A DNA stretch of 64,000 nucleotides, taken from positions 12,375 to 76,374 of the forward strand of contig CAZTGV010000004.1 in assembly GCA_964613475.1 (NCBI GenBank), in the 5' to 3' direction. Source of the stretch: an uncultured Gemmatimonadota bacterium (GTDB lineage Bacteria > Gemmatimonadota > Gemmatimonadetes > Palauibacterales > Palauibacteraceae). Below, piece by piece: positions 1-64,000 of this stretch; the stretch's first letter is position 1; every line of letters starts with the position of its first letter. A program made the position numbers and the translations under genes. A model generated the notes under the pieces. That model made no database searches, was not told where the DNA came from, and saw nothing but the letters and a program-made list of their open reading frames with translations.

Positions 1-287
1 GGCACGCGAGGCCGCTCCCGGCCGTCGTCCGCCTCCGCCTCTCCGATCAGGGACTCCACCTCGCGTCGCACGGAGCGCCGGTAGGCGAGGAAGAGACCGC
101 CCCCGACCACCGCGAGCACGAAGTAGGGCGTGGCCATCATCAGCAGCCCGCTCCACATGAAGCCCGCCTGCACGTTCGCCGCGGAGCCCTCGATGCACCC
201 CGGGCAGGCGAGCGCCCGTGACGCCGCGAGCGCCACCGCGGCGGTCGCCGACAGGCCCGCACCGGCGACGCTCACGGTCCCAACCAT
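1..287 (-). CDS. small membrane protein, partial (3' end cut by window edge)
   Basis: ATG at 287-285 on the minus strand opens a frame with no stop before the window edge. It reads MVGTVSVAGAGLSATAAVALAASRALACPGCIEGS...MWSGLLMMATPYFVLAVVGGGLFLAY. It has two hydrophobic segments and a CPGC motif, and it overlaps the ctaB stop. It is absent from the ORF track because there is no stop in the window. Confidence 0.35.
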   Translation of the reverse strand, partial: MVGTVSVAGAGLSATAAVALAASRALACPGCIEGSAANVQAGFMWSGLLMMATPYFVLAVVGGGLFLAYRRSVRREVESLIGEAEADDGRERPRV

Positions 288-1183
288 CCGTCGAGCACCA
301 GCGCGCCCAGGAGGAGCGGCAGGTAGAGGATCGAGTAACGGAAGAGCCGCGCGGCCGCCTCCCGCGAGGGCGAGCGGAGGAAGCCGAAGGCCCGCGCCAC
401 GAACGTGGCCCCGAGCGCGAGCGCCGTCCAGAAGTAGAGCGCCCCGGACAGGCCGAGCAGCGTCGGCGCCAGGCTGGCCGGCACCAGCGCCAGCGTGAAG
501 GTCAGCGCCCGATACCGGGTGCGCACGCCGGCCGGATCGTCCACGCTCAGCATCCGGAGGCCCGCCGCGCGATAGTCGCCCCGGTACAGCCACGCGAGCG
601 CCAGGAAGTGCGGCAGCTGCCACAGGAACAGGATGGCGAACAGCACCCCGGCGCCGAGGTCCAGCCGTCCGGTGGCCGCCGTCCAGCCGCCCGCGATCGG
701 GAGCGCGCCGGGGACCGCCCCCACCAGCGTGGAGAGCGGATGGACGCGCTTGAGCGGGGTGTAGGCCAGGTCGTAGATGAGGAACGCCGCGGCGGCCAGT
801 ACGGCGGTCAGGAGGTTCACCGCGAGGCCGAGGTACGCGATCCCGACGGCGGCGAGCGCGCCCGAGAACACGCCCGCGGGCCCCGCCCGCAGGCGTCCCG
901 CCGGAAGCGGCCGCTCGCGGGTGCGCGCCATCCGGGCGTCGACATCCCGCTCCAGGACCTGGTTCATGGCGCTCGTGCCGGCGGCCACCAGCGAGGTCCC
1001 GAGGAGGGCGTGGAACAGCCGGAGCCAGTCTACGGCCCCGCCGCTTCCGAGCCAGTAGCCGGCGGCGGTCGTCACCAGGACGAGCGCCGTGATCCGGGGC
1101 TTGGTGAGCGCCAGGTAGTCGGAGAGCGCCCCCCGGGCGCGGCCGGTCGGCCGTGCCGGGGCCTCGACGAGGGCGCGGGCCAT
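272..1183 (-). CDS. ctaB: protoheme IX farnesyltransferase (heme O synthase)
   Basis: 303-aa polytopic protein with the UbiA-family pattern LALTKPRITALVLVTTAAGY...ERDVDARMARTRERPLPAGR. It sits at the end of the cytochrome oxidase gene array. Confidence 0.9.
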   Translation of the reverse strand: MARALVEAPARPTGRARGALSDYLALTKPRITALVLVTTAAGYWLGSGGAVDWLRLFHALLGTSLVAAGTSAMNQVLERDVDARMARTRERPLPAGRLRAGPAGVFSGALAAVGIAYLGLAVNLLTAVLAAAAFLIYDLAYTPLKRVHPLSTLVGAVPGALPIAGGWTAATGRLDLGAGVLFAILFLWQLPHFLALAWLYRGDYRAAGLRMLSVDDPAGVRTRYRALTFTLALVPASLAPTLLGLSGALYFWTALALGATFVARAFGFLRSPSREAAARLFRYSILYLPLLLGALVLDGWLGP

Positions 1184-1238
1184 CCCTAGCCGACCACGCC
1201 CGTCAACGGGATTCCATCACCGCCCGCGCGCGTCCGCG

Positions 1239-1511
1239 TCAACGATACTCCATCAGCATCGCCACGATGAGGATCACGACCAGCGGAAGCGGCGCCAGCG
1301 CCACGATCCGCAGCCGGTTCGGCTCGAAGCGGAGATGCATGTAGTACAGCGCCACCAGCCCGGCGCTCACCAGCGAGATGAGCACCAGCAGGGTGATGGC
1401 GACCGACTTGGGGACGTTCATCATCGAGACGCCGACCTTGGCGAACATGAGGACCGCAAGCACGCCCCAGATCGCCATGTACGGCGGATGCGCCTTCTCG
1501 TCGCCTTGCAC
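1239..1511 (-). CDS. small cytochrome c oxidase subunit IV-like membrane protein
   Basis: Two TM helices (HPPYMAIWGVLAVLMFAKVGV... and LLVLISLVSAGLVALYYMHLRF). GTG start at 1511 is preceded by GGGGAGGAGG. It lies directly downstream of subunit III. The longer ORF-track start is R/G-rich and unlikely. Confidence 0.6.
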   Translation of the reverse strand: MQGDEKAHPPYMAIWGVLAVLMFAKVGVSMMNVPKSVAITLLVLISLVSAGLVALYYMHLRFEPNRLRIVALAPLPLVVILIVAMLMEYR

Positions 1512-1590
1512 CGCTCGCCTCCTCCCCGTTTCCGTGCGACCGCCCGGCCCGGCCCGCGCCGGCGCGCCGGGCGCGGAACCACGTCTCAAC

Positions 1591-2193
1591 CTAGATCAGG
1601 TAGACGATCGTGAACAGTACGATCCACACCAGATCGACGAAGTGCCAGTACAGGCCCAGCACCTCGATTCCCTGGAAGTTCTCGGCCGACCAGCGGCCCC
1701 GGAACGCCTCCACCAGGGCCCACGCGAGGCAGACCACCCCGCAGAACACGTGGAAGCCGTGGAAGCCGGTCATCGTGTAGAACGTGGCGCCGTAGAGGCC
1801 CGACTGCGGCGTGAAGCCGTGCGCCACCAGCTCCCGGTACTCGTAGGCCTGCACGCCGAGGAACGTCGCGCCGAGGAGGAGCGTCAGCCCCAGGTAGAGC
1901 CGGATTCCCCGGGTGTCGCCCTTCTCCGCCGCCGCGAACGCCTTCACCATGCTGACGCTGCTGCAGATCAGGATGAAGGTGTTCACCGCCGTGACCGGCA
2001 CGTTCAGCACCTCGCCCGGCGCCGCCCAGCTCTCCGAGGCCCCGAACCGGAGGACGACGTAGGTGCCGATCAGGGCGGAGAAGAACATCACCTCGGAGCC
2101 GAGGAACATCCACATCCCCACCTTCTTGGTGTAGACGTCGAGCCCCCGCTCGGGGGCCCGGTCGACCGTTCCGGCCGTCGCGTGGGCGGCCAT
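1591..2193 (-). CDS. ctaE: cytochrome c oxidase subunit III
   Basis: 200 aa with motifs FFSALIGTYVVLRF, TGFHGFHVFCGV and YWHFVDLVWIVLFTIVYL. It abuts subunit I. Confidence 0.9.
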   Translation of the reverse strand: MAAHATAGTVDRAPERGLDVYTKKVGMWMFLGSEVMFFSALIGTYVVLRFGASESWAAPGEVLNVPVTAVNTFILICSSVSMVKAFAAAEKGDTRGIRLYLGLTLLLGATFLGVQAYEYRELVAHGFTPQSGLYGATFYTMTGFHGFHVFCGVVCLAWALVEAFRGRWSAENFQGIEVLGLYWHFVDLVWIVLFTIVYLI

Positions 2194-4019
2194 CAGGTGA
2201 GCGCCGGCTCGGCTTCCGGCCCGGCGGTCTCGCCCGTGTCGGGCTTGTCGCCGGCCACCGGCTTCACCTTGGCGGGCGTGACCACCTCCGGGCGCTCGTT
2301 CTGCGCCAGCCAGTCACGGTCCGCCACCTCCGGGTGGCTGTATTCGTAGGGGCCGTGGTAGACCACCGGGATCTCCTTCCAGTTCCCGTGCTTGGGCGGG
2401 GAGGGCGTCTGCCACTCCAGCGTGGTCGCGTTCCAGGGATTCGCCTCCGCCTTCCGGCCCCAGAACAGGCCGTAGACGAAGTTCGCCAGGAAGAGGAGCC
2501 CGCTCGCGAACAGCCCGAAGGCGGCGAGCGTGATGAGGAGGTTCGTGTCCTGCATTCCTTCCAGGTGCTGGTACCCGGTCGTGTCGTACAACCGCCGCAT
2601 CATGCCGCCCGTGCCCAGCCCGTGCATCGGGAAGAAGACGAGGTTGAAGAAGAGGAAGGTGAGGCCGAAGTGGATCTTCCCGACCGTCTCGCTCATCATC
2701 CGTCCGAACATCTTCGGGAACCAGTAATAGATGCCCGCGAAGATGGCGAACAGGCTGCCGCCGAACAGCACGTAGTGGATGTGCGCGACGACGAAGTAGC
2801 TGTCGTGCAGGAAGATGTCCACCGGCGTGGCGGCCAGGAAGACGCCGCTCAATCCGCCGATCACGAACATCATCACGAAGCCCACCCCGAAGAGCATCGG
2901 GCTGTGGAAGTGCAGGTTCCCGCCCCACAGGGTCCCCATCCAGTTGAACACCTTGATGGCGGAGGGGACCGCGATGACCATCGTGGTGACCATGAAGCCA
3001 GTGCCGAGGGCCGGGTTCATGCCGCTCACGAACATGTGGTGGCCCCACACGACCCAGCCCAGGAAGGCGATCGCCACGATCGCCAGAACCATCGCGTTGT
3101 AGCCGAAGATCGGCTTGCGCGAGCCGTTGGCGATCACCTCCGAGATGATCCCGAACGCCGGCAGGATCAGGATGTAGACCTCCGGGTGGCCGAAGAACCA
3201 GAACAGGTGCTGCCACAGGAGCGGCTGACCACCCTCGGCCGCCAGGAAGAAGGTCGTCCCGATCGTCTGGTCGAAGAAGAGCATCACGACCGCGGCCGAG
3301 AGGACCGGCATGGCGAGCAGCGCCAGGATCGCCGTGATGAACAGGGCCCAGACGACGAGCGGGAGCCGGAACCAGGTCATGCCGGGCGCCCGCATGCTCA
3401 CCACGGTCGTGATGTAGTTGACCGACCCGAGGATCGAGGAGAGGCCGAGCAGCACGATGCTCAGGCACCAGAGCTGCTGGCCCAGGTGGACGCCCGTCAT
3501 CTCCGGCATGGCGCTCAGCGGCGCGTAGGCCGTCCAGCCGGCTCCCGCCGCGCCCCCGACCACGAAGAAGCTCCCGACCATCAGGACCCCGGCGGGCACC
3601 GCGGTCCAGAAGGAGGCCAGGTTCAGGCGCGGGAACGCCATGTCCCGGGCCCCGATCATCAGCGGGATCAGGTAGTTGGCGAACACGCCCACCAGCAGCG
3701 GCATGATGGCGAAAAAGACCATGAACGTGCCATGCATGGTGACCAGCGCGTTGTAGAACTCGGGCAGCAGCACCCCGCCCGAGACCATGGACTCCGGGAA
3801 CAGGTCGCCGCCGGGCAGCGACTCGGTCGGCCAGGCCAGCTGGTAGCGGATCAGCATGGCCAGGAAGCCGCCGATGAGCAGGAAGATGAGGCTCATCAGC
3901 AGGAACTGAATGCCGATGATCTTGTGGTCGGTGGAGAAGATGTACTTCTTCCAGAAGGGGAGCTCGTGCTCCTCCTCCAGGTAGGGTCGGCCGGTCGCTT
4001 CCGCCAGGATCGTCGCCAT
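2193..4019 (-). CDS. ctaD: cytochrome c oxidase subunit I (heme-copper oxidase)
   Basis: 608 aa with motifs WFFGHPEVYILILPAFG, HHMF and VVAHFHYV-like (VVAHIHYVLFGG). The protein is 12-TM-like. Confidence 0.95.
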   Translation of the reverse strand: MATILAEATGRPYLEEEHELPFWKKYIFSTDHKIIGIQFLLMSLIFLLIGGFLAMLIRYQLAWPTESLPGGDLFPESMVSGGVLLPEFYNALVTMHGTFMVFFAIMPLLVGVFANYLIPLMIGARDMAFPRLNLASFWTAVPAGVLMVGSFFVVGGAAGAGWTAYAPLSAMPEMTGVHLGQQLWCLSIVLLGLSSILGSVNYITTVVSMRAPGMTWFRLPLVVWALFITAILALLAMPVLSAAVVMLFFDQTIGTTFFLAAEGGQPLLWQHLFWFFGHPEVYILILPAFGIISEVIANGSRKPIFGYNAMVLAIVAIAFLGWVVWGHHMFVSGMNPALGTGFMVTTMVIAVPSAIKVFNWMGTLWGGNLHFHSPMLFGVGFVMMFVIGGLSGVFLAATPVDIFLHDSYFVVAHIHYVLFGGSLFAIFAGIYYWFPKMFGRMMSETVGKIHFGLTFLFFNLVFFPMHGLGTGGMMRRLYDTTGYQHLEGMQDTNLLITLAAFGLFASGLLFLANFVYGLFWGRKAEANPWNATTLEWQTPSPPKHGNWKEIPVVYHGPYEYSHPEVADRDWLAQNERPEVVTPAKVKPVAGDKPDTGETAGPEAEPALT

Positions 4020-4080
4020 CGCTAGCTGCCCTCCGTGGAGTTGCCGGCCCCCGCCGCGCCCGCGCCCGCGCCGGGCCGCC

Positions 4081-4749
4081 TCACCGCCCCTGCCCCGACT
4101 GCTCGCGCGTCCACGCCTCGTACGTCCCCGGCTCGTGGATGACTACCCGGCCGCGCATCCGGTAATGGCCGAGCCCGCACAGCTCCGCGCAGCCGATCTC
4201 CATCTCCCCCGGCTCCGTCGCCTCGAACCAGACGGGGATCGTCATCCCCGGGACCGCGTCCTGCTTCACCCGCAGCTGCGGGATGAAGAAGGAGTGGATC
4301 ACGTCCTCCGACTGGAGCCGCACCACGACCGGCTCGCCGGCCGGGATGTGGAACTGGTTGCGGATCGTGAAATCGTCCTCCGTGCCGGGCGTGCCGTCCA
4401 CCCCCGGGTAGGCCACGTTCCACTCGAACTGCTTGGCCGTCACGTCCAGCGTCAGGGCGTCCGCCGGGAAGGACGTCTCGCTCCGGATGTCGGCCCAGAT
4501 GCTGCCGCTGTAGACCCCCAGGAAGACGAGCACCAGCGCGGGCACCGCCGTCCACAGGATCTCCAGCCGCTTGCTCCCGTGGGTGTAGCGCGCCCGCCGG
4601 CCCTCGCGGCGGCGGTACTTGAAGGCGAACCACAGGATCCCGAGCTCGACCAGCACGAAGGCGATGCCCGTGATCACGAGGATGATCAGGAACAGCCGGT
4701 CGATCGGGATCCCGTGGATCGACAGGTTCGCTGGAAGCGACCAGTGCAC
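4081..4749 (-). CDS. ctaC: cytochrome c oxidase subunit II (CuA, no fused cytochrome c domain)
   Basis: Two N-terminal TM helices and the CuA site DVIHSFFIP...CAELCGLGHYRM. The 222-aa length leaves no room for a fused heme c domain. Confidence 0.95.
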   Translation of the reverse strand: MHWSLPANLSIHGIPIDRLFLIILVITGIAFVLVELGILWFAFKYRRREGRRARYTHGSKRLEILWTAVPALVLVFLGVYSGSIWADIRSETSFPADALTLDVTAKQFEWNVAYPGVDGTPGTEDDFTIRNQFHIPAGEPVVVRLQSEDVIHSFFIPQLRVKQDAVPGMTIPVWFEATEPGEMEIGCAELCGLGHYRMRGRVVIHEPGTYEAWTREQSGQGR

Positions 4750-4800
4750 GGCGTCTCCTCCCTGGCTCGGTTGGACGCGCGGAGGGGGAGCGGGGGCGCC

Positions 4801-5685
4801 TCAGCGCCCCGCCCCTCCCGTCTCCGACGGCCGCACGGCGGCCGGACCACTCTCGGCGTGCCACCGGACGATGAGCGGCTCGCCGAGCGGCACCTCGGCG
4901 CCCGCCATGTCGGCGCTGTACTCGAACGCCGCCTCGGCCGTCTCCCCGGCCACGACCGTCACGTTCGCGGTCTGCGTCCCGTACCCCTCGTGCCACGCCT
5001 CCAGGACGTAGTCTCCGGCCGGCAGGTTGGACAGCTCGAAGCTTCCGTCCTCGCCCGACACCGCGTGGTAGGGATGGTCGGTCACGCCGATGTACGCCTC
5101 CATCCAGCCGTGCACGTCACAGCGGACGGGGACCATGACCTCCTGGGCACTGAACTGCCGCGTCGTCTCCATCCCCTGGCGGGGCTGGCTGATGTTGAAG
5201 CCGCGGTTCCGCTCCGGCTGCGTGTTCACGTTGTGCAGCAGCGGGTCGCTGTTGATGATCCGGAGCGGCTGGCCCGCCTGGATGCCGAGCACGTGCGGAT
5301 CGTAGCGGCAGTTCTCCTGGTCGAGGTCCACCGGGGTCTGGGGCGCCGGGAACTCGCGGTCGAGCCCGTCCCGCACGTAAACGAACACGTTTGCCAGGCT
5401 GCCGTCGCGCACCACCACCCGCTCCCGCATCGGGCCGTCCTCGCCGTACGCGTCGGCGCACTCGGGCTCCTCGGACATGTCGAGCGGCTCGGGCGCCGGC
5501 GCCGTGCCCGTGAAGGTCACCGTCCCGCGCACGCTCCCCGCTTCGGCCGGGTCGACCACCTCCTCGGCGGCCGCCTCCGCGTCCTCGGGCGCCTCCGCGT
5601 CCTCGGGCGCCTGCTCCCCGCCGCATCCGGCGACGACGAGGAGCGCGAGGGCGGCGGCGGTCCGCTTCAGCATCCGATCCAACAT
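4801..5685 (-). CDS. lipoprotein with cupredoxin (type-1 Cu) domain and C-terminal CarboxypepD_reg-like domain
   Basis: ATG at 5685 is preceded by AAGGAGGGA. Signal peptide and lipobox LLVVAGCGG. Candidate Cu ligands are HNVN...CDVHGWM (a C-x2-H-x2-M loop as in amicyanin). The C-terminal segment GEDGSFELSNLPAGDYVLEAWHEGYG is typical of carboxypeptidase-regulatory-like folds. Confidence 0.7.
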   Translation of the reverse strand: MLDRMLKRTAAALALLVVAGCGGEQAPEDAEAPEDAEAAAEEVVDPAEAGSVRGTVTFTGTAPAPEPLDMSEEPECADAYGEDGPMRERVVVRDGSLANVFVYVRDGLDREFPAPQTPVDLDQENCRYDPHVLGIQAGQPLRIINSDPLLHNVNTQPERNRGFNISQPRQGMETTRQFSAQEVMVPVRCDVHGWMEAYIGVTDHPYHAVSGEDGSFELSNLPAGDYVLEAWHEGYGTQTANVTVVAGETAEAAFEYSADMAGAEVPLGEPLIVRWHAESGPAAVRPSETGGAGR

Positions 5686-5773
5686 GGCGTTCCCTCCTTG
5701 ATTGAATTCGACCGGCCGCGCCGGCAGGCGCCCGCGCTCGCACGGAGCGCCCGCCCTGCGGCTCGTTCCCTCT

Positions 5774-7312
5774 TCAGGCGGCGCCTCCACGCTGCGCCCG
5801 GCGAACCACGACCACGCCGATCCCGGCCGTGAGCAGGATCGCGATCAGGGGCGACACGTACAGCATGCGGGATCGAGGCTCCTCGAGCACAAGATAATAC
5901 CAGGATCCGATCGCGCCGCGACCGGCCGTCTCGCCGCTCGAGCCGTCCCAGGCGTAGAAGGCGACCGGCACCGCCCCTCCTTCGGGGAAGGCGAGCCCCT
6001 CCCCTTCCGTCGCCAGCGGCCGCCGGAAGACCAGGCGCCACTGGCCACGCTCGAAGGTGGCGCGCCCCTCCAGCGCGCCGTCCGGCAGCGGCTCCAGCTC
6101 GACGAGCCCGCGGGCCCGCCGCTCGCTCGACCCCTCCGCGCTGTCCCAGTGCCACAGGTAGACCGGCGCCCGTGCGCTGCCCATGAGGAAATAGGGCCGG
6201 TCCATCCCCGTCGGTGGCTCGAAGGGAAACTGCACGGCGAAGGCGTCCGGAACGGGATCGGTCGGGATCGGCATCTCGTCGTCGTGCAACGTCCGGGCGA
6301 GCTTCTCCTGCCACTCCGTCCAGCCCGGATCCGGGCTCCGGGAGGGATCGTTCCACGCGAGCCGGAGCGCCAGCGTCTCGCCGTCGTGGAGCCCCTGCAC
6401 CCAGACTCCCCGCACCATGGGCGCGAAGCTCCGCGGCGGCTCGATGATCTGTCCGGCCAAGGGGAAATAGTAGCGCTCCACCTCGTCCCAGGCGGGGTCG
6501 TCGGGTTCGCTCGGCGGCGGCTCGTCCCGCCGCGTCACCCTCACCACCTCCCGAAGCGGGGGCGCGCGGGGCGCGCTCAGCGAGGCCACGTAGTGGGCCA
6601 AATGCCAGAGCTCGTCCTGGGTCACGATCCCGGCCTCGACGGCGTCCATCTGGGTCGGCATCGGCGTCCCGTCCAACCCTGTCAGCATGCGCCGATGGAC
6701 CTGCTCGGCCCCGGGGCCGCCGTCGAACAGCCAGGCCATCGTGAGGTCGGCCGCCCGGACCGGGAGGCCGCGCCAGTCCTCCAGGGTGGGCGCGGAGGAT
6801 CCGTCGCCGCGCCCCGCCTCCCCGTGGCAGCGGTTGCACTCCAGCGTCTCGTACGCCGCGCGCCCGGATTCGAGCGCCTCGTCCCCGCCCCCGGGGTCGG
6901 GCGGGAAGGAGAGCGCCTCCGCGGTCTCCTGCTCGAAGAAGGGGGAGAGCGTCTTGAGGTAGGCCACCACATCCCGCTGCTCCGCCGAGGAGAGGTTCGG
7001 CCAGCCCGGCATGGTGGTCCCGGGAATCCCGTCGCGCAGCACGCGGAGCAGGTCCTCGTCCGTCGGGAGCTGTCCCGTGCCGGTGGTCCGCACCTGGTAG
7101 CGGGCCGCGACGAAGTCCCTCGGCCGCGGGAGCATGTGGGTGGCGGCCGGGCCGTCGCCCTCCCCCTCCGCACCGTGGCACTCCGCGCACCAGCGGTCGT
7201 ACACCCGCTCGCCGGCCTCGGCGTCTTGCCCCGCGGCGCCGCCCGCCAGGAAGCCCACGAGCCCCGCCGCCAGCCCGAGCACCGCAGCCGGGATTCGCGC
7301 CCGCCCGATCAT
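5774..7312 (-). CDS. membrane-anchored diheme cytochrome c fused to an EB_dh/DOMON-like heme-binding domain
   Basis: ATG at 7312 forms an ATGA overlap with the upstream stop. Signal-like N-terminus MIGRARIPAAVLGLAAGLVGFLAG. Two CxxCH sites (CAECHG, CNRCHG). The C-terminal half (AFAVQFPF...YLWHW...VAFYAWDGS) resembles the ethylbenzene-dehydrogenase-type heme domain. There is a terminal TM helix. Confidence 0.75.
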   Translation of the reverse strand: MIGRARIPAAVLGLAAGLVGFLAGGAAGQDAEAGERVYDRWCAECHGAEGEGDGPAATHMLPRPRDFVAARYQVRTTGTGQLPTDEDLLRVLRDGIPGTTMPGWPNLSSAEQRDVVAYLKTLSPFFEQETAEALSFPPDPGGGDEALESGRAAYETLECNRCHGEAGRGDGSSAPTLEDWRGLPVRAADLTMAWLFDGGPGAEQVHRRMLTGLDGTPMPTQMDAVEAGIVTQDELWHLAHYVASLSAPRAPPLREVVRVTRRDEPPPSEPDDPAWDEVERYYFPLAGQIIEPPRSFAPMVRGVWVQGLHDGETLALRLAWNDPSRSPDPGWTEWQEKLARTLHDDEMPIPTDPVPDAFAVQFPFEPPTGMDRPYFLMGSARAPVYLWHWDSAEGSSERRARGLVELEPLPDGALEGRATFERGQWRLVFRRPLATEGEGLAFPEGGAVPVAFYAWDGSSGETAGRGAIGSWYYLVLEEPRSRMLYVSPLIAILLTAGIGVVVVRRAQRGGAA

Positions 7313-8151
7313 TCCGCCTCCCCCACCATCTCCTCCCACGTCCTGGGCGTGGCGCCCGTCTGATCGTACAGGAAGACGATCAGGGACCAGATCTCGTCCT
7401 GCTCCAGGATCTCCTCCCAGGCGGGCATGGCGGAGTTCCACGGGGCGCCCTCGCGCGGCAGGCCCGGGCCGCCCTTGGCGATCCGCCAGAACACGTAGCT
7501 CTCGGTGAGCTGCGGGAGCGTGCCGGAGCTGGTGAAGTCCGCCGGGACCGGGTTGAACGCGGCGGCGAAGTGCCCGTCGCCCGCCAGGCGGTCGCCGTGG
7601 CACGGCACGCAGTTGCGCGCGTAGAGCGCCGCCCCGCGCCGCACGTGCTCCTCCAGGGAGCCGCGGTGCCGCAGGGGGTTCTCGAGCCCCGCCAGCCGGA
7701 TCGTCTCGCCGCGGAAGGAGATCTGGGTGGGTGGGGCCGGGTGCACGGAGCGCAGCCCCGCCGGGGCGGCGTAGCTCGGCGAGACCGCCCGGTAGGTGAA
7801 CCAGCCGGCGAGCAGGGGCACCGTCACCAGCAGCGCGAGCCGCAGCCCCCGCCGCTGGGGGTCCACCAGCGTGCGGCGCACCGGCTCCCGGAAGCGCCGC
7901 CAGCGTTCCTCGTCGGCGCTGACGAAGAGCAGCACGCCGACCAGCACGGTGGCCATGTACTGGAGGATCACGCTCCGCGGTACCGGCGCGCTCGGGACGC
8001 CCACCACGGGCAGGAGGTAGCCGATCCCGTACTCGAACACGAGATAGGCGACCGCCAGCACCAGGACGGCCTGCCAGAAGGGATGCGTGAGGAGCCGGCG
8101 CACACCCCGCGCCTCGCCGCTCCCACGCCGCTCCGGAGGGCCGGCGCTCAT
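7309..8151 (-). CDS. membrane-bound monoheme cytochrome c
   Basis: Two N-terminal TM helices followed by NCVPCHGD and a distal AMPAW region. It has ATGA overlaps with both neighbours. Confidence 0.75.
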   Translation of the reverse strand: MSAGPPERRGSGEARGVRRLLTHPFWQAVLVLAVAYLVFEYGIGYLLPVVGVPSAPVPRSVILQYMATVLVGVLLFVSADEERWRRFREPVRRTLVDPQRRGLRLALLVTVPLLAGWFTYRAVSPSYAAPAGLRSVHPAPPTQISFRGETIRLAGLENPLRHRGSLEEHVRRGAALYARNCVPCHGDRLAGDGHFAAAFNPVPADFTSSGTLPQLTESYVFWRIAKGGPGLPREGAPWNSAMPAWEEILEQDEIWSLIVFLYDQTGATPRTWEEMVGEAE

Positions 8152-8987
8152 CGCAGGCTCTCCATGAAGTCGAGCAGCGCCTCCAGCTCCGCGGCCGTCA
8201 TCCGCTGGCCGAAATCCGCCGGCATGGTACCGGCGAAGGCCTCGAATCCGGGCGCCGTGTCCGCCCCGGGCACGAGGATCGCCCTCCGGAGCTCGGCGCG
8301 GTCCCCGCGCATCGCCTCGAACGCCGGCCCGACCGGGCCGCCCTCACCCCCGAGCTGGTGGCAGGCGAGGCACCCGTACGCCTCGACCAGGGCGCGGCCG
8401 CGCTCCGCGTCCGCGCCGCCGGCCGCACCCGCCGGCCCGCCGCCGGCCACCTCGCCGTCCGCCTCGGCCGCGCCGGCCGGCGTCCCTTCCCCGATCGGTG
8501 CGCCTTCCCCGGCCGGCGCCCCGCCGGACGCCTCGGCGATTTCGGCCGCCGTGACCGTCACCTCCCCGCCCTGGCTCTCGAGGAAGGCGACGAGCGCCCA
8601 CACCTGGGGCTCTCCGAGCGTCCGGCCGAAGTTCGGCATGATCGGTTGGAAGCCCTCCACGACGTGCGCGTTCGGGTCCGCCAGGGACTGGTGCAGGTAG
8701 TCCCGGCAGGAGATCTCCGGCACCCGCGTCTCGCACACCTGTCCGGCGACCCCGATCAGTTCGGGAGCCCGTGTCCCCGTCCCGTGGCACGCCTCGCAGC
8801 CGCCCACCCCTCGGTAGATCCGCTCGCCCATCGCCACCAGCTCCTCGGTCGTCGTCTCCGGGCCGATCTCGACCGCGGCCGCCTCGGGAACCTCCGATTC
8901 CACCTGCGGGATGGCGTTGGCCACCAGCGTGTACAGACCGAGGGTGACCACGATGACCAGCGCGATGTTCAGGTTCGTCCGCCACAC
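8148..8987 (-). CDS. membrane-anchored diheme cytochrome c
   Basis: N-terminal TM anchor NIALVIVVTLGLYTLVANA. Two CxxCH sites (GGCEACHG, YGCLACHQ), each followed by a PIMPNF/MPADF-type Met region. Confidence 0.8.
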   Translation of the reverse strand: MWRTNLNIALVIVVTLGLYTLVANAIPQVESEVPEAAAVEIGPETTTEELVAMGERIYRGVGGCEACHGTGTRAPELIGVAGQVCETRVPEISCRDYLHQSLADPNAHVVEGFQPIMPNFGRTLGEPQVWALVAFLESQGGEVTVTAAEIAEASGGAPAGEGAPIGEGTPAGAAEADGEVAGGGPAGAAGGADAERGRALVEAYGCLACHQLGGEGGPVGPAFEAMRGDRAELRRAILVPGADTAPGFEAFAGTMPADFGQRMTAAELEALLDFMESLR

Positions 8988-8991
8988 GGCC

Positions 8992-10842
8992 TCAGCCCTC
9001 CCCGCCCCGCGGCCCGCCGCCCGCCACCACCGGCCGTGCGCCGCCGGGGACGGCCGGCGCCAGCCCCTTCGCCACCACCGGCTTCTCCGCCAGGCCGCCG
9101 AGCCAGAAGATCAGCCCGACCAGCCCGAAGAAGAGGAGCACGCAGAGGCTGATCATGGTGGCCGCCGGGCCGAGGGCCGGGGTCGCGGCCTGCGCGCTCG
9201 TGTCTCGGATCACCTCCCAGACGTGCCAGTGCTGCCGGATCCCGCTCCGCGCGAAGCCCATCAGCCCCATCAGCCAGGTGAAGGTGACCGCGAGGATGAA
9301 GAGGGCGTACTGGGAGCGCGCCGGCATCTCCCCCCAGCGGATCGGACCACGCGACCGGGCGCCGCGCAGCATCGCGATGTCGATCCCGAGGACGAACAGG
9401 ATGGTCGCGAGCACGGCCAGCACCTGATAGACGCTGAAGCCGATCCGGACGATCGCGGTCACGAAGTAACCGTAGATCCCGTAGAAGAGCACCACGGCCG
9501 CCGCCAGGACGAAGGCCGCGCCCTGGGCCGTCGTGCCGGCGCGCGCCCAGGACACCGTCGGCTCCTTGTTCGCCCGGCGGTACATCATGAACGAGAGGAA
9601 GGTGGTGAGGATCATCAGGTTCACGGCCGTGTTCTTCGCGCTCATCACGCCGAGGACCCCGAGGAAGGGATGGTGCGTCCCGCCCATGGCCGCGATCTCG
9701 TCGCGTCCCGCGATCATCGTGTGCGGCGTCGCCCACACGATGACCCCGAGGACGAGCACGGCCAGCATCCACTTCACGTAGGGCTCGAAGCGCTCGCCGC
9801 CCGGGATCCGCCCGAAGCCGACCCACAGGTAGTAGTTGCCGGCGAGGAAGAGGACGCCGATGAGGAAGGCCTGGATGATCCAGAGCCAGCTCATGAAGCC
9901 GCCCATCATGGTGATCCCCATCGACTGGTCGTACTCGTAGATCTCCCGCCCCAGCCAGTAGCCGGCGAAGGGGAGCACGATCAGGAAACCGATGGCGATG
10001 AAGTTCCCCGTATAGCCCATCCAGTCGTAGTGGGCCCGCTCCTCCCGCGTCCGCGCGGCCAGGAAGCGGTAGGCGGCGTAGGCGCCCACGATCGCGCCGC
10101 CGAACACGACGTTCGCCAGCAGCCGGTGGATGTTGATCGGCATCCAGGTCGCGTTGGCGATCGCGGTCCACAGGCCGATCTCGGCGGCCGCGGTCTCGGG
10201 GGTCATCCCCTCCGGCGGGCTCATCATGTAGGTGAGCCAGGAGTTCGCGATGAACATCACCAGGGTGCCCCACACGTTCAGCGCCACTCCGAGCCCGAGG
10301 TGGACGCCCTTCGCCATGCCCTCCTTCCACTGCTCCCACCCGTAGTAGTAGAGGTAGAGCGTGAAGGACTCCACGAAGAAAAGGCCCGCGTACGCCCACA
10401 TGGAGGGGGCGAAGATCTCGGTCAGGTGCCGCCAGAAGGTGGGGTACAGGGTGGAGAGGAAGAAGACGAGCACGGCGCCCCAGATGGCCGTCGCCGAGTA
10501 GGCCACCAGCAGGAGCCGCGTGAATTCCTTGGCCAGCTTGTCGTAGCGCTCCTGCTTCGTGAAGTGGCCGACCGCCTCGACCACGACCGCGAACATCGGC
10601 ACGCCGAGCACGAAGGCGGCGAAGAGCAGGTGGAGCTGCGCCGCGATCCACACGGCGCCCCGCGGGCCGACGAGCGGAAACTCGCCGTAGTCCATCGCCG
10701 CTTCCTGCGCGCCGGCCGGGACGGCCAGGAGCGCGGCGAGGGCCGCGGCCGCCCCGAGGGCGAGGGCCGCGCGCGCCGCGGCCCGTCGGCTCCCGCCCGC
10801 CTTCCGCCCGGGGATCGCGGCCCGCCCGGCGCGGGGGCTCAC
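8992..10842 (-). CDS. cytochrome bd subunit I (CydA)-like membrane protein, no adjacent cydB
   Basis: Helix 1 reads AAQLHLLFAAFVLGVPMF, comparable to E. coli CydA YHFLFVPLTLG. The protein is polytopic. The GTG at 10842 forms a GTGA overlap with the radical SAM stop and adds a signal-like RRAAARAALALGAAAALAALLAVPAGAQ. An alternative start is the ATG at 10695 (MDYGEF). The ORF-track extension up to 12060 overlaps the radical SAM gene and is rejected. Confidence 0.8.
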   Translation of the reverse strand: MSPRAGRAAIPGRKAGGSRRAAARAALALGAAAALAALLAVPAGAQEAAMDYGEFPLVGPRGAVWIAAQLHLLFAAFVLGVPMFAVVVEAVGHFTKQERYDKLAKEFTRLLLVAYSATAIWGAVLVFFLSTLYPTFWRHLTEIFAPSMWAYAGLFFVESFTLYLYYYGWEQWKEGMAKGVHLGLGVALNVWGTLVMFIANSWLTYMMSPPEGMTPETAAAEIGLWTAIANATWMPINIHRLLANVVFGGAIVGAYAAYRFLAARTREERAHYDWMGYTGNFIAIGFLIVLPFAGYWLGREIYEYDQSMGITMMGGFMSWLWIIQAFLIGVLFLAGNYYLWVGFGRIPGGERFEPYVKWMLAVLVLGVIVWATPHTMIAGRDEIAAMGGTHHPFLGVLGVMSAKNTAVNLMILTTFLSFMMYRRANKEPTVSWARAGTTAQGAAFVLAAAVVLFYGIYGYFVTAIVRIGFSVYQVLAVLATILFVLGIDIAMLRGARSRGPIRWGEMPARSQYALFILAVTFTWLMGLMGFARSGIRQHWHVWEVIRDTSAQAATPALGPAATMISLCVLLFFGLVGLIFWLGGLAEKPVVAKGLAPAVPGGARPVVAGGGPRGGEG

Positions 10843-12221
10843 GCCTCGTCCTCCCCCGCCCGGGCGAAGAAGGGAAGCCGCCGCGAGAAGTCCACGGGCA
10901 GCGCGCGGCGCACCTCGGCCATCACCTCCGGCGTGACCCGCTCGTAGCCCCGCTCGCGGGCGAACGCCTCCACCCGCCCCGCCACGACGCCGCGCACGAA
11001 CGAGGGAATCCCCTCCAGCCGCGCCTCCGCCTCGGGCGACCAGGAGAGCTCGCGCCGCGCCGGGTCCCCGTAGCGGAGCCTCCGGGCCGGACGCACGGGC
11101 GGCCGCATCCCCTCGGGCTCGTACGCGCAGGAGGGGTCCGGCCCGAGCGGGTCGCCGTCCACCGCGTACGCGCGGGCCCGGCAGCCGCCGCACACCTCCC
11201 GGTACTCGCAGCGCCCGCACTTCCCGCCCAGGGAGCCCTCCCGCAGGAGCCGGAAGAGGCGGCTGTCGCGCCAGATGTCGGAGAAGGACGCCTTCGCCAG
11301 GTCTCCGGCCACCGCGGGCAGGTAGGGACAGGGGGTGACCTTCCCCTCCGGGGTGATCCGGCAATACTGCACGCCGCACGGGCAGCGCGTCCGGTAGTGC
11401 AGCAGGGGCGACTCCGGGTCGCGCTCGAAGACGTGGCGCATGAGCTGGGGCTGGCACTTGGACCGGATCATGAGCCGACCGCGCCAGGCGCGCTGGAGCT
11501 CCACGAGCTCCCGGAGGACCTCGTCGTTCTCCTCCGGCGCCAGCCCCCGCATGCCGGCGCCGCGCCCGGTCTCGACCAGGAAGTAGACGTTCACGCACAC
11601 CGCGCCGGCCGAGGCCGCCCAGCCGACGATCGAGCCGAGCTCGTCCCGGTTGCCACGGGTGAGGCTCGTCTGGACGAGGAAGTCCAGCTTCCGCATCCGC
11701 AGGCGCTCCACGGCCGCCAACGTGTCCGCCAGGGCCCCATCGCCGTGCCGGAAGCGGTCGTGGTAGCGGGGGTCGAGCGAGTCGATGCTCAGCGCCACCC
11801 CGCGCACGCCTGCCTCCTTGAGCGAGGCGATCCGGGCGTCGGTGAGCCGGGTGCCGTTCGTCCCGACCACCACGGTGGCGCCGCCGCCGCTCGCCCGCGC
11901 GGCGATCGTCTCCAGGTCCTCGCGCAGGAGCGGCTCGCCGCCGCTCAGGATGAGGAGGACCGCCGGGTTGGCCGCCAGGACCTGGTCCACCACCTCCAAC
12001 GCGCGGGCGGTGTCCAGCTCCCCGGCGGCGGTGTGCCAGGCCCCGGCCGAGATGTAGCAATGGGCACAGGCCAGGTTGCAGCGTCGGGTGAGGTTCCAGG
12101 CGATGACGTGCGGGACCGCGGCCGCATCGGCGCCGGAACGCTCCGCCGTCCGGGACTCCCGCAGCCGGGCCGCGAGCCCCCGCGACGCCAGGGCCGCCCC
12201 CGCGTCCCTCGCGCCCCTCAC
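10839..12221 (-). CDS. radical SAM/SPASM enzyme (NirJ/AhbC/AhbD-like) with C-terminal PCP_red-like domain
   Basis: GTG at 12221 forms a GTGA overlap with the upstream stop. Radical SAM cluster motif CNLACAHC. SPASM cysteines CPCGVQYC...CPYL...GKCGRCEYREVCGGCRARAY. C-terminal segment WSPEAEARLEGIPSFVRGVVAGRVEAFARERGYERVTPEVM. Confidence 0.85.
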   Translation of the reverse strand: MRGARDAGAALASRGLAARLRESRTAERSGADAAAVPHVIAWNLTRRCNLACAHCYISAGAWHTAAGELDTARALEVVDQVLAANPAVLLILSGGEPLLREDLETIAARASGGGATVVVGTNGTRLTDARIASLKEAGVRGVALSIDSLDPRYHDRFRHGDGALADTLAAVERLRMRKLDFLVQTSLTRGNRDELGSIVGWAASAGAVCVNVYFLVETGRGAGMRGLAPEENDEVLRELVELQRAWRGRLMIRSKCQPQLMRHVFERDPESPLLHYRTRCPCGVQYCRITPEGKVTPCPYLPAVAGDLAKASFSDIWRDSRLFRLLREGSLGGKCGRCEYREVCGGCRARAYAVDGDPLGPDPSCAYEPEGMRPPVRPARRLRYGDPARRELSWSPEAEARLEGIPSFVRGVVAGRVEAFARERGYERVTPEVMAEVRRALPVDFSRRLPFFARAGEDEA

Positions 12222-14410
12222 GCCTCCTCGCCCCGCTTCCCCGCCTCGTCGGGGGAGCCGGAGCGCTCCTCCGCCATCATGCGACGCACCGCCGCTTCCG
12301 CCTCTTCGGCGGAGGCCAGCTTGAAGTCGACCGGACACTCCTTCGACTTCGCCTCGATGTCCCGGATCGGGCACCGCGTCACGCCGGACGCCTTCGCCTC
12401 CTCGATGAAGCGCTTCATCTCCGGGCTGAGCGCCTCCGCGCCCGCCGCCTCGGCGCGCGCCTGCTTCGCCTTCAGCTCGTTGAACATCACGAGCATCGTG
12501 TCCATGTCGAACTCGTCGGCGGCGATCATCGCCTCGCGGTTCTCGTCCATCACCCGGGTGGTGACCCGCCACAGCCCCTGACCGCGGGCGAAGCGCTCCA
12601 CCGTGTTGCGCGCCAGCGGGCGGGCGATCAGCGGAACCCGGCGCAGGCGCTCGAACGCCTCGTGCGTCCACACGATCGGATCCGCCTCGGTGCGGTCGCG
12701 GGTCGATTCGGTCCCGGTGACCGGGCAGCGGGCCCGGACGGGCGGCGGCGTCTCGAAGCGGTCTTCGTCGTGCGTCTCGACGACGGTGCGCTTCATCGCC
12801 TCCTCCGCCTTCACCTCGGCGAGGGCGATCTCCTCCGCGTCGCCGATGCCCATGACGAGCTGCATGTGGGTCGGGAGCAGCTTCTGGATCGCCTCGTCCA
12901 GCCGCTCGCCCGTCACCACCGGGAGGTCCTCCCGCCGCGGGGCGCGCTGGCCGTTCGCCCCCGCCCCCCCGTCCTTCCCGTTCGAGCGCGACGGACCGCC
13001 GGACCCGTTCGCCCACTCCGCGTCTCGGGCCCCCTCGCCCTCGGAGCGCCCGACCGGACGCGCCTTCCAGTCGTCCACGAAGGCCGCCGCGTAGCGGCTG
13101 CCGGGACCGTAATGCTCGAGCACGTACTCCTCCACCGCGCTCCGCGCGATCCCCTGCGCGAACGGGGGGACCCGGAGGATCCGCACCTCGGCGTCGGGCG
13201 CCCACTCGAGCCCCTGCTCCCCGTCCTCCTCGATCCACGGGATCTCATCCGGGCGGACGTCGGTGGTGCCGATGAGGAGCGTGTTGGCGGGCGCCAGGCG
13301 CGCCAGGTTCTCGGCCTGGCTCCCCAACTCGGTCCCCTCGATCCGGTGCGATCCGTGGCGAGCGAGGATGAGCAGGGAGGGCCGCACCTCCTCCATCCAC
13401 TGGAGGACGACCTGGAACGGCTTCCCGACCAGCACCTGCGTCTCCACCTCCACGTCGGGATACTCGCCCGCCATCACCTCGGCGCGCTTCAGGTTGGCCT
13501 GGCAGAGCCTGAGGAGTCCCTTGTCGATGATGTTGTTGTGAAGCTCCTCCTGCTCCTCGAACTTGAAGACCTTGGAGGCCTGGACGGAGAGCACGTCCTT
13601 GATGTTGTGGAAGACGACGTGGTGGTACTGCACGTCGAAGGCGCTGCACACGTAGAGCTCGACGCCGAACTCGCGCGCCATCTCGAGCGCCACCCGCATG
13701 CCCTTGTAGGCGTAGGCGGAGCCGTCCACGCACACCATGAACGGGCCCTCGGCGAGCGGGCGCCCGTCCCGCACGATGAGCGCGTCCTTGCGGATCCCGC
13801 GGAGCGCGCGCGAGACCACGCCGCCGAGCTGGCTCGCGGGCTGGCGGCCGAGCCCGTGCGCGCCGATCACGACCAGGTCGTAGTCACGTCCGGAGCTTCC
13901 GGCGAGCTTCTCCTCCCGGCTCTCCTCCTCGGCCACGAGCCGGCCGTCCTCGCCCACCTGCACGTCCCCCCGCACGGTGGAGCCCCCGTCGTAGTTGTGC
14001 GCGATGTTCGGATCGAAGCCGATCAGGCTGGGCAGCCGCCCTTCCCCGCCGTTCGCCTCCTTGACGATCTCCTCGAAGTTGATGCCCTCCAGGAGCTGGC
14101 GGGTGAGGGGGACGCCGGCCGCTTCGCACCGACGATGGACCTGGTCGAGGAAGCTGTCCGAGATGAGCTGGAGGCCCTTCTCGATCAGCTTGTCGTGGAT
14201 CCGGCGCTGCCGCCGGATCTCGTCCGGGGCCTGGAACTGGGCGGGAAGGCCGATCTCGAGCTGACGGAAGCGGACGTCGTGCAGCCGGGCGGCGTACACG
14301 TGGGTGCCGGTGATCCGGCCGCCGGAGCGCTCGCAGATCTCGATCGCGCGGTCGACCGCCCAATCGGAGTGCTCCGAGTTGTCGACCGGTACGAGAAGCT
14401 CTCCGTACAT
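12218..14410 (-). CDS. tandem universal stress protein (USP-USP) fused to two PCP_red-like domains
   Basis: ATG at 14410 is preceded by GGAG. USP motifs DLVVIGAHGLGRQPASQLGGVVSRAL and SLLILARHGSHRIEGTELGSQAENLA. PCP_red-like segments are LEWAPDAEVRILRVPPFAQGIARSAVEEY and IVWTHEAFERLRRVPLIARPLARNTVERFARGQG. Confidence 0.8.
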   Translation of the reverse strand: MYGELLVPVDNSEHSDWAVDRAIEICERSGGRITGTHVYAARLHDVRFRQLEIGLPAQFQAPDEIRRQRRIHDKLIEKGLQLISDSFLDQVHRRCEAAGVPLTRQLLEGINFEEIVKEANGGEGRLPSLIGFDPNIAHNYDGGSTVRGDVQVGEDGRLVAEEESREEKLAGSSGRDYDLVVIGAHGLGRQPASQLGGVVSRALRGIRKDALIVRDGRPLAEGPFMVCVDGSAYAYKGMRVALEMAREFGVELYVCSAFDVQYHHVVFHNIKDVLSVQASKVFKFEEQEELHNNIIDKGLLRLCQANLKRAEVMAGEYPDVEVETQVLVGKPFQVVLQWMEEVRPSLLILARHGSHRIEGTELGSQAENLARLAPANTLLIGTTDVRPDEIPWIEEDGEQGLEWAPDAEVRILRVPPFAQGIARSAVEEYVLEHYGPGSRYAAAFVDDWKARPVGRSEGEGARDAEWANGSGGPSRSNGKDGGAGANGQRAPRREDLPVVTGERLDEAIQKLLPTHMQLVMGIGDAEEIALAEVKAEEAMKRTVVETHDEDRFETPPPVRARCPVTGTESTRDRTEADPIVWTHEAFERLRRVPLIARPLARNTVERFARGQGLWRVTTRVMDENREAMIAADEFDMDTMLVMFNELKAKQARAEAAGAEALSPEMKRFIEEAKASGVTRCPIRDIEAKSKECPVDFKLASAEEAEAAVRRMMAEERSGSPDEAGKRGEEA

Positions 14411-14688
14411 CCGCGCTCCGGGCCTCGAGTGACGTGAGGGCGATCGAGCGTGCCGGCGGCGGCCGGCGGGCGAGGCGGCTCCGAACCGCACGAACCCGGA
14501 GGGCCCCTCGGAGGGGTCCGGACCGGTCGCGCAGTCTTTGGATCTATGACCGCTTACGAGCCCGCGGCTCGCCCGTGTCGTATCGATGCCGTCCCCCGCG
14601 CCCGGACGGGTGGCGGAGGACTCGTCCTCGGCTTCCATAAGCTGTTTCGGTGCCGGGCCTTCGGAGCGGCCCGGCGAGCGCCGCAGAA

Positions 14689-14717
14689 TCTATATCGCCG
14701 GGGACCCGGGAAGTCAA
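14689..14717 (-). promoter_or_regulatory. candidate sigma-70-type promoter for the USP / radical SAM / CydA-like transcription unit
   Basis: The minus strand reads TTGACT-N17-TATAGATT. It is one of the few AT-richer islands in a 400-nt non-coding gap and lies about 280 nt upstream of the ATG at 14410. Confidence 0.35.
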
Positions 14718-14811
14718 ACGCCCGGCGCCCGGCTGCCGGGCTCGGAGCCGGCGATGCATCCCGGGCCGCCGGGCGCCCGAAGCGCCGGGAGCAGTGGGCG
14801 GGGACCGGGGG

Positions 14812-15051
14812 TCACGGAACCAGATAGCGCCCCCCCTCGTCCCGCACGGTGATCGCGTCCACCGGGCAGGCGGCGCACGCCTCCAGCAAGCGCTCCCGAG
14901 TCACGGCGTCGGGGTGCAGGAACACCGCGATCCCGTCCTCGTCCAGCTCGAACGCGTCCGGGGCGGCGGTGACGCAGTCGCCGAAGCCCACGCACAGGTC
15001 CCGGTCGATCCGCACTTCCAGCCCGTGCACGCGCTTCACCGAGTCGTCCAC
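14812..15051 (-). CDS. small single-cluster ferredoxin ([3Fe-4S]/[4Fe-4S] type)
   Basis: 79 aa. DRDLCVGFGDCVTAAPDAFELDEDG...ACAACPVDAI matches the pattern of small actinobacterial-type ferredoxins. Confidence 0.8.
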   Translation of the reverse strand: MDDSVKRVHGLEVRIDRDLCVGFGDCVTAAPDAFELDEDGIAVFLHPDAVTRERLLEACAACPVDAITVRDEGGRYLVP

Positions 15052-15115
15052 GCGTCCCTTTCTTCCCGCGTCCCCGCCGGGGTCTCCGGCGAGCTTCGCG
15101 CGCCCCCGGCCCGCA

Positions 15116-15550
15116 TCACATGCCCTCCAGCCCGAGCTCGGTCCGCGCCCGATCCATGATCTCCGGGGTGATCTCCTCGATCTCCCGCTCCTTCGCCCAG
15201 TCGGCGTAGATCCGCTTCACCATCCCGCGCACGAAGCTCGGCACGCGCTCGAGCCGCTCCACCGCCTCCAGGCTCCACCTCACCGGTGCGGCGCGCTGGT
15301 CGCGGAAGGCGTCCGGTCGCCCCTCCCGGACCGAGCCGCGGACCAGCTCCATCGGCTGCTCGGGGACCGTCCGCCCCCCCACCTTCACGCCCAGGCTGCT
15401 CACGAGCTGCGTCTCCATCGGATTGGTGAGCAGGGCGGTCTTGCGGCCGCACGCCGGGCAGCGGAACACCGCGGCCAGGGTGCCGTCCCCGGGAACCGCC
15501 CGTTCCTCGAAGGCCATCTGCCGGTCGCACTCGACGCACAGGAACTTCAT
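15116..15550 (-). CDS. zinc-ribbon protein with C-terminal PCP_red-like domain
   Basis: ATG at 15550 forms an ATGA overlap with the Mrp stop. N-terminal CVEC...CPAC zinc ribbon. C-terminal segment RWSLEAVERLERVPSFVRGMVKRIYADWAKEREIEEITPEIM. Confidence 0.7.
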   Translation of the reverse strand: MKFLCVECDRQMAFEERAVPGDGTLAAVFRCPACGRKTALLTNPMETQLVSSLGVKVGGRTVPEQPMELVRGSVREGRPDAFRDQRAAPVRWSLEAVERLERVPSFVRGMVKRIYADWAKEREIEEITPEIMDRARTELGLEGM

Positions 15551-16452
15551 GGCTCCCGTCTCGCTCCGCGCTCCGACGATCGCGACTCTTCCAGGAGCCG
15601 ATCCGTCAGGGCGCGCAAGCCCCGCCCCGCCGCGGTCTCGAGGAGACCGGCCGGGTCCCCCGCCTCGGCGCGCTCCGCCGCCCCCGGATCGAAGGGAAGC
15701 CGGCCGAGCAGGGGCACGCCGAACCGCGTGGCCAGCGCCCGCCCGGCGTCCCCCGGAAAGAGGGGCGAGAGCTCGGAGCAGCCCGGACAGGCGTAGCCGG
15801 CCATGTTCTCGACGATCCCGAGCACCCGGATGCCGCGCCCCTCGCACAGCGCGAGCGCGCGCTCCACGGACGCCCGCGAGGCGCCGGAGGGGAGGGTGAC
15901 CGCCACCGCGCCTTCGAGGTCCGGCGCGAGCCCGGCCAGCTCCAGCAGCCGCTGGGCGCCCGGGGGGAGGTCGACCACCAGCAGATCGCGCTCCCCCCAG
16001 GCCACGTCCGACAGGAACTCGCGGAGCGTCCCCCGCTCCTGGACCCCGCGCCACACGAAGCCCTCCGCTCCCGGCTCCCGCCACTCGAGCGGGCGGCCCT
16101 CCCCCAGGAAGAGGGAGGTGGCCATCAGCGCCACCCCCGCCGCCGTGTCGGCCGGCCGCACGCCGTTCGCGCCCACCTCCAGCGGCCCGGCGTCCGCCCC
16201 GAGCAGCCGGGCGGCGGTCGGACCGTTCAGGTCCGCGTCCAGCAGGCCCACCCGCCGGCCCGTCGCGGCGGCCGCCGCGGCCAGGCCGGCCGCGACCAGG
16301 CTCTTCCCCACCCCACCCTTGCCGCTGGTGACCGCGACCAGCCGACGGATGCCGGACAACCGGGCGGCGACCCTCTCCTCCTGCCGGCGCAGCTGACCGG
16401 GCAGGTCGGAGCCGTCCGCCTCCGACAGCTCGTGGTAGGTCCGGATCCGCAT
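15547..16452 (-). CDS. Mrp/NBP35/ApbC-family Fe-S cluster carrier ATPase
   Basis: ATG at 16452. Deviant Walker A VTSGKGGVGKS, VVDLPPG, and CPGC in GYACPGCSE. The ORF-track N-terminal extension to 17799 is R/P/G-rich and overlaps other genes. Confidence 0.9.
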   Translation of the reverse strand: MRIRTYHELSEADGSDLPGQLRRQEERVAARLSGIRRLVAVTSGKGGVGKSLVAAGLAAAAAATGRRVGLLDADLNGPTAARLLGADAGPLEVGANGVRPADTAAGVALMATSLFLGEGRPLEWREPGAEGFVWRGVQERGTLREFLSDVAWGERDLLVVDLPPGAQRLLELAGLAPDLEGAVAVTLPSGASRASVERALALCEGRGIRVLGIVENMAGYACPGCSELSPLFPGDAGRALATRFGVPLLGRLPFDPGAAERAEAGDPAGLLETAAGRGLRALTDRLLEESRSSERGARREP

Positions 16453-16463
16453 CCCCCGGTCCG

Positions 16464-16847
16464 TCACAAGTCCCAGCCGGCCCGCGCCAGCATCCAGAGG
16501 TTCACCAGGACGACCACCAGCGCGGTGAGGTAGAAGCCGCTGCCCAGCGCCGCGTCCGGTCGCGGGAAGAAGGCGCCCCCGATGAGGGCGGGGAGCCGGA
16601 GCGCGTGAACCGCCCACACCAGCCGGGCCACCCACCGGTTCTGCCACCACCAGAGCGCCCAAACGATGATCGCCAGCACCGCGACGCCCGCCAGCAGCCA
16701 GATCCACACCGGGCCCCGCCCCGCCGGAAGCGCACCACGGCCGTGCGCCACCCAGACCGCGGCCAGATAGAGGAGGCCCACGTGCAGGTAGACGAACGCC
16801 GCTTGCCGGAACTTCCGGGATCGCTCGGGACCGTGCGCGGGCGCCAT
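16464..16847 (-). CDS. hypothetical 4-TM membrane protein
   Basis: ATG at 16847 (MAPAHGPERSRKFRQAAFVYLHVGLLYLAAVW...). It has four hydrophobic helices and lies 11 nt upstream of the Mrp gene. Confidence 0.5.
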   Translation of the reverse strand: MAPAHGPERSRKFRQAAFVYLHVGLLYLAAVWVAHGRGALPAGRGPVWIWLLAGVAVLAIIVWALWWWQNRWVARLVWAVHALRLPALIGGAFFPRPDAALGSGFYLTALVVVLVNLWMLARAGWDL

Positions 16848-16956
16848 CGGCACAACGTGCCCGCCGGAGCGCGGACCCGTCAAGCCGCCGCGGGCCGGGA
16901 GGCGCGCTCCGGCGCGCCGCTGTCCGACGGGGCGTCCCGGCCCTAGCTTGCGCCCC

Positions 16957-17163
16957 ATGTCGATCGTGGGCTTCCACCGGATCCTGATCGGGACCGGCAT
17001 CCTCTTCTGCGGTCTGTACGCCGCCTGGGAGGCGGTCGCCTTCGCGCGAGGAGGCGGCTGGCTCGACCTGGCTCTCGCGGCGCTGTTCGGTCTCCTCGCG
17101 CTGGCGCTCGTCCTCTACCTCGCCCACCTGGACCGCTTCCTGGACCGCGAACCCTCCTCCTGA
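16957..17163 (+). CDS. hypothetical small 2-TM membrane protein
   Basis: MSIVGFHRILIGTGILFCGLYAAW...LALAALFGLLALALVLYLAHL. Third codon positions are GC-rich in this frame. It is divergent from the Mrp unit. Confidence 0.45.
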   Translation: MSIVGFHRILIGTGILFCGLYAAWEAVAFARGGGWLDLALAALFGLLALALVLYLAHLDRFLDREPSS

Positions 17164-17166
17164 AGC

Positions 17167-17808
17167 GTGCTCCGCCGGCTCGGTCCCGCGCCTTGGTGGC
17201 TCCTGGCGCTCTCCGGGATCTTCCTGACCGCCGTGGCCGTCCTGCTGGCAGCCTCTCTGGCGCGGCCAGAGCCGCCGCCGACCTTCCCGCCGGGCGCCGG
17301 GTTCCGGGACACGGACCCGGACGGCGTGGTCCGCGGCCGCTACACGGTGGACGCCCGGAACCCTGAACGGTGGACGTACTGGTCGTTCGCGCGCGGGGAG
17401 GTGTCGGGAGATCCGGAGCCGGAGGGCTGGGACCTGGCGGTGCGGCGCTTCCGGCTGGTGGTGAACGGCGGGCCCGGCTTCCCGGGCCGGGCGGCGGCGC
17501 GGGCACTCGGAGCGGCCCCCGAAGGCGCGCTGCCGGTCCCCTCGGCGGCCGCGCTGCGGGACGCCGAAGGCACCCGCGGGCGGCTCGCCGAGGATCCGCG
17601 CACGCCCGCCCTGGAGCGCTGGTACCGATACGGCTTCTTCACCCACCTGCTCCGGCCCGAGCCGGTGCTCTACGGGCTCCGCACGGCCGGAGGAGGGCGC
17701 GCCGCCCTTCGGATCCTGAGCTACTACTGCCCCGGCGCCGAGCCGGGCTGCGTCACGTTCGACTACGCGTGGGACCCGTCCTCCGAGCCCGGGAACCACG
17801 GCCGCTGA
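17167..17808 (+). CDS. membrane-anchored HmuY-like domain protein (tentative)
   Basis: GTG start 4 nt after the preceding stop. N-terminal TM anchor. GWDLAVRRFRLVVNGG resembles the WDLAF-R--I--NGG motif of HmuY-family proteins. C-terminal CPGAEPGC. Confidence 0.5.
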   Translation: MLRRLGPAPWWLLALSGIFLTAVAVLLAASLARPEPPPTFPPGAGFRDTDPDGVVRGRYTVDARNPERWTYWSFARGEVSGDPEPEGWDLAVRRFRLVVNGGPGFPGRAAARALGAAPEGALPVPSAAALRDAEGTRGRLAEDPRTPALERWYRYGFFTHLLRPEPVLYGLRTAGGGRAALRILSYYCPGAEPGCVTFDYAWDPSSEPGNHGR

Positions 17809-17841
17809 GGGCTCGGCCGCCGGCGGACTCCCGCCGGACCC

Positions 17842-18336
17842 TCAGCCGGACCTCCCGCCGCCGCCCTCGCCCCGGATGCGGGCGAGCAGCGCGGTGGTGG
17901 ACCGCCCCTCTTCCAGCGGAAGCAGGCGCACCTCGCCGCCGGCCGCCTCCACCTCGTCCCCCCCGACCACCTCCTCCCGCCGGTAGTCCTCCCCCTTGAC
18001 CAGCACGTCCGGCAGGAGCGCCTCGATCAGCGCCCGCGGGGTGTCCTCCTCGAAGACGGTCACCCCATCCACGCTGCGGAGCGAGGCGAGCAGGTAGGCG
18101 CGGTCCGCCGCCGGCAGCAGGGGGCGTCCGGCGCCCTTCAGCCGCCGTACGGAGTCGTCCGCGTTGATCCCCACCACCAGCCGGTCCCCGAGCGCGCGCG
18201 CCCGCTCGAGCAGCGAGACGTGCCCGCGGTGCAGCAGGTCGAAGCAGCCGTTCGTGAACACCAGGCGCTCCCGGCGCGGCCGGCCGAAGCGCCGGAGCAG
18301 GGCCTCGCGGTCCAGGATGCGCCCGCGCGCGCTCAT
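17842..18336 (-). CDS. hldC: D-glycero-beta-D-manno-heptose 1-phosphate adenylyltransferase (RfaE domain II type)
   Basis: 164 aa. [21 protein letters not shown] is the cytidylyltransferase HxGH motif. Confidence 0.85.
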
Positions 18337-19310
18337 GCGCGCTCCGCGGGAGCGCCGTCCGGAGAGTCCTCGGCGCCGGCCCGCAGGGGGGCCAGGATGC
18401 GCTCGGCACCCCGCGACAGCAGCGCCTCGGCCAGCGCCCGGCCGAGCTCATCGGCCTCCTCGGCCGGGCCTTCCCGCACCCCCTCGACGGCCTCGCTCCC
18501 GTCCGGCGCCAGCACGACCCCGCGCAGCCGAATCCGATCCCCCTGCCGCTCCGCCAGCGCGCCGATCGGCACCCGGCAGCTCCCCTCCAGCCGCGCCAGG
18601 AACGCCCGCTCGGCGGCCACCGCCGCCCGGGCCTCCTCGGCGTCGATGGCCGCGAAGAGGGCCGCCATCGGCTCGTCGTCCGCCCTTCCCTGCACGGCCA
18701 GCGCCCCCTGCCCCGGCGCCGGCAGCCACGCCTCCGGATCGAGCGGCGTTCCGGGCGCCTCCTCCGACCGCAGGCGTCGCAGCCCCGCCGCGGCGAGCAC
18801 CAGCGCATCGTACTCGCCCGCGGCCCGCTTCCGCAGCCGCGTGTCCACGTTCCCCCGAATCGGCCGAGGGCGGCAGTCGGGACGGCGGCGCAGCAGCAGT
18901 GCCCGGCGGCGCAACGACGACGTCCCCACGACCGCGCCGGGCGGAAGGTCGTCCAGCCCCGCCCCCGGACGCCACACGAGGACGTCGCGCGGATCTTCGC
19001 GCTCCGGCACGGCCAGCAGCGTCAGCCGCGGCTCGAAACGGGTCGGCAGGTCCTTCAGCGAATGCACGGCCGCGTCGACGGACCCCGCGACGATCGCGGC
19101 CTCCAGCTCGGCCGTGAACAACCCTTTTCCGCCGATCTCCGGAAGCGGCCGGTCGAGCACCCGATCTCCCTCGGTGAGCACGTGGAGACGCTCGACCTTC
19201 AGGCCCGGCCAGGCCTCCCGGAGCCGCGCCTCCACGCGCTCGGCCTGGATGCGCGCCAGCTCGGAGCGCCGCGCGCCGAGGACCACGCGGGAGACGGGCG
19301 GGCGGGTCAC
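18333..19310 (-). CDS. hemC: hydroxymethylbilane synthase (porphobilinogen deaminase)
   Basis: [13 protein letters not shown]...TEGDR...GGKGLFT.ELE...DAAVHSLKD...GTSSLRR, and the cofactor Cys region EGSCRVPIG. Confidence 0.9.
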
Positions 19311-19442
19311 GGAGGGGCGGACGCGCGCAGCGCGCTCACGGCGACCGGCTCACCCATCGCCCGGCGGCGACCGGGGCGGCACCCGCTCCGTGGTGGGCGC
19401 CCGTTCCCGTTCGAGCGGGGCGAAGGGGAGGGGACGATCCGG

Positions 19443-19835
19443 TCAGCGACCCGACCCCGTCTCGACCCGGCGGGGGCGCACCCACTCCCACCGGTCGAAG
19501 AAGGAGACGGTGTCCGCGTAAGCGAGGGAGATCGAGACGTTGCCGTCCCGGTCGCGGCGGATCGAGATCTCCCGCGCCCGCGCCGGGAGTTCGAGCTCCC
19601 GGATGCGCGACAGCAGCGCCTCTCGGATCTCCTCGTCCGTGCGCTCCGCCCCGGTCACCGTCTGCTGCCGCGCGGCTTCCCGGACGGACCGGTACTCGAT
19701 CTCCCCCTCCGCGACCTGCAGGCCGAGGTAGGCCCCCGCGACGAGCAGCAGGAGCGCCAGGAGGCAGCCGATCCGGCTCGCCCCGCGCTGTCTCGACCGC
19801 GTCCGGTCACCACCTCGCCTGCGCACCATCGACAA
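19443..19835 (-). CDS. hypothetical membrane-anchored protein
   Basis: Basic N-terminus followed by the TM helix IGCLLALLLLVAGAYLGL. The start is uncertain because it overlaps the end of the upstream gene. Confidence 0.45.
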   Translation of the reverse strand: MSMVRRRGGDRTRSRQRGASRIGCLLALLLLVAGAYLGLQVAEGEIEYRSVREAARQQTVTGAERTDEEIREALLSRIRELELPARAREISIRRDRDGNVSISLAYADTVSFFDRWEWVRPRRVETGSGR

Positions 19836-20349
19836 TCTTCTGCACGAGGTTTTCCAGCGCCACCTGGATCCCGGCGTCCTCCGTCTCCGCCTCGGGCGCG
19901 TATTCCCCGATCCCGGAGAGCGAGGGCGCGCTGTACAGGATCTCCTGCCGCCGCATATCCAGGATCTCCACCCGGGCCACCACGTTCACGCGGCGCTCGA
20001 AGACGTCCGCGCCGACCCCCTCCTCGGCCTCGAAGGCGACGGCGTCGTTCGAGTAGCGCTGCACGCTGGCGCGGATCACCAGGTCGGCGTCCACCTCGGA
20101 CGCCAGCCGCAGGCCCAGGCGGTCGCGGGCCGCGTCGAGCAGCTGCTGGGTGAGGAGCTCCGAGATGCCGAACTGCGGGGTCTGGTTCTCCACCGGCGCC
20201 ACGTAGGCGCTCCGGATGTGCGGCGGCAGGCCTCCGCCCCCGGAGAAGCTGTAGCAGCCGACCCCCGCGCCGGCCAGCGCCAGCGCGGCCACGATCCCGG
20301 CCCGTCCCGCGGCCCGCGGGCGAGCGCTACGGCGACGCGCCCAGCTCAT
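19807..20349 (-). CDS. LptE-like outer-membrane lipoprotein
   Basis: ATG at 20349. Signal peptide and lipobox ALALAGAGVGC. The mature region (YVAPVENQTPQFGISELLTQQL...DLVIRASV) resembles LptE. Confidence 0.55.
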   Translation of the reverse strand: MSWARRRSARPRAAGRAGIVAALALAGAGVGCYSFSGGGGLPPHIRSAYVAPVENQTPQFGISELLTQQLLDAARDRLGLRLASEVDADLVIRASVQRYSNDAVAFEAEEGVGADVFERRVNVVARVEILDMRRQEILYSAPSLSGIGEYAPEAETEDAGIQVALENLVQKIVDGAQARW

Positions 20350-21085
20350 AGATCTCGCCTGGAAACGGCGCCTCCACCGTGCGGGACTCCTGGAGCGTCC
20401 AGCGCACGCGCGACGGGGCGACGTGGTCACGGTACTCCGCCTCGACGGGCCAGGCACCCAGCCGCTGCCCCTCCGGCGCGTCCCCCGCGCCGTCCTCCGC
20501 CTCCCCCGGTCCGTCGTCCCGCGCCTGCGTCTCCGGCCAGGAGACCCGGATACGGCGCAGCGTGCGGCGGCCGTCCCGCTCCTCCATCTCGACGATCCGG
20601 CCCTCCCGCAGCCGGACGCGCCGCTCCGTCCCCTCCGAGACGCGGTAGACGAGCACCACCTCGCCGTCGACCCGGAAGCCGGCGGCGGGCTGCGCGGCAC
20701 CGGGGCGGAAGAGCCCCGCCATGCCGTAGAGGAAGGGCGGCGCCGGAAGCTCGACGTCCTCGATCTGCCCCAGGGTGGAGAGGCGTCCGTCTACCAGGGC
20801 GGCCGCCATCGAGCCTTCGGCGGACGAGAAGAGGTCCAGCCGGAAGGAGTCCGGCGGGTTCACGCGGGCGACTCCCTCCCCGGTGAGGCGCCCCTTCTCG
20901 TCCGCGTACTCCCACCGGAACCGCACCCGGGACGGCGCGGCCGGCCCGCTCGCCGCGGCGGCCCGGTCGGCCAGCGCGGCGGGGTCGTCCACCGGCGGTC
21001 CGGTCTCGGGCGGCGGCGCGCACGCCGCGGCGACGGCCGCCGAGAGGGCGACCAGGCCGACGGCGATGATCGGAAGCCGTGTCAC
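20327..21085 (-). CDS. hypothetical lipoprotein (LolB/DUF4292-like fold suspected)
   Basis: MTRLPIIAVGLVALSAAVAAAC signal and lipobox. The segment RFRWEYADEKGRLTGEGVARVNPPDSFRLDLF is typical of lipoprotein-localisation-like beta folds. Confidence 0.5.
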   Translation of the reverse strand: MTRLPIIAVGLVALSAAVAAACAPPPETGPPVDDPAALADRAAAASGPAAPSRVRFRWEYADEKGRLTGEGVARVNPPDSFRLDLFSSAEGSMAAALVDGRLSTLGQIEDVELPAPPFLYGMAGLFRPGAAQPAAGFRVDGEVVLVYRVSEGTERRVRLREGRIVEMEERDGRRTLRRIRVSWPETQARDDGPGEAEDGAGDAPEGQRLGAWPVEAEYRDHVAPSRVRWTLQESRTVEAPFPGEIYELGASP

Positions 21086-21591
21086 CCTCGGCTCCGTCCT
21101 CCTTCCTTCCGTCCTCCGGGGGCGCGGTCCGCCTCGTGATCCGGGGAGGCCGCGTCGGTGGCCGATGTCCTCGCCTCCTCGGCCGCGCGCTCCAGGGCGT
21201 CGCGAACCGCCTCGGGCAGCCGCGCCGGCCGTCCCGCGTCATCCGTGCACACGAGCTCGGTGGTGGCACGCGCGAGCAGGCGGCCTTCCTCATCCAGGAT
21301 CCGGTAGGCGAACGTCACGCTCCGGCTCCGCACTGCTTCTACCCGCGTCTCCACCCGGACGATCGCGTCGTATCCGATTGCGCCGCGGTACTCGAGGGAC
21401 GCGCGGGCGACAGGCAGGCGGATGCCCCGCCGCTCGAGCGCCGCGTAGGAGACCCCCCGCTCGCGCATGAGCGCCGTCCGACCGGACTCGCACCAGACGA
21501 GATAGTGCGCGTGGTGCGCCCGACCCATCTGGTCGGTCTCCGCGTAGCGGACGCGCAGCGCCTCGACCCCGCGTCCCGGAGCGTGCTCCAT
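21082..21591 (-). CDS. acyl-CoA thioesterase, YbgC/4HBT (hotdog) family
   Basis: VRYAETDQMGRAHHAHYLVWCESGRTALMRERG is a 4HBT-type catalytic region. Confidence 0.8.
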   Translation of the reverse strand: MEHAPGRGVEALRVRYAETDQMGRAHHAHYLVWCESGRTALMRERGVSYAALERRGIRLPVARASLEYRGAIGYDAIVRVETRVEAVRSRSVTFAYRILDEEGRLLARATTELVCTDDAGRPARLPEAVRDALERAAEEARTSATDAASPDHEADRAPGGRKEGGRSRG

Positions 21592-21733
21592 TCGTCCTCC
21601 ATCGGCAGCGCGCCGACGGCCGCATCGCCGGCGCTCCGGAACGCGCGGAGGCTACGGGCGGGCACCGGCGGTGTCAAACGCCGCCCGGGCCCGATGCGTT
21701 GACGGCGGCCGCCGGGGCCCCTACTTCGGGCGC

Positions 21734-22525
21734 ATGCGCGCCCCCATCCTGATCTGCTCGGACGCCCACCTCGGCGCGGTGCCGGCGGACGCGGAGCGGG
21801 CCTTCCTCGCCTTCCTGGAGCGGGTCCCGGAGCTGTCGCGGGACCTCCTGATCGACGGAGACCTGTTCGACTTTTGGTTCGAGTACCGATCCGTCGTGCT
21901 CCGCGAGCACTTCCCGGTGCTCCGGCGACTCGCCGCGCTGGTCGACGCCGGCGTGCGGGTACGGCTGGTGGCGGGCAACCACGATGCCTGGGGCGGCGCC
22001 TTCCTGCGGGAGGAGGTGGGCCTGGAGCTGCTCGAGGGTCCGGTCCGCCTGACCCTGGCGGGGCGCCGGGCGCTGGTGGCGCACGGGGACGGCCTCGCCG
22101 GCGGCGACCTCGGCTATCGCCTCATCAAGGCGCTCATCCGAAGCCGCACCGCCCGGGTCGCCTTCCGGTGGCTGCACCCGGACGTCTCCCGGCCGCTGGT
22201 GCGCCGGCTGAGCGGCACCCCCGATCGGGGAGAGAGCGGCCCCGGCGCCGAGGAGGGGCGCGCCCGCGTCCTCTCGGCGCACGCGGCCCGGCTGCTGCGC
22301 GAGGACCCCTCGCTTGAGATGGTCGTGTTCGGGCACGCCCACAGGCCGGAGCTCCGGACCGTGTCGCCGGGACGCCACTACCTGAACCCGGGCGACTGGA
22401 TCCACCACCGCAGCTACGCGCTGGTGGGGCACGAGGGGATCGAGCTCCACCGGTGGCGAGGCCGCCCCTCCGAGCCCTCCGAACCGGAAGCGCGTGTCGC
22501 CTTCGACGCGGAGAGGCGCGCTTAG
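21734..22525 (+). CDS. lpxH: UDP-2,3-diacylglucosamine diphosphatase
   Basis: Metallophosphoesterase motifs ICSDAHLG, DGDLFDFW, GNHD and HGD. Confidence 0.85.
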   Translation: MRAPILICSDAHLGAVPADAERAFLAFLERVPELSRDLLIDGDLFDFWFEYRSVVLREHFPVLRRLAALVDAGVRVRLVAGNHDAWGGAFLREEVGLELLEGPVRLTLAGRRALVAHGDGLAGGDLGYRLIKALIRSRTARVAFRWLHPDVSRPLVRRLSGTPDRGESGPGAEEGRARVLSAHAARLLREDPSLEMVVFGHAHRPELRTVSPGRHYLNPGDWIHHRSYALVGHEGIELHRWRGRPSEPSEPEARVAFDAERRA

Positions 22526-23340
22526 AGGGCCGCCCGCCCCAGGTGCCGGATCGGCGCCCCCAGGAAGCGGTGGGCCAGCGCCCGGAAGCGCTCGGGGTCG
22601 TCGGTCACGAAGTGGCGGCCGGACGGCGTCTCGCCGCCCACCTCCGTCAGCAGCCCGTGCCCGGCCAGCCGCTCGGCCAGCGTCGCGGCCGTCGCCTCGG
22701 CGGAATCGATCAGCGCCACCCCCTTCCCGGCGACGCCGGCCAGGAGCGGCTTGAGCAGGGGGTAGTGCGTGCAGCCGAGCACCAGCGTGTCGATGCGCCG
22801 CGCCAGGAGCGGCCCCAGATAGCGCTCGGCCGTGAGGCGGGCCACCTCGCCCTCCGTCCACCCCTCCTCCGCCAGCGCCACGAAGAGCGGACAGGCGGCG
22901 GAGTGGACGACCGCCTCGGGCCGAACCGCGCGGATCGCCGCCTCGTAGCTCCCGCTCTCCACCGTCCCCTGGGTGCCGATCACCCCGATGATCCCGCCCG
23001 CCGAGCGCGCCGCCGCCGCGCGGGCCCCGGGCTCGATGACGCCGAGCACCGGCACCGGCACGCGGGCCGACACCGCCTCCGCGGCGCGCGCGGTCGCCGT
23101 GTTGCAGGCGATGACGATCGCCTTCACGCCCTCCGAGAGCAGGAAGTCCGCCGCCTCCAGGGCGTACCGGCGCACCGTCTCGGGCGACTTGGGGCCGTAG
23201 GGGACGCGGGCCGTGTCGCCCAGGTAGACCGTGGACTCCGCCGGGAGCCGCGCCCGGATGGCACGGAGGACCGTGAGGCCGCCGACCCCGGAGTCGAACA
23301 CCCCCACCGGGGCCCCGTGGCCGGTCGCGGGCTCAGCCAC
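22522..23340 (-). CDS. murI: glutamate racemase
   Basis: GVFDSGVGGLTVL, IACNTA and LGCTHYP. Confidence 0.9.
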   Translation of the reverse strand: MAEPATGHGAPVGVFDSGVGGLTVLRAIRARLPAESTVYLGDTARVPYGPKSPETVRRYALEAADFLLSEGVKAIVIACNTATARAAEAVSARVPVPVLGVIEPGARAAAARSAGGIIGVIGTQGTVESGSYEAAIRAVRPEAVVHSAACPLFVALAEEGWTEGEVARLTAERYLGPLLARRIDTLVLGCTHYPLLKPLLAGVAGKGVALIDSAEATAATLAERLAGHGLLTEVGGETPSGRHFVTDDPERFRALAHRFLGAPIRHLGRAAL

Positions 23341-23385
23341 CCGCCGGGCCCCCGGCCGATGGCGGCGCCGCGCCCGCCGCGTCGC

Positions 23386-23730
23386 TCATGGGACCGAGAC
23401 CGGAACGGACCAGCGGAGCTCCGCCCCGGCCGAGCCGTCGGCCGGCGGCCGCACCTCCGGCTCGAAGTCCCAGAAGTGGGTGGACACCCAGGCGTCCAGC
23501 CCCGAGAGGAAGGCCACGAAGCCGGCCAGCACGATCCAGTTTTCGCGCTGGCCGGTCCGCGACTCGACCAGGCCCTCGTCCGGAGGCTCGGCCTGCCGGG
23601 CTGCCCGCAGCTTCGCCTGGGTCTTGAAGACCATGAGCAGGCTCAGCCCTTCGGCCGCGAAGTAGATGCCGCCGCGCACGGGACGCCCCACCGACGCCTG
23701 TCCCCAGCCCGGCACGACGAGCGAGCGCAT
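23386..23730 (-). CDS. DUF5683-like small membrane protein
   Basis: The ATG at 23730 gives MRSLVVPGWGQASVGRPVRGGIYFAAEGLSLLMVF. The longer ORF runs through the tRNA-Sec gene and has no canonical start between 23731 and 23960. Confidence 0.45.
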   Translation of the reverse strand: MRSLVVPGWGQASVGRPVRGGIYFAAEGLSLLMVFKTQAKLRAARQAEPPDEGLVESRTGQRENWIVLAGFVAFLSGLDAWVSTHFWDFEPEVRPPADGSAGAELRWSVPVSVP

Positions 23731-23960
23731 CAGGGCGCCGACCGGGCTGACGGGCGGGAGGGTGTCCCGGGCCTGCGCGGGCGGCCGCTCGAGCGCGTCG
23801 GGCGTCTGCGGATCCCGGTCCGCCTCGCTGTCCTGCCGCTCCCCGCCCTCCGCCTCCGGCCCCTGCTCCTGGCCCTGCCGCTCCGGCTCCTCCCCCTCCT
23901 GCGCCGCCGCGCCTCCCGCGACCGCGCCCAGGAGGAGGAACGCCGCGCAGGCCGCCCGGA

Positions 23961-24056
23961 TGGCGGGAACGTGTGGGAATCGAACCCACCCGGGACGCTC
24001 ACGCGCCCCGCGCTCGCTTTGAAGGCGAGGAGCGACACCAGTCGCCATCCGCTCCC
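23961..24056 (-). tRNA. selC: tRNA-Sec (anticodon UCA)
   Basis: The 96-nt minus-strand sequence is GGGAGCGGATGGCGACTGGTGTCGCTCCTCGCCTTCAAAGCGAGCGCGGGGCGCGTGAGCGTCCCGGGTGGGTTCGATTCCCACACGTTCCCGCCA. Anticodon loop CUUCAAA. 6-bp D stem with a 4-nt loop. 7-bp variable arm. TTCGATT T loop. The CCA end is encoded. The 3' half closely resembles E. coli selC as I recall it. Confidence 0.9.
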
Positions 24057-24089
24057 GGGCTCCCGACGGGCCGGGAACGCCGGGCGGCG

Positions 24090-24485
24090 TCAACCCCGGC
24101 GCTTCCGCGCCACGAGGTCGATCTCCACCCGGGCATCCTTCGGCAGGCGCGCCACCTGGACGGTGGAGCGCGCCGGGTAGGGGGCGGAGAACCACGCCCC
24201 GTACACCTCGTTGACCGCCGCGAAGTCCTCCATGTCGGCCAGGTACACGGTCGTCTTCACGACGTCCTCCGGCCCGAGTCCGGCGGCGCGCAGCACGGCG
24301 CCCAGGTTCTCCAGCGCGCGACGCGCCTCGGCGCCCGTGCCTCCGGGGGCCAACTCGCCGGTGCCCGGATCCAGGCCGATCTGGCCGGCCGAGAAGAAGA
24401 GCTCGGCCGCCCACACCCCCTGGGCGTACGGTCCGATCGCCGCCGGCGCGCCGTCGGTCGCCACCGTCCGTCCCTCCTCCGTCAC
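24090..24485 (-). CDS. ridA: RidA/YjgF-family reactive intermediate deaminase
   Basis: GTG at 24485 forms a GTGA overlap. APAAIGPYAQGV...FFSAGQIGLDP...VKTTVYLADMEDFAAVNEVY...PARSTVQVARLP. Confidence 0.85.
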   Translation of the reverse strand: MTEEGRTVATDGAPAAIGPYAQGVWAAELFFSAGQIGLDPGTGELAPGGTGAEARRALENLGAVLRAAGLGPEDVVKTTVYLADMEDFAAVNEVYGAWFSAPYPARSTVQVARLPKDARVEIDLVARKRRG

Positions 24486-25570
24486 GCCCCCTCCTCTGCC
24501 TCCGTGAATGCCGCCGGGGCCCGGTCCGTCCGATCCCGCAGCGCCCGCATCACCTCCCCCGCGGCGACCGGCCGCGCCCCCAGCCGCGACACCTGCAGGC
24601 CGGCCGCAAAGTTCGCCAGCGCGGCCGCGAGGCGCAAAGACGCCCCCTCGCCCGCCAGAGTGGAGGCGAGGACCGCCGTCACCGTGTCCCCGGCCCCGGA
24701 GACGTCGTACACCTCCCGGGCGTCGGAGGGGATCCGCAGCGGCGCCTCGGCACCCTCCTCCAGCAGCAGCATCCCCTCCTCCCCGAGCGTGACGAGCAGG
24801 TTTCGGCACTCGAGCCGCTCCATCACGCCACGGAGCGCCGCGGCGCCCTGGGGCATGCTCTCCACCCCCAGGGCCGCGGCCAGCTCGCGGGCGTTCGGCT
24901 TGAACACGGCCGCCCCCCGGAAATCGAAGAAGTGGCGCAGCTTCGGATCCACGATCGAGACGACCCCGCGGCGGCGCGCCCGCTCCAAGAGGTGCCGCGC
25001 CGCCTCCGGGCGCAGGGCGCCCTTGTCGTAGTCTTCGAGCACCAGCGCGTCGACCCCGTCCAGCGCCGCCTCCGCCCGCTCCAGGAGCGCGGACGCGACC
25101 TCGTCCGGCAACGGCTCGGTCGATTCCCGGTCGATCCGGATCATCTGCTGCTGACGTGCCAGCACCCGCGTCTTCACGGTCGTCGGCCGGTCCGCCGCCT
25201 CGACCAGGTCGTCCGTCTCGATCCCCCGGCGGGCCAGGAGCCCCCGCACCGCCTCGGCCGCGCGGTCCCGGCCCACCGCGCCCACCAGGCGGCAGCGGCC
25301 GCCGAGGGCGCGAATCCCCGACGCGACGTTCGCGGCGCCGCCGAGCGCGCGCCGCTGCCGCCGGATGTGGACGACCGGGACGGGCGCTTCGGGCGACACC
25401 CGGTCGACCCGCCCCATCAGGTAGCGGTCCAGCATGACGTCGCCCACAACCAGGACGCGGGCGGTCCGGGCGCGCCGCAGGAGCGGCGACACCTCGCTTC
25501 GTGGGAGTGGGGAAACGGAGCTCACGCTCGCCTTGCGCCTTCGGGGGGGTACGGATACCCTGCCCGCCAT
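24482..25570 (-). CDS. hldA: D-glycero-beta-D-manno-heptose-7-phosphate kinase (RfaE domain I, PfkB family)
   Basis: VLVVGDVMLDRY...VSPEAPVPVV...LGGAANVA...DVSGAGDTV. The exact start is uncertain. Confidence 0.85.
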   Translation of the reverse strand: MAGRVSVPPRRRKASVSSVSPLPRSEVSPLLRRARTARVLVVGDVMLDRYLMGRVDRVSPEAPVPVVHIRRQRRALGGAANVASGIRALGGRCRLVGAVGRDRAAEAVRGLLARRGIETDDLVEAADRPTTVKTRVLARQQQMIRIDRESTEPLPDEVASALLERAEAALDGVDALVLEDYDKGALRPEAARHLLERARRRGVVSIVDPKLRHFFDFRGAAVFKPNARELAAALGVESMPQGAAALRGVMERLECRNLLVTLGEEGMLLLEEGAEAPLRIPSDAREVYDVSGAGDTVTAVLASTLAGEGASLRLAAALANFAAGLQVSRLGARPVAAGEVMRALRDRTDRAPAAFTEAEEGA

Positions 25571-25733
25571 TCCGGAAACGGCCGACCGCGGCGCCCCGTC
25601 CCCGCGGGCTCTTCCCGGCTCCGCGCGCGAGCGCGGGCGCCGGACCCTCGGCGGGCCGGTCTCGGAGCCGCGCGCGAACGATATTCCGGGCCTCGCGCGG
25701 AGTCAAAGGAAGCAGGAGGGAAGCAGGCGGGCG

Positions 25734-26564
25734 ATGGGTCCCCTCGGCGGCAGCTCCTCGGCCGTGCGCGCCCCCGCCGTCCTGCTCAAGCGGGCCGCCC
25801 TGGGCACCCAGCGCTACTTCGCCCTCCTCCTCCGGGTCGCGCGCACCGCGGTCAGCCGCCCGTTCTACGGGCGCGACCTGCTCCAGCAGATGGACCAGAT
25901 CGGCGTCTACTCGCTCGGGATCGTCGTCCTGACCGGGCTGTTCACCGGCATGGTGCTGGCCCTCCAGTCGGCCGTGGAGATGCGGCAGTTCGGCGCCACC
26001 GTCTACATCGGACGCCTGGTCGGAGCCAGCGCGGTACGCGAGCTCGGCCCGGTGCTGACCGCCTTGATGGTGACCGGCCGGGCGGGCTCCGGCATGGCCG
26101 CCCAGATCGGCGCGATGACGGTGACCGAGCAGGTGGACGCCCTGAGGACGATGGGCGTGGATCCGGTGCGCAAGCTGGTGACCCCGCGCGTGCTGGCCGC
26201 GCTGCTCATCTTCCCGCTGCTGACCGTGGTCACCGACGTGGTCGCCATCCTCGGAGGCATGCTGATCGCGGTGGTGCACCTGGACCAGACCGCGGACCTG
26301 TACATGCGGATGGTGTATATGAGCCTCGCGGACACGGGATTCGTGCTCCGGTACGTGCCGGTGGACCTCGTGTCGGGGCTGGGCAAGCCGATCGCCTTCG
26401 GCGGGATCATGGCGCTGACCGGGTGCTATTACGGACTGCAGACCGAGGGAGGGACCGAGGGGGTGGGCCGGGCCGCCACGCGCGCCGTCGTCACCGCCTC
26501 CATCCTCATCCTGGCGGCCGACTACTTCCTCACGCAGCTCATCATCGCCCTGCTGATCGAATGA
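25734..26564 (+). CDS. mlaE: MlaE-family ABC transporter permease
   Basis: ATG at 25734. QMDQIGVYSLGIVVLTGLFTGMVLALQ...TEQVDALRTMGVDPVRKLVTPRVLA. Confidence 0.9.
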   Translation: MGPLGGSSSAVRAPAVLLKRAALGTQRYFALLLRVARTAVSRPFYGRDLLQQMDQIGVYSLGIVVLTGLFTGMVLALQSAVEMRQFGATVYIGRLVGASAVRELGPVLTALMVTGRAGSGMAAQIGAMTVTEQVDALRTMGVDPVRKLVTPRVLAALLIFPLLTVVTDVVAILGGMLIAVVHLDQTADLYMRMVYMSLADTGFVLRYVPVDLVSGLGKPIAFGGIMALTGCYYGLQTEGGTEGVGRAATRAVVTASILILAADYFLTQLIIALLIE

Positions 26565-26571
26565 GGACCGG

Positions 26572-27402
26572 GTGACGGAGGACGCCCCCGGCGCCGCGGC
26601 CCGCCTGCAGGAGGAGGTGCGGGCCGAGGCCCGCCGCGAGCTCGATGACACGCGCCGTCCCCGTGCGGACGAGCCGCCGTGCGTGGAGGTGGAGGCGCTG
26701 CGGCTCTCCTTCGGGGGCGCCGAGGTGCTCCGTGGGGTGAGCTTCGAGGTCGACCGGGGCGAGACGCTGTGCATCCTCGGCGGATCGGGCGTGGGGAAGT
26801 CCACCATCCTCCGCCTGCTCCTCCGGCTGATCCCGCCCGACGCCGGCCGCATCCGGATCGACGGGCGCGACATCGTGGCCGCCTCCGACGACGAGGTGGC
26901 CGAGATCCGGCAGCGCATGGGCATGGTGTTCCAGGGCTCGGCGCTGTTCGACTCGCTCACCGTGTTCGAGAACGTGGCGTTTCCCCTACGCGAGCACCGC
27001 CGCATGGAGGACGCCGCCCTGGAGGCGCGGGTCCGGGAGGTGCTTCGCTTCGTCGATCTCGATGCCGACGCGATCGTGGGCCTGCTGCCCGCGGAGTTGA
27101 GCGGCGGGATGCGCAAGCGGGTGGGGATCGCCCGGGCCATCGTGCACGAGCCGGAGATCCTGCTGTTCGACGAGCCCACCAGCGGGCTCGACCCGATCAC
27201 CACCCGGACGATCGACGAGCTGCTGCTGAAGCTGCGCCGGGAGACCGGCGTCTGCTCGGTCGTGGTGACGCACGACATCCGGTCGGCCATCCGGATCGCG
27301 ACCCGCGCCGCCCTGCTGGCCGAGGGGGAGATCCTGTTCATGGGCACACCGGAGGAGATGTTCGCGGCGGAGGAGGCGTACGTGCGGGCCTTCCTGGGCT
27401 GA
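26572..27402 (+). CDS. mlaF: MlaF-family ABC transporter ATP-binding protein
   Basis: Walker A GGSGVGKST, signature LSGGMRKRV and Walker B LLFDEPTSGLD. Confidence 0.9.
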   Translation: MTEDAPGAAARLQEEVRAEARRELDDTRRPRADEPPCVEVEALRLSFGGAEVLRGVSFEVDRGETLCILGGSGVGKSTILRLLLRLIPPDAGRIRIDGRDIVAASDDEVAEIRQRMGMVFQGSALFDSLTVFENVAFPLREHRRMEDAALEARVREVLRFVDLDADAIVGLLPAELSGGMRKRVGIARAIVHEPEILLFDEPTSGLDPITTRTIDELLLKLRRETGVCSVVVTHDIRSAIRIATRAALLAEGEILFMGTPEEMFAAEEAYVRAFLG

Positions 27403-27412
27403 GGGGCGCGAC

Positions 27413-28393
27413 ATGCGACGGAGCGCGCCGATCACGTGGGACCAGATCCGGGTGGGCGTCTTCCTGCTCGTCGCCCTCTCCCTGCTCGCGCTGGGGATCT
27501 TCTTCATCGGCCGCACCGGTCACGTGTTCGGCGAGCGGTACCGGGTCGTGACCCTCCTCGGGTCGGCCGCCGGCCTCGCGCCGGGCGCGACGGTCCAGAT
27601 CGCCGGGCAGAGCGCCGGACAGGTGGACCGGATCGAGCTGATCGACCCCGCGCGCCGGCCTCCGGGCGGCGAGTCCGTGGCGGTGTGGCTGGCGGTGAAC
27701 CGGGAGGTGCGGCAGCAGGTCCGCGCCGATTCCCGGGTTCGGGTCCGCACCCAGGGACTGCTCGGCGACCGGCTGATCGACATCGAGCCGGGCTCGGCCG
27801 AGGCGCCGATCCTGACCGAGGGGGACACGATCCCCGCCGCGCCCGCCGTCAGCTTCAACGAGCTCTTCGACCACGCCTCCGAGGCGGTCGTGCACCTGAC
27901 GGATCTCACCCGGGGGCTGTCGGACGCCACCGAGCGCGTGCTCGGGGGCCAGGGGACGCTCGGTCGGTTGATGGAGGATGACGCGCTGTACGACCGGCTG
28001 GTGGCGCTGGCGGACGGGCTGGACCGGCTGCTCGCCGTGGCCACCGAGGGAGAGGGCCCGCTCGCGCGCATGCTGCGGGACGACGCCCTGTACGACCGGC
28101 TGACCGGGACGGCCGCATCCCTCGATACGCTCACCGGGCGCATCGCCCGCGGGGAGGGGAGCCTCGGCCGCCTGGTCGCCTCGGACTCGCTCTACCGGGC
28201 CCTGACCGGGGTGGCCGGCCGCACCGACTCGCTCCTCGAGTCCGTACAGGCGGGGCGTGGCTCGCTCGGCCGGCTGGTCACCGAGGACGCGCTGTACGAG
28301 GAGCTGCTCCGGGCCCTGGTCGACCTGAACGCGACGCTGGAGGACCTGCGCCGGGAGCCGCGGCGCTACATTCCGCCGATCGAGGTCTTCTGA
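27413..28393 (+). CDS. mlaD: MlaD/MCE-domain substrate-binding protein
   Basis: N-terminal TM anchor. MCE domain (VQIAGQSAGQVDRIEL). A long C-terminal helical repeat follows (LGRLMEDDALYDRL, LARMLRDDALYDRL, LGRLVASDSLYRAL, LGRLVTEDALYEEL). Confidence 0.85.
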   Translation: MRRSAPITWDQIRVGVFLLVALSLLALGIFFIGRTGHVFGERYRVVTLLGSAAGLAPGATVQIAGQSAGQVDRIELIDPARRPPGGESVAVWLAVNREVRQQVRADSRVRVRTQGLLGDRLIDIEPGSAEAPILTEGDTIPAAPAVSFNELFDHASEAVVHLTDLTRGLSDATERVLGGQGTLGRLMEDDALYDRLVALADGLDRLLAVATEGEGPLARMLRDDALYDRLTGTAASLDTLTGRIARGEGSLGRLVASDSLYRALTGVAGRTDSLLESVQAGRGSLGRLVTEDALYEELLRALVDLNATLEDLRREPRRYIPPIEVF

Positions 28394-28448
28394 GCCCGCG
28401 TCCCCGGCGGGATCAGTCGGAGGCGCTCGGCCGCAAGCCTTCCGACGG

Positions 28449-29033
28449 CTATCCGTCCTCCTCCGAGGCGCCTGCGCCCCGCTCTTCCTCGGAGCCCGTT
28501 TCCCCGTTCCCTGCCGCGGCGCCGCTGCCGTCCTCGGACGCATCGGCGCCGTCCCCACTCAGCCCGGCGATCTCGTGCATGGTGGTGAGCTCGAGGATCT
28601 CGAGCCGGATCGAGCGGGCGGGCAGCGAGACCTGGACCACGTCCCCCGGGCGGCGGCCGAGGAGCGCGCGACCGATCGGCGAGCGCATGGAGATCTCCGA
28701 GCTGTCGAGGTCCAGGGCGTCTCCGAAGGCGAGCACGTACTCCTCCACCTCGCCGGTGGCCACGTGCCGGGCGAGGACCTTCGAGCCGAAGCCGACCCGG
28801 TCGACGGGGATGTGCTCCCGGTCCAACTCCAGTAGCTCCGAGAGCCGGCGCGACAGGTAGTCTAGCCGGGCCTGCACGAAGCGCTGGCGCTCCAGGGCGG
28901 CGCTGTATTCGGAGTTCTCGCGCAGATCGCCGAGCGCCACGGCCCGTTCGATCTCCTTCGGAAGCTCGACGTTCAGCTCGTGGAGGAGAGCGCCCGCCTC
29001 CTCTTCCAGCCGTTCCCGGATCTCGTCCAGCAA
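28449..29033 (-). CDS. greA: GreA/GreB-family transcription elongation factor with acidic C-terminal tail
   Basis: GDLRENSEYSAALERQ in the coiled-coil finger and C-terminal SPIGRALLGRRPGDVV. A tail of about 45 aa rich in Gly, Glu, Asp and Ser is unusual. Confidence 0.8.
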   Translation of the reverse strand: MLDEIRERLEEEAGALLHELNVELPKEIERAVALGDLRENSEYSAALERQRFVQARLDYLSRRLSELLELDREHIPVDRVGFGSKVLARHVATGEVEEYVLAFGDALDLDSSEISMRSPIGRALLGRRPGDVVQVSLPARSIRLEILELTTMHEIAGLSGDGADASEDGSGAAAGNGETGSEEERGAGASEEDG

Positions 29034-29106
29034 TGTCCCCCCCTGAGCTACCGGGGCTTCGAGTCGAGGCGCGCCGGAACGGCGCGCCGATATGGGATAA
29101 GAAAAA

Positions 29107-29139
29107 GCCCGGGGCGTCCGGTCCTCGGACGCCCCGGGG
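29107..29139 (-). terminator. rho-independent terminator downstream of ssrA
   Basis: Perfect 13-bp inverted repeat CCCGGGGCGTCCG / CGGACGCCCCGGG with a short loop. On the minus strand it is followed by CTTTTTCTTAT. Confidence 0.65.
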
Positions 29140-29143
29140 AAAG

Positions 29144-29506
29144 TGGAGGCGGCGGGAATCGAACCCGCGTCCGCGAGCCCATCCGCTACAGGTCCTACGT
29201 GCGTAGCCTGCGCTTCGTGTCTCGCCGGCGACGGGTCCGCAGGCGACCCGCTTCCGGCCAGCCGCGTTCGGCTTTCGCCATCTCGCCGACGACGTCCGCG
29301 GCGGACGTCGACGGCCAGCCCGATTCATCGTCGCCTCCCACCCCGCCTCGGGCCGGGCCGAGCGGAAGACGGGCTACGTCAGATTACGCAGCCAGCGCCA
29401 AGTTGTCGTTGGCAGCTATGATGGTTCCCGGTGTTTTACGAGGTACCCGAGCACCTCGGCACGCACCCGCGGCTTCCGGTTCACGCGTCGAAGCCGTGTC
29501 GCCCCC
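29144..29506 (-). ncRNA. ssrA: tmRNA (transfer-messenger RNA)
   Basis: 5' end GGGGGCGACACGGCTTCGACGCG. 3' end GGGTTCGATTCCCGCCGCCTCCA. The acceptor stem has a G3:U pair. The tag reading frame GCT GCC AAC GAC AAC TTG GCG CTG GCT GCG TAA spans 29416-29384 and encodes AANDNLALAA. The terminal CCA is not fully encoded. Confidence 0.9.
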
Positions 29507-29616
29507 GAATTTTCAAGCAGCCGGAGCGGCCATCCGCCGACCGCCCCGAGACGGCGAACGGCGCGCCGCGCGCGCCGTCCGGTCCCCGCCAACGCTAGCG
29601 CCTACACCCCCCATCG

Positions 29617-30378
<762 letters not shown>

Positions 30379-30524
30379 ACGGTGTCGTCGCAGACCGGCC
30401 TCCTCCCGCGGGCTCCTTCCGCACCGCGCCCCCCGCGCGGCGGCTCCCGAAAAGCTGGACGCGACGCCTTCGCGCCGCCAGGCGCGGGCGCCGGCTCCGC
30501 CCCGGCGTCGCGCCGCATCTCGCT

Positions 30525-30554
30525 TTGACAGAATTTCCGAGGGGCGGGTATACT
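30525..30554 (+). promoter_or_regulatory. near-consensus sigma-70-type promoter for ptsN
   Basis: TTGACA-N18-TATACT lies about 90 nt upstream of the ATG at 30647, which is preceded by GAGGAG. Confidence 0.5.
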
Positions 30555-30646
30555 CGTGTCCGGAACTCCCCGATCGAGGCGTCGGACGGGACCGTCCCGA
30601 GCAGTCTTTCCCCGGCAGGCCTCCACCGACACGAGGAGCGCGATAG

Positions 30647-31099
30647 ATGAAGCTGAGAGACTTCTTCTCGCCCGAGACCATCGAGCTGGAGATGGCCTCG
30701 GAGACGAAGGACGAGTCGCTGAAGGAGCTGATCACCCTGTTCGGCCTGGACGAGAAGTCCGAAGGCATCCTGTTCAAGATGCTGAAGCGGCGAGAGAACC
30801 TGGGCTCCACGGGGATCGGACGCGGCATCGCGATCCCCCACTGCCGCTCGCTGGTGGTGAACCGGCTGCGGGTGGCCTTCGGGCGGAAGGCGTCCGGGCT
30901 GGACTTCAAGGCGATCGACGAGAAGCCGGTGCGATACATCTTCCTGATCGTGGCGCCCCCGCTGGAGGTCTCCAACCAGTACCTCCCCGTCCTCGGCAAG
31001 ATCGCGCAGTTCAGCAAGGAATCCGAGGTGCCCGCGCGGCTGGCCGACCTGGAGGAGGCCGAGGACCTCCTGCACCTGTTGGACGAGAAGGAGGTGTAG
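30647..31099 (+). CDS. ptsN: PTS EIIA-Ntr-type regulatory protein
   Basis: 150 aa. STGIGRGIAIPHCR is the phosphorylatable His region of the fructose/Ntr EIIA family. Confidence 0.85.
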   Translation: MKLRDFFSPETIELEMASETKDESLKELITLFGLDEKSEGILFKMLKRRENLGSTGIGRGIAIPHCRSLVVNRLRVAFGRKASGLDFKAIDEKPVRYIFLIVAPPLEVSNQYLPVLGKIAQFSKESEVPARLADLEEAEDLLHLLDEKEV

Positions 31100-31100
31100 C

Positions 31101-31460
31101 GTGCACCAGCAGCTCGAGCTACTGCTGGAGATCCAGGACCTGCAGGCGCAGAAGGGGAGTCTGGAGGCCGAGGACCCCGTGCGCGAGGTAGAGTCGGACG
31201 TGTTCGAGGTGCCGCTGGAGGAGGCGATCCGGCGCCTGGAGGAGAAGCTCGAGGAGCTAGAGTCGCGCCTGCGGGCGGACGTCCGGAACCGGTATCGACA
31301 GGTCGCCGGACGGGGCCAGCGCGCAGTGGTGCCCGTGCTGGAGGGGATCTGCTACGGCTGCTTCATGGCGGTGCCGACCGCCTGGGCGTCCGAGGCGGAG
31401 CGCAACGAGCGCCTCGACGTGTGCCAGAACTGCGGACGCTTCCTCTACCACGTGGCCTGA
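31101..31460 (+). CDS. coiled-coil protein with C4 zinc ribbon (COG1579-like, short form)
   Basis: GTG start 2 nt after the ptsN stop. Coiled-coil N-terminus. CYGCFMAVPT...CQNCGRFLY. Confidence 0.6.
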   Translation: MHQQLELLLEIQDLQAQKGSLEAEDPVREVESDVFEVPLEEAIRRLEEKLEELESRLRADVRNRYRQVAGRGQRAVVPVLEGICYGCFMAVPTAWASEAERNERLDVCQNCGRFLYHVA

Positions 31461-31542
31461 CGCGCGGCCGGGCGCCACCGGCCGGGCGGCGCCGTCGGGG
31501 GTGACGGCATCCGCAACGGCGGGCGACCGCGCGAGACGCGCC

Positions 31543-31989
31543 CTACCGCGCCAGGAGCAGCTTCCGGACCTGGCTCCGACCGGCCACAGAGAGCTGGACG
31601 AAGTAGGGACCGGGCGTGAGCCGGGCGCCCGACGCATCCCGTCCGTCCCACACCGCCTCGTAGGAGCCCGCCGCTGTCAGCCGCACGGCCTCGAGCGGCG
31701 GTCCCGCCTCCCCGCCGGCCGTGCGGAGCCGGGGACGCGCCACTTCCTGGTGCAGGAGGTTGTAGATCCGGATGGTGACCCGCACCCCGTCGACCGCATC
31801 GTGAAACAGCGCTTCGCCCAGGATGAAGGGGATGCGCGTCTCGCTCACGAAGGGGTTCGGGAAGGCGGGCTGGAGGGAGAAGGCCGTCTCCCCGGCCGAG
31901 CCGTCGGGCGGGGTCGACTGCCCCGCAGCCGACGACACCGGGCAGATCCCGAAGAGGACGGCGAGAGATAATAGAATATATTTGCGCAC
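31543..31989 (-). CDS. small secreted protein consisting of signal peptide plus FlgD-Ig/T9SS-type C-terminal domain
   Basis: The GTG at 31989 gives (M)RKYILLSLAVLFGICPVSSAAG. The remainder (AFPNPFVSETRIPFIL...VTIRIYNLLHQEV...GSYEAVWDGRDASGARLTPGPYFVQL) matches the FlgD-Ig / por-secretion-tail pattern. Confidence 0.6.
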   Translation of the reverse strand: MRKYILLSLAVLFGICPVSSAAGQSTPPDGSAGETAFSLQPAFPNPFVSETRIPFILGEALFHDAVDGVRVTIRIYNLLHQEVARPRLRTAGGEAGPPLEAVRLTAAGSYEAVWDGRDASGARLTPGPYFVQLSVAGRSQVRKLLLAR

Positions 31990-32093
31990 GTTGACGGGCT
32001 GCACATGAAGTGATTCGCGAAGTGCGGGCCGGCCGATCTCGCGCTGCGTCGAAAAGCTAGGCGCCTGACTCGCCCGTCGCCAACCTGGCGCTC

Positions 32094-33989
32094 CTAGCGC
32101 GCGGGGACCCGTCCTTCGCCCACCCGACGCGTCACCCCGGTGCGGTCCAGGTATTCGAGGATCGGGATCAGGTACTTGCGGCTCACCCCGAACGCCGTCT
32201 TGAAGGCGGAGGCCGGGGCCGGCGCTCCGCGGTCGAGGACGGAGCGGGCCGTCGTGACGATCCGCTCGGCCGTCGCCCGACTCACCCAGAGGTCGGGGCT
32301 GATCGGGACGACGGCCCCCTCCGCCTCGAGCCGGCGGAGCAGATCGTGCAGGAGCTCCCGGCTCCCGCCCACCCCTCGGGCGAGCGCCTCGAGGTCCGGC
32401 GGCTCCAGGCCGGCGCGCTCCAGCGTCCGGACGAGGCGCTCGGAGGCGCGCCGTTCCTCGGCCGTGAGGCGGGCCCGGTGCTCGGGAAGGCGGACCGAGG
32501 GTCCCTCCGCGACCACCTCCCCCCGCTCCGCCAGGCGGTCCAGCGCCAGGTCGACGAGCGGGAGGGCGAAGCGCTCGCCCGCCGCCGCCCGCAGCGCGCT
32601 CCGTGCGACCGCGGGGGCCCGCCGCCGGCTCCGGTGCATGCGCCCGAGCCGCTCGGTGAGGAACGCCTCCGCATCCCGGAGCGCGCCCGCGGCGAACCAT
32701 CGGTCGCCGGCCGCGCGGAGGCCCTCGGGCGGGGCGTCCGTCAGCGCGCGCAGGCGGCCGAGCGGCACCCCGGTGGCGAGCGGGAGGGCGTCCCGCGCCA
32801 GCCCCGCCCGGCCCGCCCGGCGCACCGCCGCCGCGAACGCCTCGGCCGGTCCGCCGTCCAGCACCGCGACCCACCCGTCCGCGCCCCCTTCCCACCGCCC
32901 GGGCGGCTCCAGCTCGGCGATCTCCCCGCCCCCGATCGTGGTGACCGGGGAGTAGAAGCGCAGGATGAAGCGGTCGCGCACGCGGACGACCAGCGGCCGC
33001 TCCAGGCGCAGCGCCGCCCAGCCTTCGCCGCCCGGCGGCAGGGGCGCGCGGCCGGGCAGCCGCACGCGCGCCATCGTCTCGCGCGTCCCGTGGAAGACCC
33101 GCACCCGCTGGTCGTGCTCGAGCGGCCGGCCCGCCTCGGGCAGCAGACGGAGCCGCGCGCCCACCCGCCGCGCCGGCCGCCACGCCCCGCTCCCGACGGC
33201 GGAGGTCCCGCGCGGCGCCTCCTCCGGCGCGACCCCGACCAGCGCGGCGGCGCAGCGCCGTCCTGCCCCCACCCGCTCGCGCGACGCGCCGTGCACCTGG
33301 AGCGCGCGCACCCGGGCCGTCGGTCCGTCCGGAAGGAGGCGGAGCTCGTCCCCGACCGCGACGACCCCGCTCCACACCGTCCCGGTGACCACGGTCCCGG
33401 TCCCGTGCACGGTAAAGGCGCGGTCGACCGGCAGCCGGAACAGGTCGTCGCTCGGCCGCGCCTCGCAGGACGCCGCCGCGGCGGCGATCCGGGCGCGCAG
33501 CGCGTCCAGCCCTTCGCCGGAGACGGCCGAGACGGGGACGATCGGCCACGCGGTCTCCGGACCGAGAACCCGGGTCAGCTCCTCCCGGACCGTCTCCCGC
33601 GCCAGCTCGCGCCATTCGGCGTCCACCCGGTCCACCTTGGTCAGTGCGACCAGGCCGCGTCGGACGCCGAGGAGGCGGGCGATCGACAGGTGCTCGCGCG
33701 TCTGGGGCATCGGCCCCTCGTCGGCCGCGACGACGAGCAGGACGAGGTCCAGGCCGGTGGAGCCCGCCAGCATGTTGCGGAGGAAGTCCTCGTGGCCGGG
33801 GACATCCACCACGCCGACCTCCGCGCCGTTGTCGAGCGGCAGCGAGGCGAAGCCGAGGTCGATGGTGAGCCCCCGCTCCTTCTCCTCGCGCCACCGGTCC
33901 GTGTCGACCCCGGTGAGCGCCCGGACGAGGGTGGTCTTCCCGTGGTCGACGTGACCCGCCGTGCCGAGGACTAGGCCGCGGTCGCTCAC
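32094..33989 (-). CDS. selB: selenocysteine-specific translation elongation factor
   Basis: G domain GTAGHVDHGKTTL, DVPGHE and TKVD. A long C-terminal winged-helix region ends in KYLIPILEYLDRTGVTRR, the SECIS-binding WH4 pattern. Confidence 0.9.
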   Translation of the reverse strand: MSDRGLVLGTAGHVDHGKTTLVRALTGVDTDRWREEKERGLTIDLGFASLPLDNGAEVGVVDVPGHEDFLRNMLAGSTGLDLVLLVVAADEGPMPQTREHLSIARLLGVRRGLVALTKVDRVDAEWRELARETVREELTRVLGPETAWPIVPVSAVSGEGLDALRARIAAAAASCEARPSDDLFRLPVDRAFTVHGTGTVVTGTVWSGVVAVGDELRLLPDGPTARVRALQVHGASRERVGAGRRCAAALVGVAPEEAPRGTSAVGSGAWRPARRVGARLRLLPEAGRPLEHDQRVRVFHGTRETMARVRLPGRAPLPPGGEGWAALRLERPLVVRVRDRFILRFYSPVTTIGGGEIAELEPPGRWEGGADGWVAVLDGGPAEAFAAAVRRAGRAGLARDALPLATGVPLGRLRALTDAPPEGLRAAGDRWFAAGALRDAEAFLTERLGRMHRSRRRAPAVARSALRAAAGERFALPLVDLALDRLAERGEVVAEGPSVRLPEHRARLTAEERRASERLVRTLERAGLEPPDLEALARGVGGSRELLHDLLRRLEAEGAVVPISPDLWVSRATAERIVTTARSVLDRGAPAPASAFKTAFGVSRKYLIPILEYLDRTGVTRRVGEGRVPAR

Positions 33990-34062
33990 CGCCGGAGCTC
34001 CGGTCGGAAGCCGCCGCGCCCGGGTGCGCGGCCCGGGCGGACGCCCAGGAGCCCGGTGTCCG

Positions 34063-34794
34063 TCACGGCAGTCGCCCCAGGAAGTCGAGCGAGCGCAAGC
34101 GGCTTCCCTCCGCCATGTGATGCCGGATGAAGTCCGCCAGGAGCTGGCCCTGCGCCCCGGCCAGGGACGATGGGAGCGGACCGCCGCCCGCCAGCCCCCG
34201 CAGGGTGGCGAGCTCCTCGGCGCTCAGCCACTCCCCGCCCGGCGGGCAGTCGGCGCAGCGGAGGCCGCCGGCCGCGCGGTCGAAGCGCCCCGGGTCGCCG
34301 GCCGGGATCGGACGGCCGCACCCCGCGCAACGCACCAGGTCGGGGGCGAAGCCGAGGGCGGCCACCAGGCGCCACGCCTGCCGGACGGCCGTCCCGCCCG
34401 GCCCCTCGGGCCCGGGCGCGAGCAGCGCGTCCAGCCCCTCCACCAGGGCGCGGTACACGCGGTCGTCACGGTGCTCCGGCGCCAGCCGGAGCACGATCTC
34501 GCACAGCACCGAGGCCCCGGTGAAGCGCTGGAGGTCCGCCCCCAGCGCCTGGCGCTCCCGCACGAGTTCGAAATCCGACAGGGTGTGGAGATCGCGGTTC
34601 TCCCGCACGTACAGGGTGGCGTTCCCCTCCGCGAACGGTTCCAGCAAGCCCCCGAAGCGGCTCTTCGGCCGCAGGGCGCCCCGGGCGATCGCCGAGCGGG
34701 GGCCGTGCTCCCGCGTCATGAGGCGCAGGATCTTGCTCGTGTCGCTGTAGCGGTACGTCTTGAGGACGACCGCGCGCGTGGTCACCAGCCCCAC
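34063..34794 (-). CDS. recO: DNA repair protein RecO
   Basis: AVVLKTYRYSDTSKILRLMTREHG is the OB-fold N-terminus. Zinc-finger cysteines are CAGCGRPI...LRCADC. Confidence 0.85.
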   Translation of the reverse strand: MGLVTTRAVVLKTYRYSDTSKILRLMTREHGPRSAIARGALRPKSRFGGLLEPFAEGNATLYVRENRDLHTLSDFELVRERQALGADLQRFTGASVLCEIVLRLAPEHRDDRVYRALVEGLDALLAPGPEGPGGTAVRQAWRLVAALGFAPDLVRCAGCGRPIPAGDPGRFDRAAGGLRCADCPPGGEWLSAEELATLRGLAGGGPLPSSLAGAQGQLLADFIRHHMAEGSRLRSLDFLGRLP

Positions 34795-34831
34795 GAAGAC
34801 CTCCGGAAGCCCCTCCGGTCCCCCGGTCCGA

Positions 34832-35947
34832 TCAGCGCCGGAAGACCAGGTCGGTCGAGCCGAAGCCGGTCGCGAGGCTCGAGGCGGACCGCTCGTCCTC
34901 CCCGAACAGGTGCAGGCTCCCCGTCTGCTCGGCCCGGAAGGTGGCGCACAGCAGGCGCCCGTCCAGCAGGGCGATGGCCGTCCAGCAGTCGACGGGCGAG
35001 CCGTCGGCGGCGAGCGGCCGGATCGGATCGTCCGGACCGCGCACCCAGACGCCGGCGAACGGATCCAGGCTCAGCACGTCCGTGGTCTCGAAATCGCCCG
35101 TTCGGACGATGTACGCCAGTCCGTCCCGGCCCGGCCGGATGGAGATCCCGTTCCCCTCGAGGGGGAAACTCTGCACGACCGACGCCGTCGTCGCGTCGAC
35201 CAGCACGACCCGGCCGTCGCCCTGCGGGACGAACGCCCCCTCCTCGAAGGCGAAGGTGCCGCCGGCCAGGACGACCAGGCGGCGCTCCGCCGTGAGCACG
35301 TCCGTGGCGTTGAAGGCGCCCTCGAGGGTGATCTCCTCCTGCACGGTGGCGTTGTTGCGGGTGAGCAGGAACACGCGGGCCGGCCCGACCGGCTGGAAGT
35401 CCTCCCCGAGGTTCGCGTCGATCGCCGCCAGCGTGTTCTCGTCTACCGGGACGACCCGCTCCACCCAGCGCCCGACCCCTTCGGAGAGCCGCTCCGCCAC
35501 CTCCGACTCCGCGGGACGCACCCGGTAGATCGCGTCGTCGCCCCGGCCGGCGACCCAGATCTCGGTCCGTCCCGCCTGGTCGCGCCCGAAGGTCGGCTTG
35601 GACGGGTTCACCTCCGTCGCCTCCGGCTCCGGAAAGACGAGGAGCTGCGTCTCGCCCGTATCCAGGTCCCCGAACACGAGCTGGCTTCCCCCGAACGAGC
35701 TGACCGAGACGACGAAGAAGGGATTGAGCACGTCGATGGCGTCGCCGTCGAACTGCTCGGGGAGGACGATCTCGGAGCCGACCCGCTCGAGGCCCCCGTT
35801 CACGTCGAACTGGACGATCGTCTGCCCGACCGAGTTCAGCACGGCCAGCGTGCCCCCGACCGGCTGTTCCGGCAGCGTGACGTCGCTGCACGCCGCGCCG
35901 GCCAACAGGAAGAACGCCCCGAGAAGGATCCCGACCCATCGTCTCAT
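34832..35947 (-). CDS. hypothetical lipoprotein (beta-propeller-like), last gene of the riboswitch-controlled uptake operon
   Basis: ATG at 35947. MRRWVGILLGAFFLLAGAAC signal and lipobox. It starts 30 nt after the TonB-dependent receptor stop. Confidence 0.6.
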   Translation of the reverse strand: MRRWVGILLGAFFLLAGAACSDVTLPEQPVGGTLAVLNSVGQTIVQFDVNGGLERVGSEIVLPEQFDGDAIDVLNPFFVVSVSSFGGSQLVFGDLDTGETQLLVFPEPEATEVNPSKPTFGRDQAGRTEIWVAGRGDDAIYRVRPAESEVAERLSEGVGRWVERVVPVDENTLAAIDANLGEDFQPVGPARVFLLTRNNATVQEEITLEGAFNATDVLTAERRLVVLAGGTFAFEEGAFVPQGDGRVVLVDATTASVVQSFPLEGNGISIRPGRDGLAYIVRTGDFETTDVLSLDPFAGVWVRGPDDPIRPLAADGSPVDCWTAIALLDGRLLCATFRAEQTGSLHLFGEDERSASSLATGFGSTDLVFRR

Positions 35948-35977
35948 GTCAACGCCCCTTTCTGGACTCGATGCCAT

Positions 35978-38182
35978 TCATCTACCCGGCTGTCGTCCTC
36001 CGCGCCCCGGCGGCCACGGTCCGATCTCCACCCGCAGGGCCAGCGACCGCCCCGGCTCCGGGAAGAGCGAGACGAGCTCGTAGCGGGCGCCCGCCAGGTT
36101 GCGGACCCGCAACTCCACCGCGAGCGGGAGCGCGCCCGCCTCCATCCGCTGCCGCACCCCGGCGTCGAGCAGCAGGAAGGCGGGCAGGCGGTGCGTGGCG
36201 GAGAGCCCGGTCGTCCGCGCCCCGGTGAGCCGCCCCTCGATCCGCGCCCCCCCGTCCGGCCATGACCGCTCCACGGCGGCCGTCGCCCGCAGCGACGGGG
36301 CGTACGGAAGGGGGTTCCGGTTGCTGCCGAAGCCGACCCGGCTCCGCTCGCCCGTGGCGCCGGCGCGCAGCCGCCAGCCCGGCGCGGGCCGCCACGAGGC
36401 GTCCGCCTCCACCCCCTCCGCGGTGAGCCGCTCCAGGTTCCGGGGGCTCCAGACGGCCGCGGCGCTGGGGAGCCACACGATCGGGTCCCGCGTGCGTCGG
36501 TGGAAGGCGGAGAGCCGCGCCTCCAGCGCACCGTCCGCCGAGCGCCACGCCGCCCCCATCTCGGCCTCCAGCGCCACCCGCTCCGGGCGGAGCGACGGGT
36601 TGGGCCGCAGCCCGTGCTCCGAGGCGAAGTAGAGGTCGCCGAAGGTGGGCCACCGCCGCGCGCGGGCCAGCCGGGCCCGGAGGGTCCAGCCGCCGCCCGC
36701 CGACGCCTGGACGGCCAGGGACGGGTCGAGCGCCGGTCCTCCCGTCCCGAGCTCGAGGTGCAGGGCGGGGGTCACGACCACCCCGTCTCCTTCCACCGCC
36801 CGGCTCAGGGCCACCCCGCCCGTCCACCTGACGGGGGCGCCGCCGATCGCGTCCCCCTCGACGCGGCTCCGCTCGGCCCGCCACTCGGCGACCGCCGCCC
36901 ACGGGAGCGCCAGGCGCCCGCGGATCCGCGCCTCGCTCGCCGCCTGTCGCTCGTCCGTGTCGCTTCGCGGATCGAGGTAGCGGAGACGCCGGCGGCGGTA
37001 CCCGATCTCGAGCTCCGACCCGGCCGGCTCTCCGAGCGCCAGGGCGAGCTGGAGCCCGTCCTCCGCGCGCCGCGCGCGGTCGAACAGCGTGGTCCCCATC
37101 CGACCGGGCGCGCCCCGCGTCAGGTCCTCCAGCCGCAGCCGGGCGGACAGGGGCAGCGCCGCCGACCGCGCGGCGAGCGTCGCCACCGCGCTCCGGAAGT
37201 CCGCGTTCCGGCGGGTCTCCCAGGGGGCGTCCGGCCGCGCCCGGTTCCGGTACCGGAAGTCGTTCTCCCCTTCCTCCCACACCACGCTCGTCGCCAGCAC
37301 GCCCGCCGATCCCTCCGCCGAGGCGTGCGCTTCCGCCGTCCGGCGGCCGAAGGAGCCCGCCTCCGCCACCGCGGTGACGCCGCTGCCGGCTCCCTGCCGC
37401 GACCGCAGGAGCAGGACGCCCGCCAGCGCCCCCGAGCCGTAGCCGGGGCTCGCGCCGCGCAGCAGGGTGGCGGATTCCAGGGTCGAGGTCGGCAGCCCCG
37501 TCAGGTCCGCCACGCCGGAGATCGGGTCGTTCAGCGGCAGCCCGTCCAGCAGCACCAGCACGCCCTCGGGGCGGCTGCCCCGCACGCTCACCGTCTGGCC
37601 GCCGCCGGTGAGGCCGCGGAGCGCCACGCCGGGGAGCCCGGCCAGCCACTCGGCCAGGGTGGGCGCCGGCACCGAGCGCTCGCGGAAGGCGATGCGGTCC
37701 ACCGACCGGCCGGCGGGCGGCGTCTCGCCGCGCCGCGCCGCGGCCACCAGCTCCGGCAGCCGCAGCGGGCGCCGCCGCAGGGTGAGGGCGAGGCGCGCCG
37801 TGGCGCCCGAGGCCACCCGGACCCGGGCCCGGAGGGGCAACCGCCCCGCCGCGCTCGCCTGGACCTCCCAGCGCCCCGGGGCGAGGCCGTCCGCCACGTA
37901 GCGGCCCGGCGGCCCCTCGGCGCGCGCGCCGTAGATCCCCTCCTCGGCGGCTTCGGGCGCCTCCACCTTCCGCAGCGCCACCCGCGCCCCGGCGATCGGC
38001 GTCCCGTCCCCGGCGCGCAGCTCCACAACCAGCCGGCCCGTCGGCGCCTCCGCCGGGCCCGCCTGGCTACCCGCCTGCGCCGCGACCGGCTCCGGCGCGA
38101 CGGCGATGCCGCCGGCCGTCACTGCCTCCAGGCAGAGGACCGCCACCGCCCCGCGGAGGACCGCGCGCCGCCGGCCGTTCAC
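35978..38182 (-). CDS. TonB-dependent receptor with N-terminal CarboxypepD_reg-like domain (BtuB-like by context)
   Basis: GTG at 38182 forms a GTGA overlap. Signal peptide. Segments GRLVVELRAGDGTPIAGARVAL...GRYVADGLAPGRWEV. Plug motifs VSVRGSRPEGVLVLLDGLPLNDP and TLESATLLRGASPGYGSGALAGVLLL. Long beta-barrel. Confidence 0.85.
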   Translation of the reverse strand: MNGRRRAVLRGAVAVLCLEAVTAGGIAVAPEPVAAQAGSQAGPAEAPTGRLVVELRAGDGTPIAGARVALRKVEAPEAAEEGIYGARAEGPPGRYVADGLAPGRWEVQASAAGRLPLRARVRVASGATARLALTLRRRPLRLPELVAAARRGETPPAGRSVDRIAFRERSVPAPTLAEWLAGLPGVALRGLTGGGQTVSVRGSRPEGVLVLLDGLPLNDPISGVADLTGLPTSTLESATLLRGASPGYGSGALAGVLLLRSRQGAGSGVTAVAEAGSFGRRTAEAHASAEGSAGVLATSVVWEEGENDFRYRNRARPDAPWETRRNADFRSAVATLAARSAALPLSARLRLEDLTRGAPGRMGTTLFDRARRAEDGLQLALALGEPAGSELEIGYRRRRLRYLDPRSDTDERQAASEARIRGRLALPWAAVAEWRAERSRVEGDAIGGAPVRWTGGVALSRAVEGDGVVVTPALHLELGTGGPALDPSLAVQASAGGGWTLRARLARARRWPTFGDLYFASEHGLRPNPSLRPERVALEAEMGAAWRSADGALEARLSAFHRRTRDPIVWLPSAAAVWSPRNLERLTAEGVEADASWRPAPGWRLRAGATGERSRVGFGSNRNPLPYAPSLRATAAVERSWPDGGARIEGRLTGARTTGLSATHRLPAFLLLDAGVRQRMEAGALPLAVELRVRNLAGARYELVSLFPEPGRSLALRVEIGPWPPGRGGRQPGR

Positions 38183-38976
38183 CGGGCCTCGCCGGGCGCC
38201 AGCGGCACCACCTGCAGGCCGCGGGGCCCCAGGTCCACGACCTCGACCGGCCAGCCGAACGCCCGCTGGAGCGGCTCGGGCGCCAGCACCTCGGCGGTCC
38301 CGCCGTCCGCCACCACCCGTCCCTCCGCCAGCAGGACGAGCCGATCCGCGAATCGCGCCGCAAGGTGCAGGTCGTGCGTCACGCTCACCGCCGAGAGCCC
38401 CTCCTCGCGGACCAGCCGGTCGACCAGCGCGAAGAGCTGCATCGCGTGCCCCAGGTCCAGGTGCGCGGTCGGCTCGTCGAGCAGCAGGAGCCCCGGATCC
38501 TGCGCCAGCGCCCGGGCCAGCTTGGCCCGCTGCAGCTCGCCGCCCGAGAGCGCCGAGATCGGCCGCTCGGCGAGGTCCTCGAGGCGCGTGCGGGCGAGCG
38601 CCCGATCCACCGTCTCCCGATCCCGCCGGCCGAGGCGGTCCCACGGACGCAGGTGGGGATGCCGGCCCATCTCCACGAAGCCGCGGACCCCGAGCGGGAA
38701 GTCCGGGGGACGGTCCTGCGATACGACGCCCACCCGCCGGGCGAGCTCGCGGCGCGGCCACGCCCGCACCGGCCGACCGTGCAGCCGCACCTCCCCCCGG
38801 TCCGGCCGCAGCAGGCCGAGCAGGAGGCGGAGCAGGGTGCTCTTCCCCGCCCCGTTCGGCCCGACCACGCACACGTGCCGTCCCTCCACGAACGAGAGCG
38901 ACACGTCGGCCAGCGCGGGACGCTCGCCGCCCGGATAGCGGAAGAGGAGGTCTCGCACCTCGAACGTCGTGCTCAC
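38179..38976 (-). CDS. ABC transporter ATP-binding protein (FecE/BtuD family)
   Basis: GTG at 38976 forms a GTGA overlap. Walker A GPNGAGKST, signature LSGGELQRA and Walker B LLLLDEPTAHLD. Confidence 0.9.
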   Translation of the reverse strand: MSTTFEVRDLLFRYPGGERPALADVSLSFVEGRHVCVVGPNGAGKSTLLRLLLGLLRPDRGEVRLHGRPVRAWPRRELARRVGVVSQDRPPDFPLGVRGFVEMGRHPHLRPWDRLGRRDRETVDRALARTRLEDLAERPISALSGGELQRAKLARALAQDPGLLLLDEPTAHLDLGHAMQLFALVDRLVREEGLSAVSVTHDLHLAARFADRLVLLAEGRVVADGGTAEVLAPEPLQRAFGWPVEVVDLGPRGLQVVPLAPGEAR

Positions 38977-39959
38977 GCCGCCCTCCGGCGCAGCAGGACG
39001 AGGAAGAACGGCACGCCGATCAGCGCCGTCACCACCCCGACCGGGATCTCCATCGGGCTCGCCGCCGTCCGGGCGACCGCGTCGGCGGCGACCAGGAGGG
39101 AGGCGCCGCCCAGGAACGACGCCGGCACGAGGAAGCGGTGGTCGCCCCCCCACAGGAGCCGCACCGCGTGGGGCACCACCAGCCCCACGAAGCCGATCAC
39201 CCCGGCCACGCTCACCGCGGCCGCCGCCAGCAGGGAGGCGAGCAGATAGGCGATCCGCTTCGCCCGCTCCACGTCGGTGCCAAGGTGGGCGGCCGTCTCC
39301 TCCCCGAGCGCCAGGGCGTCCAGGTCGCGACCCATCACCAGGGCGACCAGGCTGGCGGGCAGCGCGTAGGCGCAGAGCACGCCCGTCATGGACCAGGAGA
39401 CACCGCCGAGGCTGCCCATCGTCCACAGGACGGCGGCGCGGAGCGCGTCCCCCGGAGCGAAGGTGAGGAGCAGCATCAGCAGCGCGCCGAAGAAGGCGGC
39501 GCACACCACCCCGGCGAGGATGAGAACGCGGGTGTCGAGCCGGCCCGCCGCCCACGCGACCCGGAAGACGATGGCGATCGCCGCCAGCGCCCCGGCCAGC
39601 GCCGCCAGGGTGAGGAGGCCCGCCCCGCCGCCCGCCAGCCCGAGGGTGAGCGCGCCGACCGCGCCGAGGGCGGCCCCCGAGGACACACCGAGCAGGTACG
39701 GCTCGGCGAGCGGGTTCCGGAGGAGCGCCTGGAAGAGCGCCCCGGAGACCGCCAGGCTCCCGCCGGTCACCGCCGCCGCGGCCACGCGCGGCAAGCGGAG
39801 CGAGACCAGGATGGCGCGCTCCGGCGTGCCCTCCGCGCCCGGCGCGAGGGCCTGCCAGAGGGCGCCGGGGGAGAGAGTCGCCGGGCCGAGCGCCGCGCCG
39901 GCCGCCGCCGTCAGCACCAGCAGCAGCCCGAGGAGCGGGAGCGCGGCGGCCGGTCGCAT
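38973..39959 (-). CDS. FecCD/BtuC-family ABC transporter permease
   Basis: ATG at 39959. LRLPRVAAAAVTGGSLAVSGALFQALLRNPLAEPYLLGVSSGAALG...GVIGFVGLVVPH. Confidence 0.9.
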   Translation of the reverse strand: MRPAAALPLLGLLLVLTAAAGAALGPATLSPGALWQALAPGAEGTPERAILVSLRLPRVAAAAVTGGSLAVSGALFQALLRNPLAEPYLLGVSSGAALGAVGALTLGLAGGGAGLLTLAALAGALAAIAIVFRVAWAAGRLDTRVLILAGVVCAAFFGALLMLLLTFAPGDALRAAVLWTMGSLGGVSWSMTGVLCAYALPASLVALVMGRDLDALALGEETAAHLGTDVERAKRIAYLLASLLAAAAVSVAGVIGFVGLVVPHAVRLLWGGDHRFLVPASFLGGASLLVAADAVARTAASPMEIPVGVVTALIGVPFFLVLLRRRAA

Positions 39960-41008
39960 CAGCCGCCCGCGCACGCCACCCCCTCCCTCCGGTCGCGCGC
40001 CATCCCGGCTTCCGCGACGGCCTCCGCCCGTCCGCCCCCGGCCGGTGCCGCCCCGCCGGCCGACGTCGACGGAGCCGGGATCGTCGCCTCCGGGTGGATG
40101 GCCCGAGCCAGGGCGGCCGCGGCATCGGGCAGTCGGGGACCGAGCCGGTGGACGAGGTCCGCATCCACCCGGCGGACCGCGGCGTCCCGGACCGCCGGGA
40201 CGGTCCGCCAGCCGGGACGCTCCGCCGGGGGCGGCACGGAGGGCGCCTCCCCCGCCGGCACGGCCCACAGCACGACCTCCGGCCGCCGGAGCGCGATCGC
40301 CTCCAGGCTGACCTGAGGGGAGGGCGCGCTCAGGTCGCCGAACACGTTCCGCCCGCCGGCGATCCGCACGAGCGTGTCCAGGAAGCTGCCGCGGCCGACC
40401 GTGATCGGCGGATCCGGCCACACCTCATAGTAGACCCGCCGCACCGGCAGGGGCGCGGTGGCGCGCTCCACCCGGCGCAGGCCCTCGTCGATCGAGCGCC
40501 GCAGCGCCTCGGCAGCCCGCTCGCAGCCGGTGAGCCGGCCGAGCCGGCGGATGTTCCGCCCCAGGTCCTCGAGCCGGTCGTGCCGCACGGCGAGGACGGA
40601 CAGCCCGGCGCGCTCCAGCTGGCGCAGCGAGGCGGCGTTGTCGGCCCCCGCGTAGAGGATCACCAGCTCCGGCCGGCGCGCCACCACCAGCTCCACCGAC
40701 GGGCGCATCCCGTCGCCGACGCTCGGCACCTCGCGCGCCTCCGGAGGCACGTCGTCGAAGCGCGTCCGGCCGACCAGGCGGTCACCCGCGCCGAGCGCGA
40801 ACAGGATCTCGGTCGCCGCCGGCAGGAGGCTCACGATGCGCCGCACCGGCGCCTCCACCCGGAGGCGCCGACCCAGGTCATCCACCAGGACCAGCGTGTC
40901 GGGCGAGAGCGGCTGGGCGGCGGGCGCGGTCGGGGCCGCCGCAGGCTCGGCGGGCGCGGCCAGGAAGACCGCGAGGACGGCGGCGAGCGCGATCGAGCGT
41001 GTCGGCAT
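39959..41008 (-). CDS. periplasmic substrate-binding protein (BtuF / type III PBP family)
   Basis: Signal peptide MPTRSIALAAVLAVFLAAPA. RIVSLLPAATEILFALGAGDRLVG. An alternative GTG start is at 41026. Confidence 0.8.
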   Translation of the reverse strand: MPTRSIALAAVLAVFLAAPAEPAAAPTAPAAQPLSPDTLVLVDDLGRRLRVEAPVRRIVSLLPAATEILFALGAGDRLVGRTRFDDVPPEAREVPSVGDGMRPSVELVVARRPELVILYAGADNAASLRQLERAGLSVLAVRHDRLEDLGRNIRRLGRLTGCERAAEALRRSIDEGLRRVERATAPLPVRRVYYEVWPDPPITVGRGSFLDTLVRIAGGRNVFGDLSAPSPQVSLEAIALRRPEVVLWAVPAGEAPSVPPPAERPGWRTVPAVRDAAVRRVDADLVHRLGPRLPDAAAALARAIHPEATIPAPSTSAGGAAPAGGGRAEAVAEAGMARDRREGVACAGG

Positions 41009-41104
41009 CCGGGCCAAGAGCCCCACCCCGTTCGGCGGGAGGAGGCGGGGTCGACCCGGACGTGTGGCTCCGGCGCGCGCCCACGCTCCTCCCTCGAAGA
41101 GCGT

Positions 41105-41300
41105 TCACGGGCACGGACGGGCACGTCTCCTGGCTCGAGGCGCCGCAGCGGCCGGCCTTCCAGGGACCCCGCGAGCGGGGCGCCCCGTGGCATCGGGGAC
41201 CGCTGCTTCCCGGCGTTCGACGCCGGACCTCTCACAGTGGCGGGGCCGCGTCGGGTTCGCACCGACTTCCGTTTGGCCCCGTCCGTGTCTGTCGAGGAAA
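41105..41300 (-). promoter_or_regulatory. cobalamin (B12) riboswitch
   Basis: The minus strand reads ACGGAAGTCGGTGCGAACCCGACGCGGCCCCGCCACTGTGAG (GCCACTG at 41241-235). The B12 box GCCAGGAGACGTGCC is at 41134-120. P1-like pairing CACGGACGGGG ... CCCGTCCGTG. It lies immediately upstream of the binding-protein gene. Confidence 0.85.
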
Positions 41301-41346
41301 CCTTAGGGGAGGTCGCCGCCCCGCCGCAAGACGTCGGCCGCGCGGC

Positions 41347-41895
41347 TCAGGGGTTGAAGCGTCCGAAATCCTCCGGATTCAACCGCTTCAGGTAGTCCTT
41401 GAGGGCCTCGCCCGCCTCGGTGCCCTCTTCCTCCTCCGCCGTTTCCAGGCCCTCCCCCCCGCCGGCCGGCGCCTCTTCCTCGTCGAAGTCGGACTCCTCG
41501 ATCTCCAGCGAGGTGAGCTCCAGCAGGCTCTCCTCGGCGAAGATCGGGGCCTCCGAGCGCAGGGCGAGGGCGATCGAGTCGCTCGGGCGCGAGTCGATGG
41601 AGATGAGGTCCCCGTTGTGACGGAAGATGAGGGAGGCGTAGTAGGTGTTGTCGACCACCTTGGTGATCAGGACGCGGACGAGCGCGCTTCCCAGGCCCTT
41701 GACGACGGTGGTGAAGAGGTCGTGGGTGAGCGGGCGCGAGAAGCGGATGCCGGCCAGCTCCATCGCGATGGCGCTCGCCTCGCCAGGCCCGATCCAGATC
41801 GGGAGCAGGCGCTCGCCCTGCTTCTCCTTCAGGATGACGACGGGGGTGCTGGAGGACTTGTCCAGCCCCAGGCTGGCGACCGTCACCTCCTTCAT
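41347..41895 (-). CDS. bifunctional nuclease (DUF151/BFN) family protein with acidic tail
   Basis: ATG at 41895 is preceded by GGAGGATGGAG. PVVILKEKQGERLLPIWIGPGEASAIAMEL...RPLTHDL. Confidence 0.8.
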   Translation of the reverse strand: MKEVTVASLGLDKSSSTPVVILKEKQGERLLPIWIGPGEASAIAMELAGIRFSRPLTHDLFTTVVKGLGSALVRVLITKVVDNTYYASLIFRHNGDLISIDSRPSDSIALALRSEAPIFAEESLLELTSLEIEESDFDEEEAPAGGGEGLETAEEEEGTEAGEALKDYLKRLNPEDFGRFNP

Positions 41896-41963
41896 CGCTC
41901 CATCCTCCATGAAGGCTCCGCCCTTCCGTCCGCGCCCCTCACGGGGCCGCCGGCGATGATCGC

Positions 41964-44491
<2,528 letters not shown>

Positions 44492-44577
44492 ATGGACGTC
44501 TCCTCGAGCGGTGCGGCGTCGGGATGGAATCGCGGCTGGGCCATCATGCGGGCTGCTGGACGCGCCGGCAACGCCGC

Positions 44578-46344
44578 TCAGAGGGCCGGCACATCGCCCC
44601 CGGCGGCCGCCTCGAAGGGCACCGCCCCCTCCAGGTACAGGGCGACCGGCGCCCGAACCTCGCCCGCCGTCTCGGCGCGCTCCAGGCCGGCGCAGATCTC
44701 GCCCAGCTCCGCGGTGGAGACGGCGCGGATCACCTCGCGGGCCTCCGTGATCACCGAGGGCGGCAGGCTGAACTCCCGGTAGCCTAGGCCGAGGAGGACG
44801 GCGAGCCCCACCGGGTCGGTCGACAGGTCGCCGCACACGCTGAGCGGGAGCCGCCGCGCCTCCGCCTCCGCCCGCAGGCGGCGGTACATCCGGAGCAGGG
44901 CCGGGTGCAGCGGGTCGTGCAGGTACGACAGGCGGGCGTTCCCGCGGTCGGCCGCCATTACGTACTGCGTGAGGTCGTTGGTGCCGAGGCTGAGAAAGTC
45001 CACGTGCCCGGCGAACAGGTCCAGGGTCTCCAGCGCCGCGGGGGTCTCCACCATGATGCCGAGCGGGATGGCGGCCGCGACGCCCGCCTCCACGCCCTCC
45101 TGCTCCATCACCTCGCGCAGGATGGCCCGGGTGCGGCGCACCTCCTCCACCGAGACGATGAAGGGGAGCAGCACGCGCATCCGGCCGTGCGCAGCGGCCC
45201 GCACCACGGCCCGGAGCTGGTTCCGGAACAGGTCCGGCAGGTCCAGGCACACGCGGATGGCCCGCCACCCGAGGTAGGGATTCTCCTCCGGCGGCATCTC
45301 CAGGAATATGGGGAACTTGTCGCCGCCGATGTCGAAGGTGCGGAGGGTGATCTCGTGGTCGGGGAAGGCCTCCGCCACCGACCGATAGGCGCGGTACTGC
45401 TCCTCCTCGCTCGGAATCACCCGCCGGCCGATGACCAGGAACTCCGACCGGAAGAGACCCACGCCCTCGGCGCCCGACCGCGCCGCCGCCGCCGCGTCGT
45501 CCGGCTGGTCGAGATTCGCGCGAAGCACGATCCGCTCGCCATCGGCCGTGACGGGCGGCGTCCCGGCCATCTCGGGCAGCCGCTCCCGCCAGCTGCTGAG
45601 CCGGCGGACCATGCGGCGATGGCTCTCCTCCTCGCCTTCGGTCGGATCCGCGATGATGCGGCCGGTTCCGCCGTCCAGGATCAGCACGGTCCCGTCCTCG
45701 ACCCCGGCCAGGGCGGGGCCGACGCCGACGATCGCCGGAATGCCCCTCGAGCGGAGGAGGACGGCGCTGTGGGAGGTTCGGGAGCCGCCGGCGGTCACCA
45801 CGGCCAGCACCGCCTCCGGGTCGAGCCGCACCGCAAGGCTGGGGGTGATCTCCTCCATGAGGAGGATCGACGGCCGCTCCGGGCGCTGGAGCGGGGCCTC
45901 GTCCCGTCCGATGAGTCGGCCGAGGACCCGGAAGCGGATGTCCTGCAGGTCGGCGAGGCGGTCGATGACCATCGCGTGCGCCGTGTCCAGCCAACGCGAG
46001 CGGATCTCGAGCACCCGCCAATCGAAGGCCCGCTCGGCGGAGAGGAAGTTGTCCCGGATGTAGGAGACGGTCCCGTCGACCAGGTCGGGGTCCTCGAGCA
46101 TGAGCATCTGGGGCTCGAAGATCTTCGCTTCGATCTCGCCGACCCGCTCCGCCGTACGGTCCCGCAGCTCGCGGATCCGCTCGCGTGCCCACTCGCGCGC
46201 CGCGTGGAAGCGCCGGACCTCGTCCTCCACCGCCTCGCCGTCGATCGTCCGGTGCGGGGCGGGGGGCAGGTCCCAGCGCACCCGTCGCGCGGGGCCGCGG
46301 GCCCGACCGGGGGAGGCTCCGATGCCGAGCAGCCGGCGGCTCAT
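44578..46344 (-). CDS. ptsI: phosphoenolpyruvate-protein phosphotransferase (PTS Enzyme I)
   Basis: ATG at 46344 forms an ATGA overlap with HPr. [19 protein letters not shown] is the active-site His region. [12 protein letters not shown]. Confidence 0.9.
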
Positions 46345-46727
46345 CCGCTCCCCCCGTCCGGGTCGGAGCGCGGACGGCCCTCGTCGTCCTCGCCGAAGCC
46401 CCCCCGGACGAGCGCCACCAGCGCGGCCACCGCCTCCGCGGCATCGGGCCCACTCGCACGGATCCGGATCCGGGATCCGGCCTCGGCGGCCAGCATCATC
46501 ACGCCCATGATGCTCTTGCCGTTCACCTCCAGGCCGTCCTTCTCCACCCACACGTCCGCCCCGTACCGGGCGGCGCACTTCACGAACTCGGCGGCCGGAC
46601 GGGCGTGCAGCCCGAGCCGGTTCGGGATCCGGACCGCTTCGATCCGTTCCTCGGAGGCGCCCGCCGCACCCGCGGCGCCGTCGCGATCCACGGAGCGGCG
46701 GCGCCCTGCCTCGCTCACAGCCACCAT
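46341..46727 (-). CDS. ptsH: HPr-family phosphocarrier protein
   Basis: [18 protein letters not shown] (His) and [11 protein letters not shown] (Ser region). The start may be the GTG at 46718 (GTGA overlap) rather than the ATG at 46727. Confidence 0.8.
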
Positions 46728-47488
46728 CCCGCGGCGGCGAGCCCGAGCAGCAGCACGCCGATCACGCCGCCCTGTCGGGGAAAGAAGTAGGCCGCGATAG
46801 CCGCCGCCGCGACCGCGGCGACCGCCGCGGTCCCCGCCGCTCCGAGCCCGCCGGCGGAGAGCGCCCCGAGCTCGCCGGCCTCCTGGGCGGGGAGCCGGAG
46901 CAGGAGGACCCCCGTCGCCGCCCCGAGCAGGAGCTGCGCGGCAGGCGACAGCCAGCGGGGCGCCCGCTCAACCAGGGAGCCCGAGAGGAGCGTCCCCACG
47001 GACAGGCCGGCGTCCCAGCCGCGACGGAACGCCCAGGCGCGCAGCCACAGGTGCCCGGCGTTGTAGACGACGAGGAAGAGCGCGGCGGCCTTCCACGGGC
47101 CAAGCCCCAGCCCGAAGGCGAGGATCGCCCCGAGGAGGCATACCGGCCGCCAGCCGGCCCACACCGCCCGATCGCCCAGCGCGCCGAGCGGAGCCCGGAG
47201 CGCGGTGCGGAACCGTTCGATGCGGGCCGGCTCGTGCCCCTCGCTCTCGAGCCGCGCCAGCGCGCCCACGGCCATGGCGCAAAGGTACGGATGGGCGTTG
47301 AAGGACGCGGCGTGGCGGCGAAGCGAACGCTGCAGGGCCACCGGGTTGCCGGCGTACACCCGCGCGAGCAGGGGGAGCATCGCGTAGGCCAGCCCCGCGC
47401 CGAGGAGGGTGCGGTAGTTCCACGAGCCCTGGATCGCGAAGCTCCGCAGGAAGGCGCTCGTCCGGTCCGCGCGCGTGGGCGCCGGCAT
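46715..47488 (-). CDS. PTS mannose-family EIID component
   Basis: ATG at 47488. FLRSFAIQGSWNYRTLLGAGLAYAMLP...FNAHPYL. Confidence 0.8.
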   Translation of the reverse strand: MPAPTRADRTSAFLRSFAIQGSWNYRTLLGAGLAYAMLPLLARVYAGNPVALQRSLRRHAASFNAHPYLCAMAVGALARLESEGHEPARIERFRTALRAPLGALGDRAVWAGWRPVCLLGAILAFGLGLGPWKAAALFLVVYNAGHLWLRAWAFRRGWDAGLSVGTLLSGSLVERAPRWLSPAAQLLLGAATGVLLLRLPAQEAGELGALSAGGLGAAGTAAVAAVAAAAIAAYFFPRQGGVIGVLLLGLAAAGWWL

Positions 47489-47490
47489 CC

Positions 47491-48195
47491 CTACCCCGCT
47501 CCCCACAGGACGAGGCCGACGAAGCCGCCCGCCAGCAGGAGCGGCCAGCCGCGGCGGCCGTGAGAGAGGTTCCGCGCCCCGGCGCCGGCCACCGCCGCCA
47601 GGCCGAGGGCGACCATGCCCAGGCTCCAGTCCGTGCCGAGCGCGCCGCCGGGCGGCACCCCCGCCGTCAGCCGCACGCCGAGCAGCACCGGGACCAGGAG
47701 CGCGGCGGTGAGCACCATCCCGCGCGCGGCGTCCAGGCGCAGCGCCCACCGATGCCGGCGCTCGATCCGCCGGGGCCGCGCCACCAACACGTCGGGGTCG
47801 CCCACCAGGCGGCCGTTCAGGAGGCGAACGAGGTGCACGCTCCGGGCGCCGACCCAGCCGAGCAGCCAGCCGGCGAGGACCGCCGCCAGGAGCGGCAGCA
47901 GCCCCTCTCCGCCGGCGGCCGCGTAGGCCGCCCCGGCGGTGAGCCCGGCGGGTCCGGTGTCCGGGTAGCGCGCGGCCCCGTACGGGGGGTGACGGAAGCT
48001 CATCAGCTCCAGCAGGGCGCCCGCCATGAATCCCGCCCCGGCCCCTCCCAGCAGCGCGCCTCCGAGCGTACCCGCCACGATCGGCCGGGACACCATCGCC
48101 TGCGGCCACCCGGACGCGTCCACCGCCAGCAGCCCGCCCAGCCCTACCAGCAGGAGCCAGGTGGCGACGCCGAGCTCAAGCCCGGTCACGGGCAT
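47491..48195 (-). CDS. PTS mannose-family EIIC component
   Basis: 234-aa polytopic protein, GLGGLLAVDASGWPQAMVSRPIVAGTLGG. It is flanked by the IIB and IID genes. Confidence 0.75.
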   Translation of the reverse strand: MPVTGLELGVATWLLLVGLGGLLAVDASGWPQAMVSRPIVAGTLGGALLGGAGAGFMAGALLELMSFRHPPYGAARYPDTGPAGLTAGAAYAAAGGEGLLPLLAAVLAGWLLGWVGARSVHLVRLLNGRLVGDPDVLVARPRRIERRHRWALRLDAARGMVLTAALLVPVLLGVRLTAGVPPGGALGTDWSLGMVALGLAAVAGAGARNLSHGRRGWPLLLAGGFVGLVLWGAG

Positions 48196-48670
48196 GGCGC
48201 AGCTCCTCGAACGAAACTTCGGGCGAGGTCGGGAGATCCCGGGCGCTCACCCCCGCCGACCGGCGCCGGATCTCGCGCAGGTCGTCCTCCTCGGCGCGTC
48301 CCAGGTACACGTAATCCAGCGCGCGCCGCCGGCCGGGGGCGGCGTGGATGCCGCCCACGTTGACCCGGCGGCCCTCCAGCAGGCCGGACTCGGCGAGGCG
48401 GCGCATCGTCCGCGTCTCCCGGGTCAGCAGCGCCCCTCGCCCCGACCGTCCCTCCAGCTCCGGAAGCCGCTCCAGCGCCTCGGGGACGGAGAGGAAGAAG
48501 ACCTGCACCCCTTCGGGCGCGCCGGTCCGGTAGAGGTCCTGCTCCCAGGCGCTCTCGGCGAGCGGGTCGTCGACGACCACGTAGAAGTCCAGCGCCAGCT
48601 GTCCGCCCCATCCGACCAGGACCTGGCCGTGCAGCAGGCGGTCGTCGATCCGCCACAGGTGGATCGGCAA
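48176..48670 (-). CDS. PTS mannose-family EIIB component
   Basis: WRIDDRLLHGQVLVGW is the phospho-His motif of IIB-Man. Confidence 0.85.
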   Translation of the reverse strand: MPIHLWRIDDRLLHGQVLVGWGGQLALDFYVVVDDPLAESAWEQDLYRTGAPEGVQVFFLSVPEALERLPELEGRSGRGALLTRETRTMRRLAESGLLEGRRVNVGGIHAAPGRRRALDYVYLGRAEEDDLREIRRRSAGVSARDLPTSPEVSFEELRHARDRA

Positions 48671-48679
48671 CGGCGGTCC

Positions 48680-49069
48680 TCAGCAGCGGGCCGGCGCCTG
48701 GCCGGCGGTCTCCGCGTGCGCCTTGGCGACCAGCCGATCCACCAGCCGGTCGAGCGGCATCTCCCGATGGAAGACGAAGTCCAGCAGCATGGGGAGGCTG
48801 GCCCCCGTCACGATCCCCAGGGCCGGGGACCGCCGCGCGACCAGCCGGCCGGCGAAGGCGCAGCTTCCGCTGGCCAGGTCCACGAAGATCACCGCCCGCC
48901 CCGGCCCGCAGGCGCGTTCGACCCGGTCGGTGAGCTCCTCCGGCCCGAGGCCCTCGTTGCTGACCGGCACCAGGGCGCCCGCCACGCCCGAGATGCGCTC
49001 CACCGCCCGCACGAACGCCTCCGCCAGGTCCGCGTGCGCCACCACGACGCCGCGGGCCGGCTCACTCAT
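48680..49069 (-). CDS. PTS mannose-family EIIA component
   Basis: 129 aa. GVVVAHADLAEAFVRAVE...IFVDLASGSC. Confidence 0.75.
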   Translation of the reverse strand: MSEPARGVVVAHADLAEAFVRAVERISGVAGALVPVSNEGLGPEELTDRVERACGPGRAVIFVDLASGSCAFAGRLVARRSPALGIVTGASLPMLLDFVFHREMPLDRLVDRLVAKAHAETAGQAPARC

Positions 49070-50021
49070 TGTCCTCCTCGAGGTACTCGCGGACCGGCTG
49101 CATGCGGTTCCGGAGGTTCCGGTCGAACGCCGCGGCCGCGTCCAGACCGGCGTAGCGGAGGAGGTGGTTCATCGCCACCACCTCCGCGATCACCGTGATG
49201 TTCTTCCCGGGGTTCAGCGGGACCACCACGCGCGGGAGCTCCACCTTCAGGATGCCGGTCGTCTCCGTCTCGAGGCCCGTCCGGTCGTAGTAGGCGTCGT
49301 CCCGCCACTCCTCGAGCTGCACGACCACCTCGATCCGCTTCTGCTGGCGGGTGGCGCGGATCCCGAACAGGGCCCGCACGTCGATGATGCCGACGCCCCG
49401 GATCTCCATGTGGTGGCGCTGGAACTCGTGGCCGCGGCCGATCAGGACGTCGTTGCCCCGCCGGTGGACGAGCACCACATCGTCCGCCACCAGCCGATGG
49501 CCCCGCTCCACCAGGTCCAGGACGCACTCGCTCTTTCCGATCCCGCTCCGGCCGACGAACAGGAGCCCCACCCCATAGACGTCGGCCAGCGAGCCGTGGA
49601 TCGCGGTGCTCGGGGCGAACGCGTCCTCCAGGTACGGCTTGATCCGACGGTAGAAGTCGCCGGTCTTGAGGTGCGTCCGGAGGAGCGCGATGCCGTGGCG
49701 ACACGCCGCCTCCTCCATCCCGGCCGGGGGGTCCAGGCCCTTGGTGACCAGGACGCACGGGACGCCGGCGGCGAACACCGACTCGACCGCCCCGCGCGCC
49801 GCCTCGGCGTCCAGCTCGTTCAGGTAGGAGACCTCGGTCTCTCCGAACACCTGGATGCGGTCCGCCACGAAGCGCCGCGTGTAGCCGGCCAGCGCGATCC
49901 CGGGACTCGAGACGTCGGGGCCGGGGATCGGCCGGTCGAGCCCCTCCTCGCCCGCCAGGAGCTCCAGCCGCAGCGTCTCCCGCTTCCGCTCCAGCAGGTC
50001 CCGGACGCGCATCCCGCTCAC
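49062..50021 (-). CDS. hprK: HPr kinase/phosphorylase
   Basis: HGSLADVYGVGLLFVGRSGIGKSECVLDLVERGHRLVADD...MEIRGVGIIDV. Confidence 0.9.
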   Translation of the reverse strand: MSGMRVRDLLERKRETLRLELLAGEEGLDRPIPGPDVSSPGIALAGYTRRFVADRIQVFGETEVSYLNELDAEAARGAVESVFAAGVPCVLVTKGLDPPAGMEEAACRHGIALLRTHLKTGDFYRRIKPYLEDAFAPSTAIHGSLADVYGVGLLFVGRSGIGKSECVLDLVERGHRLVADDVVLVHRRGNDVLIGRGHEFQRHHMEIRGVGIIDVRALFGIRATRQQKRIEVVVQLEEWRDDAYYDRTGLETETTGILKVELPRVVVPLNPGKNITVIAEVVAMNHLLRYAGLDAAAAFDRNLRNRMQPVREYLEEDNE

Positions 50022-50027
50022 CGGGCC

Positions 50028-50357
50028 CTAGCCCTCCGGGGACGGACGCGCGTCGCGCGGCACGGCCTGATGGTCTCGGCGCCGCGAATGGTGCTTCCGG
50101 AGCTGTCGGGAAAGCTTGTCCACCAACCGGTCGGTGGCGGTGCGGAAGTCGCGCGCCCGGGCCCGGGCGTGGATCGGCGCGGCGCGGTCCACGCTCAGGA
50201 GCGCCTCCGCCTCGCAGTGGTTCTTCTCCTCCAGCAGCGTCACCTCGGCGCGCGACACGCGGGGCTCGAAGCGCTCGAGCCGCTGGAGCCGCTCTTCCAC
50301 CAGCCGCCGCAACCCGTCGCGCGGCTCGAACTGACGGGCCGATACGATCACCTGCAT
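50028..50357 (-). CDS. hpf: ribosome hibernation promoting factor (RaiA/HPF family)
   Basis: ATG at 50357. MQVIVSARQFEPRDGLRRLVEERLQRLERFEPRVSRAEVTL...DFRTATDRLVDKLSRQLRK. Confidence 0.85.
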   Translation of the reverse strand: MQVIVSARQFEPRDGLRRLVEERLQRLERFEPRVSRAEVTLLEEKNHCEAEALLSVDRAAPIHARARARDFRTATDRLVDKLSRQLRKHHSRRRDHQAVPRDARPSPEG

Positions 50358-51511
50358 GCCGCTCCTCCTCTCGCTCCGTGCGCGCTGATCAACGACCGCT
50401 CCGTGGCCTCGGCCGCCCGCTCCCACGAGAATCGCGCCGCGTGGCGGAGCGCCCCCTCGCGCAGGCGAGCCCGCAGCTCGGAGCTTCGGAGCAGGCGCAG
50501 AAGGCGTTCCGTCCACGCGGCCTCGTCCCCGTGCGGGACGAGGAATCCGGACCGCCCGTCGGCGACCGATTCCCGCAGCCCCGGGGAGTCGCTGGCCACC
50601 GAGGGCGTGCCGCATGCCGCGGCCTCCACGTTCGCGATCCCCCATCCTTCCTTGGGCGAGGGGTAGACGTGCACCCAGGCGCGGCGCAGCAGCTCCACCT
50701 TGCGCGCCTCCGCCACATAGCCGAGGAACGTCACCCGGGCCTCCACCCCCCGCCGGCGGGCGAGCCGCTCCAGCCGAGGGCGGTCGTCACCCCGCCCGGC
50801 GACCAGCAGCCGGGCAGGCGTCCCCGCCTCGCCCAGCCGGCGCAGCGCGCCGAGCACCACGTCCAGCCCCTTGTACCGCTTGAGGCGACCCACGTACAGG
50901 AGCGTGGGCTCCTCATACTTCCCTACCCCGGAGTCCGGCCTGAAGCGCCGGTGGTCCACGCCGGGGGGGATCACCTCGATCCGCCCGGGATCGAACCCGC
51001 GCCGCGCCAGGTCGTCCGCCGTCCCGCGCGAGATCGCCTGGACCGGGACGCCGGCGTAGGCGGCCGGCATGGCGCGCTCGGCCGCCCACACGACGGCGGC
51101 CACCGGCCACGCCGCTTCGCGGAAGGCGACCGAGCCGAACAGGTGCGGCACCAGCAGGACGACCGGCTCCCGTACCCACCGAGGCGTGAAGAGCGGCAGC
51201 TTGTTCACGTCCTCCACCACCAGGTCGAAGCCGGCCGCGCGCAGCCGCCGGTACGCGGCGCGGACGCGGAGCGGGAAGGTGTGCCGACCCGCCACCCGGT
51301 GGACCGACAGGCCGTCCAGCGTCTCCTCGGGCGGCGCCCCGGACCACCCCGAGGCGAGCAGGGTCACCCGGTGCCCGGACGCCGCGAGGCGGCCGAAGAT
51401 CTCGTGCAGGTGGACCTCCGCGCCGCCCGCCTGCGGATTCCGCCGGTCGAGCCAGTTGACGACCAGGATCCGGAGCCGCCCCTCCGACGTCGGGTCGGCC
51501 CGGCCGCTCAC
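50348..51511 (-). CDS. glycosyltransferase, family 4 (GT-B, group 1)
   Basis: GTG at 51511 forms a GTGA overlap with nusB. LRILVVNW...GGAEVHLHEI. C-terminal PSPKEGWGIANVEAAACGTPSVASD. Confidence 0.85.
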   Translation of the reverse strand: MSGRADPTSEGRLRILVVNWLDRRNPQAGGAEVHLHEIFGRLAASGHRVTLLASGWSGAPPEETLDGLSVHRVAGRHTFPLRVRAAYRRLRAAGFDLVVEDVNKLPLFTPRWVREPVVLLVPHLFGSVAFREAAWPVAAVVWAAERAMPAAYAGVPVQAISRGTADDLARRGFDPGRIEVIPPGVDHRRFRPDSGVGKYEEPTLLYVGRLKRYKGLDVVLGALRRLGEAGTPARLLVAGRGDDRPRLERLARRRGVEARVTFLGYVAEARKVELLRRAWVHVYPSPKEGWGIANVEAAACGTPSVASDSPGLRESVADGRSGFLVPHGDEAAWTERLLRLLRSSELRARLREGALRHAARFSWERAAEATERSLISAHGARGGAACR

Positions 51512-51945
51512 GCGCCGTTCGCGTCGCGATGGCCGTGATAGACCGCGTCCAGCACGCCGTTCACGAAGCGCGGGCTCTCGTCGCTGCCGTACCGTTCGGC
51601 CAACCGCACCGCCTCGTGGACCGCGACCTTCCCGGGCACGTCGTCCGCGTACCGCAACTCGGCGACCCCGATCCGCAGGATGGCGCGATCGACCGCCGCC
51701 AGCCGGTCGATCCGCCAGTTCGGCATGGCCGCCGTGAGCACCGCGTCGATCTCCTCCAGGTGCGCGTCCACCCACTCGAGCAGCCGCTCCGCGTAGGGCC
51801 GGTACCGCGGCGAGATGCGGCGGCGGGAGAGCGCCTCGCGGGCGAACGCCGCCGGCCGACCCCGTCCGGCCATGTCCCACCCGTACAGGAGCTGCAGCGC
51901 CCAGCTCCGCGCCCGGCTCCGGACGTGGGTCGCCGGCCGGGTCAA
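51508..51945 (-). CDS. nusB: transcription antitermination factor NusB
   Basis: RSRARSWALQLLYGWD...WRIDRLAAVDRAILRIGVAEL...AVHEAVRLAERYGSDESPRFVNGVLD. The TTG start at 51945 is tentative. Confidence 0.8.
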   Translation of the reverse strand: MTRPATHVRSRARSWALQLLYGWDMAGRGRPAAFAREALSRRRISPRYRPYAERLLEWVDAHLEEIDAVLTAAMPNWRIDRLAAVDRAILRIGVAELRYADDVPGKVAVHEAVRLAERYGSDESPRFVNGVLDAVYHGHRDANGA

Positions 51946-51967
51946 CGCGGAGCGCCCGGCGCGCCCC

Positions 51968-52438
51968 TCACCCGCCGGAGGGGAACCGGGCGAACAGGTC
52001 GCACATCTCCAGCGCGGCGCCCGCCGCCTCGGCGCCCTTGTTGCCGGCATCCCCGCCCGCCCGGGCCAGCGCCTGCCGGAGGTCGTCGGTGGTGAGCACG
52101 CCGAAGGCGACCGGCACGCCGCTCTCCGCGCACAGGCGGGAGAGGCCCGCCGCGACCCCCTGGCAGATGTACTCGAAGTGCGGGGTCTCCCCCCGGATGA
52201 CCGCCCCCAGGGCGACGACCGCGTCGTAGCCCGTCTCGACCGCGCGGGCCGAGGCGGAGACGAGCTCCCAGCCCCCGGGCACCCGCACCACGTCCACGTC
52301 GGACTCGGACACGCCCCGGGCCAGCAGCTCCCCGCGGGCCCCCTCCAGCAGGCGCTCGGTCACCATCGGGTTGAACCGGCTCACGACCAGGCAGATGCGC
52401 CGCCCCCGGCCGTCGGGCTCCCCCCGGAACTCCGGCAT
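51968..52438 (-). CDS. ribH: 6,7-dimethyl-8-ribityllumazine synthase
   Basis: 156 aa. VVSRFN...VRVPGGWELV...GAVIRGETPHFEYI. Confidence 0.9.
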   Translation of the reverse strand: MPEFRGEPDGRGRRICLVVSRFNPMVTERLLEGARGELLARGVSESDVDVVRVPGGWELVSASARAVETGYDAVVALGAVIRGETPHFEYICQGVAAGLSRLCAESGVPVAFGVLTTDDLRQALARAGGDAGNKGAEAAGAALEMCDLFARFPSGG

Positions 52439-52459
52439 CCGCCGGGCGCTCCGCCTCGC

Positions 52460-53680
52460 TCAGGACGAGCCGAGGAGATGGCCGAGCTTCTCCCGCTTCG
52501 CGTCCAGGTAGAGCCGGCTCCGGGTCGAGGCGTCGATCTCCAGCGGCAGGCGGTCGGTGATCCGGAGGCCGAAGCCCTCGAGGCCGGAGAGCTTCTTGGG
52601 GTTGTTCGTCATGATGCGGATGGAATGGAGGCCGAGGTCCACCAGGATCTGCGCCCCGATGCCGTAGTTCCGGAGGTCGGGCGGGAAGCCGAGGACCTCG
52701 TTGGCCTCGACCGTGTCGTGTCCCTGGTCCTGGAGCTCGTACGCCCGGAGCTTGTTCAGCAGCCCGATCCCGCGCCCCTCCTGGTCCAGGTACACCAGCA
52801 CCCCCGCGCCCTCCTCGACGATCCTGGTCATCGCCGCGTCCAGCTGGGCGCCGCAGTCGCAGCGCCGCGAGTGGAACACGTCGCCGGTCAGACATTTGGA
52901 GTGGACCCGGACGAGCACGTCCTCCAGCCGCCCCACCTCCCCGCGCACCAGCGCCACGTGCTCCCGGCTGTCCACGTCGTTCCGGTAACCGATGATCCGG
53001 AAGGCGCCCCAGGGCGTCGGGAGCTCCGCCTCGGCGACCCGGTGCACGAGCCGCTCGTTCTTGAGCCGGTAGGAGACGATCTGCGCGACGGTCACGAACG
53101 GGATCCCGTGTCGATGCGAGAAGGCCTCCAGCTCCGGACGACGGGCCATCGTGCCGTCCGGGTTCAGGATCTCGCAGATGACCCCCGCCGGCCGCAGGTC
53201 GGCCATCCGGGCCAGGTCCACCGAGGCCTCCGTCTGGCCGACCCGCTGCAGCACGCCCCCGGGCTTCGCCCGGAGCGGGAAGATGTGGCCGGGACGCATG
53301 AGGTCGGTCGGGCGGGTGTCGGGGTTCACCGCCACCTGGATCGTGCGCGCCCGGTCGTGGGCGCTGATCCCGGTGCTCACGCCGAACTCCGAGCGGGCGT
53401 CGATCGACACGGTGAAGGCCGTCTCGTTCGGGTCGGAGCGCCGCCCGTTGGCCATGAGGGGGAGGTCGAGGCGGTCGGCGATCTCCCCCGCGATGGTGAG
53501 GCAGACGAGGCCCCGGCCGTGGGTCGCCATGAAGTTGATCTTCTCGGCGGTGATCTTCTCGGCCGCGCAGACCAGATCCCCCTCGTTCTCCCGGTCCTCG
53601 TCGTCCGCCACGATGACCAGGTCGCCCCGTCGCACGGCGGCGATCGCGGTCTCGACGGCGTGCTCGAAATCGGCTGGCAT
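52460..53680 (-). CDS. ribBA: bifunctional 3,4-dihydroxy-2-butanone-4-phosphate synthase / GTP cyclohydrolase II
   Basis: ATG at 53680 (alternative GTG at 53758, a GTGA overlap with ribE). VIVADDEDRENEGDLV, and HSKCLTGDVFHSRRCDCG with the GCH-II zinc cysteines. Confidence 0.9.
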   Translation of the reverse strand: MPADFEHAVETAIAAVRRGDLVIVADDEDRENEGDLVCAAEKITAEKINFMATHGRGLVCLTIAGEIADRLDLPLMANGRRSDPNETAFTVSIDARSEFGVSTGISAHDRARTIQVAVNPDTRPTDLMRPGHIFPLRAKPGGVLQRVGQTEASVDLARMADLRPAGVICEILNPDGTMARRPELEAFSHRHGIPFVTVAQIVSYRLKNERLVHRVAEAELPTPWGAFRIIGYRNDVDSREHVALVRGEVGRLEDVLVRVHSKCLTGDVFHSRRCDCGAQLDAAMTRIVEEGAGVLVYLDQEGRGIGLLNKLRAYELQDQGHDTVEANEVLGFPPDLRNYGIGAQILVDLGLHSIRIMTNNPKKLSGLEGFGLRITDRLPLEIDASTRSRLYLDAKREKLGHLLGSS

Positions 53681-53754
53681 TCGGTTCGCCACCTTGTCTG
53701 GGTTCCGCGTCCGCCCGCCGGCGACCCGGCGGATGCGCGCCGCGTCCGTGCCGC

Positions 53755-54357
53755 TCACCGGTCGGGGGCGTACGGGATCAGCAGCTTCCGCACGTACTTC
53801 CCGACCAGGTCCGCCTCCACGTTGGCCCGGTCCCCGGGCCGGAGGCGGCAGAGATTGGTCCGGCTCCATGTATACGGGATGATCGCGACCTCCGCGACAT
53901 CGCCGGAGAGCGCGGCCACCGTGAGGCTGACGCCGGCCACCGCGAGGGAGCCCCGCTCCACCGTCACCGCGGCGACCTCCGCGGGGAGCCGGACGCGCAG
54001 GCGGGCCCCCTCCTCCTCGGGGCGGACCTCGAGCACCTCCGCCACCCCGTCGACGTGTCCCTGCACGAGGTGTCCGCCCAACCGGTCGTCCGCCCGGAGG
54101 GCCCGTTCGAGATTCACCCGGCAGCCGGGCCGGAGGTCCGCCAGCGTGGTCCGGGCGAGCGTGGCGGGGACCGAGGTGAAGGAGAAGGCGCCGGCGCCCC
54201 GCGCGGTGACCGTCTGGCAGACGCCGTCCACCGCCACGCTCTCCCCCTCGTCCAGCCCCTCGGCGAAGGCGCCCGCCTCCACGCGGAAGTCCACGCCGTC
54301 CGACCGGGCGCGCCGATCCGCCACCGTCCCGACCGTTTGCACGAGGCCGGTGAACAT
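53755..54357 (-). CDS. ribE: riboflavin synthase alpha chain
   Basis: MFTGLVQTVGTV, with the internal repeat GHLVQGHVDGVAEV. Confidence 0.9.
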   Translation of the reverse strand: MFTGLVQTVGTVADRRARSDGVDFRVEAGAFAEGLDEGESVAVDGVCQTVTARGAGAFSFTSVPATLARTTLADLRPGCRVNLERALRADDRLGGHLVQGHVDGVAEVLEVRPEEEGARLRVRLPAEVAAVTVERGSLAVAGVSLTVAALSGDVAEVAIIPYTWSRTNLCRLRPGDRANVEADLVGKYVRKLLIPYAPDR

Positions 54358-55616
54358 CAGGCCTCCTCCGACGAGGTCCGCGCGGCGTGCTTCGAGGCTC
54401 CGCGCCCGCGGAGCGCCGCCCCGACCCGCCCTCCGAGGGCGCGGGCCAGCTCCCGCAGGCGCGCGTGCTCCAGGACCAGGAGGGTGTCGCGGCCCAGGGC
54501 GCGCCGCGAGACCGGCCGCCACCCGCCGCCGGGCGGGTGGCCTTCCCCACCCGGCGGCCCGAGGCCGGGGAAGGCCGGCACCCCCTCCGGACCGTAGAGT
54601 CGCGGGGCGTAGATCAGGTGCAGGCGCTGGAGCAGGCCCGCCGCGAGCAGCGACGCCGCCACCCGGCCGCCCCCCTCCACCAGCACCGACTGCACCCCCT
54701 CGCCACCGAGCGCCGCCCAGGCCGCCTCCGGATCCAGCGCGTGCGGGCCCGCCGCCTCCACCGGGAGCACCCGCACGCCGCGGGCCTCGAGCGCACGCCG
54801 GGTCGTGGCGGGAGCGTCCGGCGAGGCCAGGACCCAGGTCGGCGCCTCATCCACCGTGCGGACGAGCGCCGCCTCCGGCGACAGCCTCAGCCCGGGGTCG
54901 AGCACGACGCGGATCGGGGGGCGCCGGGGCGCCGGCTCCCCGCGCGCGGTGAGGCGGGGGTCGTCGACCGAGGCGGTGCGCCGGCCGACCAGCACCGCGT
55001 CGTGACCCGCGCGCAGCCGGTGGACCTCGCGCCAGGCGCGGGGGCCGCTCACCGCGCTGCGGACGCCCGGTCGCTCGGCGATCCGCGCGTCCAGGCTGAG
55101 CGCCAGCTTGAGAGCGCCGAAGGGCAGCCCGCGGGCGTGGCGCCACAGGAAGGCCGCGTTGGCGCGGCACGCCGCCGCGGCGCCGACGCCGAGCGCCACC
55201 TCCACGCCGGCGGCGCGGAGGCGCTCGATCCCGCCGCCCGCCCGCGGGTTCGGGTCACGGGTCGCGACCACCACGCGGCGCACGCCGGAGGCGAGCACCG
55301 CCTCGACGCAGGGCGGCGTCTTGCCCGCGTGCGCGCACGGCTCCAGGGTCAGGTAGATCGTCGCACCACGCGCCGCCGGCCCCGCCGCCCGCAGCGCGAC
55401 CACCTCCGCGTGCTCGGTGCCGAACGCCCGGTGCCACCCTTCGCCCGTTACCCGCCCGTCCCGCGCCACCACCGCACCGACCAGCGGGTTGGGGGAGACC
55501 GCCCCCCAACCGCGACGCGCCAGGGCGACCGCCCGCGCCATGAGCCGCCGGTCGCCCTCGGAGCCCCGCCCTACCGGCTCCGGGACGGAAGCCGGAGCGC
55601 CGGGCCGCCCGCTCAT
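54357..55616 (-). CDS. ribD: bifunctional diaminohydroxyphosphoribosylaminopyrimidine deaminase / 5-amino-6-(5-phosphoribosylamino)uracil reductase
   Basis: ATG at 55616 forms an ATGA overlap with purM. HAEVVAL...TLEPCAHAGKTPPC deaminase zinc site and a C-terminal reductase domain. Confidence 0.9.
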   Translation of the reverse strand: MSGRPGAPASVPEPVGRGSEGDRRLMARAVALARRGWGAVSPNPLVGAVVARDGRVTGEGWHRAFGTEHAEVVALRAAGPAARGATIYLTLEPCAHAGKTPPCVEAVLASGVRRVVVATRDPNPRAGGGIERLRAAGVEVALGVGAAAACRANAAFLWRHARGLPFGALKLALSLDARIAERPGVRSAVSGPRAWREVHRLRAGHDAVLVGRRTASVDDPRLTARGEPAPRRPPIRVVLDPGLRLSPEAALVRTVDEAPTWVLASPDAPATTRRALEARGVRVLPVEAAGPHALDPEAAWAALGGEGVQSVLVEGGGRVAASLLAAGLLQRLHLIYAPRLYGPEGVPAFPGLGPPGGEGHPPGGGWRPVSRRALGRDTLLVLEHARLRELARALGGRVGAALRGRGASKHAARTSSEEA

Positions 55617-56686
55617 CCCGCGGCGGCCCCCGCCGCGCCGAGGCCCTCCAGGCGCACGGACCCGGAGCCTCGCGTCAGCTCGCCGCACGTCCAGGCGGGG
55701 CAGCCGGCGCTCCGCACGTCGCGGAGCACCGCGGCTTCGTCCCCGGACCGCACGACCGCGATCATCCCGACCCCCATGTTGAAGGTCCGGAACATCTCCC
55801 AGTCCGAAGCCCCGCTCGCTTCCGCCAGGAAGCGGAACTCGGCCGGTGGCTCCCAGCTCAACGCGTCCACCACCGCGTCCAGCTCCGGCGGCAGCACCCG
55901 GTCCAGGTTGCCCGGGATCCCGCCCCCGGTGATGTGGGCCAGGGCGCGCACGCGGCCGGCCGCGCAGGGCTCGCGGAGGGGCACCAGATAGGAGCGATGC
56001 GGCCGCAGGAGCACCTCGGCCACCGTGCCTCCGGTGCCGGGAAGCGCGTCGTCCACCGCCATCCCGAGCCGCTCGAAGATCAGCTTGCGTACGAAGCTGT
56101 ACCCGTTCGTATGAAGCCCGTTCGAGGCGAGGCCGATCAGCCGATCGCCGACCTCCAGCCCCCGGCGGGCCACCGCGTCGAAGGCGTGTCGGCCGACGAT
56201 GAAGCCCGCCAGGTCGTACTCTCCCGGCGCGTACAGGTCCGGCATCTCGGCCGTCTCTCCCCCGAGCAGGGCGCACCCGTTCTCGCGGCAGGCGCGGGCC
56301 ACTCCGGACACGACCTGGAGCGCGACCTCCGGCTCCAGCCGGCCAGTGGCGAAGTAGTCGAGGAAGACGAGCGGCAGCGCGCCCTCGGCCAGCAGGTCGT
56401 CCACGCAGTGGTTGACCAGGTCCTCGCCGATCGTCTCGTGCCGGCCCGCCCGGAAGGCGACCTTGAGCTTGGTCCCGACCCCGTCGGCGCTGGCCACGAG
56501 CTCGGTCCCGGGCGGGGCGGCGAAGCGGCCGCCGAAGGACCCGAAGGCGGAGCGAACCGCGTCGGTGCGGGTGGAGGCCACCAGCTCGGCGAGGCGCGCC
56601 TTGACCGTCGCGGCGGCCGTGCGGTCCACCCCGGCGTCGCGATACGTGAGCCCGGCGGGACCGGGCCGGGGCCCGGCCCCGCTCAT
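55613..56686 (-). CDS. purM: phosphoribosylformylglycinamidine cyclo-ligase (AIR synthetase)
   Basis: LTYRDAGVD...DGVGTK...DLVNHCVDDLLAEGA.PLVFLDY...GGETAEMP. Confidence 0.9.
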   Translation of the reverse strand: MSGAGPRPGPAGLTYRDAGVDRTAAATVKARLAELVASTRTDAVRSAFGSFGGRFAAPPGTELVASADGVGTKLKVAFRAGRHETIGEDLVNHCVDDLLAEGALPLVFLDYFATGRLEPEVALQVVSGVARACRENGCALLGGETAEMPDLYAPGEYDLAGFIVGRHAFDAVARRGLEVGDRLIGLASNGLHTNGYSFVRKLIFERLGMAVDDALPGTGGTVAEVLLRPHRSYLVPLREPCAAGRVRALAHITGGGIPGNLDRVLPPELDAVVDALSWEPPAEFRFLAEASGASDWEMFRTFNMGVGMIAVVRSGDEAAVLRDVRSAGCPAWTCGELTRGSGSVRLEGLGAAGAAAG

Positions 56687-58941
56687 TCCCGCGCCGACTC
56701 CGAGAGCGACGGCTCCACCGGCTCGGAAGCGGGGGCGGCGCCGGCGCCGTTCTCCGGATCGGAGTCGGCCGCGCCGGGCCCGGCCGGGCCGCGGGCTTCG
56801 GACCGGGCCACCAGCCCGCTCCGCGCGCTCTCGATCAGCACGCGGCGGGTCTGCTCGTCCACGCTCCCCGGATCCGCTCGCACCGGAAGCTCCACCGTGA
56901 AGGTGGAGCCCTCGCCGACCGCGCTCTGGAGGGAGATGCTCCCCCCCAGCAGGGCGAGGAGCTTGCGGCTGATGGACAGCCCGAGGCCCGTGCCGCCGTA
57001 CTCACGGGTCGGCGACTGGTCCGCCTGGCGGAAGTCCTCGAAGATCACCTCGCGGTCCGCGGGCCCGATGCCGATGCCGGTGTCCTCGACCTCGAAGCGG
57101 AGCCGGTCGCCCTCGACGCGGGTCCGCAGCGCCACCCACCCCTCGGGCGTGTACTTGAGCGCGTTCTCGAGCAGGTTTAACAGAACCTGCCGCAGCTTGG
57201 TCGCATCGGTGCGAACCGTGGGGAGCCCGTCCTCGAGCTCCACCCGGAAGTCGAGCCCCTTCTCGTCGAACAGCGGCCCGAGCGCGTTCGCCACTTCGGT
57301 GACGAGCTCCTCGACCCGGAGCTCGGCGAGCCGCACCGGCATCTTCCCCGCCTCGATCTTGGAGAGGTCCAGGATCTCGCTGATCAGGGTGAGCAGGTGC
57401 TCCGAGGCGCTCCGGATCTTCTCCAGCGCCTTCCCCTGCTCCGCGGACGGATCCCCGTAGATGCCCTCCCGGAGGAGCGAGGTGTAGCCGAGCATCGCGT
57501 TGATCGGGGTCCGCAGCTCGTGGCTCATGCGGGCCAGGAATTCGCTCTTGAGGCGCGATGCCTTCTCCAGCTCCTGGCTCTGCCAGACCAGGAGCCGGTT
57601 CCGCTCCGCCAGCTCCGCCGTCGCGACCTCGATCCGCTCCTCCAGCTTTTCGTTCAGGCTCCGGAGCTCCTCGGCCAGGCGCTCGTTCTCCCGCTCCTGG
57701 GTCAGGTCGCGCAGCACCGTCACGACCGCCACGGGCTCGTCCAGCCGGCCCAGGATCTTCGTGTTCACCGCCTCCACCGGGATCGAGCCGCCGGTGGCCG
57801 GGTCGGTGAGCGACAGCCGCTCCTCCCGCCGCACCCGGCCCTGCAGCAGGAACTCGTTCACCAGGCTCGTGAAGCGGGTCACGTTCGCCCACAGGCGGCG
57901 GCGCCGCTCTCCCTCCGAGAGTCCCTCCGGCAGGTCGAACAGCCGCTCGGCCTCCGCGTTCATCAGGACGATGTTCGACTGCCCATCGGTGACCAGGATC
58001 GGCTCGGCCGCGTTTTCGATGATCGCGTTCAGCCGCTGCGTCTCCCTCCGGGCCCGGTGCTCGGCCGCGCGCGAGCGCCGGTACTCGAGGTCCAGCTCGT
58101 TCACCGCCCGCTTCAGGTCCGTGATGTCGCGAAGGACGGAGATCACGTGGCCGCCCTCGCTCCCCTCCGGCCGGAACGCCGTGGTGAGCACCTCGAACAG
58201 CAGGTCGGAGCCGTCGGTGGGATCCACCAGGTTGAGCTCCCGGCTGGCGCCGGCCTCCCCGGCCATCCGCTCCTGCGTGAGGAAGGCGCTGAACAGAAAG
58301 GTGTTCGTGCGTACCGCCCGCGCCCGCCCCACGCTGTCGCCCGGCTGGGAAGTGAAGAGGTCCATCGCGCGGCGGTTCGCCACCACGATGTCGTTGCGCG
58401 CGTCGGTCAGGATGACCGGATCGACCAGCTCGTCCTGGATGCGGGCCAGCAGCGCGCGCTCCCGCCCCAGCCGCTCGGCCCGCGCGCGCAGCCGCTCCGA
58501 CCGGCGCAGGCGGTGCAGCGCCGGCCCGCAGCGCTGGATCGCTCGCCCGAGGCGTTGCGCCTCCTCGTCCAGCGCCTCGGCGCGCAGCAGGACGCCGCCG
58601 AGCGGGACGTCCCGACCATCGGCGAAGGGGAGGACCACGCACGGGTCGAACGGCAGCGAGCCCTTCGAGGCCCCGGACAGGAGGACGGGCTCGGCGTCTC
58701 CGAGGGCGCGAGAGAGGCTCTGGGACTCCACCTCCACCGGCCCGGGCCGGGCGTCCGACTCGCCGACGGCCCCGTGCAGCTCCCAGCCACCCTCGCGCCG
58801 CCGCAGGGCCACCGCCCCCCGGCGGAACGGACCGCGGGTCAGCGCGGTGGCGAGCAGCACGGTCACGGCCTCCCGGATTCCCGACGCGCGGGAGATCTCC
58901 TCCAGGAGCTCGGCGACCAGCCGGTCCTCCGGGTCGCTCAT
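56683..58941 (-). CDS. soluble multi-sensor histidine kinase (GAF + PAS domains, HisKA, HATPase_c), no receiver
   Basis: H box SHELRTPINAMLGYTSLL, N box LLNLLENALKYT, G boxes DTGIGI and GGTGLGLSISRKL. No obvious TM helix. It starts 24 nt after the gvpA stop and forms an ATGA overlap with purM. Confidence 0.85.
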   Translation of the reverse strand: MSDPEDRLVAELLEEISRASGIREAVTVLLATALTRGPFRRGAVALRRREGGWELHGAVGESDARPGPVEVESQSLSRALGDAEPVLLSGASKGSLPFDPCVVLPFADGRDVPLGGVLLRAEALDEEAQRLGRAIQRCGPALHRLRRSERLRARAERLGRERALLARIQDELVDPVILTDARNDIVVANRRAMDLFTSQPGDSVGRARAVRTNTFLFSAFLTQERMAGEAGASRELNLVDPTDGSDLLFEVLTTAFRPEGSEGGHVISVLRDITDLKRAVNELDLEYRRSRAAEHRARRETQRLNAIIENAAEPILVTDGQSNIVLMNAEAERLFDLPEGLSEGERRRRLWANVTRFTSLVNEFLLQGRVRREERLSLTDPATGGSIPVEAVNTKILGRLDEPVAVVTVLRDLTQERENERLAEELRSLNEKLEERIEVATAELAERNRLLVWQSQELEKASRLKSEFLARMSHELRTPINAMLGYTSLLREGIYGDPSAEQGKALEKIRSASEHLLTLISEILDLSKIEAGKMPVRLAELRVEELVTEVANALGPLFDEKGLDFRVELEDGLPTVRTDATKLRQVLLNLLENALKYTPEGWVALRTRVEGDRLRFEVEDTGIGIGPADREVIFEDFRQADQSPTREYGGTGLGLSISRKLLALLGGSISLQSAVGEGSTFTVELPVRADPGSVDEQTRRVLIESARSGLVARSEARGPAGPGAADSDPENGAGAAPASEPVEPSLSESARE

Positions 58942-58965
58942 GGCCTCCAGCGGGTCCGCGGGTCG

Positions 58966-59253
58966 CTAGGACTCTTCCCGCATCCGCCGCTCCAGCGTGG
59001 CGAGCCGCGATTCCAGCTCCACGGCATCCGCCGCGCCGAGCGCCGGCCGGGACACCGTCCCGATCGCGCTGATCGAGTCGGCGTACTTCAGATACGTCTC
59101 CACCGAGGCGACCACGATGCGCGCCTCGACGCTCACCAGGTCGATCCCGACCAGGCTCACGCGCACGTACGCGTCGATCACGATCCCCTTGTCCAGGACC
59201 CGATCGAGGACATCGATCAGGCTGGTTCCTGCGGGCGCTCTCTCGACCGCCAT
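58966..59253 (-). CDS. gvpA: gas vesicle structural protein GvpA
   Basis: [48 protein letters not shown] is almost identical in pattern to canonical GvpA. RBS GGAGGAGG. It carries a C-terminal extension of about 25 aa. Confidence 0.9.
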
Positions 59254-59269
59254 TGCCTCCTCCTCTCGC

Positions 59270-59623
59270 CTATTCGCCGGCGCTTCCGCCGGGCTTCCGG
59301 GAGCGCTCGATCGCCTCGAGCCGGGCTCCGAGCGACGCCATCTGCTCTTCCAGCCCGCCGATCGCCTCCCGGCGCGCCGCGCCGCTGCTCAGACTCGGAT
59401 CGCTCCGCCACCAGTCCAGCCCGATCTCCTGGGCCTTGTCGATCGAGCACACGAGCAGCCGGATGCGGATCGTGAGCAGCTCGACATCGGCCAGCCCCAC
59501 GCGGATGTCGCCCGCGATGACCAGCCCCTTCTCCAGAATACGGTCCAATACGTCCACGAGGCTCTGGCCCCGCGTGGACGGCCCGAGATCGCGTCTCGTC
59601 GCCACCGTGGTCCTCTCGTCCAT
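59270..59623 (-). CDS. gvpJ: gas vesicle protein GvpJ (GvpA/J/M family)
   Basis: [52 protein letters not shown]. Confidence 0.85.
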
Positions 59624-59657
59624 CCCGATCCCTTCGGCCCGCCTCGCGAGCTCGGCT

Positions 59658-59939
59658 CTAGAGCAGCCCGCGGAGCGGGCCGAGGTCCAGCCGGAGGTCC
59701 CGATCCTCCAGGCCGAACGCGTCTTTCAGCTCGTCCATCCGCTGGCGCAGGCGGAGGAAGGCCTGACCGAGGCGCTCCACCTCCTCCTCGCTCAGCGAGC
59801 CCGACTCCATGCGCCCGACCGCCTGCCGCTCGAGCACCTGCCGCAGCAGCTCGAGGACGGTGAGCACCAGCTGCGCGAGTCCCCGGTCCAGGTCCTCACG
59901 CTCCAGGTCCAGCCGCTCGGGGAGCGTCGCGCCGCTCAT
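59658..59939 (-). CDS. gvpK: gas vesicle protein GvpK
   Basis: ATG at 59939 forms an ATGA overlap. LDRGLAQLVLTVLELLRQVLERQAVGRMESGSLSEEEVERLGQAF. Confidence 0.8.
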   Translation of the reverse strand: MSGATLPERLDLEREDLDRGLAQLVLTVLELLRQVLERQAVGRMESGSLSEEEVERLGQAFLRLRQRMDELKDAFGLEDRDLRLDLGPLRGLL

Positions 59940-60664
59940 CCGGCGAACGAGTACGGGGGCGACGGGCCGTCGATCACGATCCGCAGCTCGGAGCGGCCGG
60001 CGCGCCAGGCTCTGGCCGACGCCGCGTACGCCTCCGCGTCCGGCCGCTTCACCAGATGGGCGATGGTGGCCGTCCGCGCTCCGGCGTCCGGGACGTCCAC
60101 CCGCTCGTCGCGCACGAGCGGCCCGACCCGCTCCCGCAGCTCCTCCGCCAGGTGGCGCCCCCACTCCAGGGCCTCCCGCTCGGCGCGCTCGCGCCGGGCG
60201 AGCGATTCCAGGTACGCGCGGCCCGCCCCCGGCTCCCGCTCCGCTCGGTCCGGGCCGCCATCGCGCCGCCCGCTCCCGTTCGAGGAGGGCTCGCGCGCGG
60301 CCGGACCCGACGTCCCGGAGGCCGCCCGGACCGCGATCGCGAACTCGACCGCCCCGCGCACCGCCTCCAGCCGCGTCCGGTAACGCTCCCGATCCTCGAG
60401 GAGGCGGTTCACGAGCGCCTCCCCGGTGGCGAACCACTGGCCGAACCGGGCGGGGAGCGGCGTCGCGTCGCCACCGGCCGCATCCCGCACCACCCGATCG
60501 TGGGCGCGCACCCGGTCGAGCGACGGGCTCGGCCGCACCGGGAGCTCCGAGACGAGCGCGCGGAGAGGCCCCGACCTCAACACGCGAACCGGCGAGCCGT
60601 CGACGCCGGGCGCGCTCCCGGCCGCCAGCCCGGGAGGGCCGACCGCGTACAGGTACCAGCCCAT
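59936..60664 (-). CDS. gvpL: gas vesicle protein, GvpL/GvpF family
   Basis: MGWYLYAV... N-terminus, VLPARFG-like (PLPARFG) and C-terminal GPSPPYSF. Confidence 0.8.
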   Translation of the reverse strand: MGWYLYAVGPPGLAAGSAPGVDGSPVRVLRSGPLRALVSELPVRPSPSLDRVRAHDRVVRDAAGGDATPLPARFGQWFATGEALVNRLLEDRERYRTRLEAVRGAVEFAIAVRAASGTSGPAAREPSSNGSGRRDGGPDRAEREPGAGRAYLESLARRERAEREALEWGRHLAEELRERVGPLVRDERVDVPDAGARTATIAHLVKRPDAEAYAASARAWRAGRSELRIVIDGPSPPYSFAG

Positions 60665-60921
60665 CAGCCGGCCGTCTCTCCGAACGGCCCGGCCGGAGGC
60701 CGCGCGGCGGCGCGCTGCAGCGTCTCGACCGAGGAGAGCACCAGGTCGAGCCCGAGGTACAGCAGATCGACCCCCGCCACGCCGATCACCACCTCGCCGG
60801 TCACCACGACTCCGCGGTCCAGCACGCGGCTTACCAGAGCGGCCAGGGCCATCTCCTCGTCGGCCGGGGCGGCCGACCGCCGCCGCTCAACCGGCGCGCG
60901 GGTGATCCGGTCCATCCTCAT
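60664..60921 (-). CDS. gvpS: small gas vesicle protein of the GvpA/J/S family (GvpS-like)
   Basis: LAALVSRVLDRGVVVTGEVVIGVAGVDLLYLGLDLVLSSVETL. The start may instead be the ATG at 60852, which avoids a 35-nt overlap with gvpF. Confidence 0.75.
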   Translation of the reverse strand: MRMDRITRAPVERRRSAAPADEEMALAALVSRVLDRGVVVTGEVVIGVAGVDLLYLGLDLVLSSVETLQRAAARPPAGPFGETAG

Positions 60922-61717
60922 CCGATCCTTCCATGAACCGATAGGGCGCCCAGGGACCCGAGAAGGCGACCCGGAGACCCACCGCTTCGAGGTCCGGTGT
61001 CCGCGCCTCCACGTCGCTCCGCAGCGCCGCCTCCTGGTCTTCCGGTACGAGCAAAGCCGCGTTCAGGACCACGGGCAGGTCCGCGGCATCGGTCGGCGCC
61101 TCCAGGAGCCGCGCCGCGTCCGTGCGCGGGCGCAGCGCGTCCAGCAGCTCCCGGGCGAGCCGGCGGGCGCTCGCGACCGACTCCTCGTGCAGGATACGGG
61201 CGCGCTTACGCTCCAGCAAATAGCGCGTCCCGGGCGCCGCGGCGTCGATCCGCGCGTCCAGCTCGGCGACCTCGTCGGACAGCTCCGGGAGCCGGGCGGC
61301 GATCTCGTCCGCGTCGTAGCTCACCTTGAGGTCCCACTCCCGGCGCCCGCGCAGGCGCGCCAGCTCCGCGCGGATCGTCGCGTCCCGCGCCTCGACGTCG
61401 CGCGCCAGGCGCTCCAGCGAGCTGTACAGGGTGAGGAGGCGCGCGGGGAGGATGGTGGTCGCGTCCACGAAGCGGTTGATCACCCCCTCGTGGCGAAGGC
61501 CCTGCTCGGCCACCCAGTCCAGGTCCGTAAGCTTCGGGCGCACGGCCTCCGCTTCGTAGCGCTCCGCCGGAACCCGGCCGATGGCGGCGGCGAAGGCCCC
61601 GAGCTCCACCACCTCGACCGGCCGGTCCGCCACCCCGCGCAGGTCGGAGGGCGGATGAGTGCCGCTCGGCAGGAAGCCGTACAGGTAGATCACGTCCGTC
61701 ACCGCTCCCTCCTCCAC
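60887..61717 (-). CDS. gvpF: gas vesicle protein, GvpF/GvpL family
   Basis: VIYLYGFLP..., TTILPARLLTLY, and C-terminal SGPWAPYRF. Confidence 0.8.
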   Translation of the reverse strand: MEEGAVTDVIYLYGFLPSGTHPPSDLRGVADRPVEVVELGAFAAAIGRVPAERYEAEAVRPKLTDLDWVAEQGLRHEGVINRFVDATTILPARLLTLYSSLERLARDVEARDATIRAELARLRGRREWDLKVSYDADEIAARLPELSDEVAELDARIDAAAPGTRYLLERKRARILHEESVASARRLARELLDALRPRTDAARLLEAPTDAADLPVVLNAALLVPEDQEAALRSDVEARTPDLEAVGLRVAFSGPWAPYRFMEGSDEDGPDHPRAG

Positions 61718-61748
61718 CCGGTCCGGCCGCGCGTGGCTCGCCCGCGGC

Positions 61749-63662
61749 TCACGCCACCCGCCTCCACGCCCCCGCGAACGCCCGGAGAGCCCCGGGGCCG
61801 GCGGGGGGCGGCATCTGGTCCGGGGCGGCCAGGACCGGGGCCTCCGCCGCCCGGCAGGCGGAGAGCTCGGCCCCCATCCGCACCGCCTCGGCGGCCGAGG
61901 TCCGGTTCCAGATCAGGCCGGCGAGGGGGACTCCTGCACGGACCAGGCCGTCGCACAACCGCCGGGTCTCGGAGACCACCATCGGCTCGGGCAGGGTCAC
62001 GGGCACCGCGCCGGTCCGGCCCGGGTCCGCCAGCGCCTCCCGGAAGGCGCGGATCCGCCGGGCGAGGCGCAGCAGCCGCTCCGCCGGCTCGCGCAGCCCC
62101 ACCACCTCTCGGTACTTGAGCACCAGCCGCATCAGGGCGTGGATCCAGCCGAGCGCCACCTCCGGCGCCTCGAGGAAGCGGAAGAAGTGCCCGGTCGGCG
62201 CCGCGTCCAGCACGAGCACGTCCTCGGCGTCCGCCTCCGCCAGGAGCGCGAGCGCGGCCAGTTCGTCCAGGCCGGGCGGGGCCAACTCCAGAAAGCGCTC
62301 CAGCACCTCGCGGTCCAGCGTGGCCCCGCCCGCCAGCCCGACGCCGGCCGCCACCGCCTCGACGTCGGAGCGGCTGCGCTCCCGGAAGGCGCGTAGCTCG
62401 GCCTCGGGCTCCACCTGCCGGACGAGCAGCCGCTCCCCCACCCGCACGCCGTCCCGGCCCACGGGCCGACCGAGCAGGTCGCCGATCGAGCCCGCCGGAT
62501 CCACCCCGACCAGGAGGACGGAGGAGGATGCGGAGAGCGCCAGGGCGCAGGCGGTGGCGCAGGTGGTCTTCCCGACCCCGCCCTTGCCGACGAACAGGAG
62601 CCGCTCGCGCCCGCCGAGCAAGAGCCCTGCGGCGCTTGGCTTCGCCGCGCCCGCCGCCCGCTCCCGCCTCGCGCCCTGCCCGGAACCGCGTCCCGCGGTC
62701 GTCCGCCGCGGCGCCGCCTTCGGGCCCGCGCCGAAGGCCGGATGGGGCGCCGTCCGCCAGCCGTCGCCCCACGCGCGAAGCGCCGCGCAGCCCGCGCGGG
62801 CACCCGCGGGCGCGGCGAACGCCGGGGCTCCGCCGTCTCCGCTGCCCTCCGAAGCCCCCAGAGCGCCGGCGGCCGCGGCCCGCGACGCCGGCGCGCCCGT
62901 CCCCTCGGACCCGACCCGCACCGTGGCGGCGAGCCGGAGGCCGCGCGCCCGGAGCGCCCCGGCGAGCCGGGCCGATTCCTTCCGCACGGCCGGCTCCCCG
63001 CGCCACGTCAGCACCCAGGCCGCGCGGTCCAGGAAGCGCTCGTACGCCCTCCGCTCCGCCGCCAGGTCGTCCAGGAAGTCCTCCGAGGCCAGGCGCACCG
63101 GGCCGCCGGCGAAGCTGGAGGCCACGACGGTCGCCTTGCGGGCCAGGGCGCCGAGCCACGTCTCCCAACCGCGGAGGAGCGCGCCCGCCTCGAGCAGCCG
63201 GAGCGCGTGGCCGGTGGGGGCGGTGTCGACGACCAGGCGGAGGCCCTCCCGTCGAGCCAGGGCCGCGAGCCGGCGCGCCCCCATCCACTCGTCCGCCCCC
63301 GGCAGGGCGCGGCCGAGGATGTCCTCGATGTCCTCGTCGTCCAGGTAGGTCCCGCGGTCGAGGAGTTCCCGGAGGGGCTCCCGGGCCCCCTCCAGCCAGC
63401 CGGCGAGCGCCGCGGTGGCGTCGAAGGCCTCCAACCGGAGGTCGGCCGCGCACTCGCACGCCACGGGCTCCCCCGACGGCACCGGCTGTCCGAACAGGTC
63501 TCCCAGGGAATGGGCCGGATCCAGCGAGAGGAGATGGGTGGGCTCGCCGCGGTCGGCGAACGAGAGGGCGAGCGCGCCCGCGGTCGTGGTCTTTCCCACC
63601 CCGCCCTTCCCGACGACGACCACGGGTCGATCGCCGGCCGCCTCGAGCAGCCGGGGGATCAC
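61749..63662 (-). CDS. tandem (pseudo-dimeric) ArsA/Get3-family ATPase embedded in the gas-vesicle operon
   Basis: GTG at 63662 forms a GTGA overlap with the gvpG stop. There are two halves. Each has a deviant Walker A (VVVVGKGGVGKTT, LLFVGKGGVGKTT), an SLDPAHS/GVDPAGS segment and the ArsA signature (VVDTAPTGHALRLL, VLDAAPTGHFFRFL). The halves are joined by an Ala/Gly-rich linker. Confidence 0.8.
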   Translation of the reverse strand: MIPRLLEAAGDRPVVVVGKGGVGKTTTAGALALSFADRGEPTHLLSLDPAHSLGDLFGQPVPSGEPVACECAADLRLEAFDATAALAGWLEGAREPLRELLDRGTYLDDEDIEDILGRALPGADEWMGARRLAALARREGLRLVVDTAPTGHALRLLEAGALLRGWETWLGALARKATVVASSFAGGPVRLASEDFLDDLAAERRAYERFLDRAAWVLTWRGEPAVRKESARLAGALRARGLRLAATVRVGSEGTGAPASRAAAAGALGASEGSGDGGAPAFAAPAGARAGCAALRAWGDGWRTAPHPAFGAGPKAAPRRTTAGRGSGQGARRERAAGAAKPSAAGLLLGGRERLLFVGKGGVGKTTCATACALALSASSSVLLVGVDPAGSIGDLLGRPVGRDGVRVGERLLVRQVEPEAELRAFRERSRSDVEAVAAGVGLAGGATLDREVLERFLELAPPGLDELAALALLAEADAEDVLVLDAAPTGHFFRFLEAPEVALGWIHALMRLVLKYREVVGLREPAERLLRLARRIRAFREALADPGRTGAVPVTLPEPMVVSETRRLCDGLVRAGVPLAGLIWNRTSAAEAVRMGAELSACRAAEAPVLAAPDQMPPPAGPGALRAFAGAWRRVA

Positions 63663-64000
63663 TCCGGCGGCGCCGGTCGCCTCCCGGAGTCCCCGCCCGA
63701 CACCGTCCCGTCTCCCCGCTCCGGGGTATCCGCATCGGCGGGCGGCTCCCCCGCCGCGCCGGGACCGCCCTCCATGCCCAGGACGCCGCCCGCGCCCGGA
63801 AGGCCGAGGCGGCGCCGCCACTCGCGCGTCTCCCGCAGCCGGCGCATCAGCTCGGCCTCGCGCTCCACGTACGTCTCCTCATCGATCTCGCCCAGCTCGA
63901 GTCGGAGCTGGAGCTCGAGCAGCTTCTCGCGCACGGCCGCGTCGTCCGCCACCTCGCGGAGCGCCGCGTCCCGCGTCTGGCGGAGCGAGAAGCCGAGCAG
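63659..64000 (-). CDS. gvpG: gas vesicle protein GvpG, partial (5' end beyond window)
   Basis: The frame is open to the window edge. ...LREVADDAAVREKLLELQLRLELGEIDEETYVEREAELMRRL matches the GvpG helical motif. A Gly/Pro-rich tail follows. Confidence 0.75.
   Translation of the reverse strand: MLGFSLRQTRDAALREVADDAAVREKLLELQLRLELGEIDEETYVEREAELMRRLRETREWRRRLGLPGAGGVLGMEGGPGAAGEPPADADTPERGDGTVSGGDSGRRPAPPE

Follow-up and report, generated by a model that had tools for sequence, protein, structure and literature searches.

We identified a tandem ATPase of the ArsA/Get3/TRC40 superfamily within a gas-vesicle (gvp) operon of an uncultured Gemmatimonadota bacterium (Palauibacteraceae). It is the Gemmatimonadota member of an already described kind of gvp-linked ArsA homologue, and very probably an ATPase devoted to gas vesicles and not to arsenic. 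The preliminary description of this locus held that an ArsA-family gene had never been described as a gvp component. This was wrong: two-domain ArsA homologues in the gvp operons of several phyla, and the proposal that they energise gas-vesicle biogenesis, date from 2010 (Castillo & Saier, 2010; PMC2963123). We found no experimental follow-up of these homologues in the searchable literature.

The operon and its ATPase gene

The window, meaning the whole stretch of DNA analysed, covers 64,000 nt of contig CAZTGV010000004.1 (positions 12,375 to 76,374; assembly GCA_964613475.1), and all features are given in window positions on its minus strand. The operon is compact, with nine genes in the order gvpF-gvpG-arsA-gvpF-gvpA-like-gvpL-gvpK-gvpJ-gvpA. 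According to Pfam, the genes flanking the ATPase are real gvp genes (GvpG, GvpL_GvpF twice, Gas_vesicle three times and GvpK). The 3' part of gvpG (63659..64000; E=3e-10), whose start lies beyond the window, ends in a stop codon that overlaps the start of the ATPase gene (61749..63662; 637 aa). Immediately downstream of the ATPase follow a gvpF/L paralogue (60887..61717; GvpL_GvpF, E=1.2e-49), a gene for a small, GvpM/S-like GvpA-family protein of 85 aa (60664..60921; Gas_vesicle, E=3.2e-10), a second gvpL/F paralogue (59936..60664; GvpL_GvpF, E=1e-39), gvpK (59658..59939; GvpK, E=1.2e-30), a gvpJ-like gene for a GvpA-family protein of 117 aa (59270..59623; Gas_vesicle, E=8e-17) and, as the final gvp gene, gvpA (58966..59253; Gas_vesicle, E=7.1e-16). 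We take the 95-aa product of the latter to be a canonical GvpA core plus a C-terminal extension, canonical GvpA being about 70 aa long.

A PAS-PAS-HisKA-HATPase sensor kinase (56683..58941; Pfam) starts 25 nt past gvpA, an arrangement also seen at two loci of relatives (L083 and L084), and it is probably co-transcribed with the gvp cluster or regulates it. This histidine kinase and purM lie within the 9 kb downstream, together with another large ORF that is presumably ribD; database look-ups of the kinase and of PurM returned no recorded match. At the other end, the cluster had been expected to run past position 64000. Indeed, a 5.4-kb Logan contig (L001) adds 860 bp that hold the remainder of gvpG plus the C-terminal end of a further gvpF. 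On this contig gvpG is complete (463-864) and encodes 133 aa, with a hydrophobic anchor at the N-terminus and, after it, a long charged helix. Farther out, the content is inferred from relatives, in which the gvpF upstream of gvpG opens the operon.

The GTG start of the ATPase at 63662 shares the letters GTGA (63659-63662) with the gvpG stop, as the preliminary description stated. This start codon is backed by an identical 637-aa protein on record (P0001) and by the alignment, in which homologues share the same N-terminal start (MIPA.LLE...). The distance of 31 nt between the ATPase stop and gvpF, also given there, applies to the longest gvpF ORF (GTG at 61717) and not to the start used by gene callers, a GTG at 61702 that lies 46 nt from the ATPase stop, after GGAGGAGGGAG. 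Overlapping genes or very short gaps are found at both ends of the ATPase gene in relatives as well. A spurious ORF in DNA of 75% GC is ruled out by homology, conserved motifs and the high-confidence fold.

Fold, motifs and distance from arsenite-pump ArsA

The two ArsA-like halves first read from the letters are confirmed. Pfam ArsA_ATPase (PF02374) matches two stretches of the protein (E=2.9e-60; 204.5 bits against a cutoff of 24.3), and TIGR00345 (GET3_arsA_TRC40) reaches 213 bits against a cutoff of 135. Each half carries a deviant Walker A motif GKGGVGKTT (residues 18-26, 63585..63611; residues 359-367, 62562..62588), a PGxDE motif (PGADE, residues 121-125, 63288..63302; PGLDE, residues 463-467, 62262..62276) and a switch II motif (DTAPTGH, residues 146-152, 63207..63227; DAAPTGH, residues 486-492, 62187..62207). 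Both halves have an intact P-loop, switch I (DPAxS) and switch II; across 114 homologues these motifs vary little or not at all, the N-half Walker A being invariant. The AlphaFold2 model has a pLDDT of 87.8 and a pTM of 0.89. Between the halves (residues ~251-343; 62634..62912), Ala/Gly/Arg-rich low-confidence stretches lie on both sides of a confident element at residues 281-305, modelled as a strand and a helix bearing C292; pLDDT drops under 50 at residues 254-261, 266-275 and 325-335, and the stretches flanking the element are gap-rich in the alignment.

In Foldseek searches the full-length model matched the tandem structures 9nbw, 1ii0 and 5zme (TM 0.64/0.71 to 9nbw), and overall structural similarity was greatest to true ArsA, not to Get3. 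By sequence, the best match in the PDB was CrArsA1 (5zme; E=3.7e-38), versus 2.3e-24 for E. coli ArsA. True ArsA (E. coli R773, 1f48/1ii0; Leptospirillum ferriphilum, 9nbw) shares the tandem pseudo-dimer fold, provides the best Foldseek matches (TMq 0.54-0.64) and likewise has DTAPTGH together with the deviant Walker A in each half.

These crystal and cryo-EM matches, the tandem architecture and the database label 'arsenite-transporting ATPase' would speak for a genuine arsenite-pump ArsA that merely adjoins gvp genes. Such a reading is already contradicted by the present evidence, and we give it next to no credence. The protein scores 122.2 bits on the ArsA equivalog TIGR04291, far from the cutoff of 650; on PF02374, a true ArsA from our genome scan reaches 488.8 bits versus 204.5. 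All three metalloid cysteines are missing, with C113, C172 and C422 of E. coli ArsA aligned to L458, K516 and G122. The cysteines that the protein does have (69, 71, 292, 368, 372, 570 and 603) are all outside the two helical subdomains. Where ArsA has its metalloid-cysteine motif (PC-T-xE), the gvp ATPase has the Get3-type motif, PGADE in the N-half and PGLDE in the C-half. For PGADE this follows both from phmmer against 1f48 and from the multiple alignment, in which GPCTAEV of true ArsAs stands opposite (as ArsA references we used phmmer alignments to PDB entries and Chloroflexi ArsAs that the genome scan had yielded). All gvp-linked homologues have LPGxDE or PPGxDE, and nine non-gvp tandem homologues have GPCTAEV or SPCTEEM (Fisher p=1.4e-8); PGxDE versus PCTxE cleanly parts the gvp-linked class from true ArsAs.

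Gene neighbourhoods point the same way. None of the cysteine-bearing tandem homologues of the genome scan has gvp genes beside it, and the one whose locus was checked as a control (L030) belongs to an arsR-arsD-arsA operon. Around the gvp ATPase, in contrast, we found no arsR, arsD, arsB, arsC or acr3: its neighbours, and likewise those of relatives, are gvp genes, and here also the histidine kinase and purM. The preliminary description had seen no ars gene nearby, and we found none in the 9 kb downstream, with gvpG and gvpF upstream on L001. Synteny with gvpG is kept across phyla. A tblastn search of the ATPase against PLSDB plasmids gave no match at E<=1e-10. Annotation routinely gives gvp-linked genes of this class the name 'arsenite-transporting ATPase' and places them among arsenic-resistance genes, for instance nsp15480 in Nodularia.

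Relatives and the question of GvpN

Our scan of genome contigs with generic Walker A patterns covered at least 80 loci, a sample and not a census. The gvpF-gvpG-arsA module is present in at least about 27 gvp loci from about eight phyla, and gvp-linked homologues occur in Gemmatimonadota, Acidobacteriota, Verrucomicrobiota, Hydrogenedentes, Planctomycetota, Rokubacteria, Gammaproteobacteria and deltaproteobacteria. All top-scoring genomic homologues among the matches listed lie in gvp clusters. Wherever upstream sequence was present and the cluster unrearranged, arsA came directly after gvpF-gvpG in the loci examined; this universal GvpG-ArsA adjacency is an addition of the present analysis. 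In a neighbour-joining tree of 38 tandem homologues, built on distance only and carrying no support values, the ATPase groups with the gvp-linked proteins, apart from the ars-linked ones. The survey of gvp clusters, together with the missing ArsA cysteines and ars neighbours, upholds the earlier view of the gene as a genuine gvp-cluster component.

The closest precedent is found in Clusters 4 and 6 of Castillo & Saier (PMC2963123), tandem proteins of about 600-645 aa (637 aa on average in Cluster 4) that, like the present ATPase, are encoded inside gvp operons without arsR and lack the ArsA cysteines. For their acidobacterial gvp cluster, L/F, J, K and M are listed and N is not (PMC2963123), as in the present cluster. 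The present member comes from a phylum outside that survey (PMC2963123).

GvpN, an AAA+ protein of MoxR type, is likewise an NTPase of gvp clusters and is presumed to energise assembly, but its fold is unrelated to that of the tandem ATPase. The preliminary description saw no gvpN in the cluster, and tblastn detected no homologue in the whole 64-kb window; neither was gvpN found within ±10 kb of the Gemmatimonadota, Thermoanaerobaculia, Terriglobia, Rokubacteria and Planctomycetota loci examined. We refer to clusters lacking GvpN as type-I and to those with GvpN as type-II; the GvpN-less type, seen in Gemmatimonadota, Thermoanaerobaculia and others, is also added by the present analysis. Because gvpN is absent, the tandem ATPase is left as the operon's only NTPase in this Gemmatimonadota lineage (in the window, and within ±10 kb in relatives).

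Could the tandem ATPase then replace GvpN in type-I clusters, making shells grow from bicones into cylinders instead of acting as a chaperone? The constant presence of an ArsA homologue at loci where gvpN was not found would fit this idea, as would the different ArsA subclades in GvpN-less and GvpN-containing clusters. We nonetheless consider it rather unlikely. At least seven related clusters (type-II) carry both GvpN and an ArsA homologue, and therefore the two are not interchangeable there, which weakens the substitution for GvpN suggested in the preliminary description. The folds differ as well (SIMIBI versus AAA+), and gvpN could sit elsewhere in the genomes, as the search covered the window and ±10 kb. 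To our knowledge, moreover, actinomycete gvp clusters have neither protein. Vesicles are also made by the gvp genes of Bacillus megaterium, Halobacterium and Serratia, as well as by Anabaena genes expressed heterologously, none of which are known to include an ArsA homologue; the ATPase would therefore not be universally essential.

Likeness to Get3 and a possible role in assembly

On balance, we favour the view that the protein serves gas-vesicle assembly as a dedicated accessory ATPase with a Get3-like hydrophobic-client mechanism, which taken as a whole we regard as fairly likely. The Get3-like mechanism itself is a more tentative proposal, drawn by analogy. Each half matches the monomer of Get3/TRC40 (yeast 2woj and 4xtr; archaeal 3zq6 and 3ug6; TMt about 0.65-0.72) and shares with it PGxDE, the DPAHS switch I and the DTAPTGH switch II; in the alignments, SPGIDE of 3zq6 and PPGLDE of 5zme stand opposite both PGADE and PGLDE. 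CrArsA1 of Chlamydomonas reinhardtii (5zme/5zmf), a targeting factor for tail-anchored proteins, is also a tandem fusion, with PG(L/V)DE in both halves and no metalloid cysteines. Furthermore, the helical-subdomain segments of the gvp ATPase exceed those of true ArsAs by 5-12 residues in length and have a higher MLIFVW content.

The differences are considerable too. Get3 is a zinc-bridged homodimer with a CxxC motif, whereas the gvp ATPase consists of fused halves and no CxxC was found among its cysteines; nor is it accompanied by GET receptor genes. Its post-switch-II region is ~11-14 residues shorter (14 gap positions against archaeal TRC40, 11 against CrArsA1), and a TRC40-type insert, or an extended Met-rich lid over the groove, therefore appears to be missing. 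Identity to CrArsA1 is only ~23% and global superposition is poor (rmsd 14-17 Å). CrArsA1 handles tail-anchored clients, whereas the gvp ATPase comes from a prokaryotic operon for Gvp proteins, which lack a tail anchor.

Judging from PGxDE, the helical subdomains and the CrArsA1 match, chaperoning or delivery of GvpA/J/S is plausible. GvpG and the ATPase would be co-expressed through their overlapping stop and start codons. ATP binding would close the two halves, as in Get3 and ArsA, and the enlarged hydrophobic helical subdomains would then form a composite site able to hold a hydrophobic segment of some Gvp protein, the candidates being shell proteins of the GvpA family or else the constant neighbour GvpG with its hydrophobic N-terminus. 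Hydrolysis or the binding of a partner would reopen the ATPase, freeing the client at the growing vesicle. A bolder version is that in the GvpN-less operons of Gemmatimonadota, Acidobacteriota and others the ATPase and GvpG form a prokaryotic delivery pair comparable to Get3/Get1, in which the ATPase alone would power the growth of the shell. It would cover the hydrophobic side of GvpA-family proteins, and GvpG at the vesicle would pry it open, triggering insertion. We consider this version quite doubtful; if true, it would amount to a GET-like pathway serving an organelle that has a protein shell and no lipid.

Alternatively, the protein might work as a ParA/MinD-like ATPase that spaces or segregates vesicles, or regulate gvp expression like the haloarchaeal P-loop protein GvpD. 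It does belong to the SIMIBI class and weakly matches ParA, MinD and CbiA models, and sensor kinases and sigma-54 regulators lie beside the clusters. However, the ParA/MinD matches span only ~40 residues at the P-loop, with scores far under the cutoffs, and we rejected this as a primary reading. A fused pseudo-dimer would be incompatible with the ATP-dependent dimerisation cycle on which ParA/MinD positioning depends, no DNA-binding or membrane-targeting element was noticed, and the gene stands among assembly genes (F-G-...-L-K-J), not regulators. A role of this kind is thus highly improbable.

Gas vesicles serve as genetically encoded ultrasound and MRI reporters. An assembly ATPase of Get3/ArsA type paired with GvpG would be a neglected, concrete candidate for keeping hydrophobic GvpA soluble and for its insertion into the shell. 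Type-I clusters, putative vesicle producers, could offer a small testable system for whether GvpN is dispensable.

Two features set the subclade of the present ATPase apart within the clade of Castillo & Saier. Three conserved cysteines (C71, C292 and C368) are limited to this Longimicrobiales-like subclade; as an alternative metal site they were discarded, since they could not explain the function of the whole clade. The adenine-contact Asn of the N-half has also been lost in the subclade, and one of the two nucleotide sites may be catalytically impaired as a result.

The tandem ATPase and the arsenite-pump reading

The minus-strand ORF at 61749-63662 encodes a 637-aa protein, and sequence, HMMs and a structural model confirm its preliminary description as a tandem ArsA-type ATPase. 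Its GTG start at 63662 does share GTGA with the gvpG stop, and this start is supported by an identical database protein (P0001, 637 aa), by the start position common to aligned homologues and by the fact that an upstream extension of the ORF, to 63821, falls within gvpG. P-loop, switch I and switch II are kept at both nucleotide sites: GKGGVGKTT at residues 18-26 and 359-367, DPAHS and DPAGS in switch I, and in switch II DTAPTGH (146-152, N half) and DAAPTGH (486-492, C half). The Pfam ArsA_ATPase HMM matches twice (E=2.9e-60) and TIGR00345 (GET3_arsA_TRC40) reaches 213 bits against a 135-bit cutoff. An AlphaFold2 model based on 114 homologues (pLDDT 87.8, pTM 0.89) is weakly defined only in parts of the region between the halves (254-275, 325-335). 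Tandem ArsA structures lead its Foldseek ranking, with closed L. ferriphilum ArsA (9nbw; TMq 0.64, TMt 0.71) followed by E. coli ArsA and Chlamydomonas ArsA1; the model is nearest to the closed, ATP-bound ArsA conformation, and each half is matched by Get3 monomers.

We reject the reading of this protein as an arsenite-pump ATPase, given its 122 bits against the 650-bit cutoff of TIGR04291, the equivalog model for arsenical pump-driving ArsA. The metalloid-binding cysteines C113, C172 and C422 of E. coli ArsA (1f48) correspond to L458, K516 and G122, respectively, in phmmer alignments, and the helical subdomains contain no cysteine. As initially noted, ars genes are absent from its neighbourhood in the window. 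A genome scan returned at least 80 loci, and the tandem homologues among those listed were aligned. In this set every gvp-linked protein carries LPGxDE and PPGxDE, whereas nine non-gvp proteins have GPCTAEV and SPCTEEM, with the ArsA metalloid cysteines, at the same positions (26:0 versus 0:9 among the loci listed; Fisher p=1.4e-8). This PGxDE versus PCTxE discriminator between gvp-linked and true ArsAs is new here. PGxDE is a Get3-type motif, aligning with archaeal TRC40 (SPGIDE) and with CrArsA1 (PPGLDE), the tandem tail-anchored-protein targeting factor of Chlamydomonas reinhardtii (5zme); CrArsA1 is also the top PDB sequence match (E=3.7e-38), with E. coli ArsA behind (2.3e-24). One of the nine non-gvp proteins, from a Chloroflexia locus (L030) and used as our control for a true ArsA, scores 488.8 bits with PF02374 against 204.5 for the window ATPase. 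It lies in an arsR-arsD-arsA operon at 9143-11896, followed by two YlbF/YmcA-family genes.

Conservation in gas-vesicle clusters

Among the loci listed, the best genomic homologues all lie within gvp clusters, as located by tblastn with the Gvp proteins of the window (L002-L020, L022, L023, L027-L029, L031, L035 and L082-L084). They come from Longimicrobiales, Gemmatimonadaceae, Thermoanaerobaculia, Bryobacteraceae, Terriglobales, Acidobacteriia, Verrucomicrobiota, Hydrogenedentes, Brocadiaceae, Planctomycetota, Rokubacteria, Thiohalocapsa and deltaproteobacteria. No gvp genes were found beside lower-scoring matches (Chloroflexi ArsAs, archaeal and deltaproteobacterial single-domain homologues, Nocardia proteins). 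In gene-order maps and translated F-to-ArsA gaps, the ATPase directly follows gvpF-gvpG in every unrearranged locus with upstream sequence; the exceptions are the Terriglobia-type L020, L027 and L029, where F and G lie ~6 kb downstream or were undetected. Gene calls in relatives place the ATPase in a 1- or 4-nt overlap with the downstream gvpF, and either overlapping gvpG or 6 nt from it. The clade is sizeable, since phmmer against 1.84 billion representatives returned 431 clusters (50% identity) at E<=1e-30. The earlier proposal of a dedicated gvp component is thus well supported by synteny across the listed loci.

The link itself is not novel, contrary to what had been supposed: two-domain ArsA homologues in gvp operons (Cluster 4, mean 637 aa) were described from Polaribacter, Pelodictyon, Geobacter uraniireducens, Anabaena/Nostoc and an acidobacterium, the latter with a gvp cluster of L/F, J, K and M only (Castillo & Saier 2010; PMC2963123). 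These authors remarked that arsR and the cysteines are lacking, and put forward a role for the ATPase in powering a step of gas-vesicle biogenesis other than that of GvpN (PMC2963123). Full-text literature searches returned no other papers linking ArsA/Get3 to gas vesicles or gvpN, and no experiments. The ATPase is a member of this known, functionally uncharacterised group; new here are the Gemmatimonadota members and the gvpG-arsA adjacency across the unrearranged loci examined. In Nodularia spumigena CCY9414, nsp15480 adjoins gvpW of gvpA1A2CNJKLFGVW (nsp15380-15470) and is tabulated as an arsenate-related 'ArsA' (PMC3610870). It is probably a misfiled gvp-associated homologue, an example of how such proteins are routinely misfiled.

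Relation to GvpN and putative function

Two cluster types can be told apart, a split made explicit here. Type I (F-G-ArsA-F-A'-L-K-J-A) lacks gvpN within +-10 kb, and the ArsA homologue is its only NTPase; it is represented by the window and by loci from Gemmatimonadota, Thermoanaerobaculia, Terriglobia, Rokubacteria and Planctomycetota. Type II (A...N...F-G-ArsA-A-K-A; n=7 loci) holds GvpN and the ArsA homologue together. In a neighbour-joining tree (a distance method, without support values) the type-II proteins fall in one clade and the gvp-linked proteins separate from cysteine-bearing ArsAs. The absence of gvpN, first noted for the part of the cluster in view, extends to the whole 64-kb window (three GvpN probes, tblastn, no match). 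Replacement of GvpN by the ATPase is a plausible hypothesis. In L010, L011, L012, L015, L016, L019 and L022 a gap of ~1 kb separates gvpN from gvpF; these ~900-1100 bp upstream of gvpF-gvpG-arsA, matched by no probe, may hold another conserved gene.

A Get3-like chaperone role, as suggested initially, is likewise plausible by analogy. Its four helical-subdomain segments exceed those of true ArsAs by 5-12 residues and have a higher MLIFVW content. The ATPase would follow the nucleotide-driven open/close cycle of its family, and the composite surface of its two helical subdomains would hold a hydrophobic segment of a Gvp protein in place of a metalloid. Constant pairing, a hydrophobic N-terminus and a long charged helix make GvpG the prime candidate partner; speculatively, GvpG might serve as a client or as a Get1-like release factor. 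Some observations speak against a strict parallel with Get3. In the region after switch II the ATPase has 11-14 fewer residues than CrArsA1 or TRC40, it lacks the CxxC motif of Get3, and Gvp proteins are not tail-anchored. In addition, several well-studied gvp clusters form vesicles with no known ArsA homologue.

The Longimicrobiales-like subclade, window included, keeps C71, C292 and C368 in 113-114 of 114 sequences, and the Asn ('VNxx') that contacts adenine in its N half gives way to V/T-G (residues listed: 71, 250, 292, 368), whereas other gvp-linked subclades retain the Asn and lack these cysteines. Such residue patterns suggest that the N-half site has been remodelled and may be non-equivalent; they would reflect either an altered N-half nucleotide pocket or a subclade-specific thiol/metal site.

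The operon and its surroundings

The minus-strand order is gvpF, gvpG, ATPase, gvpF/L, an 85-aa GvpA-family protein, gvpL/F, gvpK, gvpJ and gvpA. The first gvpF (minus strand) lies past the window end, its C-terminus found on the Logan contig L001. The terminal, canonical-looking gvpA (58966-59253, minus strand; 95 aa) has, by our reading, a C-terminal extension of ~25 aa relative to the usual ~70-aa GvpA; gvpA ends the operon in type-I relatives too. Starting 25 nt after it, a PAS-PAS-HisKA-HATPase sensor kinase of 752 aa (56683-58941, minus strand) may be a dedicated regulator of the type-I cluster. The same kinase stands behind gvpA in L083 and L084. The L082 and L083 operons have regulators at both ends, L082 being flanked by other kinases or sigma-54 response regulators.

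The window has a GC content of ~75%, and its PurM best matches Gemmatimonadota/Palauibacterales proteins (65-72% identity), which assigns it to a high-GC Gemmatimonadota genome. Its minus strand also carries a tmRNA gene (29141-29506; Rfam RF00023, 140.9 bits), a selenocysteine tRNA (23965-24056; RF01852, 75.6 bits), which implies selenoprotein synthesis in this Gemmatimonadota genome, and a cobalamin riboswitch (41120-41302; RF00174, 48.7 bits).
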